In this document: positions 1 through 41,749 of the stretch, piece after piece
How the letters are laid out: every line of letters starts with the position of its first letter
Position numbering within the stretch: the first letter of the stretch is position 1
Source: a virus
Direction: 5' to 3' (one strand)
DNA length: 41,749 nucleotides
Virus genome (UHGV): UHGV-1286557
Made by a program: the position numbers and the translations under genes
The notes under the pieces: generated by a model
What the model saw: only the letters and a program-made list of their open reading frames with translations
Told to the model about the DNA's origin: nothing
The model's database searches: none

Positions 1-568
1 ATACGTGGTTGATCGCTGTTCTAACCACCGTTGCCGCATTACGGCTTGACACGTCCGCCAGCCCGCCCGGTCCAACTACCTGGCGCACGATGTCGCGCGT
101 AGTCATGCCCTGCACGAAGCCAGATTTAACGCCGGTCACCAGGCGGTTAATCTCGGTATCCTGCCAGCTGGTTAGCATGTCCTGGAAGTCTACCGGCTTA
201 CCTTCCAGCTGCAGCGGATTGAACTTAATGGCGGACCAGACTTGCTCGGGCGACGGAGCGGTGAAACTGGCGTTGACGTTTCCGGACAGCGTGTCGGTCG
301 TCCAGTCGGTTTCGTATTCGGCCAGCTTCTGCAGGTCCTGCTGTAAGCGCTCCTCCCAGCCGCTGGATATGGCGTAAAGGATGTCCTCCAGGTCCTTTAA
401 CATGGCCTGCAGGCGGCCGCGCGTGCGGCTCTCGTCCCCGAAAGCCAGCACCTGCGTTTTCACCTCGTCGCGCATCTGCTGGATGAACGGCTCCAGCTCG
501 GTAACCTCATGCGAGGCGTTACGCTGGAGCCAGATCTGGTGACTGATAAAGGCCGTTAAGATACTCAT
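1..568 (-). CDS. head morphogenesis protein (SPP1 gp7 / Mu F-like), N-terminal part; gene runs off the window start
   Basis: Reverse-complement translation from the ATG at 566-568 (overlaps portal stop as ATGA) gives MSILTAFISHQIWLQRNASHEVTELEPFIQQMRDEVK...SRNAATVVRTAINHV with no stop down to position 1. It sits directly after portal. The matching Mu_F C-terminal half is at 41268-41749. Confidence 0.6.
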   Translation of the reverse strand, partial: MSILTAFISHQIWLQRNASHEVTELEPFIQQMRDEVKTQVLAFGDESRTRGRLQAMLKDLEDILYAISSGWEERLQQDLQKLAEYETDWTTDTLSGNVNASFTAPSPEQVWSAIKFNPLQLEGKPVDFQDMLTSWQDTEINRLVTGVKSGFVQGMTTRDIVRQVVGPGGLADVSSRNAATVVRTAINHV

Positions 569-2055
569 ACCGCGGCCTGCTGCGTATTAGCTGCCGATGG
601 AATGTCGCCGGTAACCGTCGTCGCCGTTCCGCGCGACGCGATCGGCTGGTCCGCGATGGCGTCCTGAATCTGCTCGTTAGTCCAGTTGGTAACCCCGGCC
701 TCGCGCAGCGCCTCATAGTACGCCGTAGCAGGCAGATAACCGGCGTTGATGTCGGAGATCCATGCAGCGCGATCCTGCGCGGTCATTGACTTGAGGAAGA
801 ATTCCATATTCAGCTTAAACTCGATCTCCGATCCGTCAACGTTAAGCATATCGGCAACCCATTTAAGAGCGCTGGTGTATGCCTGGCTAACGTTACGCGC
901 GATAGTAGCCATAACCGAAGTATCGGCGCCGCGCTGGATGCGGGCGGCCTCCGCAGTTACTTGCACCGTCGGCGTGATCAGCTGAGCGCCGATCTGCACG
1001 GCCTGCTGTTCTTTGTCCAACATGTTCTGCTTGGCGAGGTTATTTTCCTGCGCCTGAATTAACTGCGCTGTCCCGCCGGCGCCGATATTATGCCCGGTTC
1101 GCGAACCCATCTTAACGCCGTTGGGGTTAGCCGCTTTGAAGTTCTCCAGGCTCATAGACTCGCCCGGGCTAATGAACAAGGTCGGCTGGCCGACAACAAA
1201 ACTTGACTCTTCGTTATCCGCACTGTTCCGGAAGTGCCCAATGTTCAGTTCCGCAAGCGGCAGCATTGGCGGGTCATCCGGCGTATGATCGTTATTCGTT
1301 GCACCGATAAAGGTAAACGGGATCACGCCTTTCAGATTGTCGCCGAGCTGTGGGTAAATAGTCTCTACCGGCTCCGCGTCGCCGCCTTCTGCCTTGAATT
1401 TATACAGCCGCTGCCGGTAGTTATTTTCGCTATCAATGTCGAGGACACGATATTGCTCACCGTACTGGATGTCGAACTCGTCGCCGGGAGATGAGTATTC
1501 CCACACCTCACGCAGTACGATCAGCGACACCCGGTTTACTGATCCTACCCGGGTCAGACGCCAGTTAATGATATTTTCGGCGGTATAGAAAACGATGACC
1601 GGGTTTAATAATCCCTCGTTTTGCTCCGCCATAGTCGCCGCGCCTGTCGGTGGAGCGTCCACTAGCAGCCCACCGCGGCCAATGGAGTCGATCTCCATAA
1701 GCGTGTCCTGGGCGTGCTGCCAAAGACCGACGCCGGAGCCGTCGCAATTATCCTTGAGGTATTCGAGTTCTTTCGGTATCGTCTGCTCTGGGTCTTTGCG
1801 CATCACGCTTCCGACCATACCTGATAGCGTCCGCTTAGTGAAGTTGTAGCAGATAGCCCCTTCTTCGTACTCACGCTGCCGTAGCTCGCCGTAAGCCTTG
1901 TCTGATTCATTTTTGCCTACGTTGCGCAGATACCGCTTTAGGTCTCCCGCGATTGCATGGCGGACCTTTTCCCATTTCGGGAAATACGCTTTGTACTCCC
2001 GATGGGTGGTCTTTACGTTCTGCCCCGCACCGGCGGTAATATTTTCGCTGATCAT
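565..2055 (-). CDS. portal protein
   Basis: 496-aa ORF between terminase large subunit and the MuF-like gene. Typical size and position; stop overlaps the next start. Confidence 0.8.
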   Translation of the reverse strand: MISENITAGAGQNVKTTHREYKAYFPKWEKVRHAIAGDLKRYLRNVGKNESDKAYGELRQREYEEGAICYNFTKRTLSGMVGSVMRKDPEQTIPKELEYLKDNCDGSGVGLWQHAQDTLMEIDSIGRGGLLVDAPPTGAATMAEQNEGLLNPVIVFYTAENIINWRLTRVGSVNRVSLIVLREVWEYSSPGDEFDIQYGEQYRVLDIDSENNYRQRLYKFKAEGGDAEPVETIYPQLGDNLKGVIPFTFIGATNNDHTPDDPPMLPLAELNIGHFRNSADNEESSFVVGQPTLFISPGESMSLENFKAANPNGVKMGSRTGHNIGAGGTAQLIQAQENNLAKQNMLDKEQQAVQIGAQLITPTVQVTAEAARIQRGADTSVMATIARNVSQAYTSALKWVADMLNVDGSEIEFKLNMEFFLKSMTAQDRAAWISDINAGYLPATAYYEALREAGVTNWTNEQIQDAIADQPIASRGTATTVTGDIPSAANTQQAAV

Positions 2056-2067
2056 AGTGTCCTCGTC

Positions 2068-3387
2068 TTAAAGCGGGAATGAAACCGGGATCTGTTCAGG
2101 AGCATCATAGCTGACCGGGAACATGTAATCGATAAAATATCCGATCGCCGTCGTAATGTGCTGGTACTCGTTCTTTTGGTCTTCCTGGAATGCCGATCCC
2201 TGCTGCAGCTGCACCGTTGCAAGCCCTTTGTGGCTCCATGGCGCTGTCTGCGGATTGACATATAGGCTAACATGGTCGTCGGCGGTGCGGATCTTAGCGC
2301 GTACCGCGTTTTGGCGGTCCTTGATCGCCGGGTGCGCCGCCTTAACCCGGCGGGTGTACGTCCAGCCGTTCGCCGATAGCACGTCCTCGATGTCGTTATA
2401 ATCCGACTTATGGCCGTGCTTTTCCCCCGCGCGCCCGGCGGGGTCGCCGTAAATGAAAACGTGCTTGTTCTGGTGGTCTTTGAACTTCTCCACGAACTCT
2501 TTGGCCGACTGCTTCGACACCGCGCTAATCAGCACTATCTCGTCGAGGATATAGACATCATCACCGCGGATAACGGCAACAGAGGACGAGAGCGGCGTAA
2601 AGTTCTGGTCGTGCATCCAGTGCAATGATTCATGCGGGAAAATAGTCGCGTTCGTGTAGTTGTCCTTGGAATATTCCTCGTAAATTTTCCCGTTCGCCGT
2701 CTCGAATGAAGCCCGGAATTCCTGGTTATATTGCTTCTTCGACATTATCTTGCGCGCTTCGGCGGCCATTTCCGGGAAGATTTCCTCGGTCATCCAGTGG
2801 AATACCGCATAATCCGACGAAACGCCGCTTTCTGCTGCCGTGCACAGGTCGTAATAGTGGTTGAGGCCGTCCGGCACGCCGAGAAGCCAGCACCAGGCGC
2901 GGTAATCTGGCCGGGTCGGGTTTACGGTGTTGAGCGCCGGGTAGATGTTCGCTTCCCACGATTCGGGCTTGATGTCGGCGAATTCGTCAATGCCGCCACC
3001 GGTCCAGGGGATACCCTCGATACGCTGCGGCTTGTCCAGGCCGATAACGTGGATCTCCGATCCGTTAGGCAAGTAGATGATCAGGTCCGATTCAGACGGG
3101 CGACGCGGGTGCGCGCAGGATAGCGTGAACGCTTTCAGGTCGTCCCAAAATATCTTTTTGGCCTGGGCGTGGGTCGGAGCCGCCGCGAAGTACATTCCCG
3201 GGATCTTGAATGCCTGTTTCACCAGGAAGCGCTTAAACCGCTCGGTCTTTCCGGAGCGGCGGCCGGCGGGTACCAGCGGAAACCGGATGCCGTCGGACAC
3301 GGCCTTGATAAGTTTCAGCTGTACCGGGTGGTCTTTCAGTTCATACCATCGTGCGCGCTGGCGCTCCAGCAGTACGTTAACACTCAT
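2068..3387 (-). CDS. terL: terminase large subunit
   Basis: 439 aa. Walker A VPAGRRSGKT, Walker B GGGIDEF, nuclease-domain IYGDPAG; overlaps terS (ATGA). Confidence 0.9.
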   Translation of the reverse strand: MSVNVLLERQRARWYELKDHPVQLKLIKAVSDGIRFPLVPAGRRSGKTERFKRFLVKQAFKIPGMYFAAAPTHAQAKKIFWDDLKAFTLSCAHPRRPSESDLIIYLPNGSEIHVIGLDKPQRIEGIPWTGGGIDEFADIKPESWEANIYPALNTVNPTRPDYRAWCWLLGVPDGLNHYYDLCTAAESGVSSDYAVFHWMTEEIFPEMAAEARKIMSKKQYNQEFRASFETANGKIYEEYSKDNYTNATIFPHESLHWMHDQNFTPLSSSVAVIRGDDVYILDEIVLISAVSKQSAKEFVEKFKDHQNKHVFIYGDPAGRAGEKHGHKSDYNDIEDVLSANGWTYTRRVKAAHPAIKDRQNAVRAKIRTADDHVSLYVNPQTAPWSHKGLATVQLQQGSAFQEDQKNEYQHITTAIGYFIDYMFPVSYDAPEQIPVSFPL

Positions 3388-3902
3388 GATGGCATTTTCC
3401 CGATCAGCTCCGCCAGCTGTTCGCCGATATCGGCCTTATCTTTACCCGGGTCTACCGGCTCACGCATACCGTGGTTGCATTTCAGGATGAAAGTCGCACC
3501 GTTACCGCCTACACCGGCGGCGGACAGCTCCATGAGAAATGCTTTCTGCAGAGATTCGGCGTCGGCGTATGCGCGGTCCCATTCAGGCCAGTGCTCGCGC
3601 CAGTTGCGCAGCGTGTCACGGTTGACGCCGATCGACGCGGCGAAGCGCTCGAACGTCGGCAACTTGCTCTGCGGGATCACCTGCGCAGTGCCTTTATCCG
3701 TGTAGTGGATAATCCAGGACGCCGGCTCGGAGAAATAGCGCAGCAATGCGCCGCAATATTCCGGGCGGTAGTCGGTCGGTTTATCGTTGCTGCCGATGTC
3801 GTGCGGGAAGCGCTCGCCTTTCTTCCGTTTCGGCGGGACACCCCGTAGATGTTTCGGCTTCGGCTTTAGATTCATATAACCCCCATTATGCTTGCGTACC
3901 AT
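3384..3902 (-). CDS. terS: terminase small subunit
   Basis: 172 aa, basic N-terminus with HTH-like DRDTLRNW, immediately upstream of terL and translationally coupled. Confidence 0.65.
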   Translation of the reverse strand: MVRKHNGGYMNLKPKPKHLRGVPPKRKKGERFPHDIGSNDKPTDYRPEYCGALLRYFSEPASWIIHYTDKGTAQVIPQSKLPTFERFAASIGVNRDTLRNWREHWPEWDRAYADAESLQKAFLMELSAAGVGGNGATFILKCNHGMREPVDPGKDKADIGEQLAELIGKMPS

Positions 3903-3999
3903 ACGCGCGCACCAGCGGCCCCCAGGGCCACGTTAAGGGGATTATATAGCGGTGGTGAGGATTAGGCAAAAGAAGCCCGCACGGAGGCGGGCAAGTGGG

Positions 4000-4503
4000 C
4001 TATTTCTGGTTTATGGCGCCTTCGTAGGCTTCTTTCATAGCATCGCGCACCCATCCTTGCGGTTTTTGGTTTGTTTTAACACACCATTCATCAAACGTAA
4101 GAACCGGCGCTGGCTGCGGTCCTGCTTCGCGATACACTGGAATATATCCGGGGCCTGCATCTTCGCTACCAGCCTCACCATCAACTACGCCGCGAGCTAA
4201 GTATGCATCATTAAGCCAGGCGATGGGCTCACGCGCTACTACCGGCGCTGGCTGCACGCGGTAGGCGCGTAGCGCTTCTATTGCCGCCTGAATCACTGCT
4301 TTGTTGCCCAGCGCCGTGTTAGGCCACGACAGACCAGCAAGCGCCCCCGCTATACGTATATTTTCTGCCACCGGCTCGGCTTCCATAGTCGCCAGGAGCA
4401 TCTTATACGCGGCGAGGGTGTAATCCTCTTTCAGCGACCGCGCGCCCGATTCCAGCTCTGCGATACGGGCGGCGAGAGATTCTTTAGTTACGGTAGTTGT
4501 CAT
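4000..4503 (-). CDS. hypothetical protein
   Basis: ORF 4000..4518. ATG at 4503 overlaps the upstream stop (ATGA), giving MTTTVTKESL...; coding-like composition. Confidence 0.5.
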   Translation of the reverse strand: MTTTVTKESLAARIAELESGARSLKEDYTLAAYKMLLATMEAEPVAENIRIAGALAGLSWPNTALGNKAVIQAAIEALRAYRVQPAPVVAREPIAWLNDAYLARGVVDGEAGSEDAGPGYIPVYREAGPQPAPVLTFDEWCVKTNQKPQGWVRDAMKEAYEGAINQK

Positions 4504-4685
4504 AGCGTAACCCCGCACTTTACGCAGAAAAGGCGGCTATCTACATCAAAAGCGGGGACGTGCTTGCACTTATTCAGGTTGCCACGATTCACCAGCTCGC
4601 GGCGGTGCTCCTGGGCTACACGTAACGCCGCCTCAATCTCTGCGATCTTGGCGTCGGCCTTCTTGATTTGCTCGTCGATTGTCAT
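4500..4685 (-). CDS. small zinc-ribbon protein (CxxC...CxxC)
   Basis: 61 aa, CKHVPAFDVDSRLFCVKCG; coupled to neighbours. Confidence 0.45.
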   Translation of the reverse strand: MTIDEQIKKADAKIAEIEAALRVAQEHRRELVNRGNLNKCKHVPAFDVDSRLFCVKCGVTL

Positions 4686-5014
4686 ACGTCAATCCTTCTT
4701 ATTTCAATGTCAAGACCCGCGGCCTCGGCGGCCGCGATGCCGAACGACATGCCTCGGGATATCCCGTGATCAATATAAACCACGCTTGCTTCGGCCACTT
4801 TACGCCACGCCAGACCTGCGTTAATGCCTTGTTCCCGTTCTTCTGGGATCGAGTCATCCAGAATGCCGGGCTGGGTGTACAGAAGATGCGAGGCTATCGG
4901 TGCTTCGCCGCGCATTAAGGAGTCTCGAACGCAGCGGCGGGCGTATTCAATGTTGCCGTTTATCTCTTCTGCGGTTTCGCCCGCGTAGGGTGATTCGAGG
5001 ATTACGAGTCTCAT
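4682..5014 (-). CDS. DUF4406-like (nucleoside 2-deoxyribosyltransferase-like fold) protein
   Basis: 110 aa, MRLVILESPYAG...VVYIDHGISRGMSFGIAAAEAAG pattern resembles DUF4406. Recalled from memory, not searched. Confidence 0.4.
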   Translation of the reverse strand: MRLVILESPYAGETAEEINGNIEYARRCVRDSLMRGEAPIASHLLYTQPGILDDSIPEEREQGINAGLAWRKVAEASVVYIDHGISRGMSFGIAAAEAAGLDIEIRRIDV

Positions 5015-5406
5015 TGTGATTTTTCCTCTGCGAAATAGGCCAGCGCCAGGAGAAAGGCGCGCTGGGACTGCGGGTTTTTAAGCAGGCCGAAACGGTGGCG
5101 GATGGTCGCCAGGTGCCGATCGAACGAATCGCGGCACCCTTCCTCATCGGCCATCCGCACAACGGCAGCGAGTAACGCTTCGTTAAACAACGCTGCATCG
5201 GCTGCCGCTACTGGTTCGGGCGCGATGGTAAACTCGGCGTCTTCCAGAAACTCTGTGCGGTAGCCTTCTTTGTACGGCTCTAATGGCCAGAACCAGGGAG
5301 CCTGTCGGTCTTTGTTATCGTCTTGAACACGGTTAAACATGTCTATTTCGTACTCCCGGCCGACGGTGAACCAGGACACCTTTGACGCGGTGCAAATTAG
5401 TTTCAT
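5011..5406 (-). CDS. hypothetical protein
   Basis: 131-aa ORF, overlapping stops/starts with neighbours. Confidence 0.5.
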   Translation of the reverse strand: MKLICTASKVSWFTVGREYEIDMFNRVQDDNKDRQAPWFWPLEPYKEGYRTEFLEDAEFTIAPEPVAAADAALFNEALLAAVVRMADEEGCRDSFDRHLATIRHRFGLLKNPQSQRAFLLALAYFAEEKSQ

Positions 5407-5606
5407 TTCATTTGCTCCTTGCGCTTTTTCGCGATTGCTTTTCGCTGTTTCAGGAATGCCGCATCTTCCGCGGTCCTTAAGGTATGTCGTGCGAAGCTAA
5501 AATCGATGTCATTCTCTTCTACGAAATCAAAGAATGCGGTCATGGCCTTTACACAATCTTCTTTCAGTTTAGCCAGTTCTTTAAGGGTGCTTGTCTGGTT
5601 GGGCAT
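5403..5606 (-). CDS. hypothetical small protein
   Basis: Start ATG at 5604-5606 (MPNQTSTLKELAKLKEDC...) preceded by AGGAGCAAA RBS; first gene after the promoter at 5637-5666. Confidence 0.5.
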   Translation of the reverse strand: MPNQTSTLKELAKLKEDCVKAMTAFFDFVEENDIDFSFARHTLRTAEDAAFLKQRKAIAKKRKEQMK

Positions 5607-5636
5607 TTCGTTTGCTCCTGTGTAGTTGACGATATG

Positions 5637-5666
5637 AGTATAATCATATTGCAACCAACATTGCAA
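5637..5666 (-). promoter_or_regulatory. sigma70-like promoter TTGCAA-N18-TATACT, with ATGTTGGTTGCAATAT motif as spacer, driving the packaging gene block
   Basis: Minus-strand reading is cTTGCAATGTTGGTTGCAATATGATTATACT. -35 at 5661-5666, -10 at 5637-5642; downstream RBS AGGAG and ATG at 5606. Confidence 0.55.
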
Positions 5667-5674
5667 GTAGCGCG

Positions 5675-5709
5675 CAAAGAAAAAGCCCCAGCTGTTAAGC
5701 CAGGGCTTT
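5675..5709 (-). terminator. rho-independent terminator after the lysis cassette
   Basis: Stem AAAGCCC/GGGCTTT (5682-5688 / 5703-5709), then TTTTTCTTT on the minus strand. Lies between endolysin stop and the next promoter. Confidence 0.5.
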
Positions 5710-5754
5710 CGGACCGTCAGGAGCAAATCAATCGTGTGCCATGAAAATATAACA

Positions 5755-6249
5755 CTACTTCACGGCTCTGCCAATAGCTTCGGCCTCGGCTGCCGATTTG
5801 CCGTCGAACAGCGCGAGCCGCCCGGTTGCGCGCCGGCGCAGCCCCAGCATCACCTTACCACCCTGATAGATGAACTGCGGCAGCTTGGTGCGCAATGTCG
5901 CAATATCCCCGCGTCGCAGCGCCAGGCCGGTTCCGGTACTGGGCGCGATCACTTTCGGCCCGGCGTTGAATACCAGGTCCACCATAGCGTCGAAGTAGGG
6001 CCCGGTAACCAGCGGATGCGCCACCGCGTCGACCTGGCGCTCGGCCTCCGCCATATCCTGGCGCAGTAACGCCAGGGCATCCGGTTCGGTGATGCTCGCC
6101 GGCGCCTGGGCCCGCGTACCGGTATGGCCGTAGCCCCAGGTCAGGATCCCGCGCTCCTTCTCTTTGGCGGTCGCGTAATACGGCACAGGCTTAAACGTCT
6201 CCCAGCGCCGGGCGAATTCAACGGCGTTATCGCTGACTGTTCTTCGCAT
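5755..6249 (-). CDS. endolysin, GH24 phage lysozyme
   Basis: 164 aa. RRWE...YYATAKEKERGILTWGYGHT...FDAMVDLVFNAG...GGKVMLGLRRRATGRLALF matches the T4/P22 gp19 lysozyme pattern. Confidence 0.85.
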   Translation of the reverse strand: MRRTVSDNAVEFARRWETFKPVPYYATAKEKERGILTWGYGHTGTRAQAPASITEPDALALLRQDMAEAERQVDAVAHPLVTGPYFDAMVDLVFNAGPKVIAPSTGTGLALRRGDIATLRTKLPQFIYQGGKVMLGLRRRATGRLALFDGKSAAEAEAIGRAVK

Positions 6250-6511
6250 GGATTAACCTCCGATACTTGATATAACGCACCGACTTAACGCAGGCGCTGC
6301 GCAGAAATGACAAGGTGACCAGCACAAGGAGTGTTGACCAGATGAATACCGGCGCGCTGCCGTCTTTGTAGATGTGGATCAGCCCGGCGCCGCAGGTGAG
6401 AAACAGGCCCATGAACACCAGGCGGCCCAGCAGGCCGTCGTCGACCCAATGGGCATAAATGTTAAACAGCGCGGTCATGGCGATAACGGAAAGGCAGAAG
6501 GCACTAAGCAT
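6227..6511 (-). CDS. holin/antiholin-like membrane protein
   Basis: 94 aa with 2-3 predicted TM helices, between holin and endolysin; overlaps endolysin start. Confidence 0.5.
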   Translation of the reverse strand: MLSAFCLSVIAMTALFNIYAHWVDDGLLGRLVFMGLFLTCGAGLIHIYKDGSAPVFIWSTLLVLVTLSFLRSACVKSVRYIKYRRLIHAKNSQR

Positions 6512-6513
6512 GG

Positions 6514-6792
6514 CTATTTACCCCACGGTAGTTTAAAGCTGCTCGCCGCCACTTCCAGGGCCTCGAAGAATTTCCACCAGAAGGCGCCGATCACGAATGG
6601 CACCAGGTATTGCCCGTCGGTATCCGCCAGCTCGAAATAGCGGATCCCAAACGGTGAGAAGTAAACGGCACAAGCGGCACCGGCGGCCAGGTGTGCGCAG
6701 CGCTTCCACAACGGTAGCTGCTCTGCTTTCTTCACCTGGGCCACGATCCCGCCGCATACGGCAGCGACGACAAGCCAGAAATATCTGTCCAT
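6514..6792 (-). CDS. holin
   Basis: MDRYFWLVVAAVCGGIV... with two hydrophobic segments and a charged C-terminus; first gene of the lysis cassette. ATG at 6790-6792 (the listed ORF start at 6795 is a TTG). Confidence 0.55.
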   Translation of the reverse strand: MDRYFWLVVAAVCGGIVAQVKKAEQLPLWKRCAHLAAGAACAVYFSPFGIRYFELADTDGQYLVPFVIGAFWWKFFEALEVAASSFKLPWGK

Positions 6793-6826
6793 CAAAAAGG
6801 ACCCCCGAATGAATAGTATTCGGGGG
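6793..6826 (-). terminator. intrinsic terminator hairpin just after the promoter and just before the holin start (tR'-like)
   Basis: Minus strand: CCCCCGAAT-actattc-ATTCGGGGG, a 9-bp stem, followed by tccTTTTTg that runs into the holin ATG. Confidence 0.55.
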
Positions 6827-6827
6827 C

Positions 6828-6857
6828 AGTATAGGGCGATTTAGGATTAATCTGCAA
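6828..6857 (-). promoter_or_regulatory. promoter TTGCAG-N18-TATACT (pR'-like) between the AP2 gene and the holin
   Basis: -35 at 6852-6857, -10 at 6828-6833. Same architecture and identical -10 as the promoters at 5637-5666 and 8706-8735. The predicted start site falls in the terminator stem. Confidence 0.5.
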
Positions 6858-6858
6858 A

Positions 6859-7239
6859 TTACCAGTTTGTGTAAAGGCGACGGGCCGGCTTATTCGGGAT
6901 ATCGTAGTACCCGCGTTTACGCCAAAGCATGTAAATCCTTCGGGCCACTACCGCGCGTGCCTTGGACGAGAATAATCCGATTAGTATCTTCTTCGTCCCG
7001 TCGTAGAAATAGGCAGCCCACCCACCGCTTCTGCCGTCGAATGATATGCCCGGTACGTGTTCACCCTTGCGGGTGCTGCGTATTTTAGCAGGCGCGCGGG
7101 TGCGACCAAATTTGCGGGGCTCGCTTTGCTTAGGCTTAGGTGTCTCCCGCGGCTCGCTTGGCCTTGGCGCCCGGCGCGCTTTGGGTGGCGGGTTTGCGAT
7201 CTCCTCCGCGCGTTTCAGGATGTCGGTTGCAAGGCTCAT
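6859..7239 (-). CDS. AP2-domain DNA-binding protein (candidate late regulator / antiterminator)
   Basis: Start ATG at 7237-7239 (ATGA overlap), giving MSLATDILKRAEE... The C-terminal half HVPGISFDGRSGGWAAYFYDGTKKILIGLFSSKARAVVARRIYMLWRKRGY fits the AP2/ERF domain pattern. Basic Pro-rich N-terminus. It sits immediately upstream of the promoter-terminator-holin arrangement. Confidence 0.6.
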   Translation of the reverse strand: MSLATDILKRAEEIANPPPKARRAPRPSEPRETPKPKQSEPRKFGRTRAPAKIRSTRKGEHVPGISFDGRSGGWAAYFYDGTKKILIGLFSSKARAVVARRIYMLWRKRGYYDIPNKPARRLYTNW

Positions 7240-7568
7240 TCGTAAACATCCTCCACTTTGCCGCATACTATGCAGATTTTCAGGTCTGGCTCACGCGATT
7301 GTGGCTGCCATACGTGGTTACATTCAGCGCATTCCACCGGTTCAGCCTTCGGCCCTTCCAGCTCGGAGATCAGCCGGTTGATGTACCATTGCGCCTTCTT
7401 CACGTCCTCCAGGCCGTTCTTCGCCTCGTAGCGCCAGAGGTACTTGATGACGTTGGCCGTGCATATGGCTTCTGCCCCCGATTTATTTACGGTAGCGGCT
7501 TCCATCGCGTCGATACATTCCACGCTGCCGTTGTTGTAGTGCGACGGGTGGTTTACGTTGTCAGTCAT
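7236..7568 (-). CDS. DUF3310-family phage protein with C-terminal zinc ribbon
   Basis: N-terminal HPSHYNNGSVECIDAMEAA is characteristic of DUF3310; CAECNH...CIVCG at the C-terminus. Confidence 0.55.
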   Translation of the reverse strand: MTDNVNHPSHYNNGSVECIDAMEAATVNKSGAEAICTANVIKYLWRYEAKNGLEDVKKAQWYINRLISELEGPKAEPVECAECNHVWQPQSREPDLKICIVCGKVEDVYE

Positions 7569-7801
7569 TAGTCAACCTCCAGGCCGAGGCTTTCCAGTTC
7601 GTCCATGATCTCGTCGATACGGCGGTTAAGTTCGGCCAGAACAGCGGAGCGAACCGCCTCGACCATAGCGGCGTCCTGATATGCGCTGGCGATAGTGATC
7701 CCTAATCCGGTACCTCGTACAGATGCCAGCTGCTGGCGCAATTCGGCAATGCGCTGGTACTTGGCATACGCCATAGACAGATTTCCGATTTTCATGGTCA
7801 T
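7568..7801 (-). CDS. hypothetical protein
   Basis: 77-aa ORF with ATGA coupling on both sides. Confidence 0.45.
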   Translation of the reverse strand: MTMKIGNLSMAYAKYQRIAELRQQLASVRGTGLGITIASAYQDAAMVEAVRSAVLAELNRRIDEIMDELESLGLEVD

Positions 7802-8001
7802 TTATCCTTACTAATTCGTTTTGGTGAACAGTACGCGCGAATCTGCGCGTCGGGGCGCTGGCCTTCGAACAGCACCAGCGAGTTTTCCGCTTTACGGGCG
7901 GCCGCCTGGCACGCCTCCAGCGTATAGAACGTCTCGGTAGTGGGTGGGGACAGCACGCCCTGCGCCAGCACCCAGATAAACAGGACAGATGTCATTCGCA
8001 A
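7798..8001 (-). CDS. small secreted/membrane protein
   Basis: 67 aa with an N-terminal hydrophobic signal-like segment, MRMTSVLFIWVLAQG. Confidence 0.4.
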   Translation of the reverse strand: MRMTSVLFIWVLAQGVLSPPTTETFYTLEACQAAARKAENSLVLFEGQRPDAQIRAYCSPKRISKDK

Positions 8002-8282
8002 ACGCCCTCCCCCAGCGGTTTCTGTTTACGGCATTTCACGCATTCGAAATACTCTGGCACTGGGCCGCACGATGGCCCAACGACCCATAGGTGATCGCAC
8101 TCCGGGTGTGCGGCTGCCGCTGTGCGCTCCTCGACCGCCTGGATAACGGAGATGCGGACGCGGTCAGAAGGCAGCGCCTGCACGTGGCCGTTTGCGTTGA
8201 CCCGGATAAACGCCAGGCCGGTGATCTGCGCTTCGCGTAACGCCTCGGCGAACGCGTTCAACACTTCATGCTCACGGTTCAT
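7992..8282 (-). CDS. hypothetical protein with C-terminal Cys cluster
   Basis: Start at ATG 8280-8282 (MNREHEVLNAF...) with RBS AGGA 10 nt upstream; ...ECDHLW...CGPVPEYFECVKC. Confidence 0.45.
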   Translation of the reverse strand: MNREHEVLNAFAEALREAQITGLAFIRVNANGHVQALPSDRVRISVIQAVEERTAAAAHPECDHLWVVGPSCGPVPEYFECVKCRKQKPLGEGVCE

Positions 8283-8284
8283 AA

Positions 8285-8524
8285 TCAGCAATCCTCTTTG
8301 CGGCAGCCGCGTTGCTCTAGTAGCGCTTTGCGTGTCCGGCGCTCCTGGTAGTTGTTGCCGATTAAGTCGAAGTGATGCTCGAGATGCTTTGATACCCAAT
8401 AAACCTGCCCTACTGGGGCGCGTCCTATTGTAGGATTAGTCGGCCGCAGCACTCTTGGCCACTCTATGACGAGCACGGCGCTTCCGGTGAGTCTGTGACG
8501 CAATATCTGGCCTTTCTTAAACAT
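8285..8524 (-). CDS. small KOW/DUF2158-like protein (MFKKGQI...)
   Basis: Start at ATG 8522-8524 with GGGGGTGG RBS; paralogous to the upstream small gene. Confidence 0.45.
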   Translation of the reverse strand: MFKKGQILRHRLTGSAVLVIEWPRVLRPTNPTIGRAPVGQVYWVSKHLEHHFDLIGNNYQERRTRKALLEQRGCRKEDC

Positions 8525-8675
8525 TAGCCACCCCCATCCATGACTCGGGCAGATATGATTGATCATTGCCGTCTACTTCGGTCACGGCCCACATCCCTAA
8601 GCGGGTGTTAAACCGATCCAAAACATAGCTACGGCCGTTTAGCTTACTAACCACGATATCGCCTTTCTTAAACAT
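8517..8675 (-). CDS. small KOW/DUF2158-like protein (MFKKGDIVVSKLNGRSYVL..., 52 aa)
   Basis: Not in the ORF track (<60 aa). ATG 8673-8675 preceded by AGAGGAGCAAA; stop overlaps the next MFKKG start (ATGTTTAA). Tandem paralog. Confidence 0.4.
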   Translation of the reverse strand: MFKKGDIVVSKLNGRSYVLDRFNTRLGMWAVTEVDGNDQSYLPESWMGVANV

Positions 8676-8705
8676 GATATTTGCTCCTCTCGTTTCGGTC
8701 CTCTG

Positions 8706-8735
8706 AGTATATGTCTAAATCAATGTTGGTTGCAA
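8706..8735 (-). promoter_or_regulatory. promoter TTGCAA-N18-TATACT for the leftward small-gene block, with a near-palindromic operator TGCAATACTGTATAGCA on top of the -35
   Basis: -35 at 8730-8735, -10 at 8706-8711. The motif ATGTTGGTTGCAATAC occupies the region. The near-palindrome at 8731-8747 resembles the one at 11996-12007. Confidence 0.5.
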
Positions 8736-8858
8736 TACTGTATAGCAAAAATAAGGGCCGCGATAACTGGTATGGTAGTCTACTAGTCAACTAGCCTACT
8801 TGTGCGCGTGGGGTGCGGAATTCGCTAGGACTAATCTTAATGGCGACCGACAATCCAG

Positions 8859-9038
8859 TTACTCTCTTTTGGTTGCTTTTCTCTTCGCAACCAATTTCGA
8901 TTTACTAAGGCGTTTCGCCTCCCTGGACTTCATGCTGCCAATATATCGAGTTAACCAAACCTCGACACTCAATCCGCACTGTTCAGCCCTCTGTGAGATG
9001 TATTCGTACGCATTGTCTGACACTGTTATTTGCTTCAT
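8859..9038 (-). CDS. ribbon-helix-helix (CopG/Arc-like) DNA-binding protein, 59 aa
   Basis: Not in the ORF track. ATG 9036-9038 with RBS CAGGAGG; MKQITVSDNAYEYISQRAEQCGLSVEVWLTRYIG fits the RHH beta-strand plus two helices; basic tail. Immediately downstream of repeat A. Confidence 0.45.
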   Translation of the reverse strand: MKQITVSDNAYEYISQRAEQCGLSVEVWLTRYIGSMKSREAKRLSKSKLVAKRKATKRE

Positions 9039-9084
9039 ATTCCCGCCTCCTGATACTTGCTGCCGTGATATTTACATTCTAGCT

Positions 9085-9372
9085 ATTGCGAACTCGCAAA
9101 AAATATGATACGATCACTGCGTTCTCTTGGCGACGCCCGCCAAAGGGCAGCTCGCCTGAGACGCAATAACGTGATCGACTCACTTTGCGAAACAAAATCC
9201 CTCCATAAATCAATCACTTACCTACCGACTCGCAATCCATTTTTGCGAAAACCAACAAAAACGTCCTAAGTCCTTGAAAACGTTACTCGCAATTTCATTC
9301 GCAAAATTTTGCGAGTCTTGCGAGTCGATTCGCATTACTCGCAACACGTATTATTTTACGAGTTTAAGTCCT
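9085..9372. repeat. repeat A: ~290-bp iteron/palindrome cassette, homologous to 41010-41290
   Basis: At least 8 copies of TTGCGA(G/A)/(C/T)TCGCAA; 16-bp perfect palindrome TCGCAAAATTTTGCGA at 9299-9314; TGATACGATCA; GC hairpin. Shared blocks with copy B: CTAAGTCCTTGA and TACTCGCAATT. Begins at the last codons of the primase gene. Confidence 0.8.
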
Positions 9373-11656
9373 CATCACTTGCAACCAATTCCGGCGGGTC
9401 AAAATCGTTTAAGCCAGTCGGCAGCCGGTATTGTTGGTTGTAAACTTCGCCCGTATCCGGGTTGCGACCATGCACTAAAACCCGTCGTCGCACTAACTCT
9501 TCCAGCACTTTTTTATAGTTGCCGCTGGTGAACTTGTTTCCGCCGGCTGTGCCGATGGCATATGGTGAATAGCCTTCCGGGCGATCATCCAGAAGTTCTA
9601 GCTGGGCCACCATCACCTCTTCGGCCTTGTTCTTGGGTCCTGCGCCGCCGGAGGCTTTCACCGCCTCCCGGGCCACTTCGGCAGCTGGCGATTCGAATGG
9701 CGCCAGGGCGACCGGTACCAGATACAGTGTTTCGTCACGCGGCGACATCTCCAGCGGTTTCGGCGTCCAGCCGGACAGCTGATCGGAAAAGTCCGGGCCG
9801 GCGGCGGTGGACAGGTACGCGTTTACCCGGTCGGCGTGCGCCTGGGGGACGTCGATTTTACATTTCAGCAGGACGAAGCCGCGGGGCGACTGCTTGACGC
9901 CGTTACGCGCTTTTTCGTGATAGAGGTTGATCTGGTGCGGCTTGGTCTCGTCCGGCTGCTCGATGAAGTAGGCATAGTCGACGGCGCCATGCAGTGCGCC
10001 GGAGCCGCGGGCGGTACGCTGGCCCGAGGACGACTTCGCCGGGTGGTGGATAACGCCCGCGCTGCCGCCGGTGGTCTCGGAGATCTGTTTCAGCGCTCGA
10101 ACAATCTCGCCCATATCTGTCGGGGAGTTCTCATCGAACGGTTTTTTAGCCGTGCTGCGCATGGCGACGGTCTGGTTAAGCGAGTCGAAGGCTATCAGAC
10201 CTACCGGGGCGTCGCCGGCCGCGTCGCGTATGATTTTGCATACCTCTTTCACGCCCCGCGCGTCGGTGATATCGATGCCTTTATCCTGCAGGTCGATGAT
10301 ATGCAGCCAGTCCAGGTCGTCCTGGTACATTTTCTGCAGCGCCTGCTTACGATGCAGGCTGGTCTCGCCGCCTTCCGCATCGAAATAAAAGTTGTGCGCA
10401 CGCACGACACGCCGTCCGCCGAACGGGATCCCGGCGGAAATAGCCGCCATCTCGCCGAGGACGAAAAACGACTTACCGATGTTTGACTCGCCGGCGGCGT
10501 ACCAGGTGGATTTGAAATTGATCAGGCCCTCGATAATGGGATCGCGCTTGGTGAACAGGGTAACCGGGTCGTCGTCCAGGTCCTCGTCGGTACACTGCCC
10601 GGCGGACGGGCCATCCAGCGCCGCCATTACCTCGGCCTCGTAGACGTAGGTCACCTCTTCTTCGGGCAAATCCGGCAGCAGTTCGGCGATCTGCTTTTTG
10701 CTGATATTGTGAGCTTCCGGTAAATACTGGTCCGGCACACCGCAAAGGCGCAGCATCATGTGCTGGTGGGTGTTGTGCTTTTTGCAGTGGTCGTGCTGGC
10801 ACGCGAAGCGCACCTCGGGGTGAAGCGCATCCGGCATCATGATTGCCGTGCTGCCGTCGGTCCCGTCGTTGTCGCTGTGCTGGTAGTGGTTGGGGCACTG
10901 TATGGCGAAGCCGCGGCCAGAGGATAGCGGTTCGAGGCCCATCTCCCAGCACCATGCGGCGATAGCCTGGCTGTTCTCGCTGGCGTTCTCCAGCGCTTCG
11001 TCGGTCCAGTTGGTCGAGCCCGATTCGTCCGGAACGTCGAACCGGTGGCGCAGTATCCGGCGGACGCTGGCTGGCGCGCCGCGGTGGTCGATGGTCTCGG
11101 CCTCAATGTGCGGAGCGAACATAAGGCGGGCGCGCTGGAAAGCGGTTTCGTCCATCCCTTTCGCGCCGGTCAGCCCGAGCATATCGATGAATTTATGCTG
11201 ACACGGCCAGATCTCATCCGCCAGCATCGGCCGGTCTGTCGGGATGAGGAAACGCCAGGAGCGCGACTTAACGCCGCCTTTCAGGTCGTGCCGGTCGCCG
11301 CAGGTAGAGTAAGCGAAGAAAGTAAAACCGCCGTCCTCCAGTGCGCGACGCACCCGGCGGATCTCTTTGCTGGATACTTTGTCGATGTCGATAAACAGCA
11401 GGGACCTGGAAATGACGTTATTGTTATTGCGCTTGTTGCGCTCAAACTCCGCAGCGACATACGGCAACCGTCCTTTCTTTTCTTCGTAGCGATCTTCGGT
11501 CTCGCTGCCGTCAATGGATACCCCCAGCACGGGGTCGGCGCCGATCTCCAGCAGGTCGTCGATAAACTCATCCCAGGAGGATTCGAAAGCCTTCGGGCGA
11601 TTGTCGGTTTTATGCCGGCCGAGAGAATAGGATATTTTTGATTTTAACCGTGGCAT
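9356..11656 (-). CDS. DNA primase-helicase: N-terminal AEP-type primase with Cys/His zinc motif, C-terminal RecA-like (AAA_25/RepA-type) ATPase
   Basis: 766 aa. LLFIDIDK and FAYSTCGDRHD are AEP-like; CPNHYQH...CQHDHCKKH is a zinc motif; Walker A GESNIGKS and Walker B IAFDSL; C-terminal basic wHTH-like tail. RBS AGGAG. Confidence 0.75.
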   Translation of the reverse strand: MPRLKSKISYSLGRHKTDNRPKAFESSWDEFIDDLLEIGADPVLGVSIDGSETEDRYEEKKGRLPYVAAEFERNKRNNNNVISRSLLFIDIDKVSSKEIRRVRRALEDGGFTFFAYSTCGDRHDLKGGVKSRSWRFLIPTDRPMLADEIWPCQHKFIDMLGLTGAKGMDETAFQRARLMFAPHIEAETIDHRGAPASVRRILRHRFDVPDESGSTNWTDEALENASENSQAIAAWCWEMGLEPLSSGRGFAIQCPNHYQHSDNDGTDGSTAIMMPDALHPEVRFACQHDHCKKHNTHQHMMLRLCGVPDQYLPEAHNISKKQIAELLPDLPEEEVTYVYEAEVMAALDGPSAGQCTDEDLDDDPVTLFTKRDPIIEGLINFKSTWYAAGESNIGKSFFVLGEMAAISAGIPFGGRRVVRAHNFYFDAEGGETSLHRKQALQKMYQDDLDWLHIIDLQDKGIDITDARGVKEVCKIIRDAAGDAPVGLIAFDSLNQTVAMRSTAKKPFDENSPTDMGEIVRALKQISETTGGSAGVIHHPAKSSSGQRTARGSGALHGAVDYAYFIEQPDETKPHQINLYHEKARNGVKQSPRGFVLLKCKIDVPQAHADRVNAYLSTAAGPDFSDQLSGWTPKPLEMSPRDETLYLVPVALAPFESPAAEVAREAVKASGGAGPKNKAEEVMVAQLELLDDRPEGYSPYAIGTAGGNKFTSGNYKKVLEELVRRRVLVHGRNPDTGEVYNQQYRLPTGLNDFDPPELVASDEDLNS

Positions 11657-11697
11657 TGTTTATATTTACTCCTGGTATTTATGACGCGCTTCTGGTA

Positions 11698-11731
11698 AAG
11701 CCTCTCCGTTTTGGATGAGGCTTATTTTTTA
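11698..11731. terminator. hairpin with T-tract, overlapping the HTH gene stop
   Basis: AAGCCTC-(12 nt)-GAGGCTT followed by ATTTTTT on the plus strand. Weaker in the minus direction (UUUACC). Could act as an attenuator between the regulator gene and primase. Confidence 0.35.
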
Positions 11732-11958
11732 TCCGGGGTGCCTTCCCCAAGCGCAAGCCAGCGAGCATCGCACTCCAGCGCGTCCGCCAGGCGAAAGATA
11801 CGCTCCATATTCAGGCTTTTAGTCCGCCCGTTCTGCACAAATGATAAAGCCGACTGCGAGAGACCCCCGCGCATTACAACATCTTGCTGGCGCAGGCCAA
11901 GCTGTTTCATCCGCGCATTAACGCGGAGCTGGAAAGGGTTACGGCGTGCTGTTGCCAT
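11722..11958 (-). CDS. XRE-family HTH transcriptional regulator (Cro/C-type, no peptidase domain)
   Basis: 78 aa. LGLRQQDVVMRGGLSQSALSFVQNGRTKSLNMERIFRLADALECDARWL is a classic HTH_XRE. First gene of the leftward operon, at the divergent control region. Confidence 0.8.
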   Translation of the reverse strand: MATARRNPFQLRVNARMKQLGLRQQDVVMRGGLSQSALSFVQNGRTKSLNMERIFRLADALECDARWLALGEGTPDKK

Positions 11959-12166
11959 TATAGGAATCCTCTTAATAGATAGGTTGACGTCTGCAATACT
12001 ATAGTATCTAACCGCACATAATCAAGCATTCTCTGGTGATTAGCACTAAGTCATTGATTTTAACGGTGCTGCAATTTAATTTGAAAAATCACTTGCAATC
12101 CCGATTTATCTGGACATATTATTACATCGCCGAAACGCAACCAACTTAACTAAACGAGGATTTACC
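11959..12166. promoter_or_regulatory. divergent control region with two promoters
   Basis: Leftward promoter TTGATT-N16-TATAGT (+ coordinates 12020-12025 / 11998-12003) overlaps a perfect 12-bp palindrome ATACTATAGTAT (11996-12007). Rightward promoter TTGCAA-N17-TATTAT is at 12094-12122. TGCAAT is repeated at 11992, 12071, 12095. GCAACCAAC at 12137-12145. Confidence 0.5.
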
Positions 12167-12655
12167 ATGATTGAGAAATTTTACGCACTGCTGGAGCGCT
12201 TTGTTATTGCCCATGAACTGATCGCCGCTAACAGCCGCCCGGTAACCGGTGCGGGCGGTTCGACCCCGGCCAAAGATAGCGAAGCACAGAACGGCAGCGC
12301 GCCAACCAAAACCACCCGCACCCGTAAGGCGCCGGCACCGAAAGAAGAACCGGAAGACGACGAGCCGGAAGAGAAGACTACCACCAAAAAACGCGGCGGC
12401 AAAACCGAAGCGCAGGCCAAAACTACCCGCGGTAAGAAAGGCACCGACAAACGCGCTGCGATCGGCGAAATGGCAAAAGCTGCCGTAGAAGGCGACGGCC
12501 TGGACGATGACGACGCCGACGCGCTGGTGGATAAGTTCGACGACCTGCTGGAAGACTTCGAAGTTAAGAACGTCAAAGAGCTGGACGACGATCAGGTGGA
12601 CGAATTCCACGACGCGCTGAAAGAGCTGATCGAAGAATTCTACGACGCTGAATAA
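12167..12655 (+). CDS. early protein: disordered, basic middle (KAPAPK/KKRGGK) and strongly acidic C-terminal half; candidate DNA-mimic / anti-restriction protein
   Basis: 162 aa, first gene of the rightward operon. ...DGLDDDDADALVDKFDDLLEDFEV...DDDQVDEFHDALKELIEEFYDAE. No recognisable enzymatic motif. Confidence 0.55.
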   Translation: MIEKFYALLERFVIAHELIAANSRPVTGAGGSTPAKDSEAQNGSAPTKTTRTRKAPAPKEEPEDDEPEEKTTTKKRGGKTEAQAKTTRGKKGTDKRAAIGEMAKAAVEGDGLDDDDADALVDKFDDLLEDFEVKNVKELDDDQVDEFHDALKELIEEFYDAE

Positions 12656-12659
12656 ACGA

Positions 12660-12686
12660 TCTGCCCCGGTGCGCCGGGGCTCTTAA
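12660..12686 (+). terminator. weak hairpin / attenuator after the first early gene
   Basis: GCCCCGG-tgcg-CCGGGGC followed by TCTTAACC. Confidence 0.3.
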
Positions 12687-12702
12687 CCAGGAGTAAACCG
12701 TT

Positions 12703-13401
12703 ATGCGCCTTACCAAAGATATTAAAAACCAGCTGATCACTAACTTGCTGAAACAAGCCCCTCTCGGCCTGCGCGCCATCGCGTGCATGGAAGAGCGCCG
12801 CGACATTGTGAAGACCGCGCGCCTGCTGTGCCTCGCTGCCGAGAAGACAACCGACCTGGAGATCCGCGGCCTGCGTGAAATGATTAAGCGCAAGGGTGCG
12901 GCGGTCGACAATAATTTTGTAAGTGTCTATGCCGCGGTTTGCGAAGTGGACAAAGACAATTATCACTCTTACACCATCGACTTTGCCGTCGGTGGCGAGG
13001 TCCAGTGTCGAATGCTGGACGGGTTCGACCGCTACTATCAGCCAGGGATCGGGCGCCGTGCGCTTCATGATAGTGAATATTTTGGCTGGTGGCTGTATGA
13101 GCTGGCGGAGTTCAAGGATGATGGCTACTTCCTGCCGCGTGAGCGCGTCCTGATCGATGCCGACCCGGCATTGCAGGAGCGTATCGCGAAAGCGGATGCG
13201 GAGTATCGGGACCTGTTCTCGGAAGTTGTAGCATGGCGCGCGACCATGCGCTCAAATCTGTCGGCGGTGAACACTTCCGAGAAATTGCGCGAAGTATGGC
13301 CGGAAGCATTCCCATTCTTACCGGCGCAGGCCAAAACGCAGACGGCAGCGATCGCACTGTCACCTGAAACCCTTAACGCTTTATGTGGGCTACCAAAATG
13401 A
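12703..13401 (+). CDS. hypothetical early protein
   Basis: 232-aa ORF with good coding character; second gene of the early operon. Confidence 0.55.
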   Translation: MRLTKDIKNQLITNLLKQAPLGLRAIACMEERRDIVKTARLLCLAAEKTTDLEIRGLREMIKRKGAAVDNNFVSVYAAVCEVDKDNYHSYTIDFAVGGEVQCRMLDGFDRYYQPGIGRRALHDSEYFGWWLYELAEFKDDGYFLPRERVLIDADPALQERIAKADAEYRDLFSEVVAWRATMRSNLSAVNTSEKLREVWPEAFPFLPAQAKTQTAAIALSPETLNALCGLPK

Positions 13402-13658
13402 AATATACCCTTATGAAAGGCCGCGACTCCCGAGACAACGTGATCGCCTTCTGGCTCCTGCGCACAGACGGCGAGACGAAAGAATGCGCTTACCTCGGCA
13501 AATGCCCGCCGCCGGGTAACCGTGGCGCGCAGGCCGCCCGCATTAAGCAGGTGACCATGGTTAAGCCAGATTTTTATGTCTTTGAGGACCAGTCGATGTT
13601 TGCGCTTCACTGCGACTATGCGTCGGCGTCACTGGTCGCAACCTGGGAGACCGTGTAA
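13383..13658 (+). CDS. hypothetical protein
   Basis: 91-aa ORF (alternative start at 13398). Its stop overlaps the DUF2800 start (TAATG). Confidence 0.4.
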   Translation: MWATKMKYTLMKGRDSRDNVIAFWLLRTDGETKECAYLGKCPPPGNRGAQAARIKQVTMVKPDFYVFEDQSMFALHCDYASASLVATWETV

Positions 13659-15118
13659 TGACCAATGCAAGCGGCAGCAATCACGAACACGCCTTGCTGT
13701 CTCCGTCCGGGTCCAAAAAATGGCTGGGGTGCTCTGCATCCCTGCTGTGCGAGAAGGACATCCCGAACGAAAGCGGCCAGGCGGCCATTAATGGGACCGC
13801 GATGCACGCGGTATCAGAGGACCTTTTAAACCGGCATATTAAAGGCGAGACAACCGTAACAGCGGCGCATTACAAGGGCGTCTACGTCCTGAATGAAGGC
13901 AAAGGCCCGATTAAGGCGGTGGTGGGCAAGCCGCCAGCTGGCTCGGTACTCATCAACGATGAATTCGTGACCATGGTCGAGCGCTACACCGATTATGCGC
14001 TCGGGATCATCTCATCCGCTGAGTACGTGAAGATCGAGATGCGCGCCGAGCTGACTAAGTTACTGCACCCAGGCTATCTGGCTAATTTTGCTGACGAGCG
14101 CACGGGAGAGATCCAAGTTAAAACCTTCGGCACGGCGGATCTGGTTGCCGTTATCCCGCGCACAGACGGGACATTTATGCTGCTGGTCGGTGACCTGAAA
14201 ACCGGTCGGCACGCGGTCGACGCGAAGGAGAATAAACAGCTGATGCTGTACGCGCTGGCTATCCTGGCGAAGCTGCGCAGGCTGTATGACATTACGCTGG
14301 TGCGCCTGGCGATATTCCAGCCTTATTGCGGTGGCCCGTCAGAGTGGGACATCACACCGGAGGGACTGGACATCTTCCGTAAGTTCGCCAGCAAGCGCGC
14401 GATCGAGGCGCTAGACGTGTACTACGGCGGTAAGAAAAATCTTAAGGCCAACCATTTCAAGCCCTCGGCCGACGCGTGCCAGTGGTGCCGGTTCAACGAG
14501 AAATGCAACGCCAGGACGAAGGCCGCTATCCAAACGGGCGGCACTACGGCAACCGATGCCGACCTGGGCGACGAGCGGCCTGCTACGGCATTCGAGGCGC
14601 TGGAAGCGATTCGCAAATTGTGCAACGATGCTGATGTTATGGACGTGTGGGACCACGTAACGCCTCATACAATACTTGCGCTCATTCCGGATCAAGAGAC
14701 TCCGAAGGCCGACGACAATCACGAAATGACGCCGGAGGAGCTGAAAGCGGCCTATGAAAAGCTGCCGGAGTTGCGCCAGCACATCGCCACGATCGAAAAG
14801 GCTATGCATGCTGCGTTGCTGTCCGGCGTTGCGGTGCCCGGCTATAAGCTGGTTACAGGTAACGAGGGTAATCGCAAATGGTCTGATGCCTCGAAGGTTA
14901 CCGAGACGCTGGAAGGCGCCCGCATCAAGCGCGATATGATGTACAAGGAATCGCTGATCTCGCCTACCGACGCGGAGAAAGTCTTTAAGACCGAGAAGCC
15001 GCGGATCTGGCGACGCCTTGAAAAGCTGATCGAGCGCGCCCCCGGCAAGCCAACAATTGCGGCAGCGGACGACCCGCGCGCCGAGTGGAAACAAGCATCC
15101 GATGAGGATTTATCATGA
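13658..15118 (+). CDS. DUF2800 / Cas4-like PD-(D/E)XK exonuclease with 4-Cys cluster
   Basis: 486 aa. N-terminal HALLSPSGSKKWLGC...C; GTADLVAV...VGDLKTG (D...D/ExK); C-terminal C-x2-C-x5-C (CQWCRFNEKC), typical of Cas4/RecB-type Fe-S nucleases. Confidence 0.75.
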   Translation: MTNASGSNHEHALLSPSGSKKWLGCSASLLCEKDIPNESGQAAINGTAMHAVSEDLLNRHIKGETTVTAAHYKGVYVLNEGKGPIKAVVGKPPAGSVLINDEFVTMVERYTDYALGIISSAEYVKIEMRAELTKLLHPGYLANFADERTGEIQVKTFGTADLVAVIPRTDGTFMLLVGDLKTGRHAVDAKENKQLMLYALAILAKLRRLYDITLVRLAIFQPYCGGPSEWDITPEGLDIFRKFASKRAIEALDVYYGGKKNLKANHFKPSADACQWCRFNEKCNARTKAAIQTGGTTATDADLGDERPATAFEALEAIRKLCNDADVMDVWDHVTPHTILALIPDQETPKADDNHEMTPEELKAAYEKLPELRQHIATIEKAMHAALLSGVAVPGYKLVTGNEGNRKWSDASKVTETLEGARIKRDMMYKESLISPTDAEKVFKTEKPRIWRRLEKLIERAPGKPTIAAADDPRAEWKQASDEDLS

Positions 15119-15321
15119 TTATTAAACTGTTTGAGTTTGTCGGCCTTGTGCTCGCATGGGTGGTGCACGGCCTTGCGATAGGGCCTATCGTTTTTCTGGC
15201 ACTTGTTGTCCTACTTATCCGGCCTTTGATTAGCGAGGAGCGCCTGGACGCTATCGGCGAATGGGGTTGGCCAGATAAATACGAGGCCTTTATTACGAAA
15301 ATAACCGGCGTAAAAGTTTGA
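15115..15321 (+). CDS. small membrane protein
   Basis: 68 aa with two hydrophobic helices; ATGA overlap with the preceding gene. Confidence 0.4.
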   Translation: MIIKLFEFVGLVLAWVVHGLAIGPIVFLALVVLLIRPLISEERLDAIGEWGWPDKYEAFITKITGVKV

Positions 15322-15400
15322 CATCTGCAACCAACTAAATTAACGTATTCATACCGGCTCGGCGGTTTCCGGGAGAAACGCAAAAAGTGAGAAACGAAAA

Positions 15401-16159
15401 ATGGGAATCAAAGTAAACCTGAAAAATGTACGCATCGCATGGTTTTATGGATTCGAGAAAGCGAAAGCGAAGAATGACGGCGAAAAGGACGCATATCGCG
15501 TCGAAATTCTGGTTGACAAGGACGACCACAAAAATATTGCCAAGCTGGACGAAGCGGCATTGGCGGTAATGACCGAAGCACTTAAATCGGAAAAGGCTGC
15601 CGAGAAATGGCTTAAGCGCGAAAGCGGGCTTGATGGCAATATCTCCAAAGATTGTGCCATCAAAGACGGCGACGAGCGCGACACGGAAGACGAAAATTAC
15701 GAGCACAAAATCTGGATCCGCGCTAAGTCGTATAAACAGCCGCGTATCCTGACCAGCGAAGGTGAAGAAACCCGGGACGGCGAAGAAGACCTCGAAGGAA
15801 ATGACCTGGAAGGCAAAGTGCCTTACGGCGGCTGCTTCGCCAACGTGTCGATCGAATTGTGGGGCCAGAATAACGACACAGGCAAAGGGCTGCGCTGTAA
15901 CTGGCTTGGCGTGAAATTCGTCGAAGATGGTGAAGCGTTCGGCGGCGGTGGCTCCAGCGAGCGCGCCAACGACGATGACCTGGATGACGACGATGAAGAC
16001 GACACACCACGCCGCGGCAAGTCCAAGCCGAAACCGTCCCGCCGCTCGCGTGACGAGGAGGATGAAGACGAAGAGGCCGAAAAACCCCGCCGTCGACGTT
16101 CTCGCGATGAGGACGACGAAGACGAGGAGGAAGAGCGACCGCGCCGCCGTCGCCGCTAA
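15401..16159 (+). CDS. DUF2815 phage ssDNA-binding protein with an alternating poly-acidic/poly-basic C-terminal tail
   Basis: 252 aa. MGIKVNLKNVRIAWFYGFEKAKAKNDGEKDAYRVEILVDK... is typical of DUF2815. The tail reads DDDLDDDDEDDTPRRGKSKPKPSRRSRDEEDEDEEAEKPRRRRSRDEDDEDEEEERPRRRRR. TTGACA and GCAACCAAC lie upstream, at 15318-15335. Confidence 0.7.
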   Translation: MGIKVNLKNVRIAWFYGFEKAKAKNDGEKDAYRVEILVDKDDHKNIAKLDEAALAVMTEALKSEKAAEKWLKRESGLDGNISKDCAIKDGDERDTEDENYEHKIWIRAKSYKQPRILTSEGEETRDGEEDLEGNDLEGKVPYGGCFANVSIELWGQNNDTGKGLRCNWLGVKFVEDGEAFGGGGSSERANDDDLDDDDEDDTPRRGKSKPKPSRRSRDEEDEDEEAEKPRRRRSRDEDDEDEEEERPRRRRR

Positions 16160-16206
16160 AATCAAGGCCCGCGAAAGCGGGCTTTTTCATATCCGGAGCG
16201 TGAGCC

Positions 16207-16410
16207 ATGTATAAACTCAACCGAAACCGACCCCATGAAACACGAATCCCCGTCGGGCTGCCGCTGGACGTCGAGGGCTTCCGGCAATATCTCATAGAAA
16301 AAGGGATAGCGGCATCCGTTCAACTGGTATCCGAAGAGCTGCAGCAAATGCGGCGGGAGTTGCTGGACATTATTGATCAGCTGGACGCAACCGACGAGGA
16401 CCTGGAATGA
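16207..16410 (+). CDS. hypothetical small protein
   Basis: 67 aa; stop overlaps the polymerase start (ATGA). Confidence 0.45.
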   Translation: MYKLNRNRPHETRIPVGLPLDVEGFRQYLIEKGIAASVQLVSEELQQMRRELLDIIDQLDATDEDLE

Positions 16411-18593
16411 AGTTCGATAACCTTTTTCTCGACACTGAAACATTCAGCGCCTGTGACCTGAAAAAATGCGGGTCGTATGCCTATGCCGAGCACCCGTCCA
16501 CCGAAATTATGATAACCACCTTCGCTATTGACGACGGTCCGGTTATGGAGTGGGACGCAACGGCAGATCCCCGGATGCCGCGGGTATTGCGCCGGGCGCT
16601 GCGCGAGGTATGCAAGCAAAATACGAAGAGCCGGATTGTTATGCAAAACGGCCTTTTGTTTGATCGCCTTCTCATGCGCCACTGCTGGGGTATAGAGATC
16701 CCGGTAAAAAACATCATCGATACGATGATCTGCGCCTACCGGCTATCACTTCCTGGCTCCCTGGACGCGCTATGCCGCGTTCTGGAGATATCCGAGGACT
16801 TAGCCAAGGATAAAGCCGGTAAAGCGCTGATACAGCGATTCTGTAAGCCTACGCCGAAGAATTACAAGATCCGCCGTTACACCCGTGAAACGCACCCGGA
16901 AGAATGGCGCCGCTTTTTGAAATATGCCCGCAGCGATATATCGTCAATGCGTGAGGTGTTTTACGCGCTGCCGACCTGGGGTGACACCGAGAAAGAAAAC
17001 GAGATACTCGCCATTGACCAGGCGATCAACGACCGCGGCTTTTACGTCGACATAGCACTGGCCGAGTCCGCCGTCGCCGCGGTTAAGCAGCACAAGCTGG
17101 ACCTGCAGCGCGAGGCCATGGCGAAATATGGCGGCAGCCTGACCGGTAAGGACTTCCTCCCGATTCTGCGCGACCTGGCGCCGGCGTTCGAGATTCCCAA
17201 CGCGCAGAAGGCGACCCTGGGCGAGTTACTCGAGGATGAAGACCTGCCAGACGCGGCCCGCGCGCTAATAGAAATGCGCCTCGGCGCGGCGTCTACCGCC
17301 TCAACCAAGTACGACCCGCTGCTGCGCGGCTTATCCCGCGACGGCCGGCGCCGCGGCTGTTTGCAGTATGGCGGCGCGAAACGGACACTGCGCTGGGCGG
17401 GTAAAGGCTTCCAGCCGCAGAACCTGGCGCGCGGCCATTATGAAGGCGAAGACCTTGATTATGGGATCCGTTGCCTTAAGCGCAACCGCATTACGAAGGC
17501 TTTCGATATTGCCAAGCTAACGGCAACCACGGTGCGCGGATGCATTATCGCGGCGCCCGGATGCAAGCTGGTTGTTGCCGACTATTCGAACGTCGAAGGG
17601 CGCGGCCTGGCGTGGATATCAGGCGAAGAGGCCACGCTTAACGTTTTCCGGGCCGGCACTGACCTGTATAAAACGCTTGCGTCGACGGTCTTCTGTGTGT
17701 CGTATGACGATGTGTCGAAGGACCAGCGCCAGATCGCCAAGGCGATGATTCTCGGCCTTGGCTACGGCGGCGGCGTGGCGGCATTCCTGACATTTGCCAA
17801 AAACCTCGGCCTCGACCTCGACCGGCTGGCGCACGACCTGGCCGGCACATTTCCCGACCATATCTGGAAGGCGGCGCGCAGGGGCTGGGAGTTCGCCCGC
17901 ATCCAGGAGAAAAACAAGCGCGCACCAAAGGGCAAGAAGGCCGAGCGCCCGTCCTATGACCTTCCGAAAAAGGTGTGGCTGACCTGCGACGCATTGAAAC
18001 GCATGTACCGCGAGGCTAACCCGAATATCGTTAATTTCTGGTCCGAGCTGGAAGCGGCAGCATTGGGTGCGATCCGCAATCCCGGCCGTTCGTTTTGGGC
18101 TGGTGCCCGGGTGCGCGAGAATGGCGATAAGGCCGTTAAGTTCACCCGTACCGTGAAAAACGGTAACCCGGGATGGTGGCTTAAGGTTGAGCTGCCGTCT
18201 GGTCGCATCCTGTCGTATCCGGGGATCGGCCTGTCGGTCGAGAAAGAGGAAGACGAGGACACCGGCGAGATCCGCACGCGTACCCGTATCAAATACCAGG
18301 GGGAGAACCAGACGACGCGCCAGTGGGGCTGGCAATATACCTATGGCGGCAAGCTGGCGGAAAACATCGTACAGGCGCTTTGTCGCGACCTGCTGGCCTG
18401 GTCAATGCCCGGCGTCGAGGCCGCGGGGTATAAGATTATTCTGTCCGTGCATGATGAACTTTTAACCGAAGTTCCCGACACGCCGGAGTATACCGTTAAG
18501 GACCTGGAGCGCCTTATGTGCGTGCTGCCTGCGTGGGCTAAAGACTTCCCATTGAGCGCCGAGGGATGGGAAGGAAAGAGGTATAAAAAATGA
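16407..18593 (+). CDS. DNA polymerase, family A (phage type, with 3'-5' exonuclease domain)
   Basis: 728 aa. Exo motif FLDTETFS; polymerase motifs VVADYSNVEGRGLAW, KAMILGLGYGGG, ILSVHDELLTEV. Confidence 0.85.
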   Translation: MKFDNLFLDTETFSACDLKKCGSYAYAEHPSTEIMITTFAIDDGPVMEWDATADPRMPRVLRRALREVCKQNTKSRIVMQNGLLFDRLLMRHCWGIEIPVKNIIDTMICAYRLSLPGSLDALCRVLEISEDLAKDKAGKALIQRFCKPTPKNYKIRRYTRETHPEEWRRFLKYARSDISSMREVFYALPTWGDTEKENEILAIDQAINDRGFYVDIALAESAVAAVKQHKLDLQREAMAKYGGSLTGKDFLPILRDLAPAFEIPNAQKATLGELLEDEDLPDAARALIEMRLGAASTASTKYDPLLRGLSRDGRRRGCLQYGGAKRTLRWAGKGFQPQNLARGHYEGEDLDYGIRCLKRNRITKAFDIAKLTATTVRGCIIAAPGCKLVVADYSNVEGRGLAWISGEEATLNVFRAGTDLYKTLASTVFCVSYDDVSKDQRQIAKAMILGLGYGGGVAAFLTFAKNLGLDLDRLAHDLAGTFPDHIWKAARRGWEFARIQEKNKRAPKGKKAERPSYDLPKKVWLTCDALKRMYREANPNIVNFWSELEAAALGAIRNPGRSFWAGARVRENGDKAVKFTRTVKNGNPGWWLKVELPSGRILSYPGIGLSVEKEEDEDTGEIRTRTRIKYQGENQTTRQWGWQYTYGGKLAENIVQALCRDLLAWSMPGVEAAGYKIILSVHDELLTEVPDTPEYTVKDLERLMCVLPAWAKDFPLSAEGWEGKRYKK

Positions 18594-18880
18594 CCCCCGA
18601 AGGCAGAATTCAGGCTTATGCAATGGCTGAGTTTAAAAAACTCGGGGGCCTGGTAAGAAAAATCCGATACGAGGGGCGCAATGGGTGCCCCGATCTGCTG
18701 GTCATCCTGCCCGGCGGCCTGGTCGTGTTCGTGGAGATGAAAAAGGCGGCTAATCTCGGGCCAGACCCGCACCAGGCGCGCGAGCATAAGCGGATGCGCA
18801 GTCGCGGCGCACTGGTCTACACAATCGGCAGCAAAGAGCAGGTGGACAAATTGGTTGCAGAAATAGGCTATAGTGTTTAG
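18590..18880 (+). CDS. VRR-NUC domain nuclease
   Basis: 96 aa. GCPDLLVIL...VFVEMKK matches the VRR-NUC PD-(D/E)xK core; coupled to the polymerase gene. Confidence 0.7.
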   Translation: MTPEGRIQAYAMAEFKKLGGLVRKIRYEGRNGCPDLLVILPGGLVVFVEMKKAANLGPDPHQAREHKRMRSRGALVYTIGSKEQVDKLVAEIGYSV

Positions 18881-18907
18881 TATGTTGGTTGCTAAGGAGG
18901 ACATACC

Positions 18908-19171
18908 ATGCCTAAACCTAAATTGAGAAAGGCCGGCCGGGAGCTGGTTGAAAAATACGGGTCGCTGTCCGCGGCCCCCGATGAGGCGCTTGCTGCCGTT
19001 ACCAAGCGTTGCAACGGTCCTTGTCGTAAGCGCAAGCCATTAAGTGAGTTCCACCGTTACAGCGGGCGCAGCGTGGATGGTTTCCGCGCAGTCTGCAAAC
19101 AGTGCCGCCGGGAAGCCGAACGCGAGCGCCAGCGGGTTAAGAGAAAACCAGCACAGGAAGAAACCGAATGA
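18908..19171 (+). CDS. small basic zinc-finger protein
   Basis: 87 aa. CNGPC...FRAVCKQC with a basic tail. Preceded by ATGTTGGTTGCTAAGGAGG (motif plus RBS). Confidence 0.5.
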   Translation: MPKPKLRKAGRELVEKYGSLSAAPDEALAAVTKRCNGPCRKRKPLSEFHRYSGRSVDGFRAVCKQCRREAERERQRVKRKPAQEETE

Positions 19172-19350
19172 GAGTTTTAGCGGGAGCTATCAAACGTGGC
19201 GACGTGCTGCAGGTCGGCGATGTTCTGGAAACTGTTTTCGATGCCTTCCGGCCACTTGACGCGCAGAAACAGGAGATCCGCGTTATCCAGTTCGAGAGCG
19301 GGACCGTCATGATCCTGGAATCTTCCGACATTGTGGAGGTACATAAATGA
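19168..19350 (+). CDS. hypothetical small protein
   Basis: 60 aa, coupled. Confidence 0.4.
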   Translation: MRVLAGAIKRGDVLQVGDVLETVFDAFRPLDAQKQEIRVIQFESGTVMILESSDIVEVHK

Positions 19351-19556
19351 CATCTAAGCCTCATTACCGTCTGCGCCGGTTAATAGACTGCCAGGATGGG
19401 ACTCGTTTTTACACAAAGACATCATTCCGGCCGTACACTTTGATCACGTCCAGTGTTAAAAAATACGCCATTTGGACACATCTCGGGCATGACTTCAACC
19501 TGCACGGCACCAGAAATAAATGGGGCGGTTATGCTATGGGTTGGGTTGCCGTATGA
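19347..19556 (+). CDS. hypothetical small protein
   Basis: 69 aa, coupled; stop overlaps the helicase start. Confidence 0.4.
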   Translation: MTSKPHYRLRRLIDCQDGTRFYTKTSFRPYTLITSSVKKYAIWTHLGHDFNLHGTRNKWGGYAMGWVAV

Positions 19557-20974
19557 CCAGATTCAAACGCCGGCCCTATCAAAAGGCAATGACGCGGCAT
19601 ATGCTGCGCCATCCGCGCTGTAATGTCTGGGCCACAATGGGCTCGGGGAAGACGGGCTCCGTGATGTGGACCCTGGACCGACTGTTTCAGACCGGTGATC
19701 TCGTCGACGGCGAAGACCGCGTGCTCATCCTGGCGCCGCTGCGCGTCGCGTCCGGCACCTGGCCGGCCGAACAGGAGAAATGGCAATTCCCTAACCTGCG
19801 TGTCGGTGACGCAACGGGCCCGGCCGCGCACCGCGTCGCCACGCTGGAAGAAGATTTCAACGTCATATGCCTGAACTACGAGTGCATAGAATGGCTGACC
19901 GGGCTCTATGGCCCGGACGACTGGCCGTTTACCGTTATCGTCGCCGATGAGTCAACCAAGCTGAAATCGTACCGGTCAAAGAGCGGCGGCAGCAAACGTG
20001 CGAAGGCTCTAAGCCGGGTAGCATGGGGCCGCGTTAAGCGCTTCATCAATCTTACCGGTACGCCGTCACCTAACGGGTTAAAGGATCTGTGGGGGCAAAA
20101 CTGGTTCGTTGATGCCGGCGAGCGCCTCGGGACGTCCTACGCGGCGTTTACCGATCGCTGGTTCATTACCGAGTCAAAAGGCGACCACCACGCAGCGAAG
20201 GGCTACCGGCCGCGTCGGGGCGCCGATGATGAGATCCACCGGGCAATGAAAGATATTTCGTTGACAGTTGACGCTGCCGAGTTCTTCGGCTGTGAAGAGC
20301 CGGTGCTTGTCCCGGTGCTGGTAGACCTGCCGAAGAAAGCCCGCAAGATTTATGACCAGATGGAAAAGGAGCTTTTCGCGGAACTGGAGAACGGCGAGGT
20401 AGAAGCAGCCAATGCGGCGGCCCGCACGTCTAAATGCCTGCAGATCGCCAGCGGCGCGGTATACGTCACCAATGATGACGGCGAGCGGTCGACCGAGTGG
20501 GAGAAAATCCACGACGCTAAACTGGACGCGCTGGATTCCATTATCGACGAGCTGGCGGGCGCCCCGCTTCTGGTGGCCTACCAGTACCGGCACGACCTGG
20601 CGCGCATCAAAAAGCGGTTCCCGTTCGCCGAGGACCTGAAAAAAGGCGCTGCCGGTAATAAGCAGATCGACCGCTGGAACGCCGGAAAAATCGACGTATT
20701 GCTGGTCCACCCGGCATCGGCCGGTCATGGGCTTAACCTGCAGGATGGCGGATGTCACCTGGCGTTCTTTAGCGACACCTGGAACTATGAGCATTATGCG
20801 CAGGTCGTCGAGCGTATAGGGCCAGTGCGCCAGCACCAGGCCGGACACCCGCGGCCAGTGTTTATCTATCTCATCCAGGCAAAGGGCACGCTTGACGAGG
20901 TGATGGTCGCTCGTCGCGGCGACAAGGCATCGGTGCAATCGGTGCTTATGGACTACATGAAGCGGAAAAAATAA
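19553..20974 (+). CDS. SNF2-family DEAD/DEAH-box helicase
   Basis: Start at ATG 19553 (ATGA overlap). RPYQKAM...ATMGSGKTGS (motif I), DESTKLKS (II), LTGTPSPNGLKDLW, HPASAGHGLNLQDG (VI). Confidence 0.8.
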   Translation: MTRFKRRPYQKAMTRHMLRHPRCNVWATMGSGKTGSVMWTLDRLFQTGDLVDGEDRVLILAPLRVASGTWPAEQEKWQFPNLRVGDATGPAAHRVATLEEDFNVICLNYECIEWLTGLYGPDDWPFTVIVADESTKLKSYRSKSGGSKRAKALSRVAWGRVKRFINLTGTPSPNGLKDLWGQNWFVDAGERLGTSYAAFTDRWFITESKGDHHAAKGYRPRRGADDEIHRAMKDISLTVDAAEFFGCEEPVLVPVLVDLPKKARKIYDQMEKELFAELENGEVEAANAAARTSKCLQIASGAVYVTNDDGERSTEWEKIHDAKLDALDSIIDELAGAPLLVAYQYRHDLARIKKRFPFAEDLKKGAAGNKQIDRWNAGKIDVLLVHPASAGHGLNLQDGGCHLAFFSDTWNYEHYAQVVERIGPVRQHQAGHPRPVFIYLIQAKGTLDEVMVARRGDKASVQSVLMDYMKRKK

Positions 20975-22018
20975 ATGAACTATTACAACGAGTGGGATCC
21001 GCAGGCCGCCGCATGGCTTCGCGAACTTATCGAAAATAAACTTATTCCGGAAGGCGTCGTAGATGAAAGATCAATTACCGAAGTACAAGCCAAAGACCTC
21101 AAAGGCTTTACACAATGCCACTTCTTCGCAGGAGTTGGAGGCTGGCCTCTTGCGTTACAGATCGCAGGAATTCCCGCGACTCAACGCCTGTGGACGGGCA
21201 GTCCGCCGTGCCAGCCTTTTAGCGTGGCTGGAGCAGGAAAAGGGAAAGACGACCCACGTCACCTGGCTCCTACCTTTCTCAATCTCATCGCGGACTGCCG
21301 ACCTGCACTCATGTTTGGGGAACAAGTTGCGGCAGCAGTTACCAAAGATTTCTGGATCGATTCTTTACTCTTTGAACTGGAGGAAGAAGGCTACTCCAGC
21401 GGGTTTAGCGTACTTCCAGCTTGTGGCGTCGGCGCACCGCACAAACGCGATCGACTTTTCTTCGGCGCGTGCCGGATGGCCAACGGTGACGACGATAGAC
21501 AACAATCAGGTAGCTGGAGAAGGCGCGGCAGCGAACCATCCGGCAAGGGGAACGACATTAGGCGGGGCAGTGCGCTTAACAAACTGGCCGACACATACAG
21601 CGAACAACGGAACCGGGGCAGGGACGAGCGGTCGAGAAGGAGGATTGAATCTGCAAACGGCAGCGGCGATCGTAGCGTGGCCCACACCGACAGCGAACGA
21701 TTTCAAAGGGAGCGGAGAGACAGTGATTCGCAAGGACGGGAAGGACCGGACTTTCGACAGACTGGACTACTCGACGGAGCAGGGGCTGAAAATAACACAG
21801 CCAATCCGGGTCATGGCTTCTGGTCAGATGCTGACTGGCTCGGATGCAGGGATGGAAAATTCAGGCCAGTTGAATCCGGCACATTCCCGCTGGCTAATGG
21901 GATTCCCGCCCGAGTGGGACGCCTGCGCGGTTATGGCAATGCAATCGTCCCGCAAGTCGCCGCCGAATTCATCAAAGCATTCATGGCGGCCAAAGCAGAA
22001 ACCGAAACTAAGGCTTAA
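20975..22018 (+). CDS. DNA (cytosine-5)-methyltransferase; conserved motifs split across two reading frames (two compensating frameshifts: pseudogene or sequencing error)
   Basis: The 20975 frame carries motifs I FAGVGGW, IV PPCQPFS, VI FGEQV and VIII HKRDRLFF, then turns low-complexity (R/S/D/G-rich) from about 21473. The +1 frame (listed as 21063..22031) carries WPTxTA repeats and motif IX RWLMGFPPEW (about 21888). Motif X GYGNAIVPQVAAEFIKAF is back in the first frame (about 21932). Confidence 0.55.
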   Translation: MNYYNEWDPQAAAWLRELIENKLIPEGVVDERSITEVQAKDLKGFTQCHFFAGVGGWPLALQIAGIPATQRLWTGSPPCQPFSVAGAGKGKDDPRHLAPTFLNLIADCRPALMFGEQVAAAVTKDFWIDSLLFELEEEGYSSGFSVLPACGVGAPHKRDRLFFGACRMANGDDDRQQSGSWRRRGSEPSGKGNDIRRGSALNKLADTYSEQRNRGRDERSRRRIESANGSGDRSVAHTDSERFQRERRDSDSQGREGPDFRQTGLLDGAGAENNTANPGHGFWSDADWLGCRDGKFRPVESGTFPLANGIPARVGRLRGYGNAIVPQVAAEFIKAFMAAKAETETKA

Positions 22019-22020
22019 AC

Positions 22021-22512
22021 ATGGCGGATAAATCAAACACGGCGCCGGAGGATAAAGACTGCTGGCGCTCACCTCCGGAGATATTCGATCCGCTCAATGA
22101 GCGGTTTAATTTCCGCTACGATATGGCGGCAGCAGATCACAATGCCCTTTGCGCACGGTACTACACCGAACAGAATAGCGCCCTGGGTATCGAGTGGCCC
22201 GCAGCATGGAAATGGTGTAACCCGCCTTACTCGAAGCCGCTGCCGTGGTTCCAGCACGCCGCGCAGTACCGGAAAACGGTGTTACTCCTGCACCTGGCCG
22301 TCGCTACGCAGTGGATGGACATTGCGCGCAGGGAGGCGAAAACCATCATTCAGCTGACCGAGCGCATCCAGTTTATTCACGCCAGGACCGGCGAGCGCGC
22401 GGAGACGAAGAACAATCGCGACTCGCAGATCATCATCTTTGGACGTCGGCCTAATCCCGACGGCGCGCGCATCGTCCAGTGCTCGATCGCGGATATCGCA
22501 AAATATCTATAA
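22021..22512 (+). CDS. phage-type DNA N6-adenine methyltransferase (Dam, pfam05869-like)
   Basis: 163 aa. W.SP..IF..L...F.F..D.AA pattern; catalytic NPPY (CNPPYS); size and organisation typical of phage Dam. Confidence 0.75.
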   Translation: MADKSNTAPEDKDCWRSPPEIFDPLNERFNFRYDMAAADHNALCARYYTEQNSALGIEWPAAWKWCNPPYSKPLPWFQHAAQYRKTVLLLHLAVATQWMDIARREAKTIIQLTERIQFIHARTGERAETKNNRDSQIIIFGRRPNPDGARIVQCSIADIAKYL

Positions 22513-22514
22513 AT

Positions 22515-22548
22515 GTTGGTTGCAATATTAGCGGAGTCATATTATAGT
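22515..22548 (+). promoter_or_regulatory. moron promoter: ATGTTGGTTGCAATAT motif with TTGCAA-N17-TATAGT
   Basis: GTTGGTTGC at 22515-22523; -35 at 22520-22525; -10 at 22543-22548. The downstream block ATATTATAGTTAGTTCA is identical to the one at 39461-39477. Confidence 0.55.
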
Positions 22549-22591
22549 TAGTTCATAGGGCGGCGCGGTGCCGCAGATGAGTGGGGATAAG

Positions 22592-22738
22592 ATGATGAGC
22601 AAACAAGATAAAGTTAGCTACTTAATGCAGCGTTACAACGTGTCTTACCGCGTAGCCGAGGACGCCTTGCGTGATAATGATTGGGATCTAATGATGGCGG
22701 CCGGCGATATCCGCGACGAATTATCCGCAGAAGTATAA
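22592..22738 (+). CDS. small hypothetical protein (48 aa)
   Basis: Not in the ORF track. MMSKQDKVSYLMQRYNVSYRVAEDALRDNDWDLMMAAGDIRDELSAEV; short helical, UBA-like appearance. Followed by a GGCCCC-gcga-GGGGCC hairpin. Confidence 0.35.
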   Translation: MMSKQDKVSYLMQRYNVSYRVAEDALRDNDWDLMMAAGDIRDELSAEV

Positions 22739-22782
22739 TTCAATCCAGGCCCCGCGAGGGGCCACTTTCAGGAGCAAACACA

Positions 22783-23103
22783 ATGAAACGTATTACCGCA
22801 ATCGCAATCACCCTGGCCGCCGTTCTGGGCTGCTCGTATGCTGGATCCGCCGCTGCCGTCACTCCGGTTGAAATGTGCCAGGAGCTGGCCGAAATGGGTG
22901 GCGTTATTGTCGACGCCAGGGACCGCGGCGACTCGCTGGAAAACGTAACCAACATTATCAACGGTAGCGATATGATCCCGAGCCTTAAAGCCGGCATGAC
23001 GCGCATCGCCGTTACGATCTACAGCAATCCATCGCTGAAGCGCGCTGACGTTGTGGCGTATGGGTTTAAAGGGTGTATAGACGGAATGTCGAAGGATATG
23101 TGA
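22783..23103 (+). CDS. small lipoprotein / secreted protein (moron)
   Basis: MKRITAIAITLAAVLGC: signal peptide with lipobox-like VLGC. 106 aa; RBS AGGAG 9 nt upstream; own promoter and terminator. Confidence 0.6.
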   Translation: MKRITAIAITLAAVLGCSYAGSAAAVTPVEMCQELAEMGGVIVDARDRGDSLENVTNIINGSDMIPSLKAGMTRIAVTIYSNPSLKRADVVAYGFKGCIDGMSKDM

Positions 23104-23130
23104 GAAAAGGGCCTTACGGCCCTTTTCTTC
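23104..23130. terminator. bidirectional rho-independent terminator between convergent genes
   Basis: AAAAGGGCC-ttac-GGCCCTTTT. Confidence 0.7.
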
Positions 23131-23135
23131 TGGAG

Positions 23136-23411
23136 TCACCCTGCGGACAGTTTATCCTTTAAATTGGTTTCCGCTTCTTCGATAGGGCTTCCCGTACCTG
23201 AATAGATGAAGGAGTGATAGTAGATCCCTGGCGTGTTGGCCCCATCCACTGAGACATCAAAAACAACCTGAGCATTATTAGCAGCATCCAGACTGACTAC
23301 CTGTCTGGCGGAAAATGTCACCAGTTTATCAATAGTGGCAATTTCTGATTCTGCACCATATTCCGGATAGGACGAAATACACTTAATACTTTTCGTTACT
23401 GTGAATGACAT
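23136..23411 (-). CDS. hypothetical protein downstream of the tail spike (possible fibre assembly/accessory protein)
   Basis: ATG at 23409-23411 with GAGGG RBS (the listed ORF start at 23426 is a TTG). 91 aa. Confidence 0.45.
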   Translation of the reverse strand: MSFTVTKSIKCISSYPEYGAESEIATIDKLVTFSARQVVSLDAANNAQVVFDVSVDGANTPGIYYHSFIYSGTGSPIEEAETNLKDKLSAG

Positions 23412-23426
23412 ATTAATAGCCCTCAA

Positions 23427-25514
23427 TTAACTAATAGCTTTTATTTCAACCTCACCCCAGCCATATTCGGCTATGTATCGATATAAAATCATGTTCGCTG
23501 AATCGAATACCTCCGCCCCCGGGTATCCTGGCGATGTTCTTGATGTAGGGATTGAGGTGATATCCGTATGACGGTTTGCCATTCCACCCACATCCAGAAT
23601 AATGCACTGGATAGTGTTTAGCGCAAACACCTTGATGGCATTTGGCAATGTCATTACAAACGACTTCTGGTCAGGGCACACCATATTTGTGCCATGCGTG
23701 AACGATACGTTTGCTGCTGCCAGCAGTATATTCACCTCCTTGCCAACCATTTGCGAGGGGAATGTTATCTGAGAAATGGTAGACCCATTAGCCAGGATGC
23801 TAGCCGGTATTGAGTAGGTAAAACCCTGAGATGGCCGTGTTCCAAGGGATAATACTCCCGAAGAGAAAGCCCCTTTTGTACTGTAGTCAAGACCCGCCGC
23901 TGCTCCGGTGTTACCAACGGTCAGTTCTGGAGAAAGTCGCACATAAGCAAGGTATGCATTGCTAACCCACGTACCGGAAGAAATCAGCCTGTCATTTGAC
24001 GCCTGGATTTCAGTAACATTTGTTGTGCCTGAGAAGTCAAATGCTGGTGCGGTCATTGCATCCAGTTGATAGATGTTACCGTTGCTGGTGAAAAATGCGT
24101 TCGTTAGCGTGCTGGCAAACTGATAAATGGCCGGAATCATATCCGCCCCTGTCGCGCCATTTAACGGCACTGAACTGTACGATACGCCATCGTGATGGAA
24201 CTGTTGAACCCCGCCAAGTTCAATAACGCCCTTATACGTGCCAGTGACACTCGGATTACTTTTTACCTGAATATCTACATCAACGAAAAATAGCCTCGAT
24301 ATGTCTTTCGCATAGAGTGCGCGATAGGCGCTAATATGCACCCCCTCAAAGCGGAAAAGAGGCGGGAGGTAAGCCGAAGAAGACAGGCCGATATTATCTA
24401 TGATAAAGGCTGTAGTTGACGTAACAAACTCCCCGCCCGTAACTGCAAACCCCTCACATCCAAGAGCACCTTGGTTGCCAACTTTTAAACAGTAATCGTC
24501 GGTATATACCTTGCATTTATCAATATGGTTCCCCATGGCATGATAGGAAGTGCCATTAAGCAATACACTTTCAAGATAGATGCCGTATGTAGACTGTAAA
24601 ACGCAGTCAGTAAACGTTGCCAGATTTAAGCCAGTACCGTATATCGAATGCTGAAATTTAGAAGTACTATCCGCCGTGCCTACTTTCAAGTTAGAGGCGG
24701 TCAGTGACTTATCTAAAGTGGCGTCTGTGAATTTGAAAGCCACAGTTCCGGAACCAGATAAACTACCCCATCTACTCATAACGCGGGCGTTATTTCCGAC
24801 GATGTTCAGGTGTTTACCATTGATATTAAAATTGAACGCATTTAATGGGGAGTCCACATAAATAATCACACCAGGGTCAAATACCAGAGACATGCTCATT
24901 GACAGTGTGACGGACACCGTTGAATCTAAAACATACGTCCCCGCTGGTACGCGCACTTCGCCAACACCCATGGCCATTGCTTTGGTGAAAGCAGCCATCA
25001 TCGCGGTACCAAACTGAGAATATGGGTCAGAGTGGCGCATTTGAGGGGAGACAAAAACCGCCAGGTCTTGGCCGTTACCTCCTTGTTCTAGGGCAGTAAG
25101 TGAAATTCCGGACCCAGAATCGCTTGAAGCCAACTCCTGACGTAATAACTGATCCGTGCGCGGTTTCCAGTTACTGTCTGCCGTCGGGTCAGTGCCTGGC
25201 GTCACAACATGCGGCAGCGTACCAGCCCACGAATACCAGTTATTGTCCGCTGGGTTATAAACCACAGTGTCGCGTGCGGTTACAGTGCCGCCGGTGGTGA
25301 AATCGAATGCCGCCGGGTCAAAACCCATGTCACGCAGGACCGCCTGGAGAGTTTTTTGGACTTGCCCGGTAACCTGGTTAGTGGCAAAGTCAATCTCCGC
25401 GCCGGAAGACACACCACCCGCGCGCCCGGTAATAACTTCAGCCTCGAATATCTGGTGCTTCTTGGCCGTTTTCAGATCTTCCAGCGATAAGACGTCGCCG
25501 CATCCGCTTGACAT
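23427..25514 (-). CDS. tail spike / tail fibre protein, probably a beta-helix polysaccharide depolymerase
   Basis: 695 aa. Conserved phage adaptor-like N-terminus (MSSGCGDVLSLEDLKTAKKHQIFEAEVITG), then a long G/N/S/T-rich repetitive region typical of right-handed beta-helix depolymerases. Last large gene of the tail operon. Confidence 0.6.
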   Translation of the reverse strand: MSSGCGDVLSLEDLKTAKKHQIFEAEVITGRAGGVSSGAEIDFATNQVTGQVQKTLQAVLRDMGFDPAAFDFTTGGTVTARDTVVYNPADNNWYSWAGTLPHVVTPGTDPTADSNWKPRTDQLLRQELASSDSGSGISLTALEQGGNGQDLAVFVSPQMRHSDPYSQFGTAMMAAFTKAMAMGVGEVRVPAGTYVLDSTVSVTLSMSMSLVFDPGVIIYVDSPLNAFNFNINGKHLNIVGNNARVMSRWGSLSGSGTVAFKFTDATLDKSLTASNLKVGTADSTSKFQHSIYGTGLNLATFTDCVLQSTYGIYLESVLLNGTSYHAMGNHIDKCKVYTDDYCLKVGNQGALGCEGFAVTGGEFVTSTTAFIIDNIGLSSSAYLPPLFRFEGVHISAYRALYAKDISRLFFVDVDIQVKSNPSVTGTYKGVIELGGVQQFHHDGVSYSSVPLNGATGADMIPAIYQFASTLTNAFFTSNGNIYQLDAMTAPAFDFSGTTNVTEIQASNDRLISSGTWVSNAYLAYVRLSPELTVGNTGAAAGLDYSTKGAFSSGVLSLGTRPSQGFTYSIPASILANGSTISQITFPSQMVGKEVNILLAAANVSFTHGTNMVCPDQKSFVMTLPNAIKVFALNTIQCIILDVGGMANRHTDITSIPTSRTSPGYPGAEVFDSANMILYRYIAEYGWGEVEIKAIS

Positions 25515-25526
25515 ATCAGAATCCTC

Positions 25527-28118
25527 TTATGAAAAACCAGTATCAAAACCGGTGCTAAACGCCCGCCCGAACGGCGACACGCCATCTTTTTCGTAGTATC
25601 CGTCGGAGTAATTGTAACCGGTAATCACCACGGTGCGATTACTACCCGGCGTCACGGTACTAACCAACATCATTTGCGCAGAGTGCCGCGCATCGCTGCC
25701 GAAGGAAAACTCGGTCTTTAGTGCGTCGTTACCAGTATAAATGGATTCAGCGGGCGCGGAAAGCATAACCACTTCCTGCGCGTTAGCCCCAGGAGTTACA
25801 CCAACGCTTTGCACTGACCCGTCGCGCTTTTTGAGTATGATCGAATGGTCTTCACCCGGCGTAAATTCCACCGGTTGCGAAAGTGTGAGAGTAAGCCCAC
25901 TGACCGCGATAACGTATCCATCGAACGGCGCAACACGCGACCCCTTAACCACACTTATCGGCCGTCCTGGTACGGCGAGAGCGCCTTCCTCCAGCGCTGT
26001 GAACTCAACGGCAACACGGTTAAGGCTGTTGCGCTGGTACCGGCGCCACGCATGCCAGTAGGCTTGTTGGTAATTGCGGATACCCTTTGAGTCGTAGGTG
26101 TCTGTTTTAACGCCGCCGGTCTCCGGGATCTGGATGGTTTCTTTGATGTTGGTATCCGGGTCAATGTAGCTGAATTTAAGCGAATCGTAGGCTGTGCGGT
26201 CGTTAAACTGCCGTGTCCACTTCTCTCCGGACGGCGCTTTACTGCGATGCGTGAATACCATTTCAGGACCTGCGCGAGGGCGTTCCAGGTCCAGATAGAT
26301 GCTGTGCCCCCGGCGCGACGCTGCGCAGAAAATGGCCTCGGCTATCGTGGAGATGATGTCCTGTGCCGTCGTCTCATATGAGTCGAACGTGTAACAGAAT
26401 TGCCCGGCAAGCGGCGTGCCGAAATATGCCTCGACCTCTGCTTGCGTGGCTATCAGTTTATCCATGTTTGCCGCTGTAAGATTCAGGTTACCCACCACCG
26501 GGTCGCGCATTAAGCGGATCAGAGACTGCACGGCCTGTGTGTTTTCGGTTAGCACCGTATCAAATACCCCGCCGCCGAGATATTTGTAAAGTTTTTCGGT
26601 AACAATCAGCGCCAGTTTCGGTGATTTAACTGACGTGGCGCGCGGGGTCTGTTTACGCGCGGTGTGAACGGTTGTTCGGTTGCCGTAATCATGGGTGCGC
26701 TCGTAAACCTGCCCGTAGAGCGCATCATATTTTATTTCGTCAACAACCTGGCCCTCGAAGTCGAAATCAGCATCCGTCACCCGGCGCGCTCGGACACGCA
26801 CGCGGGATGCAAACGGCAGATCGGCGATAATGCTAACGCCAGTTGAGTTTGACGACCGTCCCGATACGGTTCCCTGCACCGCGTAAACATCACCATATGG
26901 CGTGTTGTTCTGGTCAAGCAGCTGGTACTGTACCTCGGCGGTTACGCTGGCCGGCTTTTTGCTACTGCTGCCGTTGTCCTTGTACATGCCGTTATCGGCG
27001 CTGATATTCACCAGGACGCGCTCACATTCCAGGCTGGTGATAGATACCCAGTCGGTCAAACTCTTCTCTACGGTGTTAACAGGGCCGATCTCGGCCGCGT
27101 TACCGGCGGGGTCGGCGGCATTCACCTGATTAACCGTCGGGCTAATCACCTGCCAGGCTGACAGGTTACTGGAGACGTCCAGGACGATGTCGACCTCGCT
27201 AACCGAAATAACCGGATAATAGCCGTCCAGATACGGATCCGGGCCGCCGGGGTCATTCAGCGTGACGTTAGCCAGCCGTGCCGTGTCTCCGGCTTCCAGG
27301 TACGCGTTAAAGGCCGCATTACCAGATGCGTCGGTGATAGTCCCGGTTGTGCCGGATAACGACGCTATCGTGCCGCCGTCGCCGGTAATACTGGCGTTAA
27401 GGTCGTTGGGCGCCTTTAACGTCTGGCCGTCGATCTCATTCGACACGTAGGTGATGAACAGCGGTTCGGTAATCGGGTCGCCTACCAGCGTTTGCGGCAC
27501 GTCGCCGCTGTTCGGCGAAGTATATGGCGCGTATACGGCAGCCGAGGACCCGGTGATCTCCGAAAGCAGTGTATCGCCGTCCGTGATACCGCTTGCTGGC
27601 GTCGACATAGGCCCGCGGCCGACGTCGTAGTAACCGAACTCGATAACCTGGCCGGCGCTGTTATAGAGTTGGTAGCTGTTCATGAGAATCGCCGGAATAC
27701 TCTGCACCGTGCCGCAAATATCGTAAGTGCGCTCGTAAGGGCGGGCCTTGTTCGTTCGGTCCGTTAAGCTGTTATTCGGGCTCTCGGCCTGCTGGTTGGA
27801 CAGCCCCGCCGACACCGACGTTTTTTGTGATGGCATTAACAGCTTCAGGATGGGATTAAGAATTTTCCCAACGAAACTGAAAACGGCGCCCACCGCACCG
27901 CCGCCCGGCGATTCAACGACGTAATACTCGGCGTTAAGTTCGAGGCGGTCGAAATCCTCGGTCACATCGTTATCTTCGCCTATGCTGCCGATGTATACCC
28001 GGAACGGGACGCCGTCCGGAATGTGCTGTAGCACGATCCGCATCGGCGAGGCCCAAAAGCTTTTAGTCTGAAATTCGCCGTTGTCGTCGCGCGTGATTAA
28101 GTGTGTTTTCATCGCCAA
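25527..28118 (-). CDS. tail tip / host-specificity protein (J-like central fibre)
   Basis: 863 aa, directly after the NlpC/P60 K-like gene and before the tail spike. Confidence 0.6.
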   Translation of the reverse strand: MAMKTHLITRDDNGEFQTKSFWASPMRIVLQHIPDGVPFRVYIGSIGEDNDVTEDFDRLELNAEYYVVESPGGGAVGAVFSFVGKILNPILKLLMPSQKTSVSAGLSNQQAESPNNSLTDRTNKARPYERTYDICGTVQSIPAILMNSYQLYNSAGQVIEFGYYDVGRGPMSTPASGITDGDTLLSEITGSSAAVYAPYTSPNSGDVPQTLVGDPITEPLFITYVSNEIDGQTLKAPNDLNASITGDGGTIASLSGTTGTITDASGNAAFNAYLEAGDTARLANVTLNDPGGPDPYLDGYYPVISVSEVDIVLDVSSNLSAWQVISPTVNQVNAADPAGNAAEIGPVNTVEKSLTDWVSITSLECERVLVNISADNGMYKDNGSSSKKPASVTAEVQYQLLDQNNTPYGDVYAVQGTVSGRSSNSTGVSIIADLPFASRVRVRARRVTDADFDFEGQVVDEIKYDALYGQVYERTHDYGNRTTVHTARKQTPRATSVKSPKLALIVTEKLYKYLGGGVFDTVLTENTQAVQSLIRLMRDPVVGNLNLTAANMDKLIATQAEVEAYFGTPLAGQFCYTFDSYETTAQDIISTIAEAIFCAASRRGHSIYLDLERPRAGPEMVFTHRSKAPSGEKWTRQFNDRTAYDSLKFSYIDPDTNIKETIQIPETGGVKTDTYDSKGIRNYQQAYWHAWRRYQRNSLNRVAVEFTALEEGALAVPGRPISVVKGSRVAPFDGYVIAVSGLTLTLSQPVEFTPGEDHSIILKKRDGSVQSVGVTPGANAQEVVMLSAPAESIYTGNDALKTEFSFGSDARHSAQMMLVSTVTPGSNRTVVITGYNYSDGYYEKDGVSPFGRAFSTGFDTGFS

Positions 28119-28474
28119 AACTCAATTTCCTGGTAACGGTCCCGAATATCCGCCAGCGCTTCTAAGCGCACCTGGCGGGCCGCAAGTTCGCAATGGCTAA
28201 CCATACCGTCGAAGTATACCCCAGCGTGCCACACAATGCGCGACCCAACACGACAGCCCATTAACACCGCGTCGAAATTCTGCGGGGCGTCTACCCGGGA
28301 AAGCCCGGACGGATCACGGTGGCCGGCGTCAAAAGCCGCATCTATCTTGGTCGGGGAAATTACGTCGAAGATCGGCGTATCGAGCCCAGCTGCCGCACGC
28401 ACGCGGCGGACGTGATGCCAGCAATGGTAAGTCCTGAAATTGTATGGCGTGCCAGTGTAGTCGTTTATGTTCAC
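28109..28474 (-). CDS. tail assembly protein K-like (NlpC/P60 Cys-His peptidase fold)
   Basis: 121 aa; YHCWHHV (Cys) ... WHAGVYFDGMVSH (His); position between the L-like and J-like genes. Confidence 0.5.
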   Translation of the reverse strand: MNINDYTGTPYNFRTYHCWHHVRRVRAAAGLDTPIFDVISPTKIDAAFDAGHRDPSGLSRVDAPQNFDAVLMGCRVGSRIVWHAGVYFDGMVSHCELAARQVRLEALADIRDRYQEIEFWR

Positions 28475-28986
28475 GATGCGAGGACCCCGCGTAATAATGG
28501 GACCTCTGTCGGCGTCGCTAAAAGGCCTGTGCCGCGCTCGTTAAGCCGTGGCACGCCGACGTCGGCGGTAAAAACGCCCTTCTCCTGCGATAAAGACTGC
28601 AGGTCATAAGTAACCGGCCCGTCGCAGGGATAGGATAAATCTGTACTGATAAACCGGCGATACGTGAAAACAGGCCACTCCTGGTTATCCAGCGGAATAT
28701 TCTGCATTTCGTCGTCAAGCTGGTTACCGACATCCGGCAGCGTGAAAGATGCCTGCTGGTCGAGGTTGTTGCTGTTCGCCGCATTATTCGCGTTCATCGG
28801 TGACGGCTCAAACGTCACCGTTTCCCCAGTCTCCAGCGTTGCCGTTAATGGGGAAGTCCCTTTGACGATCAGATACCGCTTCGAAAGCAGCGGGTGTGTT
28901 ATCTCGACCGTTTCGTAGTCGATCTGGCCTTCCGGGTTAGAGGCCAGCTTGCGCTTATAGGCTTCGATTACCGATTCTTCGCTCAT
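28471..28986 (-). CDS. minor tail protein (L-like position)
   Basis: 171 aa, coupled within the distal tail gene block. Confidence 0.45.
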   Translation of the reverse strand: MSEESVIEAYKRKLASNPEGQIDYETVEITHPLLSKRYLIVKGTSPLTATLETGETVTFEPSPMNANNAANSNNLDQQASFTLPDVGNQLDDEMQNIPLDNQEWPVFTYRRFISTDLSYPCDGPVTYDLQSLSQEKGVFTADVGVPRLNERGTGLLATPTEVPLLRGVLAS

Positions 28987-29092
28987 TTGTATGACCTTTT
29001 CACGCTGTAATACGCCCTTTGGATGTCGCTGTGAATACGGCAGTATTTAAACCATCCGCGCATATATTCGGAGACCAACTCTTTACTTCTAC

Positions 29093-29587
29093 TCATTGCA
29101 TCGGGTCCCATATCCGCGGAAAGTGGGTCTGGTCGTAGGCATACTGCGCCAGGAAGCGGTTAAGGCTATCGCCATAGCAGCCGAAGAGTTCCGGCAGATT
29201 GGCGGTAAGACAATCGCTGTCCTGGTTAGGCGTGCGCTCGGCAGTTAACGTGAACGAGATCACCCAATTCTTTCCGTCCTGCGTGGTGTCGCTGATTGTG
29301 CTGGTGATCCAGACCTGGTGGTCCTGCAGGCCCAGGCCACTATCCAGCGTCATAACGAACGAATTGGCGCCGCCGTCTATCTGGTTCAGGAATGCGTAGA
29401 ACGCCTGCCGGCCGAGCGACGAAACAACCAGCACGACGCTAAACGGCACAGCATCATAAAAGGTATCGCGCCCCTGGCGCGGTGCGCCGCCTTGCACGTC
29501 GTTGCGATAAATGTTGTTACCGCGGGTCAGCGAGTAACCCTGGTTCACTATCGGCCGCAGAGAGGCCGGAAATCGTAAATCACTCAT
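29093..29587 (-). CDS. minor tail protein (M-like position, distal tail)
   Basis: 164 aa, immediately downstream of the tape measure gene. Confidence 0.45.
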   Translation of the reverse strand: MSDLRFPASLRPIVNQGYSLTRGNNIYRNDVQGGAPRQGRDTFYDAVPFSVVLVVSSLGRQAFYAFLNQIDGGANSFVMTLDSGLGLQDHQVWITSTISDTTQDGKNWVISFTLTAERTPNQDSDCLTANLPELFGCYGDSLNRFLAQYAYDQTHFPRIWDPMQ

Positions 29588-29589
29588 CG

Positions 29590-31929
29590 TTAGAATCCTG
29601 GCTGGTTGCGCGTGTTACGGCGGGATAGCGAGATCTGCGAATTACTGTCCTGCATGTCGCTGGATACCGTTTCCCGGATAAGTATACGTAATCGCCCCTC
29701 ATCATCGCGTTCCGTGGTGGCCTGGTCGATACGCCCGGTAGTCTGGTTGACGATAACCACGCTGTCGTTATTGTTCTGTTTGCTGCCGCTCTCTCCCATG
29801 ATCTGGCGCATCTGCTGCGCGGTGCGCACGCGCGACGCCGAGGCGGGCATAATCACTTCCGGCTTGCCACGCTCGGCGACAGTTGACGCCTGCCCGGCCG
29901 ACAGTGTGCCGCCCTGCTCGCGCGCCGACCGTATTTTAGCGACGTTAGCTGCGCCCGCGGCTACGGCAGCGGCGGCAGCGGCTACGCCCAGCGCCGGGCC
30001 GATGATAGGGATAGGGGCGAGAGCGGAATAGGCTGCGGTAGCCGCTTTGTAGGTGTTGATCACCGTTTCGGTGATGGCGGCGGCTTTATACAGCGCGTTA
30101 CCTTCGCCGAGGGCGGATTTAAGCGACGACGTGGTGTCGCTTAACGTTTTCGAGTAGGAGTCCAGGCGCTTCTCGTCGGCCTGCTGCGCGATCTGCAAAA
30201 GCGCGTTCTGATATTCTTGCTCGCTAATGATCCCTCGATCGTAAAACTCTTTGGCTTTGTCCTCTTTCGCTTTTTGCTGTACGTCGATTAGTTCCAGCTC
30301 TGTCGCGTTAAGCGCCTGGATGTCGGCGATATATTGATCATGCTGGCCCTGTTTCCTGGCGGCCTCCTGCTGCCGCTTGTCCAGTTCTTTCTGGCGGGCT
30401 TCCTCGGCGGCCAGCTGGATGTCAGTTTTCGCCTGCTCGTATTCCTGCGCGCTGATTGTGCCCAGCTTCTGGAACTCGTCCAGCTTCGCCAGTTTCTGCT
30501 GTTCCGTGGCATTGATGCGGGCGATCTCATCTCCGGAGGTACGGTCTACCTGCGCGAGAAAATCAGCGGCCGCCTTCTGCTGGCGCGCGGCTTCGTTTGC
30601 TTCACGCTTCGCGACAGCTGCAGCACGGTTAGCGGCGGCTTTATTGATCCGGTCGTTTTTCTCTTTCTCCGTCTTGTCAATGCGCGCGATATCCTGCTGG
30701 GCTTCCTTATCCCGGGCGGCATTGTACGCGGCGATCTGTTCCTGTGTGACGCCTTCACGCTTGGCGAAAGCCTCTTTATCGGCAGCAGCCATGGCGTTGA
30801 CGCGGTCACGCTCGCTTAACGTGGCGATCTGCGCGTTTTTAACAATGGCGTCGTTCTGCTCTCGGATCCGCTGGGTGGTGGAGTTTACCGCCTTACCCAT
30901 GCGATTCTGTGATTCTGTTACCAGGTCCTGCTGCTTCTGCGCGGTCGCCAGCGCGCTAGCGTTCTGCTGCGCGGCCGTGGCCTGGTCCAGCAGTTCTTTC
31001 TTATTCTCGGTGGCGGCTACCGCCGCAGCTGCCGTTGCATCGGCAACCTTCTGCGCGTTTTCGGCCGACGGCTCGGCGTTAAACTGGCGCTGGGCCACCA
31101 GCATGTCGGAAATTTCTTTTGTGCCTACGCCATAAGTCGCGGCCAGCTCATTCACCGCGGCGGCGAGGTTACCGTATTTCGCGCTGTTCGCATCGGCGAG
31201 CACGTTGATATTGGACAGCGTATCGCCGACATTCATGTTTCGCGCGATCATATCGTCCAGGGTGGCGATATTGGTCTGCGCGGCGACGCTGTTACCGAGT
31301 AGCTCTTTTCCCTGTTCGCGGATCGCCGTCGTGGCCCGCTCGATTTGCTGCGCCGCCTGCAGGCCGATCAGCTTAACCATGCTGCCGTATGCGGCGTCGC
31401 CGTTCTGGCTAAGCTGCACCAGCGCGTCGGAAAACTCGATCGTGCCATCTTTGGCGGTCTGGAACGACTTGGAAAGCTCGCTCGCTCCTTTCTCCAGGTC
31501 TTTAGCGCTGGCGCCGGTGTCGGTGAATGCCTTATACAGTACGCCACCAACGGCAGAAGCCAGGGCGATAACGGCACCCAGCACCGCGCCGCCCGGGCCG
31601 AATGCGCCGGCAAGCTGGCTGCCCTGCTGGCCGATAGCGACGAAGGCCGACGTACCGCTCTGCAGCTGCACGACCATATCCTGGACCTGGAAACCGACCT
31701 GCCCGGCGGCGTTGCGGAACTTGGCAAAGCCATCGTTAGCCGCTTTTTGGGTGGCGGTGTTAACCTTGTTGACGTCCGGCGTTAGCCGGTTAACCGACGC
31801 GTCGGCACGGTCGGCGGAGGAGGCAAACTGATCAAGCTGTTTCGCCCCGGCGTCGGCACCTTCGGTCTTCACCCTTGCAACTAGTGACGCTGTGTCAGCC
31901 ATCGTGTCTGCCCTCGAAAATGGCGTCAA
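29590..31929 (-). CDS. tail tape measure protein
   Basis: 779 aa, Ala/Gln/Glu-rich coiled-coil, Gly-Ala hydrophobic stretch, located after the G/GT chaperones. Start may be at 31902. Confidence 0.8.
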   Translation of the reverse strand: MTPFSRADTMADTASLVARVKTEGADAGAKQLDQFASSADRADASVNRLTPDVNKVNTATQKAANDGFAKFRNAAGQVGFQVQDMVVQLQSGTSAFVAIGQQGSQLAGAFGPGGAVLGAVIALASAVGGVLYKAFTDTGASAKDLEKGASELSKSFQTAKDGTIEFSDALVQLSQNGDAAYGSMVKLIGLQAAQQIERATTAIREQGKELLGNSVAAQTNIATLDDMIARNMNVGDTLSNINVLADANSAKYGNLAAAVNELAATYGVGTKEISDMLVAQRQFNAEPSAENAQKVADATAAAAVAATENKKELLDQATAAQQNASALATAQKQQDLVTESQNRMGKAVNSTTQRIREQNDAIVKNAQIATLSERDRVNAMAAADKEAFAKREGVTQEQIAAYNAARDKEAQQDIARIDKTEKEKNDRINKAAANRAAAVAKREANEAARQQKAAADFLAQVDRTSGDEIARINATEQQKLAKLDEFQKLGTISAQEYEQAKTDIQLAAEEARQKELDKRQQEAARKQGQHDQYIADIQALNATELELIDVQQKAKEDKAKEFYDRGIISEQEYQNALLQIAQQADEKRLDSYSKTLSDTTSSLKSALGEGNALYKAAAITETVINTYKAATAAYSALAPIPIIGPALGVAAAAAAVAAGAANVAKIRSAREQGGTLSAGQASTVAERGKPEVIMPASASRVRTAQQMRQIMGESGSKQNNNDSVVIVNQTTGRIDQATTERDDEGRLRILIRETVSSDMQDSNSQISLSRRNTRNQPGF

Positions 31930-32266
31930 TACGCATAATCAAATCCGCTTCCATAATGCTGATCCGCTGCCCGGTTACCGCCTTGTAATCGACGATATCG
32001 GACCACTTAAGCATTTCTCGCGGGTATATCATCATAGTATCATTAGTTTCGCGCTGTATGAATTTTAGTTCCCTGTATTTCTCGAACACACCAGCAAAAA
32101 TTAAGGGGCACTCGGGCCCCTTTAATTCTTCGCGCTGCGCGCCGGATATGACCCCCATCGAGATCAGCGCGGCCTCATGCCCCGCCGATATCTGGTCGAA
32201 CTCCTGCCGACGCTGCCGTGTTACGAATTGCCAGGTCGCAAACTCACACAGCGCTTTTACTTTGCG
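31895..32266 (-). CDS. tail assembly chaperone T segment (-1 frame extension producing the GT fusion)
   Basis: This frame is -1 relative to G and is open from 32266 to 31895. It overlaps G only at its last codons (mRNA GCA AAG UAA AAG). It ends just inside the tape measure start. Confidence 0.45.
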   Translation of the reverse strand, partial: RKVKALCEFATWQFVTRQRRQEFDQISAGHEAALISMGVISGAQREELKGPECPLIFAGVFEKYRELKFIQRETNDTMMIYPREMLKWSDIVDYKAVTGQRISIMEADLIMRIDAIFEGRHDG

Positions 32267-32673
32267 TTAAGTTCTTCCCGGATCTTGGTGTGGAAGGTGG
32301 CGACCTGCGGCGCGAGGCCGCGATACTGGCGCAGCAATTCCGCGAAGCCCTCGCGGCTAAACTCTTCATCGAACGACCAGCCGGTAACCAGTTCAACCGC
32401 GAGATCACGATTAAGGCTCTCCACCTGGATATTTCGTTTCTCGTTCCATTCGGTGTAGTTGTCTTTCGCTTTACAGGCCGCTTCCAGCTCTTCCAGCGAG
32501 GCGTCGACGGCCCGCACAGCTGCCGTGTATGCGCGTCCGGCTTCGATCGAGACATCGCAGTCCGGGCCGCGCACCTGCAGCCATTCGCCGGAGTCTTCAC
32601 CATTCGGCAGCAAGATCGGCATACGCGACCCGGCTTCGTGTTTGTCGGCAAAGTAGAAATCTTTCAGCTTCAT
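32257..32673 (-). CDS. tail assembly chaperone (G-like)
   Basis: 138 aa, acidic, between major tail and tape measure genes. Confidence 0.6.
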   Translation of the reverse strand: MKLKDFYFADKHEAGSRMPILLPNGEDSGEWLQVRGPDCDVSIEAGRAYTAAVRAVDASLEELEAACKAKDNYTEWNEKRNIQVESLNRDLAVELVTGWSFDEEFSREGFAELLRQYRGLAPQVATFHTKIREELNAK

Positions 32674-32689
32674 TTTTAACTCGCTATGG

Positions 32690-32718
32690 TTGATTTGTTG
32701 GTTGCGATATGTTTATAT
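32690..32718 (+). promoter_or_regulatory. promoter TTGATT-N17-TTATAT with TGTTGGTTGCGATAT motif as spacer
   Basis: Same architecture as the 5637-5666 promoter (hexamer, motif as spacer, TTATAY). GTTGGTTGC at 32697-32705. Drives the antisense small genes. Confidence 0.45.
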
Positions 32719-32748
32719 ACATGTAGAACTTTCAAAGAGGAATATACC

Positions 32749-32940
32749 ATGACGCAATTCATTATAGCAATTCTGGCGATGGGCCTAAACCTGGCCGTGC
32801 TGTTCTTCGTTGTACGCTATGCCACGCGGTCAAGCGAACAGGTCGAATTGTTGCGCCAGATTCTCGCGAACGCGAAACCGGAAGTAAAAAGCGAAATCGT
32901 TAAACTGACAGAAGAGAGGGCGAAACGCGTATGCAAGTAG
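32749..32940 (+). CDS. small membrane protein (moron, antisense to tail genes)
   Basis: ATG 32749 with RBS AAAGAGG; MTQFIIAILAMGLNLAVLFFVVRYA...; 63 aa. Confidence 0.5.
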   Translation: MTQFIIAILAMGLNLAVLFFVVRYATRSSEQVELLRQILANAKPEVKSEIVKLTEERAKRVCK

Positions 32941-33104
32941 AAATAAGACCATTTTTCTATAAAGATAAATTCTGCTGGGCGGCATTGGTAATAAACGGCG
33001 TGTCCATAGGTAGATTTTCTTCCGAGAGCCGGGCAAGAGAATACGCAGAAAAGATGTCACTTAAGCGAAAAAAGCTAAAACGAAGTTTTAAGTTGTTAGG
33101 TTAA
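32931..33104 (+). CDS. small basic protein (57 aa)
   Basis: Not in the ORF track. MQVEIRPFFYKDKFCWAALVINGVSIGRFSSESRAREYAEKMSLKRKKLKRSFKLLG; overlaps the previous stop. Confidence 0.35.
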   Translation: MQVEIRPFFYKDKFCWAALVINGVSIGRFSSESRAREYAEKMSLKRKKLKRSFKLLG

Positions 33105-33130
33105 GGGGCCGTTAGGCCCCCTTTCTTTTA
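33103..33130 (+). terminator. rho-independent terminator for the antisense small-gene pair
   Basis: AGGGGCC-gtta-GGCCCCT followed by TTCTTTT; also lies right at the major tail gene stop. Confidence 0.6.
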
Positions 33131-34294
33131 CGCGTACACAAGGCGCTGAATGACGATAGACGATTGCTGGCTATTACCAGTCGCCTGACCTTCAATGCTC
33201 TGCGTCACTGACTCTGCACCGCCAATCTCCGGCGTTACTGCCGTTAATTCGGCCCGCTTCATCGAGATAGACATTGCACCCTTCACACCAGACAGAATCG
33301 AGTTAATTTCGACCTGCGTCTCGTTAATGAATTTCTGGATCATCGCCATGTCGTAAAGTTTACCGGCGATAGAGAAGGTGTTGACCGCACGGCCGCGCTC
33401 GACAAACGCCACGCTATTATTACCCAGCTCGAATTGCGCCGATGCGCCGTTGTCGTTGGTGAAGGTCAGCGTATCGCACTTAAGCGGCTGAATACCATCG
33501 AACACGGAGACGTCAACCGAAGAGAACGGCTCCGCGTCAAAGGTGATCTGTGAGAAGTCCGAACCGGCCGGCGGCGCGGTGAGAATTTCCTGCGTCATGC
33601 CGATGAACGGGAAAGATCCGGTAACCATGGCGTTCACAGCCTGCTCAATAGTGAAGCCGGAAATCTCAACACCGCGGGTGACAACGAAGCTGTCCGGGTT
33701 ACCGCACTGGCCTTTGAACCAGGTAAGGATGGAGAAGGTCTTACACAGGTTGCCGGTTTCCAGCTTGTCGCCGGTGGCGTAATCAGTCTCCGCTGCGGCT
33801 GCAGTGGTGAGCGCGTACTGAATGGCTGCACCGGCCACAACGGTGTCGTTAACGCTGGTGACGATAAACGGCAGCCCGTTATTGCCCGGCAGATCGGCAA
33901 AGCGGATGAGGTCGCCAACTTCGACGCCGTCGGTAAGGAAGTTGCCCGCCGAGCGCGTGAACGTTTTGGCGCCCGCATCAACCGCAACGTCTACCGATGT
34001 ACCGGTCACACCAGCCACCCAGGAAGACGTCATCGCACCCGCGAGAAAATCATCCTGGCTGCGGGAACTCAGTTCGATCGCGTATTCGCCGGAGACCTGT
34101 TTATTCCCGGTGCGGATGAAGGATGTTTCCCGGCTGCCGTCAAGCTCGTTGGATGTCAGCGCGTCGCGGGTTACCGCGGGCACGCCGCCGGTGTTGCGCA
34201 GCGGCGACCATACCGGGCTGGTCGGTGTAGTTCCTGGCGTTGTCTCCGCAACGTAAAACTGTGCGGTAAGCGCGCCCTTATATGGCTGTACCAT
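33128..34294 (-). CDS. major tail protein
   Basis: 388 aa, immediately upstream of the chaperone genes. Confidence 0.65.
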   Translation of the reverse strand: MVQPYKGALTAQFYVAETTPGTTPTSPVWSPLRNTGGVPAVTRDALTSNELDGSRETSFIRTGNKQVSGEYAIELSSRSQDDFLAGAMTSSWVAGVTGTSVDVAVDAGAKTFTRSAGNFLTDGVEVGDLIRFADLPGNNGLPFIVTSVNDTVVAGAAIQYALTTAAAAETDYATGDKLETGNLCKTFSILTWFKGQCGNPDSFVVTRGVEISGFTIEQAVNAMVTGSFPFIGMTQEILTAPPAGSDFSQITFDAEPFSSVDVSVFDGIQPLKCDTLTFTNDNGASAQFELGNNSVAFVERGRAVNTFSIAGKLYDMAMIQKFINETQVEINSILSGVKGAMSISMKRAELTAVTPEIGGAESVTQSIEGQATGNSQQSSIVIQRLVYA

Positions 34295-34296
34295 TT

Positions 34297-34710
34297 TTAT
34301 AACCTCGCAGTAAATGCTATGAAATTAATGGATAAAGGGCGAGTGGCCCATCCGTTTTGCACTATCAGAGGCCCCAGGCTCACCGATTGCACCTCGGCGC
34401 AAATTGCGTTGCGCGACACCGCAGATCCCGCTTTAAACGCCGCATTCAATAAGTCTGCCATTTTATTGATCGGCGCGCTACCTTTCGCCTGCGCGTAGTT
34501 AATATCGACCTGATACACGCCAGCACGCTGCTCTGTCCAGAACAGGTCCGCCTGCTCCGTATCGGCCAGCAGCATGTAGCTTGCCAGATACGGCGTATCG
34601 GTGGACGTCGGCGCGTCGATATTCTCCAGCGCAACGGCGATATTGTTGGCCGTGCCGAAGGCCTTCAATGCGATGTCGAACGCTTTCGTTAAGTCCTCAA
34701 AGTAACCCAT
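34297..34710 (-). CDS. tail terminator / tail completion protein
   Basis: 137 aa, directly upstream of the major tail gene. Confidence 0.4.
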   Translation of the reverse strand: MGYFEDLTKAFDIALKAFGTANNIAVALENIDAPTSTDTPYLASYMLLADTEQADLFWTEQRAGVYQVDINYAQAKGSAPINKMADLLNAAFKAGSAVSRNAICAEVQSVSLGPLIVQNGWATRPLSINFIAFTARL

Positions 34711-35147
34711 TATCGCACCTTCGCGGCTTCTTCATCTATCAGTTGCTGGAATCGTAGCACATTAACGCGCACAACGCCTTGCGGCGCTTGCTTTGAGAAT
34801 CCGCCTACGGTGTTCGGCCCGTCGCCGGGGTAGCCCCCGTATTCGATAATGTTGGCGTAGGGCAGATTATTAGCCAGGGTAAATTCATACCAGTTAGGAT
34901 CCCGGGTAATGACGCTGCTCATCTGAGCAATGGCTTTGGATCCGGAAGGGTCGATTCCGTTTTTCACGCCCACAGCGGTATTACCACCGGACGCCGCCTG
35001 CCAGTTCATCCGAAAGCGGCCAGTGTCTACCGGACTGGCCTTGATTATTGCAGAGAACAGTTTTAGCGATACCTGGCGCATAACGGTTTCGTTATTTTTC
35101 TTCGTCTTCTCGACGAATGCCCGGACGTCAAGCGAAAAAGAGCCCAT
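34710..35147 (-). CDS. HK97 gp10-like head-tail joining protein
   Basis: ATG at 35145-35147; LANNLPYANIIEYGGY resembles the gp10-family motif. Confidence 0.45.
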   Translation of the reverse strand: MGSFSLDVRAFVEKTKKNNETVMRQVSLKLFSAIIKASPVDTGRFRMNWQAASGGNTAVGVKNGIDPSGSKAIAQMSSVITRDPNWYEFTLANNLPYANIIEYGGYPGDGPNTVGGFSKQAPQGVVRVNVLRFQQLIDEEAAKVR

Positions 35148-35506
35148 TATTTTCGCACCTGAATAAACCACGCGATCACGTCGTCGTTCACCATCTTTGT
35201 CTCGATAGCGACGATTGACCACTCGGCGCCATTAAACGACACCTTATCTTCCATGGTCGGCAGCACGCTGTGATCGGCCTTCACGATCATATCGCCAGCT
35301 TGTATGGTAGTTCCGTTCACCAGCGCCACGTTAACCGGTACAGGGACCGAGGTTAACGGGATCGTGGTCGGCGGCGATTCAACATATTCGCCTTCATCCG
35401 GGTCCCACACTTTAGACCCGGCGCGAATCAGATTAACGGCGCTGCCGTACTTACCTAAAAGGCGCGTCGCGGTTTTCTGCATGCGCTTGCTGAATGCACT
35501 GGACAT
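35147..35506 (-). CDS. head completion / head-tail adaptor protein
   Basis: 119 aa in the connector block. Confidence 0.4.
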   Translation of the reverse strand: MSSAFSKRMQKTATRLLGKYGSAVNLIRAGSKVWDPDEGEYVESPPTTIPLTSVPVPVNVALVNGTTIQAGDMIVKADHSVLPTMEDKVSFNGAEWSIVAIETKMVNDDVIAWFIQVRK

Positions 35507-36120
35507 TATACCGGCTCCAGGCGAGAAATAACGAGAAGGCCCGACGGCGCGGTGCCCCAGGCCGTTACCGCCGCAGCCTGCGGATAAATGCCGCCGAAGT
35601 TCGTCCCGGCGCTGTCGCGCATGATCTGCACCGCGAAAGTCTGTCCGGCGGTGGCGTTAATAACAACGCGAGACTCGATCGGGATTGTCACATCGGCGCT
35701 TACCAACTTCGTAGCCGCTGGCGAGCCATATTGTGCACCGGCAAGAAGGAGACGGGATAATAGAATCGACGTGCCACTGGCGCCGGTGCGTCCGGCCTGC
35801 AGCTTGATACGTACCGCATAATTACCCGCAACATTGAACGTTACCAGTCCTGCGGCCGAGATAGAAACCGGGTCCGTTGGTGAGCCTTGCGCCGCGCCGA
35901 AAGCAACCTGCAGCGGGGTGTCAACGGCGGTAGGCGCCTGCGTAACGGTAGATGTCGCACGCAACACCTCAACCTCTTTCACGCCGGCGGCAGCATAGAT
36001 GGGGGAATCCGCCAGTTGTGTTAAAACACCACGCAAAACCTCCGGCGTGATAGCTCCGGACGTGTTATCCGCCAGGTCCGTCGCTATTTTGGTGAACATT
36101 TCGGTTTTGGTAAGCGCCAT
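35506..36120 (-). CDS. structural protein of unknown role
   Basis: ATG at 36118-36120 (MALTKTEMF...), one nt after the upstream stop; 204 aa, Ala/Gly/Thr-rich. Confidence 0.45.
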   Translation of the reverse strand: MALTKTEMFTKIATDLADNTSGAITPEVLRGVLTQLADSPIYAAAGVKEVEVLRATSTVTQAPTAVDTPLQVAFGAAQGSPTDPVSISAAGLVTFNVAGNYAVRIKLQAGRTGASGTSILLSRLLLAGAQYGSPAATKLVSADVTIPIESRVVINATAGQTFAVQIMRDSAGTNFGGIYPQAAAVTAWGTAPSGLLVISRLEPV

Positions 36121-36121
36121 A

Positions 36122-36631
36122 TCAGCCCCGGAATACGTTGAACGATGAGCCGTTATTCGCCCCGCACAGCAGAGGCGCCAGCGCGTCAAGCGCTATGATA
36201 ATTTCGACGGTGGACCCGTTGTTGCCGTTGTTGAAGTATTCGACTGTCACCGCGCCTTCTACGCGCTCCATCGACACCGCCCGGCCGTCGCTTGTCCCGC
36301 GTACGTCCGTACCGACGCCATATTCCACGGCAGCGGCCACCTGTGCGCGGATGACCTGGGAAGGGATACTATCGACCGCAACGGGGAAACCATAAAGCGT
36401 TACGTTTTTGCGGGGATACGCCAGCTCCTGCGCCGCAGACACGCGACTACCGCACATCGCGGGTTCCTGCAGGCCAACATATCCTGCGCCATTGCGTAAC
36501 GCCTGCTCCGCTTCCGTATCGTCGGCGGGCAACTCCCAGCCATATTTAGCCGCGAGTGCGCGGGCGTCCGACAAGCTAACATAGCTATCGGCCCCAGCTA
36601 CGATGCTGCCATCCTCGACTATAAGAGCCAT
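36122..36631 (-). CDS. gp6-like head-tail connector protein
   Basis: MALIVEDGSIVAGADSYVSLSDARALAAKYGW is the characteristic N-terminus of the phage gp6 connector family. Confidence 0.55.
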   Translation of the reverse strand: MALIVEDGSIVAGADSYVSLSDARALAAKYGWELPADDTEAEQALRNGAGYVGLQEPAMCGSRVSAAQELAYPRKNVTLYGFPVAVDSIPSQVIRAQVAAAVEYGVGTDVRGTSDGRAVSMERVEGAVTVEYFNNGNNGSTVEIIIALDALAPLLCGANNGSSFNVFRG

Positions 36632-36653
36632 CCGTTACCCCCAATGCCAGGAA

Positions 36654-36848
36654 TTATTGTTCAGCAGTCGCGCGACGGCGACGACGCTGGCGATCGACGC
36701 CACCACCGTTATTGTGCGCTTCTTCATTTTCTGGCGATGTCGCTACCAGTTCTTCGGGTTTAACTTCGCCGCGTTGGGGGATGAGTTGCCCGTCAATTTC
36801 CACAAGGCCATTGTAGCGCTCACGGATCACATAATTATCATTTGCCAT
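36654..36848 (-). CDS. small protein with poly-Arg C-terminus
   Basis: 64-aa ORF preceded on the mRNA by a hairpin and an A9 tract instead of an SD. Weak. Confidence 0.3.
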   Translation of the reverse strand: MANDNYVIRERYNGLVEIDGQLIPQRGEVKPEELVATSPENEEAHNNGGGVDRQRRRRRATAEQ

Positions 36849-36886
36849 TTTTTTTTAGTCCTGTTACGGCCCCGAAGGGCCGTTAA

Positions 36887-37231
36887 TTACGAAACAGTTA
36901 CGACGGTGCTATCGGAAACGATATTACCATAACCGTCTTGCATCACAACTTTATAGGTGCCGGAATCCGCCGCAGTAGTAGAGGCTTTTACGTAGCTCGC
37001 AGAAGTGGCGCCCGAGATCGCATTACCATTTTTAAACCACTGATGGCTATACGGCTCAAGGCCGCCTGTGGCCGCTACGGTAAGCGTCATGGTCTGCCCG
37101 GCGGTAACTGCTGTGGCATCATTTAGGCCAGTAGAAAAAGACGCTGGAGAAATATTCGCCATGTCGATCTTGACCAGCTCGCCGGTATCTTCTGAAACCC
37201 CGGTAATGCGTCGTTTAATTACATCAACCAT
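36887..37231 (-). CDS. Ig-like domain protein (capsid decoration candidate)
   Basis: LTVAATGGLEPYSHQWFKNGNAI...ADSGTYKVVMQDGYGNIVSDSTVVTVS fits an Ig-like/I-set fold. Confidence 0.55.
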   Translation of the reverse strand: MVDVIKRRITGVSEDTGELVKIDMANISPASFSTGLNDATAVTAGQTMTLTVAATGGLEPYSHQWFKNGNAISGATSASYVKASTTAADSGTYKVVMQDGYGNIVSDSTVVTVS

Positions 37232-37243
37232 TTTCTATTCCTC

Positions 37244-37513
37244 TTAAGAAGCCGTTAAAATGCCCGCGGCGCGGAGTTTAGCAAGCAGGGCATTAAATTC
37301 TGCCTGGGTTGGGGCCGCGGCGGAATCAGCTTGCGCCGGTTGTAACAGAACTCCGCCGCGTTGGGTCGCTGTTGGCACTTTATTACCCGCCATTGCAGTT
37401 GTCCCCGTAGTGCCAATTGCCGGCGGATACGTGGTAGGTTTACCACTAACCTGGTCAAACGCCAGACTCGCGTCTTTCAGGCTGCGCGGCAGCCCTTTAC
37501 CGGTGGTAGCCAT
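37244..37513 (-). CDS. hypothetical head protein
   Basis: 89 aa, RBS ACAGGAGAAATG, immediately after the terminator that follows the capsid gene. Confidence 0.45.
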   Translation of the reverse strand: MATTGKGLPRSLKDASLAFDQVSGKPTTYPPAIGTTGTTAMAGNKVPTATQRGGVLLQPAQADSAAAPTQAEFNALLAKLRAAGILTAS

Positions 37514-37530
37514 ACATTTCTCCTGTATGA

Positions 37531-37558
37531 ATGTGAAAAGAGGGGCCGAGGCCCCTCC
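37531..37558 (-). terminator. partial rho-independent terminator after the major capsid gene
   Basis: Minus strand: GAGGGGCC-tcg-GCCCCTC then TTTTCACATTCA. Confidence 0.6.
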
Positions 37559-37574
37559 TGATTATACGCTACCG

Positions 37575-38624
37575 TTAAGCGCCTACACCAGTTACCAGGA
37601 ACGCGATCGGCACGTGTTTGCGCTCAACCACGCGGTTCCAGTTAGTGGCATTCGCCAGGTCCTGCCAGGAGGCCGAACGCGCGATAGTCTCGCTGCCGTT
37701 GCCGGTGATAACTGCACTGGTGAAGCTGTAGCCCAGCGGATGCAGCAACCAGGTTTTACGGGTCCACAGGGTTTCGACGCCACCACCGTTGCCGCGGGAC
37801 GCTTCGCGCTCGTATTCCAGCGGGTTAGTCGGGCTGCCTTCGCCGTAGCCGATCGCGCCATTGCCGAAAATGACGCTGATAAACTTACGGTCGTTGCCGG
37901 TGCCGACTACCGTCATACTGTCGTCCACCACCACGCGGTAACCCTGATAGGTGGCAAACATGGTGTTATTGTCGGCATCACGCACAAAGTCAATCAGCTG
38001 CTCCTTGCGGGCCTGCGCATAAACGAAGCTGTGCATCGCAATAGCGCCGAGAACGTCACCGGACGCCCCCATCAAAGCGTCGCCCATGGTCTGGGTAGCG
38101 TCAATGAATGCGCCGGCGTCAAAGCCCAGAGTAGCGGACACGTCGATAACCATGTCATCCTGGGTGTGGTAGTCGTCGGTAGCCGCGCGGTTGTCGTTGT
38201 ACAGGCCTAACGCAGTTGCGATCAGCCGGCGCTGTGCCTGGCGCTGCCAGAAGTTATCGAGACGATTCGCCACGGACTGCAGCGGGTTCTGGCTGGTCAG
38301 CTCAACGGTAAGATCCGCCTGGCCGAAACCTTCGTTCAGGTACGCTACGCGCGCCATCATTTCACCGGTCTGTACATTGCGCGGGGTCGCGATATCCTGA
38401 TAAACGTCGTTCGAGTAGTTCGGCTCGATGGACGTATCAATCGCTTTCCAGAAAGGAATATTTGCGATGTTAGACGGGCCGCTGGCGATCTCGGCAGCGT
38501 AGGGCGTTGGGGTTAAGATCCCGGAATCAAAGAACGCGGTTTTTTCTACCGGGTCTTCGGTCATATAGGACAGGATGACCGGTTCATTTCCGGTTACGAT
38601 ATCGCCGATAGTGGTAATAGCCAT
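37575..38624 (-). CDS. major capsid protein
   Basis: 349 aa, follows the scaffold gene and is followed by a terminator; expected abundance and position. Confidence 0.75.
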   Translation of the reverse strand: MAITTIGDIVTGNEPVILSYMTEDPVEKTAFFDSGILTPTPYAAEIASGPSNIANIPFWKAIDTSIEPNYSNDVYQDIATPRNVQTGEMMARVAYLNEGFGQADLTVELTSQNPLQSVANRLDNFWQRQAQRRLIATALGLYNDNRAATDDYHTQDDMVIDVSATLGFDAGAFIDATQTMGDALMGASGDVLGAIAMHSFVYAQARKEQLIDFVRDADNNTMFATYQGYRVVVDDSMTVVGTGNDRKFISVIFGNGAIGYGEGSPTNPLEYEREASRGNGGGVETLWTRKTWLLHPLGYSFTSAVITGNGSETIARSASWQDLANATNWNRVVERKHVPIAFLVTGVGA

Positions 38625-39340
38625 TATTTTTTCCTCTGGGCCTCAAGTTGCCGTTTAAATTCGGCTGGATCTGATTTACTGAATGCGATGCGTTCAGCGT
38701 CGTTCATTTCACTTAACGTTTTAGCGGCCCCGCCGCCTCGATTACCGGAGGCCCCGCCACCGGATGCAGCACTCGCCTTTAACAAATGGCTGAATGCTTT
38801 GTGTTCCCGCAAATGTTTGCGAAATTGTTCTGGGTCAGTAGTAATGACGTTACCATTAGCATCAAGGTATTTGGTCACTACGTCTTCGCCATCGAATTCG
38901 GTTCGCACGAACGGCGCCAGGATCTCGACGGCTTCCGGAGTAATGAAGTCTCCGGCAAAGGCGCCGATAGCCGCTTTACGCTCACTGCCAAGCACCCGGG
39001 CCGCAAGCGAGTTATACCGTGCGTCTTTCTCTGCTAACACTGGCTCGTACTGACTACGAATCGTCTTCTCGAATTCGTCCATTTTACCAGCAGATTTTAA
39101 AGCCTCCTGGTGTTCGCGCTGCCGTAGTTCCTCGGCCTCTTTGGCCCTGCGCGACGCCTCTTTACTCTCATTGAGAAGTGCGTCACGGTTAGCTTTAAGC
39201 CCGGCTACTTCTTTAGCGATCAGCTCATCGACTTCTGCCTGGGTGTAGGTCTTTGGCGCGTCGCCTCCGCCACCACCCTGCGATCCGTCATCGTGCTCAT
39301 CCTGGTACGCGAAAAGGAAAGACTGTAAAAAACGATTCAT
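38624..39340 (-). CDS. scaffolding protein
   Basis: ATG at 39338-39340 (MNRFLQSF...); Glu/Lys/Ala-rich helical; stop overlaps the capsid start. Hairpin ATCCGGG-cca-CCCGGAT in the leader at 39366-39383. Confidence 0.6.
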   Translation of the reverse strand: MNRFLQSFLFAYQDEHDDGSQGGGGGDAPKTYTQAEVDELIAKEVAGLKANRDALLNESKEASRRAKEAEELRQREHQEALKSAGKMDEFEKTIRSQYEPVLAEKDARYNSLAARVLGSERKAAIGAFAGDFITPEAVEILAPFVRTEFDGEDVVTKYLDANGNVITTDPEQFRKHLREHKAFSHLLKASAASGGGASGNRGGGAAKTLSEMNDAERIAFSKSDPAEFKRQLEAQRKK

Positions 39341-39437
39341 AGTACGTAGACCCCTGGTCTTTATGAATCCGGGCCACCCGGATTTACATACGCTAAATAT
39401 ACAGGGCAGCGCAAGTATTAACAATATATCTGCAAAT

Positions 39438-39471
39438 GTTGGTTGCAATATGTATGAATCAATATTATAGT
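39438..39471 (+). promoter_or_regulatory. promoter ATGTTGGTTGCAATAT / TTGCAA-N17-TATAGT (same module as 22515-22548)
   Basis: GTTGGTTGC at 39438-39446; -35 at 39443-39448; -10 at 39466-39471; shared downstream ATATTATAGTTAGTTCA. Confidence 0.55.
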
Positions 39472-39503
39472 TAGTTCACCGAAACGAAACCGAGGAAACC
39501 AAC

Positions 39504-40355
39504 ATGATTTTATTTAACTACCGCCCATCATTCGAAGAGGCCTGGGCTAAAACCGATTTCAGGGTTGTTATGGGTGGAATGGGTGACGATACCGCAATGC
39601 TTATTGCAGAAATGTATAAAAGAGGGTACGAGCCCGATGAGATAGTTTTCTGCGACACCGGATCCGAGTTCCAACATACTTATGAGTTTATCGGGTTTCT
39701 CCGTAGCTGGTGTAACGCTAAAAAATGGTCAAAGGTCGTAGTCCTGCGTAAATGGGATAAGCACGGAGAACCGTTAAGCGTTATTGGCACCGCGGAGGCC
39801 AATAACGATTTACCTGCTGCCGCTTTTGGTAAGAAGACGTGTAGCCTGCGATACAAAACCGAGACTGCTGATAAATATTTCAATAACCATCCAAAAGCGT
39901 GGGCCGCGTGGGGCGTTGACGGTAAGGGTAAAAAACTTAACACCCATACCGGAAGTATTTTACGTATCGTTGGGATCAATGCCGACGAACCGAACCGCGC
40001 GGCTAAATGGCAGCCAGAGGATAAGTGGTGCCAGGTATTCCCTTTATTCGATTGGGATATCGGCGAAAAAGAATCCTTGGCTGTCGAAGAAGTTGGTCTG
40101 TATTACCCCGGTAAATCTAGCTGCATATGCTGTCCCCATCTTACCGGAGGGGAGTTGTATATGCTAAAAATGCAATATCCAGAAGACTATGAACGCGTCC
40201 GTAGAATAGAGAAGAATTATCAGGAAACAAAGATGACGGCGGAAAGCACTACGATAGGCTTGTGCCGTGGTAAGACTATTGACCAAAAGCTGAATGAGTT
40301 TTTAACATGTGGCGTTGACCGCGCCGAAGGGGGTAAATGTGAGGCGTGCAAATGA
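39504..40355 (+). CDS. PAPS-reductase / DndC-like ATP-pyrophosphatase family protein (degenerate PP-loop, C-terminal Cys cluster)
   Basis: 283 aa. VVMGGMGDDTAML sits in the PP-loop position (SGGxDS degenerate); CICCPH...CEAC. Opposite strand to flanking structural genes, with its own promoter and terminator. Confidence 0.5.
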   Translation: MILFNYRPSFEEAWAKTDFRVVMGGMGDDTAMLIAEMYKRGYEPDEIVFCDTGSEFQHTYEFIGFLRSWCNAKKWSKVVVLRKWDKHGEPLSVIGTAEANNDLPAAAFGKKTCSLRYKTETADKYFNNHPKAWAAWGVDGKGKKLNTHTGSILRIVGINADEPNRAAKWQPEDKWCQVFPLFDWDIGEKESLAVEEVGLYYPGKSSCICCPHLTGGELYMLKMQYPEDYERVRRIEKNYQETKMTAESTTIGLCRGKTIDQKLNEFLTCGVDRAEGGKCEACK

Positions 40356-40494
40356 TGAAACCAATGGCAAAGCGTAACCCGACGAAGTACCAGCAACGGC
40401 GCCGGGTTTTCCTGGCCTATCTTCCGGCAGCGTGGGTGGCTATAGCCTTCGTCTGCTGGGGCCTGGCCTGGCTGATAAAAAACGCCCCATTATA
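40351..40494 (+). CDS. small membrane protein (47 aa)
   Basis: Not in the ORF track. ATGA overlap with the PAPS-like gene; MMKPMAKRNPTKYQQRRRVFLAYLPAAWVAIAFVCWGLAWLIKNAPL; stop inside the terminator loop. Confidence 0.4.
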
Positions 40495-40510
40495 GGGGCG
40501 TTGTTATATT
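40476..40510. terminator. bidirectional terminator shared by convergent genes
   Basis: AAAAA-AACGCCCC-attata-GGGGCGTT-gTTaTaTT; the stop codons of the plus-strand small gene and of Rz1 both lie in the loop. Confidence 0.7.
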
Positions 40511-40738
40511 CCGGATCCAGTTCTGCAGCTGATACACCTGCAGCCTTAACTTTCTCCCGCAATCCATGTTCTGCACGTCTGCATTGAGATCTGCATCACT
40601 GTCCTTTTCCGCCGGCTGAAACTGGCACGGCTTCGTCATCATAGCCGGGGATGGCGTTGGCATTATCGATGGCACGTTGTTTAATCCGCACCCGCTCATC
40701 GTCAAAAGTACAGCGCACACGATCAGGATTTTGCACAT
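40490..40738 (-). CDS. o-spanin Rz1 (proline-rich outer-membrane lipoprotein)
   Basis: MCKILIVCAVLLTMSGCG is a lipobox; PTPSPAMMTKP; starts inside Rz in another frame and extends past its end (overlapped architecture). Confidence 0.7.
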   Translation of the reverse strand: MCKILIVCAVLLTMSGCGLNNVPSIMPTPSPAMMTKPCQFQPAEKDSDADLNADVQNMDCGRKLRLQVYQLQNWIRNITTPL

Positions 40739-40988
40739 ATTTAACCACCTCTCGGGTTATCACTACGGTTTTCTCGGCGCCGGCCTGTTCGGCTTCGGCG
40801 GCCTTCGTATCGTTTACCTGCTGCGCGGTTACCCGTTTCGCCAGTGTCGCCCGGGCCTTTTCTTCCTGCTGTGCTACCAGCTTCGCGCGACCTTCATTCC
40901 AGCCGTTCCTGTACTGCCATTGGCCGTAAATAAACGCAACCAACAACCCGATACTAAGCGCTATACAGATATTTTTCAGCCCCATCAT
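40596..40988 (-). CDS. i-spanin Rz
   Basis: Start at MMGLKN (ATG 40986-40988, RBS AAGGTGG); N-terminal TM, then a Gln/Ala/Glu/Lys-rich coiled coil. Confidence 0.7.
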   Translation of the reverse strand: MMGLKNICIALSIGLLVAFIYGQWQYRNGWNEGRAKLVAQQEEKARATLAKRVTAQQVNDTKAAEAEQAGAEKTVVITREVVKYVQNPDRVRCTFDDERVRIKQRAIDNANAIPGYDDEAVPVSAGGKGQ

Positions 40989-41009
40989 TCCACCTTTACA
41001 TTGCTGCCG

Positions 41010-41290
41010 TTGACTTCTCGCAAAATAAATGATACGATCAGCTTCGCTTTTGAGCGACGCCCCGCTAGGGCGGGCGCGCAACAAGCAATTGAAGTGATCG
41101 ATTCAGCCTACCTCGTTATAACTCCTTGATTTCACTCACTTAATTTCGTCACTCGCAAACTAAAACGGCAGCAACCAACGAAATTAACCTAAGTCCTTGA
41201 TATTTATACTCGCAATTCGACTCGCAAAATTTTGCGAGTCTTGCGAGCCGCCGTTACACGTAATTTATTACGAGTTCCCGGACAGGAATT
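41010..41290. repeat. repeat B: second copy of the iteron/palindrome cassette
   Basis: 18-bp perfect palindrome CTCGCAAAATTTTGCGAG at 41221-41238; TTGCGAG half-sites; TGATACGATCA; hairpin CGCCCCGC-tag-GGCGGGCG; GCAACCAAC at 41171-41179. Begins at the last codons of the MuF gene. Confidence 0.8.
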
Positions 41291-41749
41291 TTGCAACGCG
41301 TTTATCGTTGTCCGCCATCTCGCGCAGGGTCAGCGGCCGGCCGAAACCGTCTACCGACGCAGCCCGGAATTCCTCCGCAGTCATGCCGCTATTACGGAAA
41401 ATATTACCCCGAACCGGGCCGAGCGCTTCATCCTGGAACCACGCCGGCTGCATCTGCAGGAATTCATAGTATGACGTGTCGGCGTCTACCTGTGTGCCTC
41501 CGTCGGCCCCTCGCGCAGCCCGCTTCCCGCCGACATCAAGGAAGTCGAACTCGCTGCTGATCACCGGCGCGGTGGTCGTCCTGCAGTTCGGATGCAGCGG
41601 CGGCAGCGGCCCCTTGCCGATATCGTAGACCTTGCCATGCGGCAGGTTACGGCAAATCGACGAGGTGCGCTTGTCCAGGGTCACCACCAGCTCGTAGCCT
41701 TCCACAATATCGTCGTTTTTCTGGTATACGAGGTTTTTCGCTTCGGTCG
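41268..41749 (-). CDS. head morphogenesis protein (Mu F / SPP1 gp7-like), C-terminal part; gene enters from beyond the window end
   Basis: The frame is open to 41749 (the listed start at 41705 is a GTG). ...LVVTLDKRTSSICRNLPHGKVYDIGKGPLPPLHPNCRTT is the second half of the Mu_F domain. Confidence 0.6.
   Translation of the reverse strand, partial: TEAKNLVYQKNDDIVEGYELVVTLDKRTSSICRNLPHGKVYDIGKGPLPPLHPNCRTTTAPVISSEFDFLDVGGKRAARGADGGTQVDADTSYYEFLQMQPAWFQDEALGPVRGNIFRNSGMTAEEFRAASVDGFGRPLTLREMADNDKRVAKFLSGNS

Follow-up and report, generated by a model that had tools for sequence, protein, structure and literature searches.

A conserved hairpin and promoter upstream of the holin gene in a Guernseyvirinae phage, with a neighbouring AP2-fold protein as candidate regulator

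The stretch of DNA analyzed here (the window) is the 41,749-nucleotide virus genome UHGV-1286557, which belongs to a Guernseyvirinae siphophage. The AP2-fold gene, promoter, hairpin and holin features considered below all lie on its minus strand, a point left unsaid in a preliminary description of the locus made from the sequence alone. The open reading frame reported in that description does exist (7239-6859, 126 aa). Its ATG overlaps the stop codon of the upstream DUF3310 gene (ATGA), and an alternative in-frame ATG at 7266, which would yield a protein of 135 aa, was rejected, as all homologues begin with MSLATDIL, behind a good Shine-Dalgarno sequence. The gene is the last of an operon driven by promoter P1 (TTGCAA-N18-TATACT, 8735-8706). 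It is followed by holin gene 1 (6792-6514, with its ATG at 6792-6790; PHROG 2359 holin, E = 6e-29), the counterpart of which carries a holin annotation in phages VLCpiS11a and 37P2, by holin gene 2 (6511-6227; PHROG 2508 holin) and by an endolysin gene (6249-5755; Phage_lysozyme PF00959, E = 4e-21). After the endolysin comes a terminator (5710-5676; 13-bp stem, -19.2 kcal/mol, then UUUUUCUUU), and promoter P3 (TTGCAA-N18-TATACT, 5666-5637) would restart transcription after the lysis cassette. Both this terminator and one at 3992-3975 have their own promoter about 10-25 nt downstream. The locus is probably the place where a short early/middle operon (P1 at 8735, with six small genes ahead of the AP2-fold gene) meets the lysis cassette.

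A comparison of the 16 neighbouring ORFs (3384-9038) with Pfam yielded no Q, sigma factor or clear regulator, and the 126-aa protein matched no Q family, in agreement with the earlier statement that a Q homolog is missing. An Rfam search of 5400-9400 gave no match for the hairpin in front of the holin gene and a sub-threshold NsiR1 match (terminator-like, E = 0.63) at the post-endolysin terminator. A 59-aa ORF (8859-9038) shows weak ribbon-helix-helix-like matches and is a small putative DNA-binding protein, as are ORF20, ORF42 and ORF45 of Ent1.

The 126-aa protein matches PHROG 4947, a family of unknown function, at E = 1e-31. It has 35 close homologues and is found by tblastn in 516 phage records, nearly all of them annotated as 'hypothetical'. 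Judged by sequence comparison, the gene is core to the Guernseyvirinae subfamily, which infects Klebsiella, Salmonella and E. coli. In 56 of 61 related loci it immediately precedes the lysis cassette as the final gene of a short operon, and in about 17 loci an extra ORF separates it from the holin promoter; the ORF inserted at this place in Jersey-type phages has no match in Pfam. The 'Q position' earlier assigned to the gene therefore stands in the sense of the last operon gene before the lysis cassette, but not as a copy of the lambda Q/pR'/tR'/S arrangement. The presence of the gene throughout the subfamily and the conservation of its position and of its N- and C-terminal motifs argue for a fixed role at this junction. 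Against this, the protein might be unconnected with both lysis and late transcription, its location simply marking the end of an operon, while the holin promoter (P2) would be constitutive or under another factor. It could then be an early or middle accessory protein that binds DNA or RNA (in host shut-off, replication/recombination or anti-defence) or a domesticated HNH-AP2 module. The prevalence of 'hypothetical' annotations, the tolerance of an extra ORF between the gene and the holin promoter and the existence of the other small putative DNA-binding proteins agree with such an unrelated role, which we lean away from but consider a substantial possibility.

The protein begins with the peptide MSLATDILKRA (codons 1-11, 7239-7207), part of a predicted helix covering residues 3-15. 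M1, L3, A4, D6, I7 and L8 are invariant in 29 sequences while the synonymous sites of these codons vary freely, including AGY/TCN serine switches, which argues for selection on the peptide. As had been noted before, the N-terminal part contains a basic Pro-rich region (residues 16-60, 7194-7060), with 15 K/R and 10 P in its 45 residues. This linker is disordered (pLDDT 53-64, without secondary structure) and varies in length among homologues. The AP2 domain (residues 61-108, 7059-6916) comprises strands 65-68, 73-79 and 84-90 and helix 93-108, and the protein ends with the conserved tail IPNKPxRRLYTNW (residues 114-126, 6900-6862), in which K117, R121, L122 and Y123 are invariant and P118 is nearly so.

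The AP2 fold of the 126-aa protein is well supported. Searching Pfam with this protein alone gave no match at E <= 0.1, and profile-level AP2 similarity was seen at the family level only: PF00847 matched 11 of 29 family members, with a best E of 4.5e-4 that lies below the gathering score, and the family profile retrieved AP2 proteins in the PDB, as well as multi-AP2 proteins with E down to 1e-29, which Pfam confirms as AP2. An AlphaFold model, a check that the preliminary description had proposed, contains a three-stranded antiparallel sheet packed on a C-terminal helix (pLDDT about 86), and its best structural matches are AP2 domains. Pfam, family profile and model thus agree with the fold as first called.

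Pfam detects no HNH or His-Me finger nuclease domain in the 126-aa protein, which counts against the unrelated role. Matches to PHROG HNH endonucleases span residues 61-102 only, where they align with the AP2 part of those profiles; clear homology to a nuclease, earlier named as evidence against a regulator, is thus not seen. The accompanying claim that AP2 domains in phages normally sit inside HNH endonucleases does not hold, as phages commonly encode stand-alone AP2 proteins, of 57-116 aa (BFVD). Their occurrence in many unrelated contexts is a further point for a role unrelated to lysis; in Jedunavirus MEW1, for example, a distant stand-alone homologue lies inside a structural module and not beside lysis genes. 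AP2 folds are also able to bind RNA, as in Toxoplasma mitoribosome proteins. In a manual alignment, the Arg and Trp places through which AtERF1 contacts DNA are occupied by S, D, Y, Y, K and L in the window allele, while the 115-aa AP2 allele of VLCpiS11a keeps more Arg at these places. The apparent replacement of most of these residues counts against a role of the protein at the promoter.

Downstream of the gene lies promoter P2, with the -35-like hexamer TTGCAG (6857-6852), an 18-nt spacer and the -10 hexamer TATACT (6833-6828). This promoter is present as first reported, although it matches the sigma-70 consensus at only 8 of 12 positions and is below the detection level of a generic promoter scan. 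TTGCAR-N18-TATACT occurs three times in the window (8735-8706, 6857-6828 and 5666-5637) against 0.01 expected, and all three copies are intergenic and on the minus strand. From promoter geometry, we infer that P2 starts at 6822-6819, 6-9 nt after the -10 and inside the 5' arm of the hairpin; the preliminary description had likewise placed the start within the hairpin, at about 6826. The -10, either TATACT or, at the equivalent position in other lineages, an extended -10 (TGnTAWYCT), abuts or overlaps the 5' arm in every sequence class. P2 may simply be constitutive, given that its hexamers and spacing are those of P1 and P3. Activation of P2 would be likelier than its repression, since neither of the other two promoters is as weak and the P2 discriminator is rich in G+C (GCCCCC).

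The -35/spacer region of P2 contains a conserved box, GATTAATCCTA (6852-6842; family consensus GATWAWTCCKA), which lies between the -35 and the -10 and is a candidate operator. All sequence classes carry the box ahead of the holin gene, although the surrounding DNA is unalignable, and it stays with the holin promoter where the extra ORF is inserted. Its conservation wherever the family is found, together with the fact that the AP2 gene immediately precedes the holin promoter in most loci, supports a role for the protein, whereas the distance from box to -10, which is 18-19 nt in classes A and D and 41-43 nt in classes B and C, counts against it. With up to one mismatch allowed, the pattern has 7 matches in the window against 1.66 expected. 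Further copies were dropped as support, as 3-5 chance matches are expected per genome. One such copy (8836-8826, one mismatch) is conserved in VLCpiS11a and has no -10 nearby, and in Ent1 and K1G box-like sequences occur within the spacers of post-endolysin promoters, at a different distance from the -10. Readings of the box as a host-factor site, Fur-like (GATAAT) or H-NS-like (GATAAAT), were dropped.

A comparison between near-identical phages should be considered when judging the link between protein and box. VLCpiS11a and 37P2 carry an AP2 allele that is 36% identical to that of the window, and despite this different allele their DNA is 100% identical to the window from TAATTTGCAG onward. 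As the flanking DNA is unchanged across AP2 alleles, allele and site do not covary, and at the level of sequence, the allele swap beside an unchanged box gives no support to a protein-box link. This exchange of alleles within unchanged regulatory DNA also favours the unrelated role of the protein described above. A repeated motif that would track the AP2 allele was considered and rejected: the 17-mer AATGTTGGTTGCAATAT and promoters P1-P3 are identical in VLCpiS11a, which has the other allele, and the 17-mer is absent from K1G and Ent1.

The hairpin (6827-6801) consists of a 5' arm (6827-6818), a 7-nt loop (6817-6811) and a 3' arm (6810-6801). It is real, as the preliminary description had said, but its stem has 10 pairs, 6 of them G-C, rather than 9 GC-rich ones. 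It folds at -18.4 kcal/mol (z = -3.55), a value matched by 1 of 200 shuffles. The 3' arm holds the Shine-Dalgarno-like GGGGG of holin gene 1 (6806-6802), 9 nt before the ATG. As also described before, a U-tract leads to the holin start: the tail of the hairpin, UCCUUUUUG, has UUUUU (6798-6794) after UCC, then a G and then the ATG at 6792. These five U follow a 3-nt gap, while the norm for intrinsic terminators is about 7-8 nt directly after the stem.

Four to five upstream classes that cannot be aligned with one another all keep the hairpin, with energies of -11.8 to -19.9 kcal/mol, and in each the 3' arm holds GGGGG, AGGGG, GGAG, GGAGA or GGAGGA, 6-11 nt before the start codon. When the arms alone are aligned, pairing holds in 91.7% of cells, and both partners have changed in 5 of the 9 pairs. 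This paired fraction and covariation score were reached by 0 of 500 shuffles, in an alignment that was anchored by hand on the Shine-Dalgarno sequence and so leans towards structure. In class D, variant L049 keeps pairing through G-U only, which, as a sequence-level observation, favours a structure formed in the RNA. The U-tract, on the other hand, is present in classes A and C only (perfect in C) and is missing from A', B and D, so that two of four lineages have hairpins without it. Termination is therefore not a conserved feature.

Because the -10 abuts the 5' arm, ending 1 nt before the stem, the hairpin cannot be formed from a P2 transcript; as this RNA lacks the G+C part of the 5' arm, it meets no terminator at the hairpin. 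For starts predicted 6-9 nt downstream of the -10, the P2 leader of the window is essentially unfolded (-1 kcal/mol), and the computed probability that the Shine-Dalgarno sequence is unpaired is 0.38-0.61, against 0.00 in read-through RNA. Among six representatives, the corresponding values are 0.36-0.62 for RNA starting 6-9 nt after the hexamer and 0.00-0.02 for read-through RNA. These calculations suggest that the hairpin would act as an insulator rather than as a Q-controlled terminator. Read-through RNA from P1 would fold the hairpin and bury the holin Shine-Dalgarno sequence, and in the lineage of the window, the hairpin would also terminate part of the P1 transcripts at the U-tract. The DNA of P2 encodes the 5' arm, and the P2 transcript, starting inside the stem, would be unable to fold and would be translated, such that holin output would depend on P2 alone. 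We consider this cis part of the explanation, namely insulation of holin translation by the hairpin and promoter, to be probable.

The same hairpin could be a plain intrinsic terminator of the P1 operon, its overlap with the promoter being incidental compaction, or an operator in the DNA that overlaps the start of P2 and would bind a dimeric repressor. Indeed, it is the best-scoring element of the region in a terminator scan, the authors of the Ent1 genome annotated the homologous element as a rho-independent terminator, and the arms of a DNA palindrome would covary as those of an RNA stem do. However, classes B and D keep the stem without a U-tract, the Shine-Dalgarno sequence always falls within the 3' arm, no class has lost the overlap with the -10, variant L049 preserves pairing through G-U, and the arm sequence is unchanged between AP2 alleles. 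We thus regard both versions as unlikely.

The preliminary description had instead proposed a late antiterminator or activator within a lambda-like arrangement. In such a scheme, the protein would act as a processive antiterminator in the manner of Q and AlpA, though of a new fold: its AP2 domain would read the GATWAWTCC box between the -35 and -10 of P2, and the N-terminal peptide, on its basic tether, would engage a polymerase paused at the -10-like TACTAT (6818-6813, about +4 to +9 of P2), converting it into a terminator-resistant or activated late form. The position of the box is that of the AlpA binding element, AlpA likewise controls lysis genes (PMC9371919), and the invariant N-terminal segment with its flexible linker recalls the N-terminal 'nozzle' of Q and AlpA. 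The gene lies immediately before the late promoter, as in lambda, intrinsic terminators are present in the late region (Ent1 has many annotated), and TACTAT is kept in classes A and A'. Nonetheless, classes B, C and D share no equivalent of this element, P2 RNA is unable to form the adjacent hairpin, and a U-tract is missing from two lineages, so that the lambda Q/pR'/tR'/S geometry is not reproduced. The analogy also fails downstream, where promoters follow the terminators at 5710-5676 and 3992-3975 and read-through is thus not required. The AP2 fold is unrelated to those of known Q or AlpA proteins, and allele/site covariation is absent. Both loading of the protein onto a paused polymerase and the peptide-tethered version of this mechanism therefore appear highly improbable. 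The weaker form of the earlier proposal, in which the protein would be a late activator, is neither supported nor contradicted by these results.

The explanation that we favour joins the insulating hairpin to a transcription factor. Expressed from the P1 operon, the small AP2-fold protein would bind nucleic acid and act on P2 through the candidate operator, with its invariant N-terminal peptide serving to contact another protein. Taken as a whole, this explanation should be held tentatively, at slightly less than an even chance, and action of the protein on the box is, by itself, doubtful.

The Guernseyvirinae (Jerseyvirus, Kagunavirus and Klebsiella relatives) are widely used in biocontrol and therapy, and our literature search found no published work on the timing of their lysis or late transcription. 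That search turned up no start-site, RNA or binding data for Guernseyvirinae phages and, like one on the function of phage AP2 proteins, gave only genome descriptions with predicted promoters. The model offered here would keep the holin silent on early transcripts through a lock of the T4 lysozyme type built with host-type promoters, and the timing factor still to be found has its first candidates in the conserved promoter box and in the core AP2-fold protein with its strictly conserved N-terminal peptide. Should this protein indeed control the promoter, no stand-alone AP2 protein of a prokaryote or virus would have had a known function before it, and the finding would be relevant to the proposal that eukaryotic AP2 transcription factors arose from phage and endonuclease modules. 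A loader of the Q/AlpA type would represent a fourth independent fold for promoter-loaded elongation control, while if there is no regulation, the locus would be an ordinary operon end beside a known type of translational control.

Among known AP2 proteins, plant ERF, TEM1, WRI1, ApiAP2 and phage HNH-AP2 modules differ from the family of the window, which has its own N-terminal peptide, linker and tail, and HNH homing endonucleases further differ by their nuclease domain. The mode proposed for the protein is that of activators acting at or upstream of a weak -35, such as T4 MotA, phi29 p4 and Mu Mor and C, as the box overlaps a poor -35 (classes A and D) or lies about two helical turns upstream (B and C); these activators have no homology to the AP2 protein, and the likeness is by analogy only. 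As in lambdoid Q systems, the last gene ahead of the late/lysis promoter is regulator-like, the promoter contains a conserved DNA element, and a hairpin and U-tract precede the holin gene. The lambdoid systems differ in that the AP2 protein has no similarity to Q in sequence or fold, the pause element lacks conservation here, the late region consists of several separate promoter-terminator units, and the hairpin starts 1 nt after the -10 and is not transcribed whole from P2; lambda tR' is located about 190 nt downstream. Q21, Q-lambda, Q82 and AlpA share a helical HTH fold (PMC9371919). AlpA of Pseudomonas aeruginosa resembles the present case as a small DNA-binding protein (here putative) that controls lysis genes from an element between -35 and -10 (PMC9371919), but it depends on a pause site resembling a -10 and on a terminator further down, and the case for either is not convincing here.

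The closest precedent is the insulating hairpin of T4, described for genes e, soc, 49 and I-TevI (PMC3014915). Gene e differs in that its promoter is of the gp55 late type (TATAAATA), rather than a sigma-70-type TTGCAG-N18-TATACT or an extended -10, in that it encodes lysozyme, whereas the protected gene here is a predicted holin gene of a siphophage, and in that the hairpin here would double as an intrinsic terminator in two lineages. In both cases, however, a lysis gene would be shielded from premature translation by a Shine-Dalgarno sequence held in the 3' arm, computed here to be sequestered in read-through RNA. In both, the promoter overlaps the 5' arm, such that its own transcript, here from the predicted start, lacks the inhibitory strand, and the arrangement is maintained among relatives whose sequences differ.

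The window represents a Guernseyvirinae siphophage of Klebsiella. Along its minus strand, the primase-helicase gene is followed by a noncoding iteron region, the promoter P1, six small genes (one for a DUF3310 'nucleotide kinase') and the AP2 gene, then by two holin genes, the endolysin gene, a terminator, the promoter P3 and further small genes, and finally by a terminator and promoter ahead of the terminase, portal, head and tail genes. VLCpiS11a and 37P2 are 93-95% identical to the window across the region, the AP2 gene itself excepted. Ent1 (Jerseyvirus) and K1G (Kagunavirus) have the primase on the opposite strand, and their AP2 gene belongs to an operon of 3-4 genes that extends from a divergent control region to directly before the lysis genes. 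Rz-like spanin genes are annotated among the head genes, far from the holin-endolysin cassette (VLCpiS11a, 35265-35651; K1G, 4663-5158), and the lysis functions thus occupy two separate places of the late region. Two paralogous noncoding regions of the window (9071-9350 and 40995-41250; 76% identity over 100 nt), one of them directly following the primase-helicase gene, are dense with iterons (ACTCGCAA/TTGCGAGT) in either orientation and are candidate origins or operator arrays. Between the iteron region and P1, a 59-aa minus-strand ORF (8859-9038) weakly matches the SeqA N-terminal domain and NikA, and is a further small-regulator candidate, putatively of ribbon-helix-helix type.

The promoter, hairpin and U-tract placed before the holin start by the preliminary description are all present, correctly located and on the minus strand. 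The AP2 ORF (7239-6859, stop codon 6861-6859) encodes the 126-aa protein; an in-frame ATG at 7266 is used as a start by no homologue. The holin promoter, P2, consists of a -35-like TTGCAG (6857-6852), an 18-nt spacer and the -10 TATACT (6833-6828). One nt past the -10 begins the stem-loop GCCCCCGAAU / ACUAUUC / AUUCGGGGGU (6827-6801; folding energy -18.4 kcal/mol, z = -3.55), and the U-tract UUUUU (6798-6794), with CC before it and G after it, leads to the ATG (6792) of the first of two holin genes, which are followed by a lysozyme-family endolysin. Three copies of the motif TTGCAR-N18-TATACT, versus 0.01 expected, are present in the window, all of them intergenic and on the minus strand: P1 (8735-8706), P2 (6857-6828) and P3 (5666-5637). 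Of these, P2 is weakest, with 8 of 12 consensus positions, its 18-nt spacer and a GCCCCC discriminator. A 17-mer, AATGTTGGTTGCAATAT, lies at promoter-like sites (8721-8737, 22512-22528 and 39435-39451 in plus orientation, 5647-5663 in minus orientation, with a weaker copy at 32694-32710); its TTGCAA forms the -35 of P1 and of two plus-strand TTGCAA-N17-TATAGT promoters, and it overlaps P3; the holin promoter lacks it. VLCpiS11a also conserves this 17-mer, K1G and Ent1 lack it, and a genus-specific regulator may use it as operator.

The AP2 protein alone has no Pfam match; it is matched by PHROG 4947, a family of unknown function (E = 1e-31), and weakly, over residues 61-102 only, by HNH-endonuclease PHROGs. 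PF00847 is touched by 11 of 29 family members, in the PDB the family profile finds nothing but AP2 proteins, and among 1.84 billion representatives it retrieves multi-AP2 proteins (E down to 1e-29), confirmed as such by Pfam, one being HNH_3+AP2. In the AlphaFold model (pLDDT ~86), residues 65-68, 73-79 and 84-90 are strands, and residues 93-108 are helical. The AP2 assignment is therefore right, and the protein carries no nuclease domain. A predicted helix (3-15) bears the invariant N-terminal peptide MSLATDILK, whose codons show free synonymous variation, AGY/TCN serine switches included, and selection therefore acts on the peptide itself. Residues 16-60 form a disordered linker with 15 K/R and 10 P, and the tail IPNKPxRRLYTNW is conserved. 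The family occurs in 516 phage records (tblastn), nearly all annotated as hypothetical. The stand-alone state had been considered atypical, but stand-alone AP2 proteins are common in phages and this state is thus unremarkable in itself.

The arrangement had been likened to lambda Q/pR'/tR', with the AP2 protein as a late antiterminator or activator. Q proteins and AlpA depend on three cis elements: the promoter contains a binding element, the initially transcribed region contains a -10-like pause site, and RNA made from that promoter has to pass a terminator (PMC9371919). As the stem begins one base beyond the -10, RNA from 6-9 nt downstream lacks the C-run of the 5' arm, and the 29-nt leader from 6821 has only -1 kcal/mol and an open centroid structure; P2 transcripts thus encounter no terminator there. 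Among 61 related loci from IMG/VR, the holin-upstream region falls into four to five classes that are not alignable with one another, and a U-tract follows the hairpin in only two. Two terminators on the late strand are each followed by a promoter, after the endolysin gene (5710-5637; terminator 5710-5676, then P3) and before the small terminase gene (3992-3941; terminator 3992-3975, then TTGCCT-17-TATAAT), and the late region therefore comprises several short units with their own promoters. Q and AlpA are helical, and the AP2 fold is unrelated. The sole feature compatible with a sigma-dependent pause is a -10-like TACTAT in the hairpin loop (6813-6818, minus strand, ~+4 to +9 of the predicted transcript), retained in the two closest classes only. 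The antiterminator interpretation is thus unsupported, and a Q/AlpA-like mechanism is very improbable; as an activator, the protein is an open candidate.

Apart from the hairpin, a single element is retained by all classes, the box GATWAWTCCKA (GATTAATCCTA in the window, 6852-6842, minus strand), which is a reasonable candidate operator. In two classes it overlaps the -35/spacer region, 18-19 nt ahead of the -10, and it precedes an extended -10 by 41-43 nt in the other two; in some phages it overlaps the stop codon of the upstream gene, whichever gene that is. A one-mismatch copy, GATTAGTCCTA (8826-8836, minus strand), ~95 nt upstream of P1 and without a nearby -10, is conserved in VLCpiS11a. 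Locus L007 (3378-3812) and ~16 further loci of Jersey or Kagunavirus type have an additional ORF of 144 aa (MTTIAFDGETMACD...), without a Pfam match, between the AP2 gene and the holin promoter; box and hairpin remain at the holin gene.

The AP2 protein could be the partner of this box and act directly at P2: its fold is of a DNA-binding type, its linker is basic, gene and box are adjacent and co-occur subfamily-wide, P2 is the weakest sister promoter, and insulating the holin from read-through is most sensible if P2 itself is timed. We nonetheless consider such a role less likely than not, as the core elements are common to P1-P3, the canonical AP2 DNA-contact residues are mostly replaced (manual alignment) and stand-alone homologues occur elsewhere in unrelated contexts. 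Moreover, from codon 12 through the stop, the allele of VLCpiS11a and 37P2 has only 36% identity, although their DNA from TAATTTGCAG onward is 100% identical to the window, and a search for a repeated motif changing with the allele found none. The exchange, between codon 12 and the stop codon, replaces the window's gene (6859-7205) with a 115-aa allele (L001, 3133-3445; L002, 4160-4472); these phages differ at the C-terminus of the DUF3310 gene upstream as well. A function unrelated to lysis timing has an appreciable chance, short of even. The AP2-fold protein, a core protein whose N-terminal peptide is invariant, merits functional study.

The hairpin directly before the holin start is kept in every class. 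Its 3' arm holds, at a distance of 6-11 nt from the start codon, the Shine-Dalgarno purine run (GGGGG, AGGGG, GGAG, GGAGA or GGAGGA), and its 5' arm abuts or overlaps the -10, which is TATACT in the window's class and an extended TGnTAWYCT in the other three. When the arms alone were aligned, by hand and with the Shine-Dalgarno as anchor, 91.7% of cells were paired, and both sides had changed in 5 of 9 pairs, a covariation reached by none of 500 shuffles. A natural variant (L049) keeps pairing only via G-U, which favours an RNA structure over a DNA operator. For six representatives, the unpaired probability of the Shine-Dalgarno is 0.00-0.02 in read-through RNA and 0.36-0.62 in RNA starting 6-9 nt after the hexamer. 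RNA from upstream would thus hide the holin Shine-Dalgarno, and RNA started at P2 would leave it accessible. The hairpin could also terminate upstream transcripts in Jersey-type phages and in the lineage of the window; the authors of Ent1 annotated the homologous hairpin as a terminator. In the T4 genes e, soc, 49 and I-TevI, the ribosome-binding site is hidden in early read-through RNA, and late promoters lie within the DNA that encodes the helix's 5' strand (PMC3014915). This is the same arrangement as in the Guernseyvirinae hairpin, whose most likely function is a T4-type promoter-in-hairpin guard on the holin. The best-supported new point is that the Guernseyvirinae holin probably stands, beside a conserved promoter box, under a promoter-in-hairpin lock of the T4-lysozyme type.

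Follow-up and report, generated by a model that had tools for sequence, protein, structure and literature searches.

A duplicated iteron-hairpin cassette next to the primase-helicase gene as a candidate replication origin of a Guernseyvirinae-like Klebsiella phage

In the genome of a Guernseyvirinae-like Klebsiella phage we found two copies of a ~300-nt cassette that combines short iterons with a long hairpin. Copy A begins at the end of the primase-helicase gene and copy B at the end of the MuF head-morphogenesis gene. Sequence comparison suggests that A is probably a replication origin and B an additional site bound by that initiator, with the C-terminal winged helix of the primase-helicase as the putative iteron reader. 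Of the readings available, the best that we can infer is an origin whose layout resembles the ori/crr arrangement of P4. The window, that is, the whole stretch of 41,749 nucleotides that was analysed, represents a complete, circularly permuted genome; the coordinates of its relevant features are collected in Table 1.

The cassettes were aligned on the minus strand, which is the strand of the flanking genes (9040-9375 versus 40985-41290). They are direct repeats sharing ~300 nt at a mean column identity of 78%. A repeat finder independently recovered families D1 (9228-9327 / 41151-41250; 100 nt, 76%) and D7 (9071-9116 / 40995-41040; 46 nt, 76%). This confirms the original prediction of two diverged direct repeats with TTGCGAG iterons; copy A, which had been placed from 9085 onwards, is the repeat described, but its left limit was set too short, as the homology reaches ~9040. 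Also as predicted, both copies start at the last codons of the upstream minus-strand gene: AACTCGTAA opens each cassette and encodes Asn-Ser-stop, ending the primase-helicase gene at A and the MuF gene at B. All the blocks listed at the outset as common to the copies were found in A and B, namely TGATACGATCA, CTAAGTCCTTGA, TACTCGCAATT, a GC-rich hairpin and TCTTGCGAG. The GC content of the cassettes is 44% (A) and 45% (B) against 55.5% for the genome. A literature search for the octamer ACGGCAGC found nothing.

Table 1. Positions of the cassettes, their elements and the neighbouring genes in the window.
Feature	Position	Strand	Remarks
Cassette A	9040..9364	-	Non-coding 9039-9355 together with the terminal codons and stop of primase-helicase, from alignments; contains the iteron array, long hairpin, TATCAT element and ACGGCAGC
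Cassette B	40989..41276	-	Non-coding 40989-41267 together with the terminal codons and stop of MuF; same architecture as A
Iterons of A, overall span	9086..9362	.	Inverted pairs for the most part
Iterons of A, exact TTGCGAG/CTCGCAA	9093-9099, 9229-9235, 9286-9292, 9309-9315, 9318-9324, 9338-9344
Iterons of A, one mismatch	9086-9092, 9185-9191, 9243-9249, 9298-9304, 9356-9362
Iterons of B, overall span	41017..41274	.
Iterons of B, exact	41017-41023, 41152-41158, 41209-41215, 41221-41227, 41232-41238, 41241-41247
CTCGTAA site of B	41268-41274		Overlaps the MuF stop codon
Near-palindrome TTCGCAAAATTTTGCGAG	9298..9315	.	Cassette A; 17/18
Perfect 18-bp palindrome CTCGCAAAATTTTGCGAG	41221..41238	.	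Cassette B
Long imperfect hairpin of A	9106..9182	-	28 pairs, GC-rich tip; DNA fold -22.4 kcal/mol, z = -4.7
Long imperfect hairpin of B	41030..41105	-	DNA fold -20.6 kcal/mol, z = -3.7
TATCAT of A, -10-like	9105..9110	-	Abuts the 3' arm of the hairpin; paired by the scan with TCGCCA at 17-nt spacing
TATCAT of B	41029-41034		After the hairpin
HTH gene	11722-11958	-
Primase-helicase gene	9356..11656	-	766 aa; annotated replicative helicase-primase in relatives; BT4734-like/AEP N-terminal domain, Cys/His cluster, AAA_25 RepA-like helicase, C-terminal winged helix, acidic tail
Winged-helix domain	9413..9631	-	Residues ~676-748; proposed iteron reader
Small gene after A, earlier called 'RHH'	8859..9038	-	Outside the proposed system
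MuF head-morphogenesis gene, 3' part	41268..41749	-	Continues at 1-568 across the junction; 349 aa in total
Rz-like spanin gene	40596..40988	-	Directly downstream of B; annotated spanin in 37P2 and VLCpiS11a

The heptamer TTGCGAG/CTCGCAA occurs 13 times in the window, with six sites in A, six in B and one elsewhere. The genome-wide count is ordinary (7.7 expected), and it is the clustering of 12 of the 13 sites inside the cassettes that constitutes the notable signal. Under a relaxed definition of the site ([CT]TCGCAA / TTGCGA[AG] / CTCGTAA), A contains 11 sites and B seven. Most of the sites are paired as inverted repeats, the outermost sites of A being mutually inverted and its first iteron overlapping the primase-helicase stop codon, and no single central AT-rich block is evident. 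The 18-bp perfect palindrome ascribed to both copies exists in B, while its counterpart in A is imperfect. A scan of IMG/VR for the exact palindrome matched four B copies of the window's own clade and nothing else.

Selection acts on the iterons in both copies, as they are the least variable columns within A and within B. Among nine A sequences, 6 of 77 iteron columns vary compared with 26 of 142 spacer columns (p=0.04); among eight B sequences the corresponding values are 3 of 49 and 36 of 159 (p=0.011). A and B agree at 48 of 49 common iteron columns but at 130 of 206 columns (63%) elsewhere (p=8e-8).

The MuF gene reads through the end-to-start junction of the window, and A and B therefore lie 9.8 kb apart one way round the circle. 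The order on the minus strand is HTH gene, primase-helicase gene, cassette A and small genes, and, further on, terminase, portal, MuF, cassette B and the spanin gene. Beyond the spanin gene lies a plus-strand PAPS-reductase-like gene, followed by scaffold and capsid genes. The nearest database relatives are the Klebsiella phages 37P2 and VLCpiS11a, both Guernseyvirinae, together with six IMG/VR contigs from one metagenome. A search for the cassette in these relatives recovered both copies at orthologous positions in 8 of 8, and so in nine genomes including the window, which places the duplication before the window clade. The suggestion that B flanks an apparent insertion between MuF and scaffold did not hold: spanin genes occupy the same place in St162, phiEap-2 and Envy, so that the spanin block is ancestral and B flanks no clade-specific insertion. 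The cumulative GC skew has its minimum at 9679, ~300 bp from A, which is weakly compatible with an origin at A, the amplitude being small and confounded by gene orientation.

Each cassette also carries an imperfect hairpin of ~75 nt, the outer stem of which is formed by the TGATACGATCA block paired with GTGATCGA. The GC-rich hairpin of the original prediction is present, but makes up only the tip of this longer structure. In B the outer stem is as in A; the middle sequence differs, yet pairs in its own register. The fold z-scores of the cassette hairpins range from -3.7 to -5.1. Two haplotypes of the A hairpin differ by four compensatory (double) pair changes, and 98% of cells are paired in the A hairpin, against 20-42% in a control with the partner slid. 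Among the B copies one pair runs through the series C-G / C.A / T-A. Another hairpin pair goes from U-A to U-G on the gene strand, and pairs on the gene strand alone. As there are effectively two haplotypes per copy, this covariation is supportive rather than conclusive.

The primase-helicase matches the Pfam families AAA_25 (RepA/DnaB-like; E = 4e-20) and BT4734-like_N (AEP-type; E = 3e-5, 24.7 bits versus a cutoff of 22.4). The Pfam search gave no match to SF3, D5_N or Toprim, and a PDB sequence search with the protein gave no match. The last ~75 residues have a computed winged-helix fold. This domain is the most divergent part of the protein, with 31-54% identity to the window protein compared with 62-76% for the helicase core. 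Homologues at ~50% identity are found in Kagunavirus/Cornellvirus-like phages, Dhillonvirus and Eiauvirus. The arrangement had been likened to that of P4, and the link between iterons and primase-helicase stands; homology to P4 alpha does not. The helicase core is RepA/DnaB-like rather than SF3, so that the protein and P4 alpha are analogues and not homologues.

An iteron array lies within a few nucleotides of the primase-helicase stop codon in many lineages, with about ten iteron types among them. CTCGCAA (TCGCAA-type) is shared by the window clade and its closest outgroup, L056. Elsewhere the iterons are TTCCGCAC in L057, GGGGAGA in St162, L018 and L052 (6 of the 7 genome copies in St162 fall within 150 bp), CGGACAA in phiEap-2 and L020, TCCGACA in L024, AGGGATA in L027, GGGGATG in L051 and GCGGGACA in the Dhillonvirus Envy (17 sites versus 1.85 expected). 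In L058 we read TTAGGTG by eye from the sequence, and the cluster scan found no group of at least three sites there. The array is directly 3' of the gene in St162, phiEap-2, Envy, L024, L027, L051, L056 and L057. In these lineages and in L058 a long multi-tier hairpin of unrelated sequence comes after the repeats, and in the first six of them it is a three-tier hairpin of equivalent structure; the GAATAGTTATGCAG doublet common to the cassettes of these six is absent from the window. Since its sites are palindromes, the local alignment scores for the orientation of the L056 cassette (27-32) lie inside the shuffle range (maximum 36) and carry no orientation signal. In L022, L023, L025, L026, L029 and L033, homologues that form a single branch, there are no iterons 3' of the gene; found there are a terminator-like stem with a T-run, identified by eye, or ORF-like sequence.

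The iteron type changes together with the winged helix. L020 and L052 have 98% identity in the helicase core, 93% in residues 601-675 and 98% in the HTH protein, compared with 42% in the winged helix, and carry CGGACAA versus GGGGAGA. The same pattern is seen in L024 and L031 (core 98%, residues 601-675 92%, HTH 97%, winged helix 49%; TCCGACA versus CGGACAA) and in L020 and L049 (core 98%, residues 601-675 75%, HTH 100%, winged helix 62%; CGGACAA versus TCCGACA). L028 and L049 provide the converse case: both have TCCGACA, with 85% identity in the winged helix versus 86% in the core, 63% in residues 601-675 and 42% in the HTH protein. Among pairs with a core identity of at least 85%, the winged helices are on average 87% identical when the iterons are the same (n=29) and 48% identical when they differ (n=27). 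These natural chimeras indicate that iteron type tracks the winged helix and neither the HTH protein nor the remainder of the enzyme. Judging by them, iteron specificity probably resides in the winged helix, which would be matched to its cognate iterons. The upstream HTH protein was rejected as an iteron reader, being 97-100% identical despite different iterons and 41-42% identical despite the same ones. The divergent promoter region beside its gene contains no TTGCGAG site.

Because the iterons of copy A adjoin the segment that encodes the winged helix, a single co-inherited recombination block could give part of this covariation. Linkage cannot account for the unlinked second copies of the window clade and of Dhillonvirus, in which the iterons are again the cognate ones. 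This points to function, and these copies alone argue against the co-inheritance explanation.

The second cassette of Envy is 197 nt long and 85% identical to the helicase-proximal copy, with seven GCGGGACA sites. It is located 16 kb from that copy, with the tail chaperone genes on one side and the tape-measure gene on the other. The Envy cassette was found in 159 phage records, nearly all of them Dhillonvirus, at 465 places in total; one GenBank record labels part of the Dhillonvirus cassette simply as 'repeat_region'. A search for a second cassette in St162 and phiEap-2 found none, so that a second copy is not required family-wide. In eiAU-183, GCAACCAAC is clustered at two places, 3' of the helicase gene and immediately upstream of the tape-measure gene; the latter is a possible but ambiguous equivalent of a second site, since GCAACCAAC resembles a genome-wide promoter-like motif. 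The Klebsiella clade and over 150 Dhillonvirus genomes keep the two-site layout, the second site lying inside late morphogenesis operons.

We infer a course of physical binding, DNA melting and priming, in which B may also have a role in replication. The primase-helicase would dock on the TTGCGAG/CTCGCAA iterons through its C-terminal winged helix, and the inverted iteron pairs would let oppositely oriented complexes assemble. The RepA/DnaB-like core may then open the adjacent AT-richer DNA, aided by extrusion of the ~75-nt hairpin, which would act as an extrudable structure or as a single-strand entry site, and the N-terminal AEP-type primase domain would lay the first primers. The same protein would bind B, which could be a second origin or a cis enhancer like the crr of P4, acting for example by looping. 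A bolder version, which we put forward tentatively and with considerable doubt, is that A and B form an obligate two-site system, in which the winged helix bridges both sites or uses them successively, and that the winged helix together with its iterons is swapped as a cassette among virulent siphophages. Such a system could work as an ori/crr-like loop or as a switch between early and late origins.

P4 alpha, associated with the work of Ziegelin, Lanka and Calendar and of Yeo and colleagues in 2002, is reportedly a ~770-aa primase-helicase that binds the origin through a C-terminal winged-helix domain. In P4 the iterons of the origin lie beside the 3' end of the alpha gene, and a distant crr, made of two tandem 120-bp repeats, carries the same iterons without being a full copy of the origin. 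The window protein is similar in its length of 766 aa, its C-terminal winged helix and the presence of iterons at a gene-adjacent and a distant site. It differs in that the proteins are not homologous, Toprim, D5_N and SF3 being lacking here, and in that B is a full second cassette, which the P4 crr is not. Lambda O and the iteron plasmids with winged-helix initiators of the RepA/pi kind likewise combine short repeats, an initiator of matched specificity and adjacent, easily melted DNA. In those systems a separate initiator recruits the host helicase, whereas in the window the DNA-binding domain is part of the primase-helicase that the phage itself encodes.

The Rep protein of SaPIs, the pathogenicity islands of Staphylococcus, has a C-terminal winged helix that binds iterons immediately 3' of rep; these iterons are 5-6 nt long, are present in 6-12 copies, some of them opposed around AT-richer DNA, and vary in specificity by element (PMC9371898). 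The SaPI/PICI Rep-ori arrangement thus resembles ours in joining a self-loading helicase-initiator with a C-terminal winged helix to iterons directly 3' of its own gene. SaPI Reps are, however, SF3/MCM-type AAA+ proteins, compared with the AAA_25 (RepA/DnaB-like) core of the window protein, and SaPIs are satellites, whereas the window is a virulent siphophage and has, in addition, the conserved hairpin of ~75 nt and a dispersed duplicate of the cassette. The putative origin of pRN1 is a ~100-nt stem-loop on the 3' side of the ORF904 gene; ORF904 requires this stem-loop, whose structure is conserved while its sequence is not, and a stem-loop origin of this kind has also been proposed for phage BIP-1 (PMC4234260). 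Shared with the window are the combination of a primase domain (putatively AEP-type in the window protein), helicase and winged helix and the large stem-loop 3' of the gene, with structure conserved over sequence. The differences are that the ORF904 helicase is of the SF3 class, that pRN1 is an archaeal plasmid, and that it has no defined iterons, whereas the window has both iterons and a stem-loop, the whole unit being duplicated. Each element of the design has a precedent, in SaPI, pRN1/BIP-1 or P4. The helicase class that defines these systems is not that of the window protein, and the window system would therefore work like them without being a member of any.

Transcriptional punctuation survives best among the alternatives, although we consider it unlikely. 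Here the hairpin and a T-rich run would end or attenuate the upstream operon (that of the primase-helicase at A, that of MuF at B), TATCAT would restart transcription, and the iterons would be operators timing early and late expression, bound by a protein of the phage, for which the primase-helicase winged helix is a possible candidate. Consistent with this, each cassette extends exactly from a stop codon to the next ribosome-binding site, and the scan finds a TCGCCA-17-TATCAT candidate on the gene strand in A. TATCAT also follows the hairpin in B, L057 and L058, with an ATTCAT-like element in its place in other lineages; the -35 element is weak, with 3-4 of 6 matches. The conserved TATCAT is a better -10 candidate than the one in TTGCGA-N17-TGTAAA, a sequence that does exist as the original prediction stated, but is doubtful as a promoter, being uncalled by the scan and lying in B so close to the Rz start codon that no leader would fit. 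A T-rich run, TATTTTTT, TTTATTTT or TTTTAATT, comes after the hairpin in the window clade. Together with the conserved -10-like TATCAT, this makes a role in transcription possible, instead of or beside one in replication. The terminator scan, however, called the hairpin of neither A nor B, and in L057 and L058 the hairpin is followed by A-runs, not T-runs. A terminator would be odd inside a morphogenesis operon, between MuF and Rz here and between tail chaperone and tape-measure genes in Dhillonvirus. Punctuation also leaves unexplained the 7-11 sites per cassette and a specificity that goes with a domain joined to a replicative helicase. Since transcription activates many origins, the transcriptional explanation and an origin are compatible and possibly complementary.

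It is improbable that the cassette is a structured cis-acting RNA of the polycistronic mRNA, such as an element for RNase III processing or stability, in which the short repeats are incidental. The hairpin does lie on the transcribed strand with compensatory changes, and its U-A to U-G pair holds on the gene strand alone. Extruded or single-stranded DNA would, however, pair likewise. A scan of the whole window against Rfam 15 returned nothing at gathering thresholds; conservation is highest in the iteron columns and not in the stem, and iteron type covaries with the DNA-binding domain of a protein.

Even less probable is a recombination linker or MITE-like mobile module that promotes mosaic exchange and has no replication function of its own. 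Both copies give Asn-Ser-stop to unrelated genes, whereas the genes of relatives end differently (KGL-stop or ESL-stop in MuF; DLE-stop or DLEN-stop in the primase-helicase). In addition, the cassette ends appear by eye to be loosely inverted (AACTCGYAAAA...ATACG), and recombination breakpoints fall at the boundary of the winged helix. A mobile module fits poorly with the finding that each of nine genomes has just two copies, always at the same orthologous positions, with the selection specifically on the iterons and with the ancestral spanin block, and no target-site duplication was seen at the cassettes. Finally, operator arrays for the small RHH-like protein, offered in the original prediction because its gene adjoins copy A, are scarcely credible: the gene, with sub-threshold Pfam matches to RHH-type families (SeqA_N, NikA-like; E about 0.006-0.009), occurs in the window, 37P2, L015 and L019 alone, and is missing from the complete VLCpiS11a and from four IMG/VR relatives (L013, L014, L016 and L017, in loci extending as far as 10 kb to either side of the helicase gene) that keep both cassettes with intact iterons, so that its product is not the iteron reader.

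The design proposed here, with A as the origin and the winged helix of the primase-helicase as its reader, is familiar from other replicons; for Guernseyvirinae, Dhillonvirus or related therapeutic-candidate siphophages we found no description of a defined origin in the searchable literature. The cassettes thus supply a concrete candidate origin and a named putative reader for a large group of therapeutic-candidate phages. If the proposal is true, the self-loading helicase-initiator design, known from the SF3 class, would be extended by the primase-helicase to a protein outside that class. The conserved dispersed second copy would offer a tractable analogue of the P4 crr in virulent phages. 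With the natural swaps of winged helix and iterons, specificity-swap experiments already exist in nature; the swaps also reveal a hot spot of recombination and bear on phage engineering and on predicting cross-complementation between the phages of a cocktail. If the two-site version also holds, replicon specificity groups would decide which co-infecting relatives share replication machinery.

Two unrelated genes, those of the primase-helicase and of the MuF protein, seem to owe their present 3′ ends to the duplicated cassette. Both reading frames close with Asn-Ser-stop, encoded by the first 9 nt of the cassette, whereas homologues have other termini: MuF homologues without a cassette end in ...KGL* or ...ESL*, and primase-helicase homologues in ...DLE* or ...DLEN*. 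This comparison of predicted C-termini is what points to rewriting. The MuF reading frame (349 aa) is intact across the junction between the end and the start of the window, so the window spans the whole of a circularly permuted genome. The primase-helicase ends in an acidic tail, ...ASDEDLNS, which follows the winged helix, and the pattern D/E-D-L-E/N is kept throughout the family. In T7, acidic C-terminal tails dock replication proteins to the polymerase, and the tail found here may be likened to them.

One short motif stands out, the octamer ACGGCARC, with 44 occurrences genome-wide in the window against 3.8 expected: 32 of the form ACGGCAGC, the top 8-mer by count (level with CGCTGCCG), and 12 of the form ACGGCAAC. 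The sites are split between the minus (29) and plus (15) strands and lie both within ORFs and in intergenic sequence. Enrichment extends to the related phages St162 (26 sites), Envy (54), phiEap-2 (42) and eiAU-183 (28), and in all cassettes examined one copy is located just downstream of the hairpin. The octamer could serve primase as a recognition site, act as a Chi-like signal or be a modification motif; no description of it came up in a literature search.

A second element, the doublet GAATAGTTATGCAG-aaaaagt-GAATA(G/A)TTAT, is conserved amid the iterons in the cassettes of St162, phiEap-2, Envy and three further loci in relatives (L024, L027 and L051), and is absent from the clade of the window. 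A host factor may act at this doublet, or priming may take place there. In one branch of primase-helicase homologues (loci L022, L023, L025, L026, L029 and L033), no iteron array was found 3′ of the helicase-primase match; this region holds strong terminator-like hairpins, reverse-strand genes or ORF-like sequence. The origin of this branch, if iteron-based, must be located elsewhere than 3′ of the primase-helicase gene. In the St162 record, two stretches, of 256 nt and 91 nt, are also perfectly duplicated in tandem; either true repeats or artefacts of assembly could account for this.

Positions of the features discussed
Feature	Record	Position (strand)	Remark
Nmad5 (nucleotide-modification-associated) gene	window	12703-13401 (+)	domain match
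DUF2800/PD-(D/E)XK gene	window	13658-15118 (+)	domain match
PAPS-reductase-like gene	window	39504-40355 (+)	weak, sub-threshold domain match
MuF ORF	window	41268-41749 joined to 1-568	
Asn-Ser-stop, primase-helicase	window	9356-9364	
Asn-Ser-stop, MuF	window	41268-41276	
Acidic tail	window	9359-9400 (-)	
ACGGCARC, examples	window	9059-9066 (-); 41003-41010 (-); 41165-41172 (+)	
AATGTTGGTTGCAATAT...TATAGT	window	5632-5662 (-); 22499-22555 (+); 39422-39478 (+)	
GAATAGTTATGCAG doublet	L011 (St162)	12718-12750	
GAATAGTTATGCAG doublet	L054 (relative)	39927-39960	
GAATAGTTATGCAG doublet	L012 (relative)	about 39600-39630	
Tandem duplications	L011 (St162)	41141-41652; 21762-21943	tailspike and portal regions

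The window further contains a family of three repeats, AATGTTGGTTGCAATAT...TATAGT, which reads as a set of putative near-consensus sigma-70 promoters (TTGCAA-17-TATAGT); akin motifs, ATTGGTTGCA, also occur in Envy, eiAU-183 and the closely related Klebsiella phage VLCpiS11a. The member at 39422-39478 points toward the PAPS-reductase-like gene, the sole plus-strand gene of the head-gene block. Together with the Nmad5 and DUF2800/PD-(D/E)XK genes, the predicted product of this gene suggests a module for DNA modification or nucleotide metabolism.

Follow-up and report, generated by a model that had tools for sequence, protein, structure and literature searches.

What is the function of the small acidic protein encoded first in the rightward operon of UHGV virus genome UHGV-1286557, and does its place behind a probable early promoter mark it as a weapon against host defences? 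The 41,749-nucleotide stretch that we analysed (the window) is that of a Guernseyvirinae-like Klebsiella siphophage, and an initial annotation had proposed that the operon opens with two candidate anti-defence genes, one for an Ocr-like protein and one for an unknown protein. Both open reading frames are present as described (12167-12655, plus strand, 162 aa; 12703-13401, plus strand, 232 aa), as are the peptide segments that were quoted, and the 162-aa gene is indeed the first of its operon, beside a divergent regulator gene. Here, we consider what the family, the neighbours and the predicted structure of the 162-aa protein say about its role, and we favour, tentatively, a part in phage recombination and replication.

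The control region is compact. On the plus strand, a consensus scan finds a sigma-70-like promoter candidate (TTGCAA-N18-TATTAT, 12093..12122) approximately 45 nt 5′ of the ATG, invariant in five close relatives, and a Shine–Dalgarno sequence (GAGGA, about 12157-12161) lies between it and the 162-aa gene. Divergent from that gene is the one for a 78-aa Cro/CI-type HTH regulator (11722..11958, minus strand; Pfam HTH_3, E=2e-7), which is the neighbour of the 162-aa homologue in almost every one of the 78 loci compared. The leftward arm of the module carries the gene for a 766-aa replicative helicase-primase (9356..11656, minus strand; Pfam AAA_25 plus a BT4734-like N-terminal domain, and named helicase-primase in the VLCpiS11a annotation). 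A repeat tool found no direct or inverted repeats in the control region, and the region of both open reading frames has no NCBIfam or Rfam match. Downstream, only the 232-aa gene and a gene for a 91-aa protein (13383..13658, plus strand; phrog_4965, E=9e-21) separate the 162-aa gene from that of a 486-aa DUF2800/Cas4-like PD-(D/E)XK exonuclease (13658..15118, plus strand; Pfam DUF2800 E=5e-69, PDDEXK_1). There follow, on the same strand, a 252-aa gp2.5/Enc34-type ssDNA-binding/annealing protein (15401..16159; Pfam Enc34_ssDNA-bd E=2e-28; phrog_112) and a 728-aa family A DNA polymerase (16407..18593; Pfam DNA_pol_A). In other words, the window holds, in one operon, the DUF2800 nuclease, PF10991 single-stranded DNA-binding protein (SSB) and family A polymerase that define the duf2800-gp2.5-polA module, which has already been recognised (PMC8093625).

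Alignments, charge analysis and an AlphaFold2 model show a predicted three-part build for the 162-aa protein: a conserved N-terminal amphipathic helix (residues 1-22, 12167-12232, plus strand), a charged disordered linker (residues 23-90, 12233-12436, plus strand) and an acidic C-terminal three-helix bundle (residues 91-162, 12437-12652, plus strand). The protein has a pI of 4.58 and a net charge of -16 overall, with +4 across residues 51-95 and -20 across residues 96-162, which bears out the pattern of a basic segment and an acidic C-terminal half that had been read from the sequence. The same reading had called the protein acidic and disordered; in the model, disorder is limited to residues 22-90, whereas the acidic C-terminal part is predicted to be folded (pLDDT 80-90). 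Among 191 aligned homologues, the N-terminal helix is nearly invariant and certain hydrophobic and aromatic positions (F147, H148, Y159, L128, V136 and L139) are invariant, such that the resemblance within the family exceeds mere composition; the linker sequences are poorly conserved. Across the last 68 residues of 167 family members, the mean net charge is about -14. An acidity this extreme would still be consistent with mimicry of DNA aimed at some target in the host.

Database comparisons assign the protein to a family without assigning it a function. It matches phrog_3127 (E=3e-24) over residues 1-162 and profile positions 1-177 of 178, as do all 25 diverse relatives tested, several of which match the other PHROGs too, and PHROG families 3127, 7721, 408, 18562 and 5053 cross-match one another; all five are annotated as "unknown function", have no Pfam model and yielded no usable literature under their PHROG identifiers. 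Literature on phage MB78 likewise offered nothing usable for the family. The 162-aa protein itself has no Pfam family at E<=0.1, and thus no Ocr, ArdA or Gam match; the best Foldseek match of its model in the PDB has E=1.3, and the matches in BFVD are uncharacterised homologues only. Searching PDB sequences with family profiles returned no chain with a meaningful E-value. The best profile match there, to the CW_7 repeats of Cpl-7 lysozyme (E=4e-8), owes its value to the addition of three weak repeats (E about 0.2 apiece) and was set aside as a chance three-helix-bundle resemblance. Some database records name the 162-aa homologue "13.88 kDa late protein", a name that, if meaningful, would be at odds with an early replication role.

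How widespread is this family, and what travels with it? Full-length tblastn finds it in 482 Guernseyvirinae-type records (for comparison, about 452 records hold the nuclease at >=60% identity), making the protein near-universal in Guernseyvirinae, and in 155 Dhillonvirus records. Matches to the family include HK578 gp44 (E=1e-43), Teewinot gp47 (hhalign probability 99.8 against the family profile) and ORF3 of Enc34. The homologue is syntenic with replication genes in 78 of 78 loci, with the regulator gene leftward and then, rightward, the 162-aa gene, optionally Nmad5 and/or the 91-aa gene, nuclease, SSB and PolA; in all loci examined it lies 5′ of the genes for the DUF2800 nuclease and gp2.5-like protein. 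Part of this synteny, in Guernseyvirinae, Dhillonvirus and Casjensviridae, reflects no more than the passing on of the module as a single block. The placement directly 5′ of the nuclease survives where operons have been rearranged and where the phages infect distant hosts: some distant members adjoin DUF2800 mid-operon, behind a DEAD helicase or a methyltransferase gene, and others sit beside DUF2800 amid wholly different genes. In two loci (L010 and L079), the homologue is not promoter-proximal.

The association can also be approached from the nuclease side. When 462 ORFs from eight diverse DUF2800 loci were scored with the family HMM, the top five ORFs were each the one just 5′ of the nuclease gene, in five of the eight loci (Pseudomonas UF_RH7, APSE-3, Streptococcus phi29961, Vibrio 1.004.O and cyanophage S-ESS1). 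The C-terminal domain also recurs directly 5′ of DUF2800 in Chi-like genomes, and the phages in which this conserved domain precedes a DUF2800 nuclease belong to hosts from four bacterial phyla. The most distant members score modestly, at 17-23 bits, with part of the match on the low-complexity linker. The Rhodobacter and Achromobacter loci have no significant match to the family profile and the Bacteroides locus has a weak one (E=0.0085), so the nuclease does not demonstrably require the protein. The phrog_3127 family is widespread and almost always encoded just upstream of a Cas4-like nuclease. Its C-terminal domain is not strongly acidic in the Chi-like, Pseudomonas, Vibrio, Streptococcus, APSE and cyanophage genomes, and it is not acidic in Chi-like, Streptococcus, Bacteroides and APSE members.

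Another conserved feature lies immediately behind the gene. The hairpin GCCCCGG-TGCG-CCGGGGC (12663-12680, plus strand) has seven G-C pairs and a TGCG loop, and its region folds with an energy of -19.3 kcal/mol; it is as real as had been claimed, and its position is conserved across relatives with at least six different stem sequences. Hairpins of -14 kcal/mol or stronger occur 3′ of the gene in 94% of the 78 loci, versus 18% of windows drawn at random from these loci. The U-tract varies. In the window it is degenerate (TCTTAACC), the sequence after the stem (UCUUAACC) is not the U-rich tract of an intrinsic terminator, and a terminator scan of the window did not call the 12663-12680 hairpin; close relatives have UUUUAAC, and canonical tracts follow the stem in HK578 (UCUUUUU), Enc34 (UUUUUCU) and L079 (UUUUUCA). 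Loci L080 and L082 leave no space for a terminator, as the next gene abuts or overlaps that of the family member. We regard the hairpin together with its short U-tract (12663..12688) as a candidate leaky terminator or attenuator.

With these data in hand, the possible roles can be weighed. A DNA mimic of the Ocr kind, acting as a block to type I restriction-modification (RM) or BREX as first proposed, would share with T7 Ocr (gp0.3) and ArdA a low pI and the first place in an early transcription unit, and the acidic C-terminal half and the position behind the probable early promoter speak for it. We nonetheless find it very improbable. Likeness to DNA mimics in composition and not in sequence had been granted from the start, and neither Pfam nor the PDB family profiles return an Ocr or ArdA relative. 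The model shows, in place of the elongated, fully folded mimic of B-form DNA, a single helix, a disordered stretch of 70 residues and a compact bundle of the same length, with only 67 residues both acidic and folded. The gene is a near-universal, fixed part of a replication module rather than a variable accessory, it lies away from the promoter in the two loci noted above, and acidity is not kept across the superfamily. Furthermore, Kagunavirus and Dhillonvirus carriers of the family are described as markedly sensitive (highly or comparatively so) to RM systems, type I included (PMC11990801, PMC8594841). Mimicry could instead be aimed at a host DNA-end nuclease. Phage lambda has the gene order gam-bet-exo and T7 the order 5.9-6, and the 162-aa gene, beside phage exonuclease and annealase genes, parallels both; like Gam and gp5.9, its product is a small acidic helical protein encoded just 5′ of such genes. 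A Gam- or gp5.9-like inhibitor of RecBCD/AddAB, whose acidic bundle mimics DNA and shields phage ends for the phage's own nuclease and annealase, would suit the strong acidity in enterobacterial lineages, and the over-expression relative to the downstream enzymes that the hairpin implies would suit a stoichiometric inhibitor. RecBCD inhibitors trigger P2 OLD, and P2 OLD robustly restricts Dhillonvirus phages (bioRxiv 10.64898/2026.07.10.737580), and OLD sensitivity varies among Kagunavirus phages (PMC11990801). However, the three HK578 escapers from OLD carry changes in gp43, the helicase-primase and the helicase-primase promoter (bioRxiv 10.64898/2026.07.10.737580), such that the genetics point to gp43 and replication-initiation genes, and none of the three falls in gp44, the 162-aa homologue. 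Neither Pfam nor the PDB relates the 162-aa protein to Gam, Mu Gam or gp5.9 by sequence or by fold, and the conserved domain is not acidic in the Chi-like, Streptococcus, Bacteroides and APSE members; we therefore rate this role as rather unlikely.

Does the protein act on transcription or on some other host factor? A factor of the lambda N or Xp10 p7 type would modify RNA polymerase or bind the transcript, and the replication genes would be read once it had accumulated. The conserved unit of gene plus terminator fits such a factor, as does a disordered Arg/Lys-rich linker with RGRGRGR or TGRRSRTR motifs in some members. Against it stand an adjacency that is specific to DUF2800 and extends to mid-operon positions, the lack of terminator space in L080 and L082, the poor conservation of the linker and a leader of ~40 nt in which no conserved hairpin or nut-like element and no Rfam match is found, and the balance makes it decidedly improbable. 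We give equally little credence to a host-takeover factor that uses electrostatic mimicry to engage another DNA-binding host protein, for example SSB, a nucleoid protein or a replication factor: it would be well served by the folded acidic domain, by the blocks of opposite charge in the linker and by the likely high expression, but both the N-terminal helix and the C-terminal domain are kept over phages of very different hosts, which favours a phage-encoded or universal partner.

What argues for a phage partner is the company that the gene keeps. The explanation that we prefer, although we hold it at somewhat less than even confidence, is that the 162-aa protein is a conserved non-enzymatic component of the recombination/replication module of DUF2800 nuclease, gp2.5-like SSB/annealase and PolA, and not a stand-alone anti-restriction protein. 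The hairpin would raise its abundance above that of the enzymes encoded downstream, and the protein may act stoichiometrically, as an adaptor or regulator. Its N-terminal helix and C-terminal bundle would dock onto a partner in the module, the neighbouring nuclease or the SSB/annealase being the likeliest. In enterobacterial lineages, in which the bundle seems to have become strongly acidic, it might double as a nucleic-acid-like competitor. There is a parallel in the C-terminal three-helix domain of Red-beta, which tethers the annealase to lambda Exo; it too is small and helical and belongs to a recombination module, with a role in protein-protein coupling and not in catalysis. The likeness is one of description, and the 162-aa bundle differs in being part of an independent polypeptide, which has an N-terminal helix and a long linker of its own. 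More doubtful, and offered as a possibility, is the specific proposal that the protein is an unrecognised fourth core component of the DUF2800-gp2.5-PolA module: a small subunit with a regulatory or adaptor role, perhaps an immunity-like inhibitor produced in surplus, which would control the Cas4-like nuclease or link it to the annealase. Its conservation would extend from enterobacterial phages to those of streptococci and cyanobacteria, under several PHROG names that are not linked to one another. The module is found in >1,400 sequenced phages, including many Salmonella, E. coli and Klebsiella therapy candidates, and the 162-aa gene is among its most consistently present genes, yet it has no name, Pfam model or literature. 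Recognising several "hypothetical" PHROG families as one domain tied to a nuclease provides a concrete handle on the regulation of recombination and replication.

Where, then, should anti-defence genes be sought? The 232-aa protein encoded behind the hairpin is not without identity, as had been thought: it belongs to the Pfam family Nmad5 (PF18757; 104 bits against a cut-off of 27; residues 1-231, model positions 1-206 of 206), a family without a demonstrated function. Its structure model is poor mid-chain (pLDDT 54, with residues 46-153 below 50), and repeating the homologue search from the Nmad5 alignment brought in nothing new. Nmad5 is present in about 13 of the 78 loci, at three different positions, and in phage 37P2 an unrelated 66-aa ORF takes its place; we class it as an accessory gene, the slot from the hairpin to the nuclease gene being hot-swappable. 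In Pseudomonas phages M6 and SN1, Nmad5 lies within a thymidine-hypermodification cassette (PMC9476957), whereas the window's copy occupies a variable slot of a replication operon. Among the window ORFs scanned, which did not include every small ORF, no base-hypermodification enzymes were found near the gene, and the modification-related matches were a C5-cytosine (Dcm-like) methylase, a Dam methylase and DUF3310 only; the VLCpiS11a annotation lists no hydroxymethylase and no aGPT-Pplase. The 232-aa protein shares with Nmad5 of Dhillonvirus and of locus L008 the C-terminal motif NTSEKL..WPE..F.P...ALSP.TLN..CG.P, and the Dhillonvirus homologue is dispensable, with a K-to-E change in it conferring escape from Tmn (PMC11846954). 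By analogy, the 232-aa protein can probably be dispensed with and probably has a bearing on the response of host defences to the phage. Its anti-defence candidacy thus survives in part, as a possibility upheld by the variable slot and the Dhillonvirus homologue.

Its neighbour has a similar history. The 91-aa protein is a homologue of HK578 gp43 (phmmer E=2e-10), which itself matches phrog_4965 (E=1.6e-36), and frameshift or loss of gp43 allows HK578 to escape P2 OLD (bioRxiv 10.64898/2026.07.10.737580). The Retron-Eco7 paper leaves its Dhillonvirus trigger gene unnamed, and the phage in a phage-gene knockout screen (10.1101/2024.04.14.589459) is a Queuovirinae phage. Given the Tmn and OLD escape mutations in the Dhillonvirus homologues of Nmad5 and the 91-aa gp43-like gene, these two, along with the unrelated genes that replace them, are the better anti-defence candidates. 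The search is thereby redirected from the 162-aa gene to the variable slot behind the hairpin, which is the better hunting ground for defence-related genes.

What is of interest in this region is a protein superfamily that appears to accompany the DUF2800 nuclease, together with a variable gene slot, rather than an Ocr-like protein. The 162-aa ORF (12167-12655, + strand) and the 232-aa ORF (12703-13401, + strand) lie exactly where the initial annotation placed them. To the left of the 162-aa gene are a Cro/CI-type HTH regulator (11722-11958, - strand) and a 766-aa helicase-primase (9356-11656, - strand); to the right of the two ORFs follow a 91-aa ORF (13383-13658, + strand, phrog_4965), a DUF2800/Cas4-like PD-(D/E)XK nuclease (13658-15118), a gp2.5/Enc34-type ssDNA-binding and annealing protein (SSB; 15401-16159), a family A DNA polymerase (PolA; 16407-18593) and, farther right, an SNF2-type helicase and two DNA methyltransferases. 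Given this gene content, what had been called an early operon is the duf2800-gp2.5-polA module, a well-known replication/recombination module (PMC8093625). The region shares 92% DNA identity with Klebsiella phage VLCpiS11a (Guernseyvirinae) and 91% with Klebsiella phage 37P2. The divergent control region (11985-12100), almost invariant in close relatives, holds three TGCAAT motifs (GTCTGCAATAC, GCTGCAATTT, CTTGCAATCC), putative half-sites that may form the operator of the HTH regulator.

Judged from its alignments, the 162-aa protein represents a structured, conserved family and is no accident of composition. Its charges are distributed as first described, with a basic segment and a very acidic C-terminal half (pI 4.58; net charge -16 overall, +4 in residues 51-95 and -20 in residues 96-162). 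A homologue search returned 191 homologues; in the family alignments the N-terminal helix is nearly invariant (consensus MLDKFLxLLERFVVAHELIAANS), the linker varies in length with the order of acidic block then basic block kept, and the C-terminal domain of ~65 residues has invariant L128, V136, L139, F147 and Y159 and a near-invariant H148. An AlphaFold2 model built with 61 sequences predicts a helix at residues 2-21 (low confidence), disorder at 22-90 and a three-helix bundle at 91-159 (pLDDT 80-90). The earlier description of an acidic disordered protein thus holds for the acidity and for residues 22-90, but the acidic half itself is predicted to be folded. Some homologues (P0077, P0078, P0085 and P0142) carry the C-terminal three-helix domain in two tandem copies, which shows the domain to be an independent module. 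The protein matches phrog_3127 ("unknown function") over its full length; Pfam and NCBIfam searches gave no match, and no relative of known structure was found by fold or by sequence.

The family keeps close company with the nuclease. A Kagunavirus homologue has full-length matches in 482 phage records, chiefly Salmonella and Escherichia phages (K1G, K1H and SETP7 included), and the corresponding nuclease occurs at 60% identity or more in about as many; 155 further records with a homologue come from Dhillonvirus, whose HK578 gp44 and Teewinot gp47 match the family at E=1e-43 and at an hhalign probability of 99.8, respectively. In 78 of 78 loci examined, the HTH gene points left and the 162-aa gene right, followed by Nmad5 and/or 91-aa genes, nuclease, SSB and PolA. 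More distant members, obtained by profile search, sit in rearranged surroundings: L010 and L079 have the gene in mid-operon, after a DEAD-box helicase or methyltransferase and before a short DUF2800 protein and PolA; in L080 it lies among GcrA-, Thy1- and GapR-like genes, with one small ORF separating it from DUF2800 downstream; and in L082 it likewise adjoins the nuclease. In a single locus, L075, a weak family match (E=6e-6) adjoins an oppositely oriented PolA match with no nuclease after it; the match may be spurious or the contig rearranged.

To avoid circularity, we also sampled from the nuclease side, choosing eight diverse loci among 1,444 phage records with DUF2800 nucleases. In five (Pseudomonas UF_RH7, APSE-3, Streptococcus phi29961, Vibrio 1.004.O and cyanophage S-ESS1), the family HMM ranked the ORF that directly precedes the nuclease among its five best matches of 462 ORFs, with the alignment covering the C-terminal domain, and ORF3 of Enc34 (Chi-like Casjensviridae) behaved in the same way. 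At the Bacteroides locus the match was weak, although the motif is visible in the 51-aa ORF that directly precedes the nuclease; the Rhodobacter and Achromobacter loci (two of the eight) gave none. The PHROGs to which these distant proteins are assigned (7721, 408 and others) cross-match phrog_3127, and no Pfam family covers any of the proteins. Net charge over the last 68 residues is -1 to -3 in the Bacteroides, Streptococcus and APSE proteins, whereas its mean in enterobacterial lineages is ~-14; strong acidity is thus lineage-specific and not a defining feature. These profile comparisons place the 162-aa protein in a domain superfamily, still without a name, whose members are found alongside the DUF2800 nuclease in many lineages of phages. 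Some annotations deserve comment. The S-ESS1 ORF (2917-3372, 151 aa, E=1.8e-6 among the 462 ORFs) is unannotated. The annotated Teewinot gp47 (3895-4518) has 207 aa, of which only those from Met-61 onward, where the conserved N-terminal helix starts, show homology; its true start codon therefore probably lies 60 codons downstream of the annotated one. Homologues in MA12, Tsm2, wast and other records are sometimes called "13.88 kDa late protein", a label inherited from Salmonella phage MB78 (UniProt Q9T1Z8); the late expression that it implies is putative.

The hairpin that had been proposed as an attenuator is a real and conserved element, its attenuating function being putative. It (GCCCCGG-TGCG-CCGGGGC, 12663-12680) begins eight bases past the 162-aa stop codon, and a strong hairpin occurs at the matching place in 94% of the 78 loci, compared with 18% of random windows from those loci (Mann-Whitney p = 3e-27, which, the loci being related, is not an independent-sample probability). 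Stems vary by lineage (GCCCCGG, GCGGCC, AGGCGGC, GCUGCCCUCA, UCGGCGUCC, GCCCUGG), which argues for selection on structure. Canonical U-tracts follow the stem in HK578/Teewinot, Enc34 and L079; that of the window is degenerate (UCUUAACC versus UUUUAAC in close relatives), and a terminator scan of the window did not call the hairpin. The hairpin may act by termination, by pausing or by stabilising the transcript; the simplest inference is that it raises the output of the 162-aa protein above that of the downstream enzymes.

What, then, might the 162-aa protein do? The observation of the two ORFs was sound, but the Ocr-like reading of the first is not supported: neither homology nor a fold match links the protein to Ocr, and its gene is a fixed part of the replication module, not a variable accessory, and in some lineages lies away from the promoter. 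Additionally, Kagunavirus and Dhillonvirus phages both carry the gene (BASEL isolates such as TheodorHerzl, PaulFeyerabend and GeorgBuechner included), and the former are reported to be highly sensitive to RM systems (PMC11990801) and the latter to type I and II systems, compared with resistant Queuovirinae (PMC8594841). This last argument is indirect, since type I systems work poorly on most phages in that assay; even so, we regard an Ocr-like action as very improbable. We tentatively favor a stoichiometric adaptor or regulator within the module, a reading that draws together the pairing with the nuclease, which persists through rearrangements and across host phyla, the hydrophobic helix that is the most conserved segment, the absence of catalytic motifs in the protein, and the apparent over-expression; made in surplus relative to the downstream enzymes, the protein would act stoichiometrically inside the module. 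The main rival, a Gam/gp5.9-like action on host RecBCD, suits the order of the genes, the acidic charge and the sensitivity of the carrier phages to OLD, but the acidity is lost in distant members and the three published HK578 OLD escapers hit gp43, the helicase-primase and the helicase-primase promoter, not gp44 (bioRxiv 10.64898/2026.07.10.737580), and we consider it unlikely. A lambda-N-like role in transcription and an action on another host target each seem less likely still.

Defence-related genes appear instead to lie in the variable slot behind the hairpin. The 91-aa ORF is a homologue of gp43 in HK578, a phage that escapes P2 OLD fully once gp43 is frameshifted (bioRxiv 10.64898/2026.07.10.737580); as a possible OLD trigger or RecBCD manipulator, this ORF is accordingly a stronger candidate than the 162-aa protein. 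The 232-aa protein, initially called unknown, belongs over its full length to Pfam Nmad5 (104 bits versus a cut-off of 27), a named family that is itself functionally undefined. Its gene is present in ~13 of the 78 loci and takes three positions: it can follow the 162-aa gene, precede it (L020) or separate the SSB gene from that of PolA (L008). In 37P2, on a near-identical backbone, an unrelated 66-aa ORF (L002, 7109-7400) fills the slot with the same RBS, junction and ending (...GGLPK), and the downstream 91-aa gene is cut short by a TAA stop after ~28 codons. Dhillonvirus phages have homologues of 27-29% identity close to their capsid genes, and the C-terminal half is also found in Stx-converting and other phages. 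In M6/SN1-type phages, Nmad5 lies within a thymidine-hypermodification cassette (PMC9476957), whereas the window ORFs scanned include no such enzymes, only Dcm-like and Dam methylases. As an anti-defence candidate the 232-aa protein has partial support, in that its family has a documented link to Tmn: one K-to-E change in the Dhillonvirus homologue gives escape, whereas deletion of the gene, which is dispensable and could not be cloned, apparently because of toxicity, does not (PMC11846954). The escape lysine tentatively aligns with K194 of the 232-aa protein (conserved NTSEKL motif), if the SMA8 and SM_A2 proteins are equally long; the middle of the AlphaFold2 model of the 232-aa protein was too poor for use.

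Three minor features of the window may be added. The nuclease ORF, directly 3' of the 91-aa gene, encodes 486 aa; close relatives (L004, 6953-8538; L001, 9614-11138) have an extra 56-90-aa ORF before a nuclease of 438-454 aa. The gp2.5-like SSB (+ strand) has a long tail (residues ~195-252) of acidic blocks alternating with arginine-rich ones (DDDLDDDDEDD...RRRRSRDEDDEDEEEERPRRRRR), a style that recalls the linker of the 162-aa protein. Finally, genes for a C5-cytosine (347 aa) and a Dam-type N6-adenine (163 aa) DNA methyltransferase lie side by side at 20975-22512 (+ strand) and are probable anti-restriction functions of this phage.

Follow-up and report, generated by a model that had tools for sequence, protein, structure and literature searches.

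UHGV virus genome UHGV-1286557 contains two overlapping genes, both on one strand, that probably encode a heterodimeric C5 methyltransferase of the M.EcoHK31I type, in which a catalytic chain, α, would be completed by a second chain, β, that is read from the +1 frame of the α gene (Table 1; the window, that is, the whole stretch of DNA that was analysed, comprises 41,749 nucleotides). An initial annotation of this locus had described the C5-methyltransferase motifs as split between two frames, which they are, and had offered an inactivated gene, two indel sequencing errors or genuine recoding as explanations; the nested two-subunit layout, which is already known from M.EcoHK31I, had not been considered. 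It is also quite possible, although we put this forward tentatively, that the whole DNA-recognition half of the enzyme, consisting of 1-7 swappable WPT cassettes plus motif IX, is encoded in the second frame of the catalytic gene, with the α variable region as a stop-free spacer, in a family of at least 10,713 clusters from phages and prophages of many Proteobacteria.

Layout of the two reading frames

The α and β frames are jointly open over 953 nt, in agreement with the earlier estimate of about 950 nt, and β extends past α by just 13 nt, with the rest lying inside α on the same strand; in most relatives β is wholly nested within α. The length of this open run is beyond chance. The longest +1 open run in α is 318 codons, versus a mean of 117 and a maximum of 305 codons in 20,000 synonymous resamplings of α, and the observed length was attained in 0.02% of trials when the gene's own codons were permuted.

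The distribution of motifs reported earlier was borne out in each particular: motifs I, IV, VI and VIII are in the frame that opens at 20975, followed by a low-complexity centre (α aa 166-280) that is 72% R/S/D/G/E/N/Q and 10% hydrophobic, while the +1 frame carries WPT heads at 21477, 21585 and 21678 and the motif IX pattern RWLMGFPPEW, and the motif X pattern is back in the first frame.

Table 1. Features of the α and β genes, by position in the window.
Feature	Position	Strand	Remarks
α gene	20975-22018	+	347 aa; proposed catalytic subunit
α-only selection	20975-21275	+	Motifs II/III-like, I and IV; wobble analysis
Putative β start site	21049-21065	+	Shine-Dalgarno-like GGAAGG (21049-21054), 8-nt spacer, β ATG (21063-21065)
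β gene	21063-22031	+	322 aa; +1 frame, nested in α; proposed subunit for DNA recognition, carrying WPT modules and motif IX
Motif I	21122-21145		FFAGVGGW; α aa 50-57
Motif IV	21200-21223		SPPCQPFS; α aa 76-83
First dual-coded stretch	21275-21455	+	α motifs VI-VIII over β aa 71-131 (LGNKLRQQL...GSILYSLNWRKKATPAG...ASAHRT)
Motif VI	21314-21328		FGEQV; α aa 114-118
Motif VIII	21431-21463		GAPHKRDRLFF; α frame
α linker	21470-21814	+	R/S/D/G-rich; α aa 166-280
β module C	21477-21584	+	WPTVTTIDNNQVAGEGAAANHPARGTTLGGAVRLTN; candidate target-recognition cassette
β-only selection	21515-21815		Wobble analysis
β module B	21585-21677	+	WPTHTANNGTGAGTSGREGGLNLQTAAAIVA; candidate target-recognition cassette
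β module A and conserved segment up to motif IX	21678-21869	+	WPTPTANDFKGSGETVIRKDGKDRTFDRLDY...
Second dual-coded stretch	21815-21934	+	α GFWSDADWLGCRDGKFRPVESGTFPLANGIPARVGRLRGY over β ...SGQLNPAHSRWLMGFPPEWDACA
Motif IX region	21870-21917		LNPAHSRWLMGFPPEW; β frame; assigned by pattern
Motif X	21935-21973	+	GNAIVPQVAAEFI (GNAIVPQV, from 21935); α; assigned by pattern against textbook GN(A/S)V, without significant score
α-only selection	after 21935		β tail AMQSSRKSPPNSS is the unselected shadow of motif X

The α chain

By its sequence, α belongs to the DNA (cytosine-5) methyltransferase family, since it exceeds the cut-off of Pfam PF00145 (DNA_methylase; 66.7 bits vs 22) and contains motifs I, IV and VI. 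The PF00145 match is confined to α aa 66-172 (profile positions 58-167, motifs IV-VIII), and hhalign aligned α aa 35-165 to residues 2-170 of M.HhaI with a probability of 97.9%, placing motifs I, IV and VI on their M.HhaI counterparts; motifs II/III-like sequence is also found in the N-terminal part. In addition, PHROG 363 matches α over its full length, a protein in public data (P0259) is identical to it, and the exact α protein occurs on 3 independent contigs.

Motifs IX, X and I-VIII are not together in one polypeptide, since the motif IX pattern occurs only in the +1 frame, and a Pfam match to the C-terminal motifs IX/X was absent in α, in β, in an α/β/α hybrid and in C-terminal fragments. 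An AF2 model of α, obtained with 87 close homologues, was unusable (mean pLDDT 41.9). As judged from sequence evolution, α appears to lack a folded small domain, and no recognition domain is recognisable in it because the variable region has no conserved protein sequence. The sequence of the α linker is a by-product of β, yet it is stop-free.

The β chain

A β-frame TAG lies directly 5' of the β start. The β ATG of relatives is located +61, +76, +88 or +106 nt from the α ATG and is preceded in many of them by AGGAG or GGAG; in one group, AGGAG arises from the α Arg-Ser codons AGG AGT. The true β start could lie downstream of 21063, because the first ~70 residues are unconstrained.

The modules of β are arranged C-B-A here, and 285 β proteins contain 1-7 WPT modules per protein in 146 different arrangements. 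By module clustering, types C and B are found in 31 and 36 proteins, respectively, at variable positions in the array, and type A is found in 223 of the 285 and is nearly always last. The tandem WPT repeats described earlier are where they were said to be, but they are the heads of three diverged modules and not tandem repeats of DNA; the modules share 28-32% amino-acid identity, and a tandem duplication of DNA as their origin was rejected.

PHROG 1008 matches β aa 4-297, and β has at least 4699 homologues among the candidates scored and 10,713 clusters at 50% identity (E<=1e-3). No Pfam, NCBIfam or PDB match for β was obtained in sequence and profile searches, and the sole match of the β profile to M.HhaI in hhalign, which is weak (E=0.19), pairs β 268-287 with HhaI 272-291 (motif IX). 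AF2 predicted a helix (aa 76-95) and a hairpin (aa 102-124) in β with a pLDDT of 85-93, low confidence outside aa 76-125 and disorder for aa 1-70; a Foldseek comparison of this model with the PDB returned noise only (best E-value 0.4). In some relatives the β frame continues into the downstream Dam methyltransferase, yielding β-Dam fusions.

Selection on each frame

Both frames are under selection as coding sequence. Substitution-phase analysis confirmed that the meaningful frame changes from α to β and back to α, and it added two doubly constrained stretches: along the locus, the most variable codon position is first the α wobble, then the β wobble and then again the α wobble. In the 5' part (20975-21275), the α wobble is the most variable (0.51-0.60) and amino-acid identity is 0.69-0.86 for α vs 0.35-0.47 for β, which equals the control frame; residues 1-70 of β are an unconserved leader that is still kept open. 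In the first dual-coded stretch (21275-21455), variability is distributed over α phases 1 and 3 (~0.3 each) and β identity is above that of the control frame.

The relationship is reversed in the central region, where β identity is 0.68-0.86 vs 0.28-0.38 for α. Over 21515-21694 this α identity is at or below that of the control frame and the β wobble (α phase 1) is the most variable position, and over the module A segment (21678-21869) identity is 0.72-0.86 for β and 0.38-0.73 for α. At 21815-21874, variability is low in every codon phase (0.13/0.03/0.14), and identity is 0.92 for α and 0.84 for β. In the motif X segment, the α wobble variability is 0.45 and α identity is 0.91, with a β identity (0.52) equal to the control frame.

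Stop codons are depleted where the encoded protein sequence is not conserved. The unconserved α centre contains 0 stops vs 139 expected across 44 loci, with 231 vs 233 in the control (third) frame, and the unconserved 5' part of β, taken as a fixed interval from motif I to motif IV plus 25 codons, contains 0 vs 22.9 expected, with 86 vs 87 in the control frame. Two full-length products require both frames to be open and a double frameshift does not, so this depletion favours two proteins. In the window, an X_XXY_YYZ heptamer is absent from the β frame at 21800-21940, and one is present in 3 of 61 loci; homopolymer runs of at least 6 are absent at the frame junctions, and α is without a stop at the junction.

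Conservation of the nested pair

The nested pair was found in ~60 of 65 viral loci, down to ~43% amino-acid identity, and is also visible in more distant methyltransferases whose motifs are in the standard order. Among 80 bacterial species genomes, 70 contain it; the overlap there has a median length of 948 nt, and the third frame has a median of 13 stops. The two-frame layout also recurs in phages K1ind3, Gungnir39 and RAH2, the first of which is annotated with two CDS. Altogether, hundreds of independent genomes (phages, metagenomes and isolates), at 30-90% identity, show the identical frame relationship. Rare proteins that join the N-terminus of α to β in frame are singletons and are without motif X. 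In a search of the literature on Mte8 and on phage cytosine methyltransferases encoded in overlapping or alternative frames, no description of the family as a nested pair was found.

Comparison with known two-subunit and multispecific enzymes

Heterodimeric C5 methyltransferases are known from bacteria. [quoted passage not shown] The likeness to the locus analysed here, which likewise has a nested same-strand β, is one of architecture, and it extends to the N-terminal part of β, which is largely dispensable in M.EcoHK31I and parallels the unconstrained β leader. The two systems differ in that M.EcoHK31I is part of a restriction-modification system and recognises YGGCCR, whereas the pair here is an orphan between helicase and Dam genes; in that β here is nearly the size of α (322 vs 347 aa); and in that the recognition domain is placed in α in the literature, whereas here the conserved variable-region sequence and the cassettes are in β.

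In M.AquI of Agmenellum quadruplicatum, also a C5 methyltransferase that naturally consists of two subunits, the split falls in the variable region, and motifs I-VIII are on α and IX-X on β, as consecutive chains (Karreman and de Waard 1990, cited in PMC3404938). It has motif X on β and genes that are not nested, whereas motif X is on α here and β is almost wholly nested.

The WPT modules resemble, in arrangement, the short tandem target-recognising domains that occur, in variable number and order, in the variable region of the orphan C5 methyltransferases from Bacillus phages SPR, phi3T and H2, which are single polypeptides read in one frame. Those phage enzymes are reportedly multispecific (Wilke et al. 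1988, Guenthert and Reiners 1987 and Lange et al. 1991, cited in PMC8936443).

Alternative explanations

The presence of canonical motifs in two frames, together with a single-frame translation that has a disordered centre, can be taken as the mark of an inactivated pseudogene or of two compensating indel sequencing errors, as the initial annotation had proposed. The probability of this is negligible: sequencing error and decay are excluded because the nested pair recurs in viral contigs, bacterial genomes and annotated phages, and a pseudogene is also contradicted by the intact state of both frames under purifying selection and by the exact recurrence of α. It is hardly more credible that β does not code for protein and is a 'shadow' ORF, open through the composition of α alone. 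High-GC or biased genes can hold long open alternative frames, and the first 70 and last ~35 residues of β do behave as shadows of α, but the centre shows the reverse, with the β wobble the most variable and β the better conserved protein; in addition, the +1 run exceeds that of every synonymous resampling, and the recombining modular cassettes are conserved as protein.

Recoding, in which a +1 shift near 21470 and a -1 shift near 21920 would yield a single chain with motifs I-VIII, a recognition domain and motifs IX and X, is very unlikely. The selected segments run α, β and α, as such a product would use them, a hybrid built in this way has the canonical motif order, and in-frame proteins with an α N-terminus and β exist in nature. 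Against this stand the openness of both frames beyond the shift points, with the control frame at expectation, a conserved β ATG and Shine-Dalgarno-like site that precede the supposed shift by 400 nt, and the lack of slippery sites, notably of a heptamer at the β-to-α junction of the window. Furthermore, a fused product would pass over the α segment at 21815-21934, although it is strongly conserved as protein, the natural in-frame fusions lack motif X, and M.EcoHK31I functions as two chains that are expressed separately. It is also unlikely that α is a self-sufficient methyltransferase and β an independent overprinted gene, for example for a regulator or an unrelated DNA-binding protein. Such a role would agree with the lack of database matches for β and with the routine annotation of α alone, as 'DNA cytosine methyltransferase' (PGAP, E. 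coli), but the variable region of α is unconserved, the end of β has the motif IX pattern, which is its one match to M.HhaI, the pair occurs together in essentially every locus examined, and the α chain of M.EcoHK31I does not act without its partner.

Proposed function and implications

In the heterodimer that we favour, α would be read from start to stop in one frame to give the large catalytic, AdoMet-binding domain, with motifs I, IV, VI and VIII followed by a long unconstrained linker and a C-terminal segment carrying motif X. Translation of β would begin on its own, from an ATG with a Shine-Dalgarno-like site that lies inside α, and the chain would consist of a ~70-aa unconstrained leader, the predicted helix-hairpin (aa 76-125), which is a possible contact with α, modules C-B-A and motif IX. 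The two chains would then assemble, with β supplying the small DNA-recognition domain that is missing from α. Methylation of the phage DNA by such an enzyme, probably at two or more target sequences, may provide protection from host restriction, with the neighbouring Dam gene as a potential second protective layer. The two ORFs, their conservation, the selection on each segment and the selection for openness are demonstrated by the above data, and from these we infer that β is translated, that it forms a heterodimer and holds the recognition domain, and that the enzyme is multispecific and has an anti-restriction role.

Gene callers forbid long same-strand overlaps; therefore, one of the two ORFs is reported. 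PGAP annotates α alone in E. coli, and thousands of metagenomic calls keep only β, as a 'hypothetical protein'. When the pair is recognised, labels such as 'frameshifted pseudogene' or 'disordered methyltransferase' are no longer applied wrongly, and a very large family of orphan proteins acquires a function. The ~950 nt of deeply conserved dual coding, with selection that differs by segment, are useful for studies of overlapping-gene evolution, and, if the proposal is correct, would rank among the longest known same-strand dual-coding regions of prokaryotic viruses and among the most widespread.

If β holds the recognition cassettes, the family could provide a natural source of C5 methyltransferases that are split and modular, and could be used to predict which host restriction systems a phage evades. 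Placement of the recognition half in β would also mean that the assignment of the M.EcoHK31I recognition domain to α needs revising. In that case, the enzyme would be an anti-restriction methyltransferase with two subunits and several specificities, and cassette shuffling, constrained in both frames, would be the way in which its specificity evolves.

Relatives in Kagunavirus phages

ORF30/ORF29 of the Escherichia phages (Kagunavirus) K1ind1-3, K1G and K1H ('C-specific methylase'/'Mte8-like protein') are a direct homologue of this locus, at ~78% nucleotide identity. These phages have two nested ORFs with the β start at +88 nt, as here, and RefSeq calls both products 'DNA methyltransferase'; in K1ind3, the counterpart of β has a CDS annotation of its own, 'Mte8-like protein'. 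The β modules of K1ind3 are G-A, whereas those found here are C-B-A. The setting also differs, the order being DNA polymerase, methyltransferase and helicase in those phages and helicase, methyltransferase and Dam here, within a phage replication module.

Two open frames divide the methyltransferase motifs

The C5-methyltransferase gene is open in two forward frames, alpha, the proposed catalytic subunit, and beta, the proposed DNA-recognition subunit nested within it, which remain jointly open for 953 nt. Synonymous resampling of alpha, repeated 20,000 times, never gave a +1 open run longer than 305 codons; the observed run has 318, a length attained in only 0.02% of permutations of alpha's own codons. 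The two-frame motif layout described in the initial annotation is present as placed; of its tandem WPT repeats, the WPT units are real, but they are diverged modules (28-32% identical), with no tandem repetition at the DNA level.

Features of the alpha/beta locus and selection along it
Feature	Position	Strand	Remarks
SNF2-type helicase	19520-20974		upstream neighbour of the pair
Alpha ORF	20975-22018	+	347 aa
NEWD	alpha aa 5-8
Beta ORF	21063-22031	+	+1 frame, 322 aa
Motif I FFAGVGGW	21122-21145	+	alpha frame
Motif IV SPPCQPFS	21200-21223	+	alpha frame
Motif VI FGEQV	21314-21328	+	alpha frame
Motif VIII GAPHKRDRLFF	21431-21463	+	alpha frame
WPT heads	21477, 21585, 21678	+	beta frame
LNPAHSRWLMGFPPEW	21870-21917	+	beta frame
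Motif X GNAIVPQVAAEFI	21935-21973	+	end of alpha C-terminal segment; assigned by pattern
Dam-family N6-adenine methyltransferase	22021-22512		downstream neighbour of the pair
Alpha-only selection	20975-21275		alpha wobble most variable (0.51-0.60)
Selection on both frames	21275-21455		variability shared by alpha phases 1 and 3; beta identity exceeds that of the control frame
Beta-dominant selection	21515-21815		alpha at or below control as far as 21694
Strong selection on both frames	21815-21935		alpha identity 0.92; beta identity 0.84
Alpha-only selection	21935 to end		beta identity 0.52, the same as control

The centre of alpha comprises 115 residues, 72% of them R, S, D, G, E, N or Q. A Pfam DNA_methylase match is confined to alpha aa 66-172, searches of beta against Pfam and NCBIfam gave no match, and PHROGs contains one 'DNA methyltransferase' family per frame (phrog_363 for alpha, phrog_1008 for beta). 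When compared with M.HhaI by hhalign, alpha matches HhaI 2-170 (probability 97.9%) with a 35-residue gap exactly at HhaI motifs II-III, and the beta profile has a single weak match at motif IX (beta 268-287 to HhaI 272-291, E=0.19), so that computation lends only slight support to this beta segment carrying motif IX. The alpha N-terminus (aa 1-57, 20975-21145), YYNEWDPQAAAWL...PEGVVDERSITEV, resembles M.HhaI motifs II-III (SNEWDKYAQEVY...PEGDITQV) and precedes motif I (aa 50-57). This order, II-III-I-IV, hints that the AdoMet-binding region has been locally permuted; in the more distant L067, L072 and L075 the motifs follow the standard order.

The selection map above comes from an alignment of the window gene with 46 non-identical relatives, in which differences were scored by codon phase. 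Across 20975-21275, alpha identity is 0.69-0.86 and that of beta (0.35-0.47) equals the third, control frame. Within 21515-21815, beta identity (0.51-0.86) exceeds that of the other two frames in most bins; up to 21694 the beta wobble position (alpha phase 1) is most variable (0.53-0.56, versus 0.14-0.30 at the alpha wobble), and alpha identity is 0.28-0.38, climbing to 0.63-0.73 by 21814. All three phases are conserved at 21815-21874 (0.13/0.03/0.14). Since this pattern agrees with the frame that the initial annotation considered meaningful in each segment, that map is correct.

Distribution of the nested pair

The nearest annotated phages, Kagunavirus K1ind1-3, K1G, K1H and others, share ~78% nucleotide identity with the window, and K1ind3 has a 'putative C-specific methylase' annotated together with an overlapping second CDS, 'putative Mte8-like protein'; the K1ind3 beta ATG lies at +88 nt, as in the window. 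Both frames are likewise open in Erwinia phage Gungnir39 and Klebsiella phage RAH2. Among 65 IMG/VR loci with a recognisable alpha, the +1 frame is open in ~60, starting near alpha codon 20-35 and ending -83 to +61 nt relative to the alpha stop or in the next gene. In one-genome-per-species bacterial assemblies, the pair is intact in 70 of the 80 stretches examined from 473 matches, with a median overlap of 948 nt and a median of 13 third-frame stops. The layout extends to more distant, standard-order methyltransferases (~30% identity), where ...LNPxWVEWLMGFPxGWTDL in the +1 frame overlies ...EPxVGRVAxGxxxRVDRLRxLGNAVVPQ in frame 0, and clustering at 50% identity leaves 10,713 groups of beta-frame proteins (E<=1e-3; 6,317 at E<=1e-10). 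This recurrence across phages and bacteria rules out both an inactivated pseudogene and two indel sequencing errors, which had been proposed as causes of the frame changes.

A few loci depart from the layout. In L035 (1571-2179) the beta frame is interrupted, with 203 codons open and motif IX not found, and L048 and L049 (about 1589-2266) have a short beta that lacks WPT modules and a divergent motif IX (WLMAFPLEW and IMGFPPEW); these loci could represent either decay or a minimal form of the pair.

Separate translation versus recoding

Genuine recoding, the remaining cause proposed initially, would yield a single product through two frameshifts, alpha to beta to alpha. Such a product needs an open beta frame only from one shift site to the other and an open alpha frame only outside them, yet both frames are open beyond these limits. 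When synonymous codons were permuted in 44 non-redundant loci, the alpha centre had 0 alpha-frame stops versus 139 expected (third frame, 231 versus 233), and a fixed stretch spanning motif I to 25 codons beyond motif IV had 0 beta-frame stops versus 22.9 expected (third frame, 86 versus 87). Each frame is therefore held open just where its own protein sequence is unconstrained, a requirement of two full-length translation products. Moreover, the beta-to-alpha junction of the window lacks a -1 slippery heptamer (one occurs in only 3 of 61 loci), homopolymer runs of 6 or more are missing from the window gene, and the part of alpha that a recoded product would omit (21815-21934) is among its best conserved. 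Recoding is thus disfavoured relative to separate translation of alpha and beta.

The beta ATG is conserved at +61, +76, +88 or +106 nt from the alpha ATG, often with an upstream Shine-Dalgarno sequence (GGAG in K1 phages; GGAAGG, 8 nt 5' of the ATG, in the window). In a +106 subgroup (L023-L026, L029, L033, L041-L043, L054), AGGAG lies ~20 nt 5' of the beta ATG and is formed by alpha codons AGG AGT, the conserved Arg-Ser of 'D.RSI' with its AGG arginine codon; here one frame's needs dictate synonymous codon choice in the other.

Relationship to M.EcoHK31I and probable role of beta

The natural C5 methyltransferase M.EcoHK31I is a heterodimer with its beta gene lying within alpha in a different frame; its activity is abolished once the beta start codons are silenced, is restored with alpha and beta on separate plasmids, and does not depend on ~40 N-terminal residues of beta (PMC2836561; PMC3404938). 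The window locus has the same architecture feature by feature, including the unconstrained beta leader, and is probably a nested-gene, two-subunit C5 methyltransferase of this kind; the initial annotation thus had the frame map right and its causes wrong. Two aspects go further than what has been published: the proposed location of recognition cassettes within beta, and how large the family is.

Cutting 285 beta proteins at WPT heads and clustering the pieces at >=50% identity yielded more than 20 recurring types of module; each protein has 1-7 modules, and 146 arrangements occur. The window array is C-B-A, in which type A is a near-constant last module (found in 223 of the 285) and types B and C vary in position between proteins. 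Because the alpha variable region has no conserved sequence, target recognition is most plausibly located in beta, whose reshuffled tandem cassettes resemble those of the multispecific Bacillus phage enzymes (see references in PMC8936443). The AF2 model of beta is confident only at aa 76-125 (helix 76-95, hairpin 102-124, pLDDT 85-93), the segment dual-coded with alpha motifs VI-VIII, which may be an alpha-binding element; structural and PDB searches returned nothing informative.

Gene neighbourhood, fusions and annotation

The helicase stop TAA abuts the alpha ATG (TAAATG, 20972-20977), and the alpha stop (22016-22018), Dam ATG (22021) and beta stop (22029-22031) fall within 16 nt (22016-22031). 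Such tight packing suggests translational coupling along the helicase-methyltransferase-Dam block. Phage orphan methyltransferases protect phage DNA from host restriction, so the alpha/beta pair likely does the same.

Window Dam occupies the third frame, with the beta stop 11 nt inside it. In several relatives the beta frame extends, without a stop, into the downstream Dam gene (L008, L015, L018, L066, P0012, P0021, P0133), with predicted beta-Dam (PF05869) fusions of 450-540 aa (L008, 1571-3052; L015, L018 and L066, 1568-2926). In-frame alpha-beta fusions are rare (P0138, P0379, P0380, P0383, P0388, P0404, P0382), all singletons without motif X, as are further joins of the alpha N-terminus to beta (P0113, P0106). 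Their junction points differ, P0404 comes from Klebsiella michiganensis (NCBI), and each could reflect an assembly or indel error, a copy in decay, or a single-chain variant that functions.

In E. coli, RefSeq/PGAP annotates the homologous loci with alpha alone, as 'DNA cytosine methyltransferase' (L162, 1120-2022, in a P2-like prophage of the E. coli E21 chromosome, and 57 E. coli genomes), and many metagenome gene calls retain beta alone, labelled 'hypothetical protein'; annotation thus systematically misses one half of the pair. The dual-coded centre is also overlain by several antisense ORFs (44-98 aa; 21391-21687 on the minus strand of the window, and neighbours), probably as a by-product of stop-codon depletion in the two forward frames.
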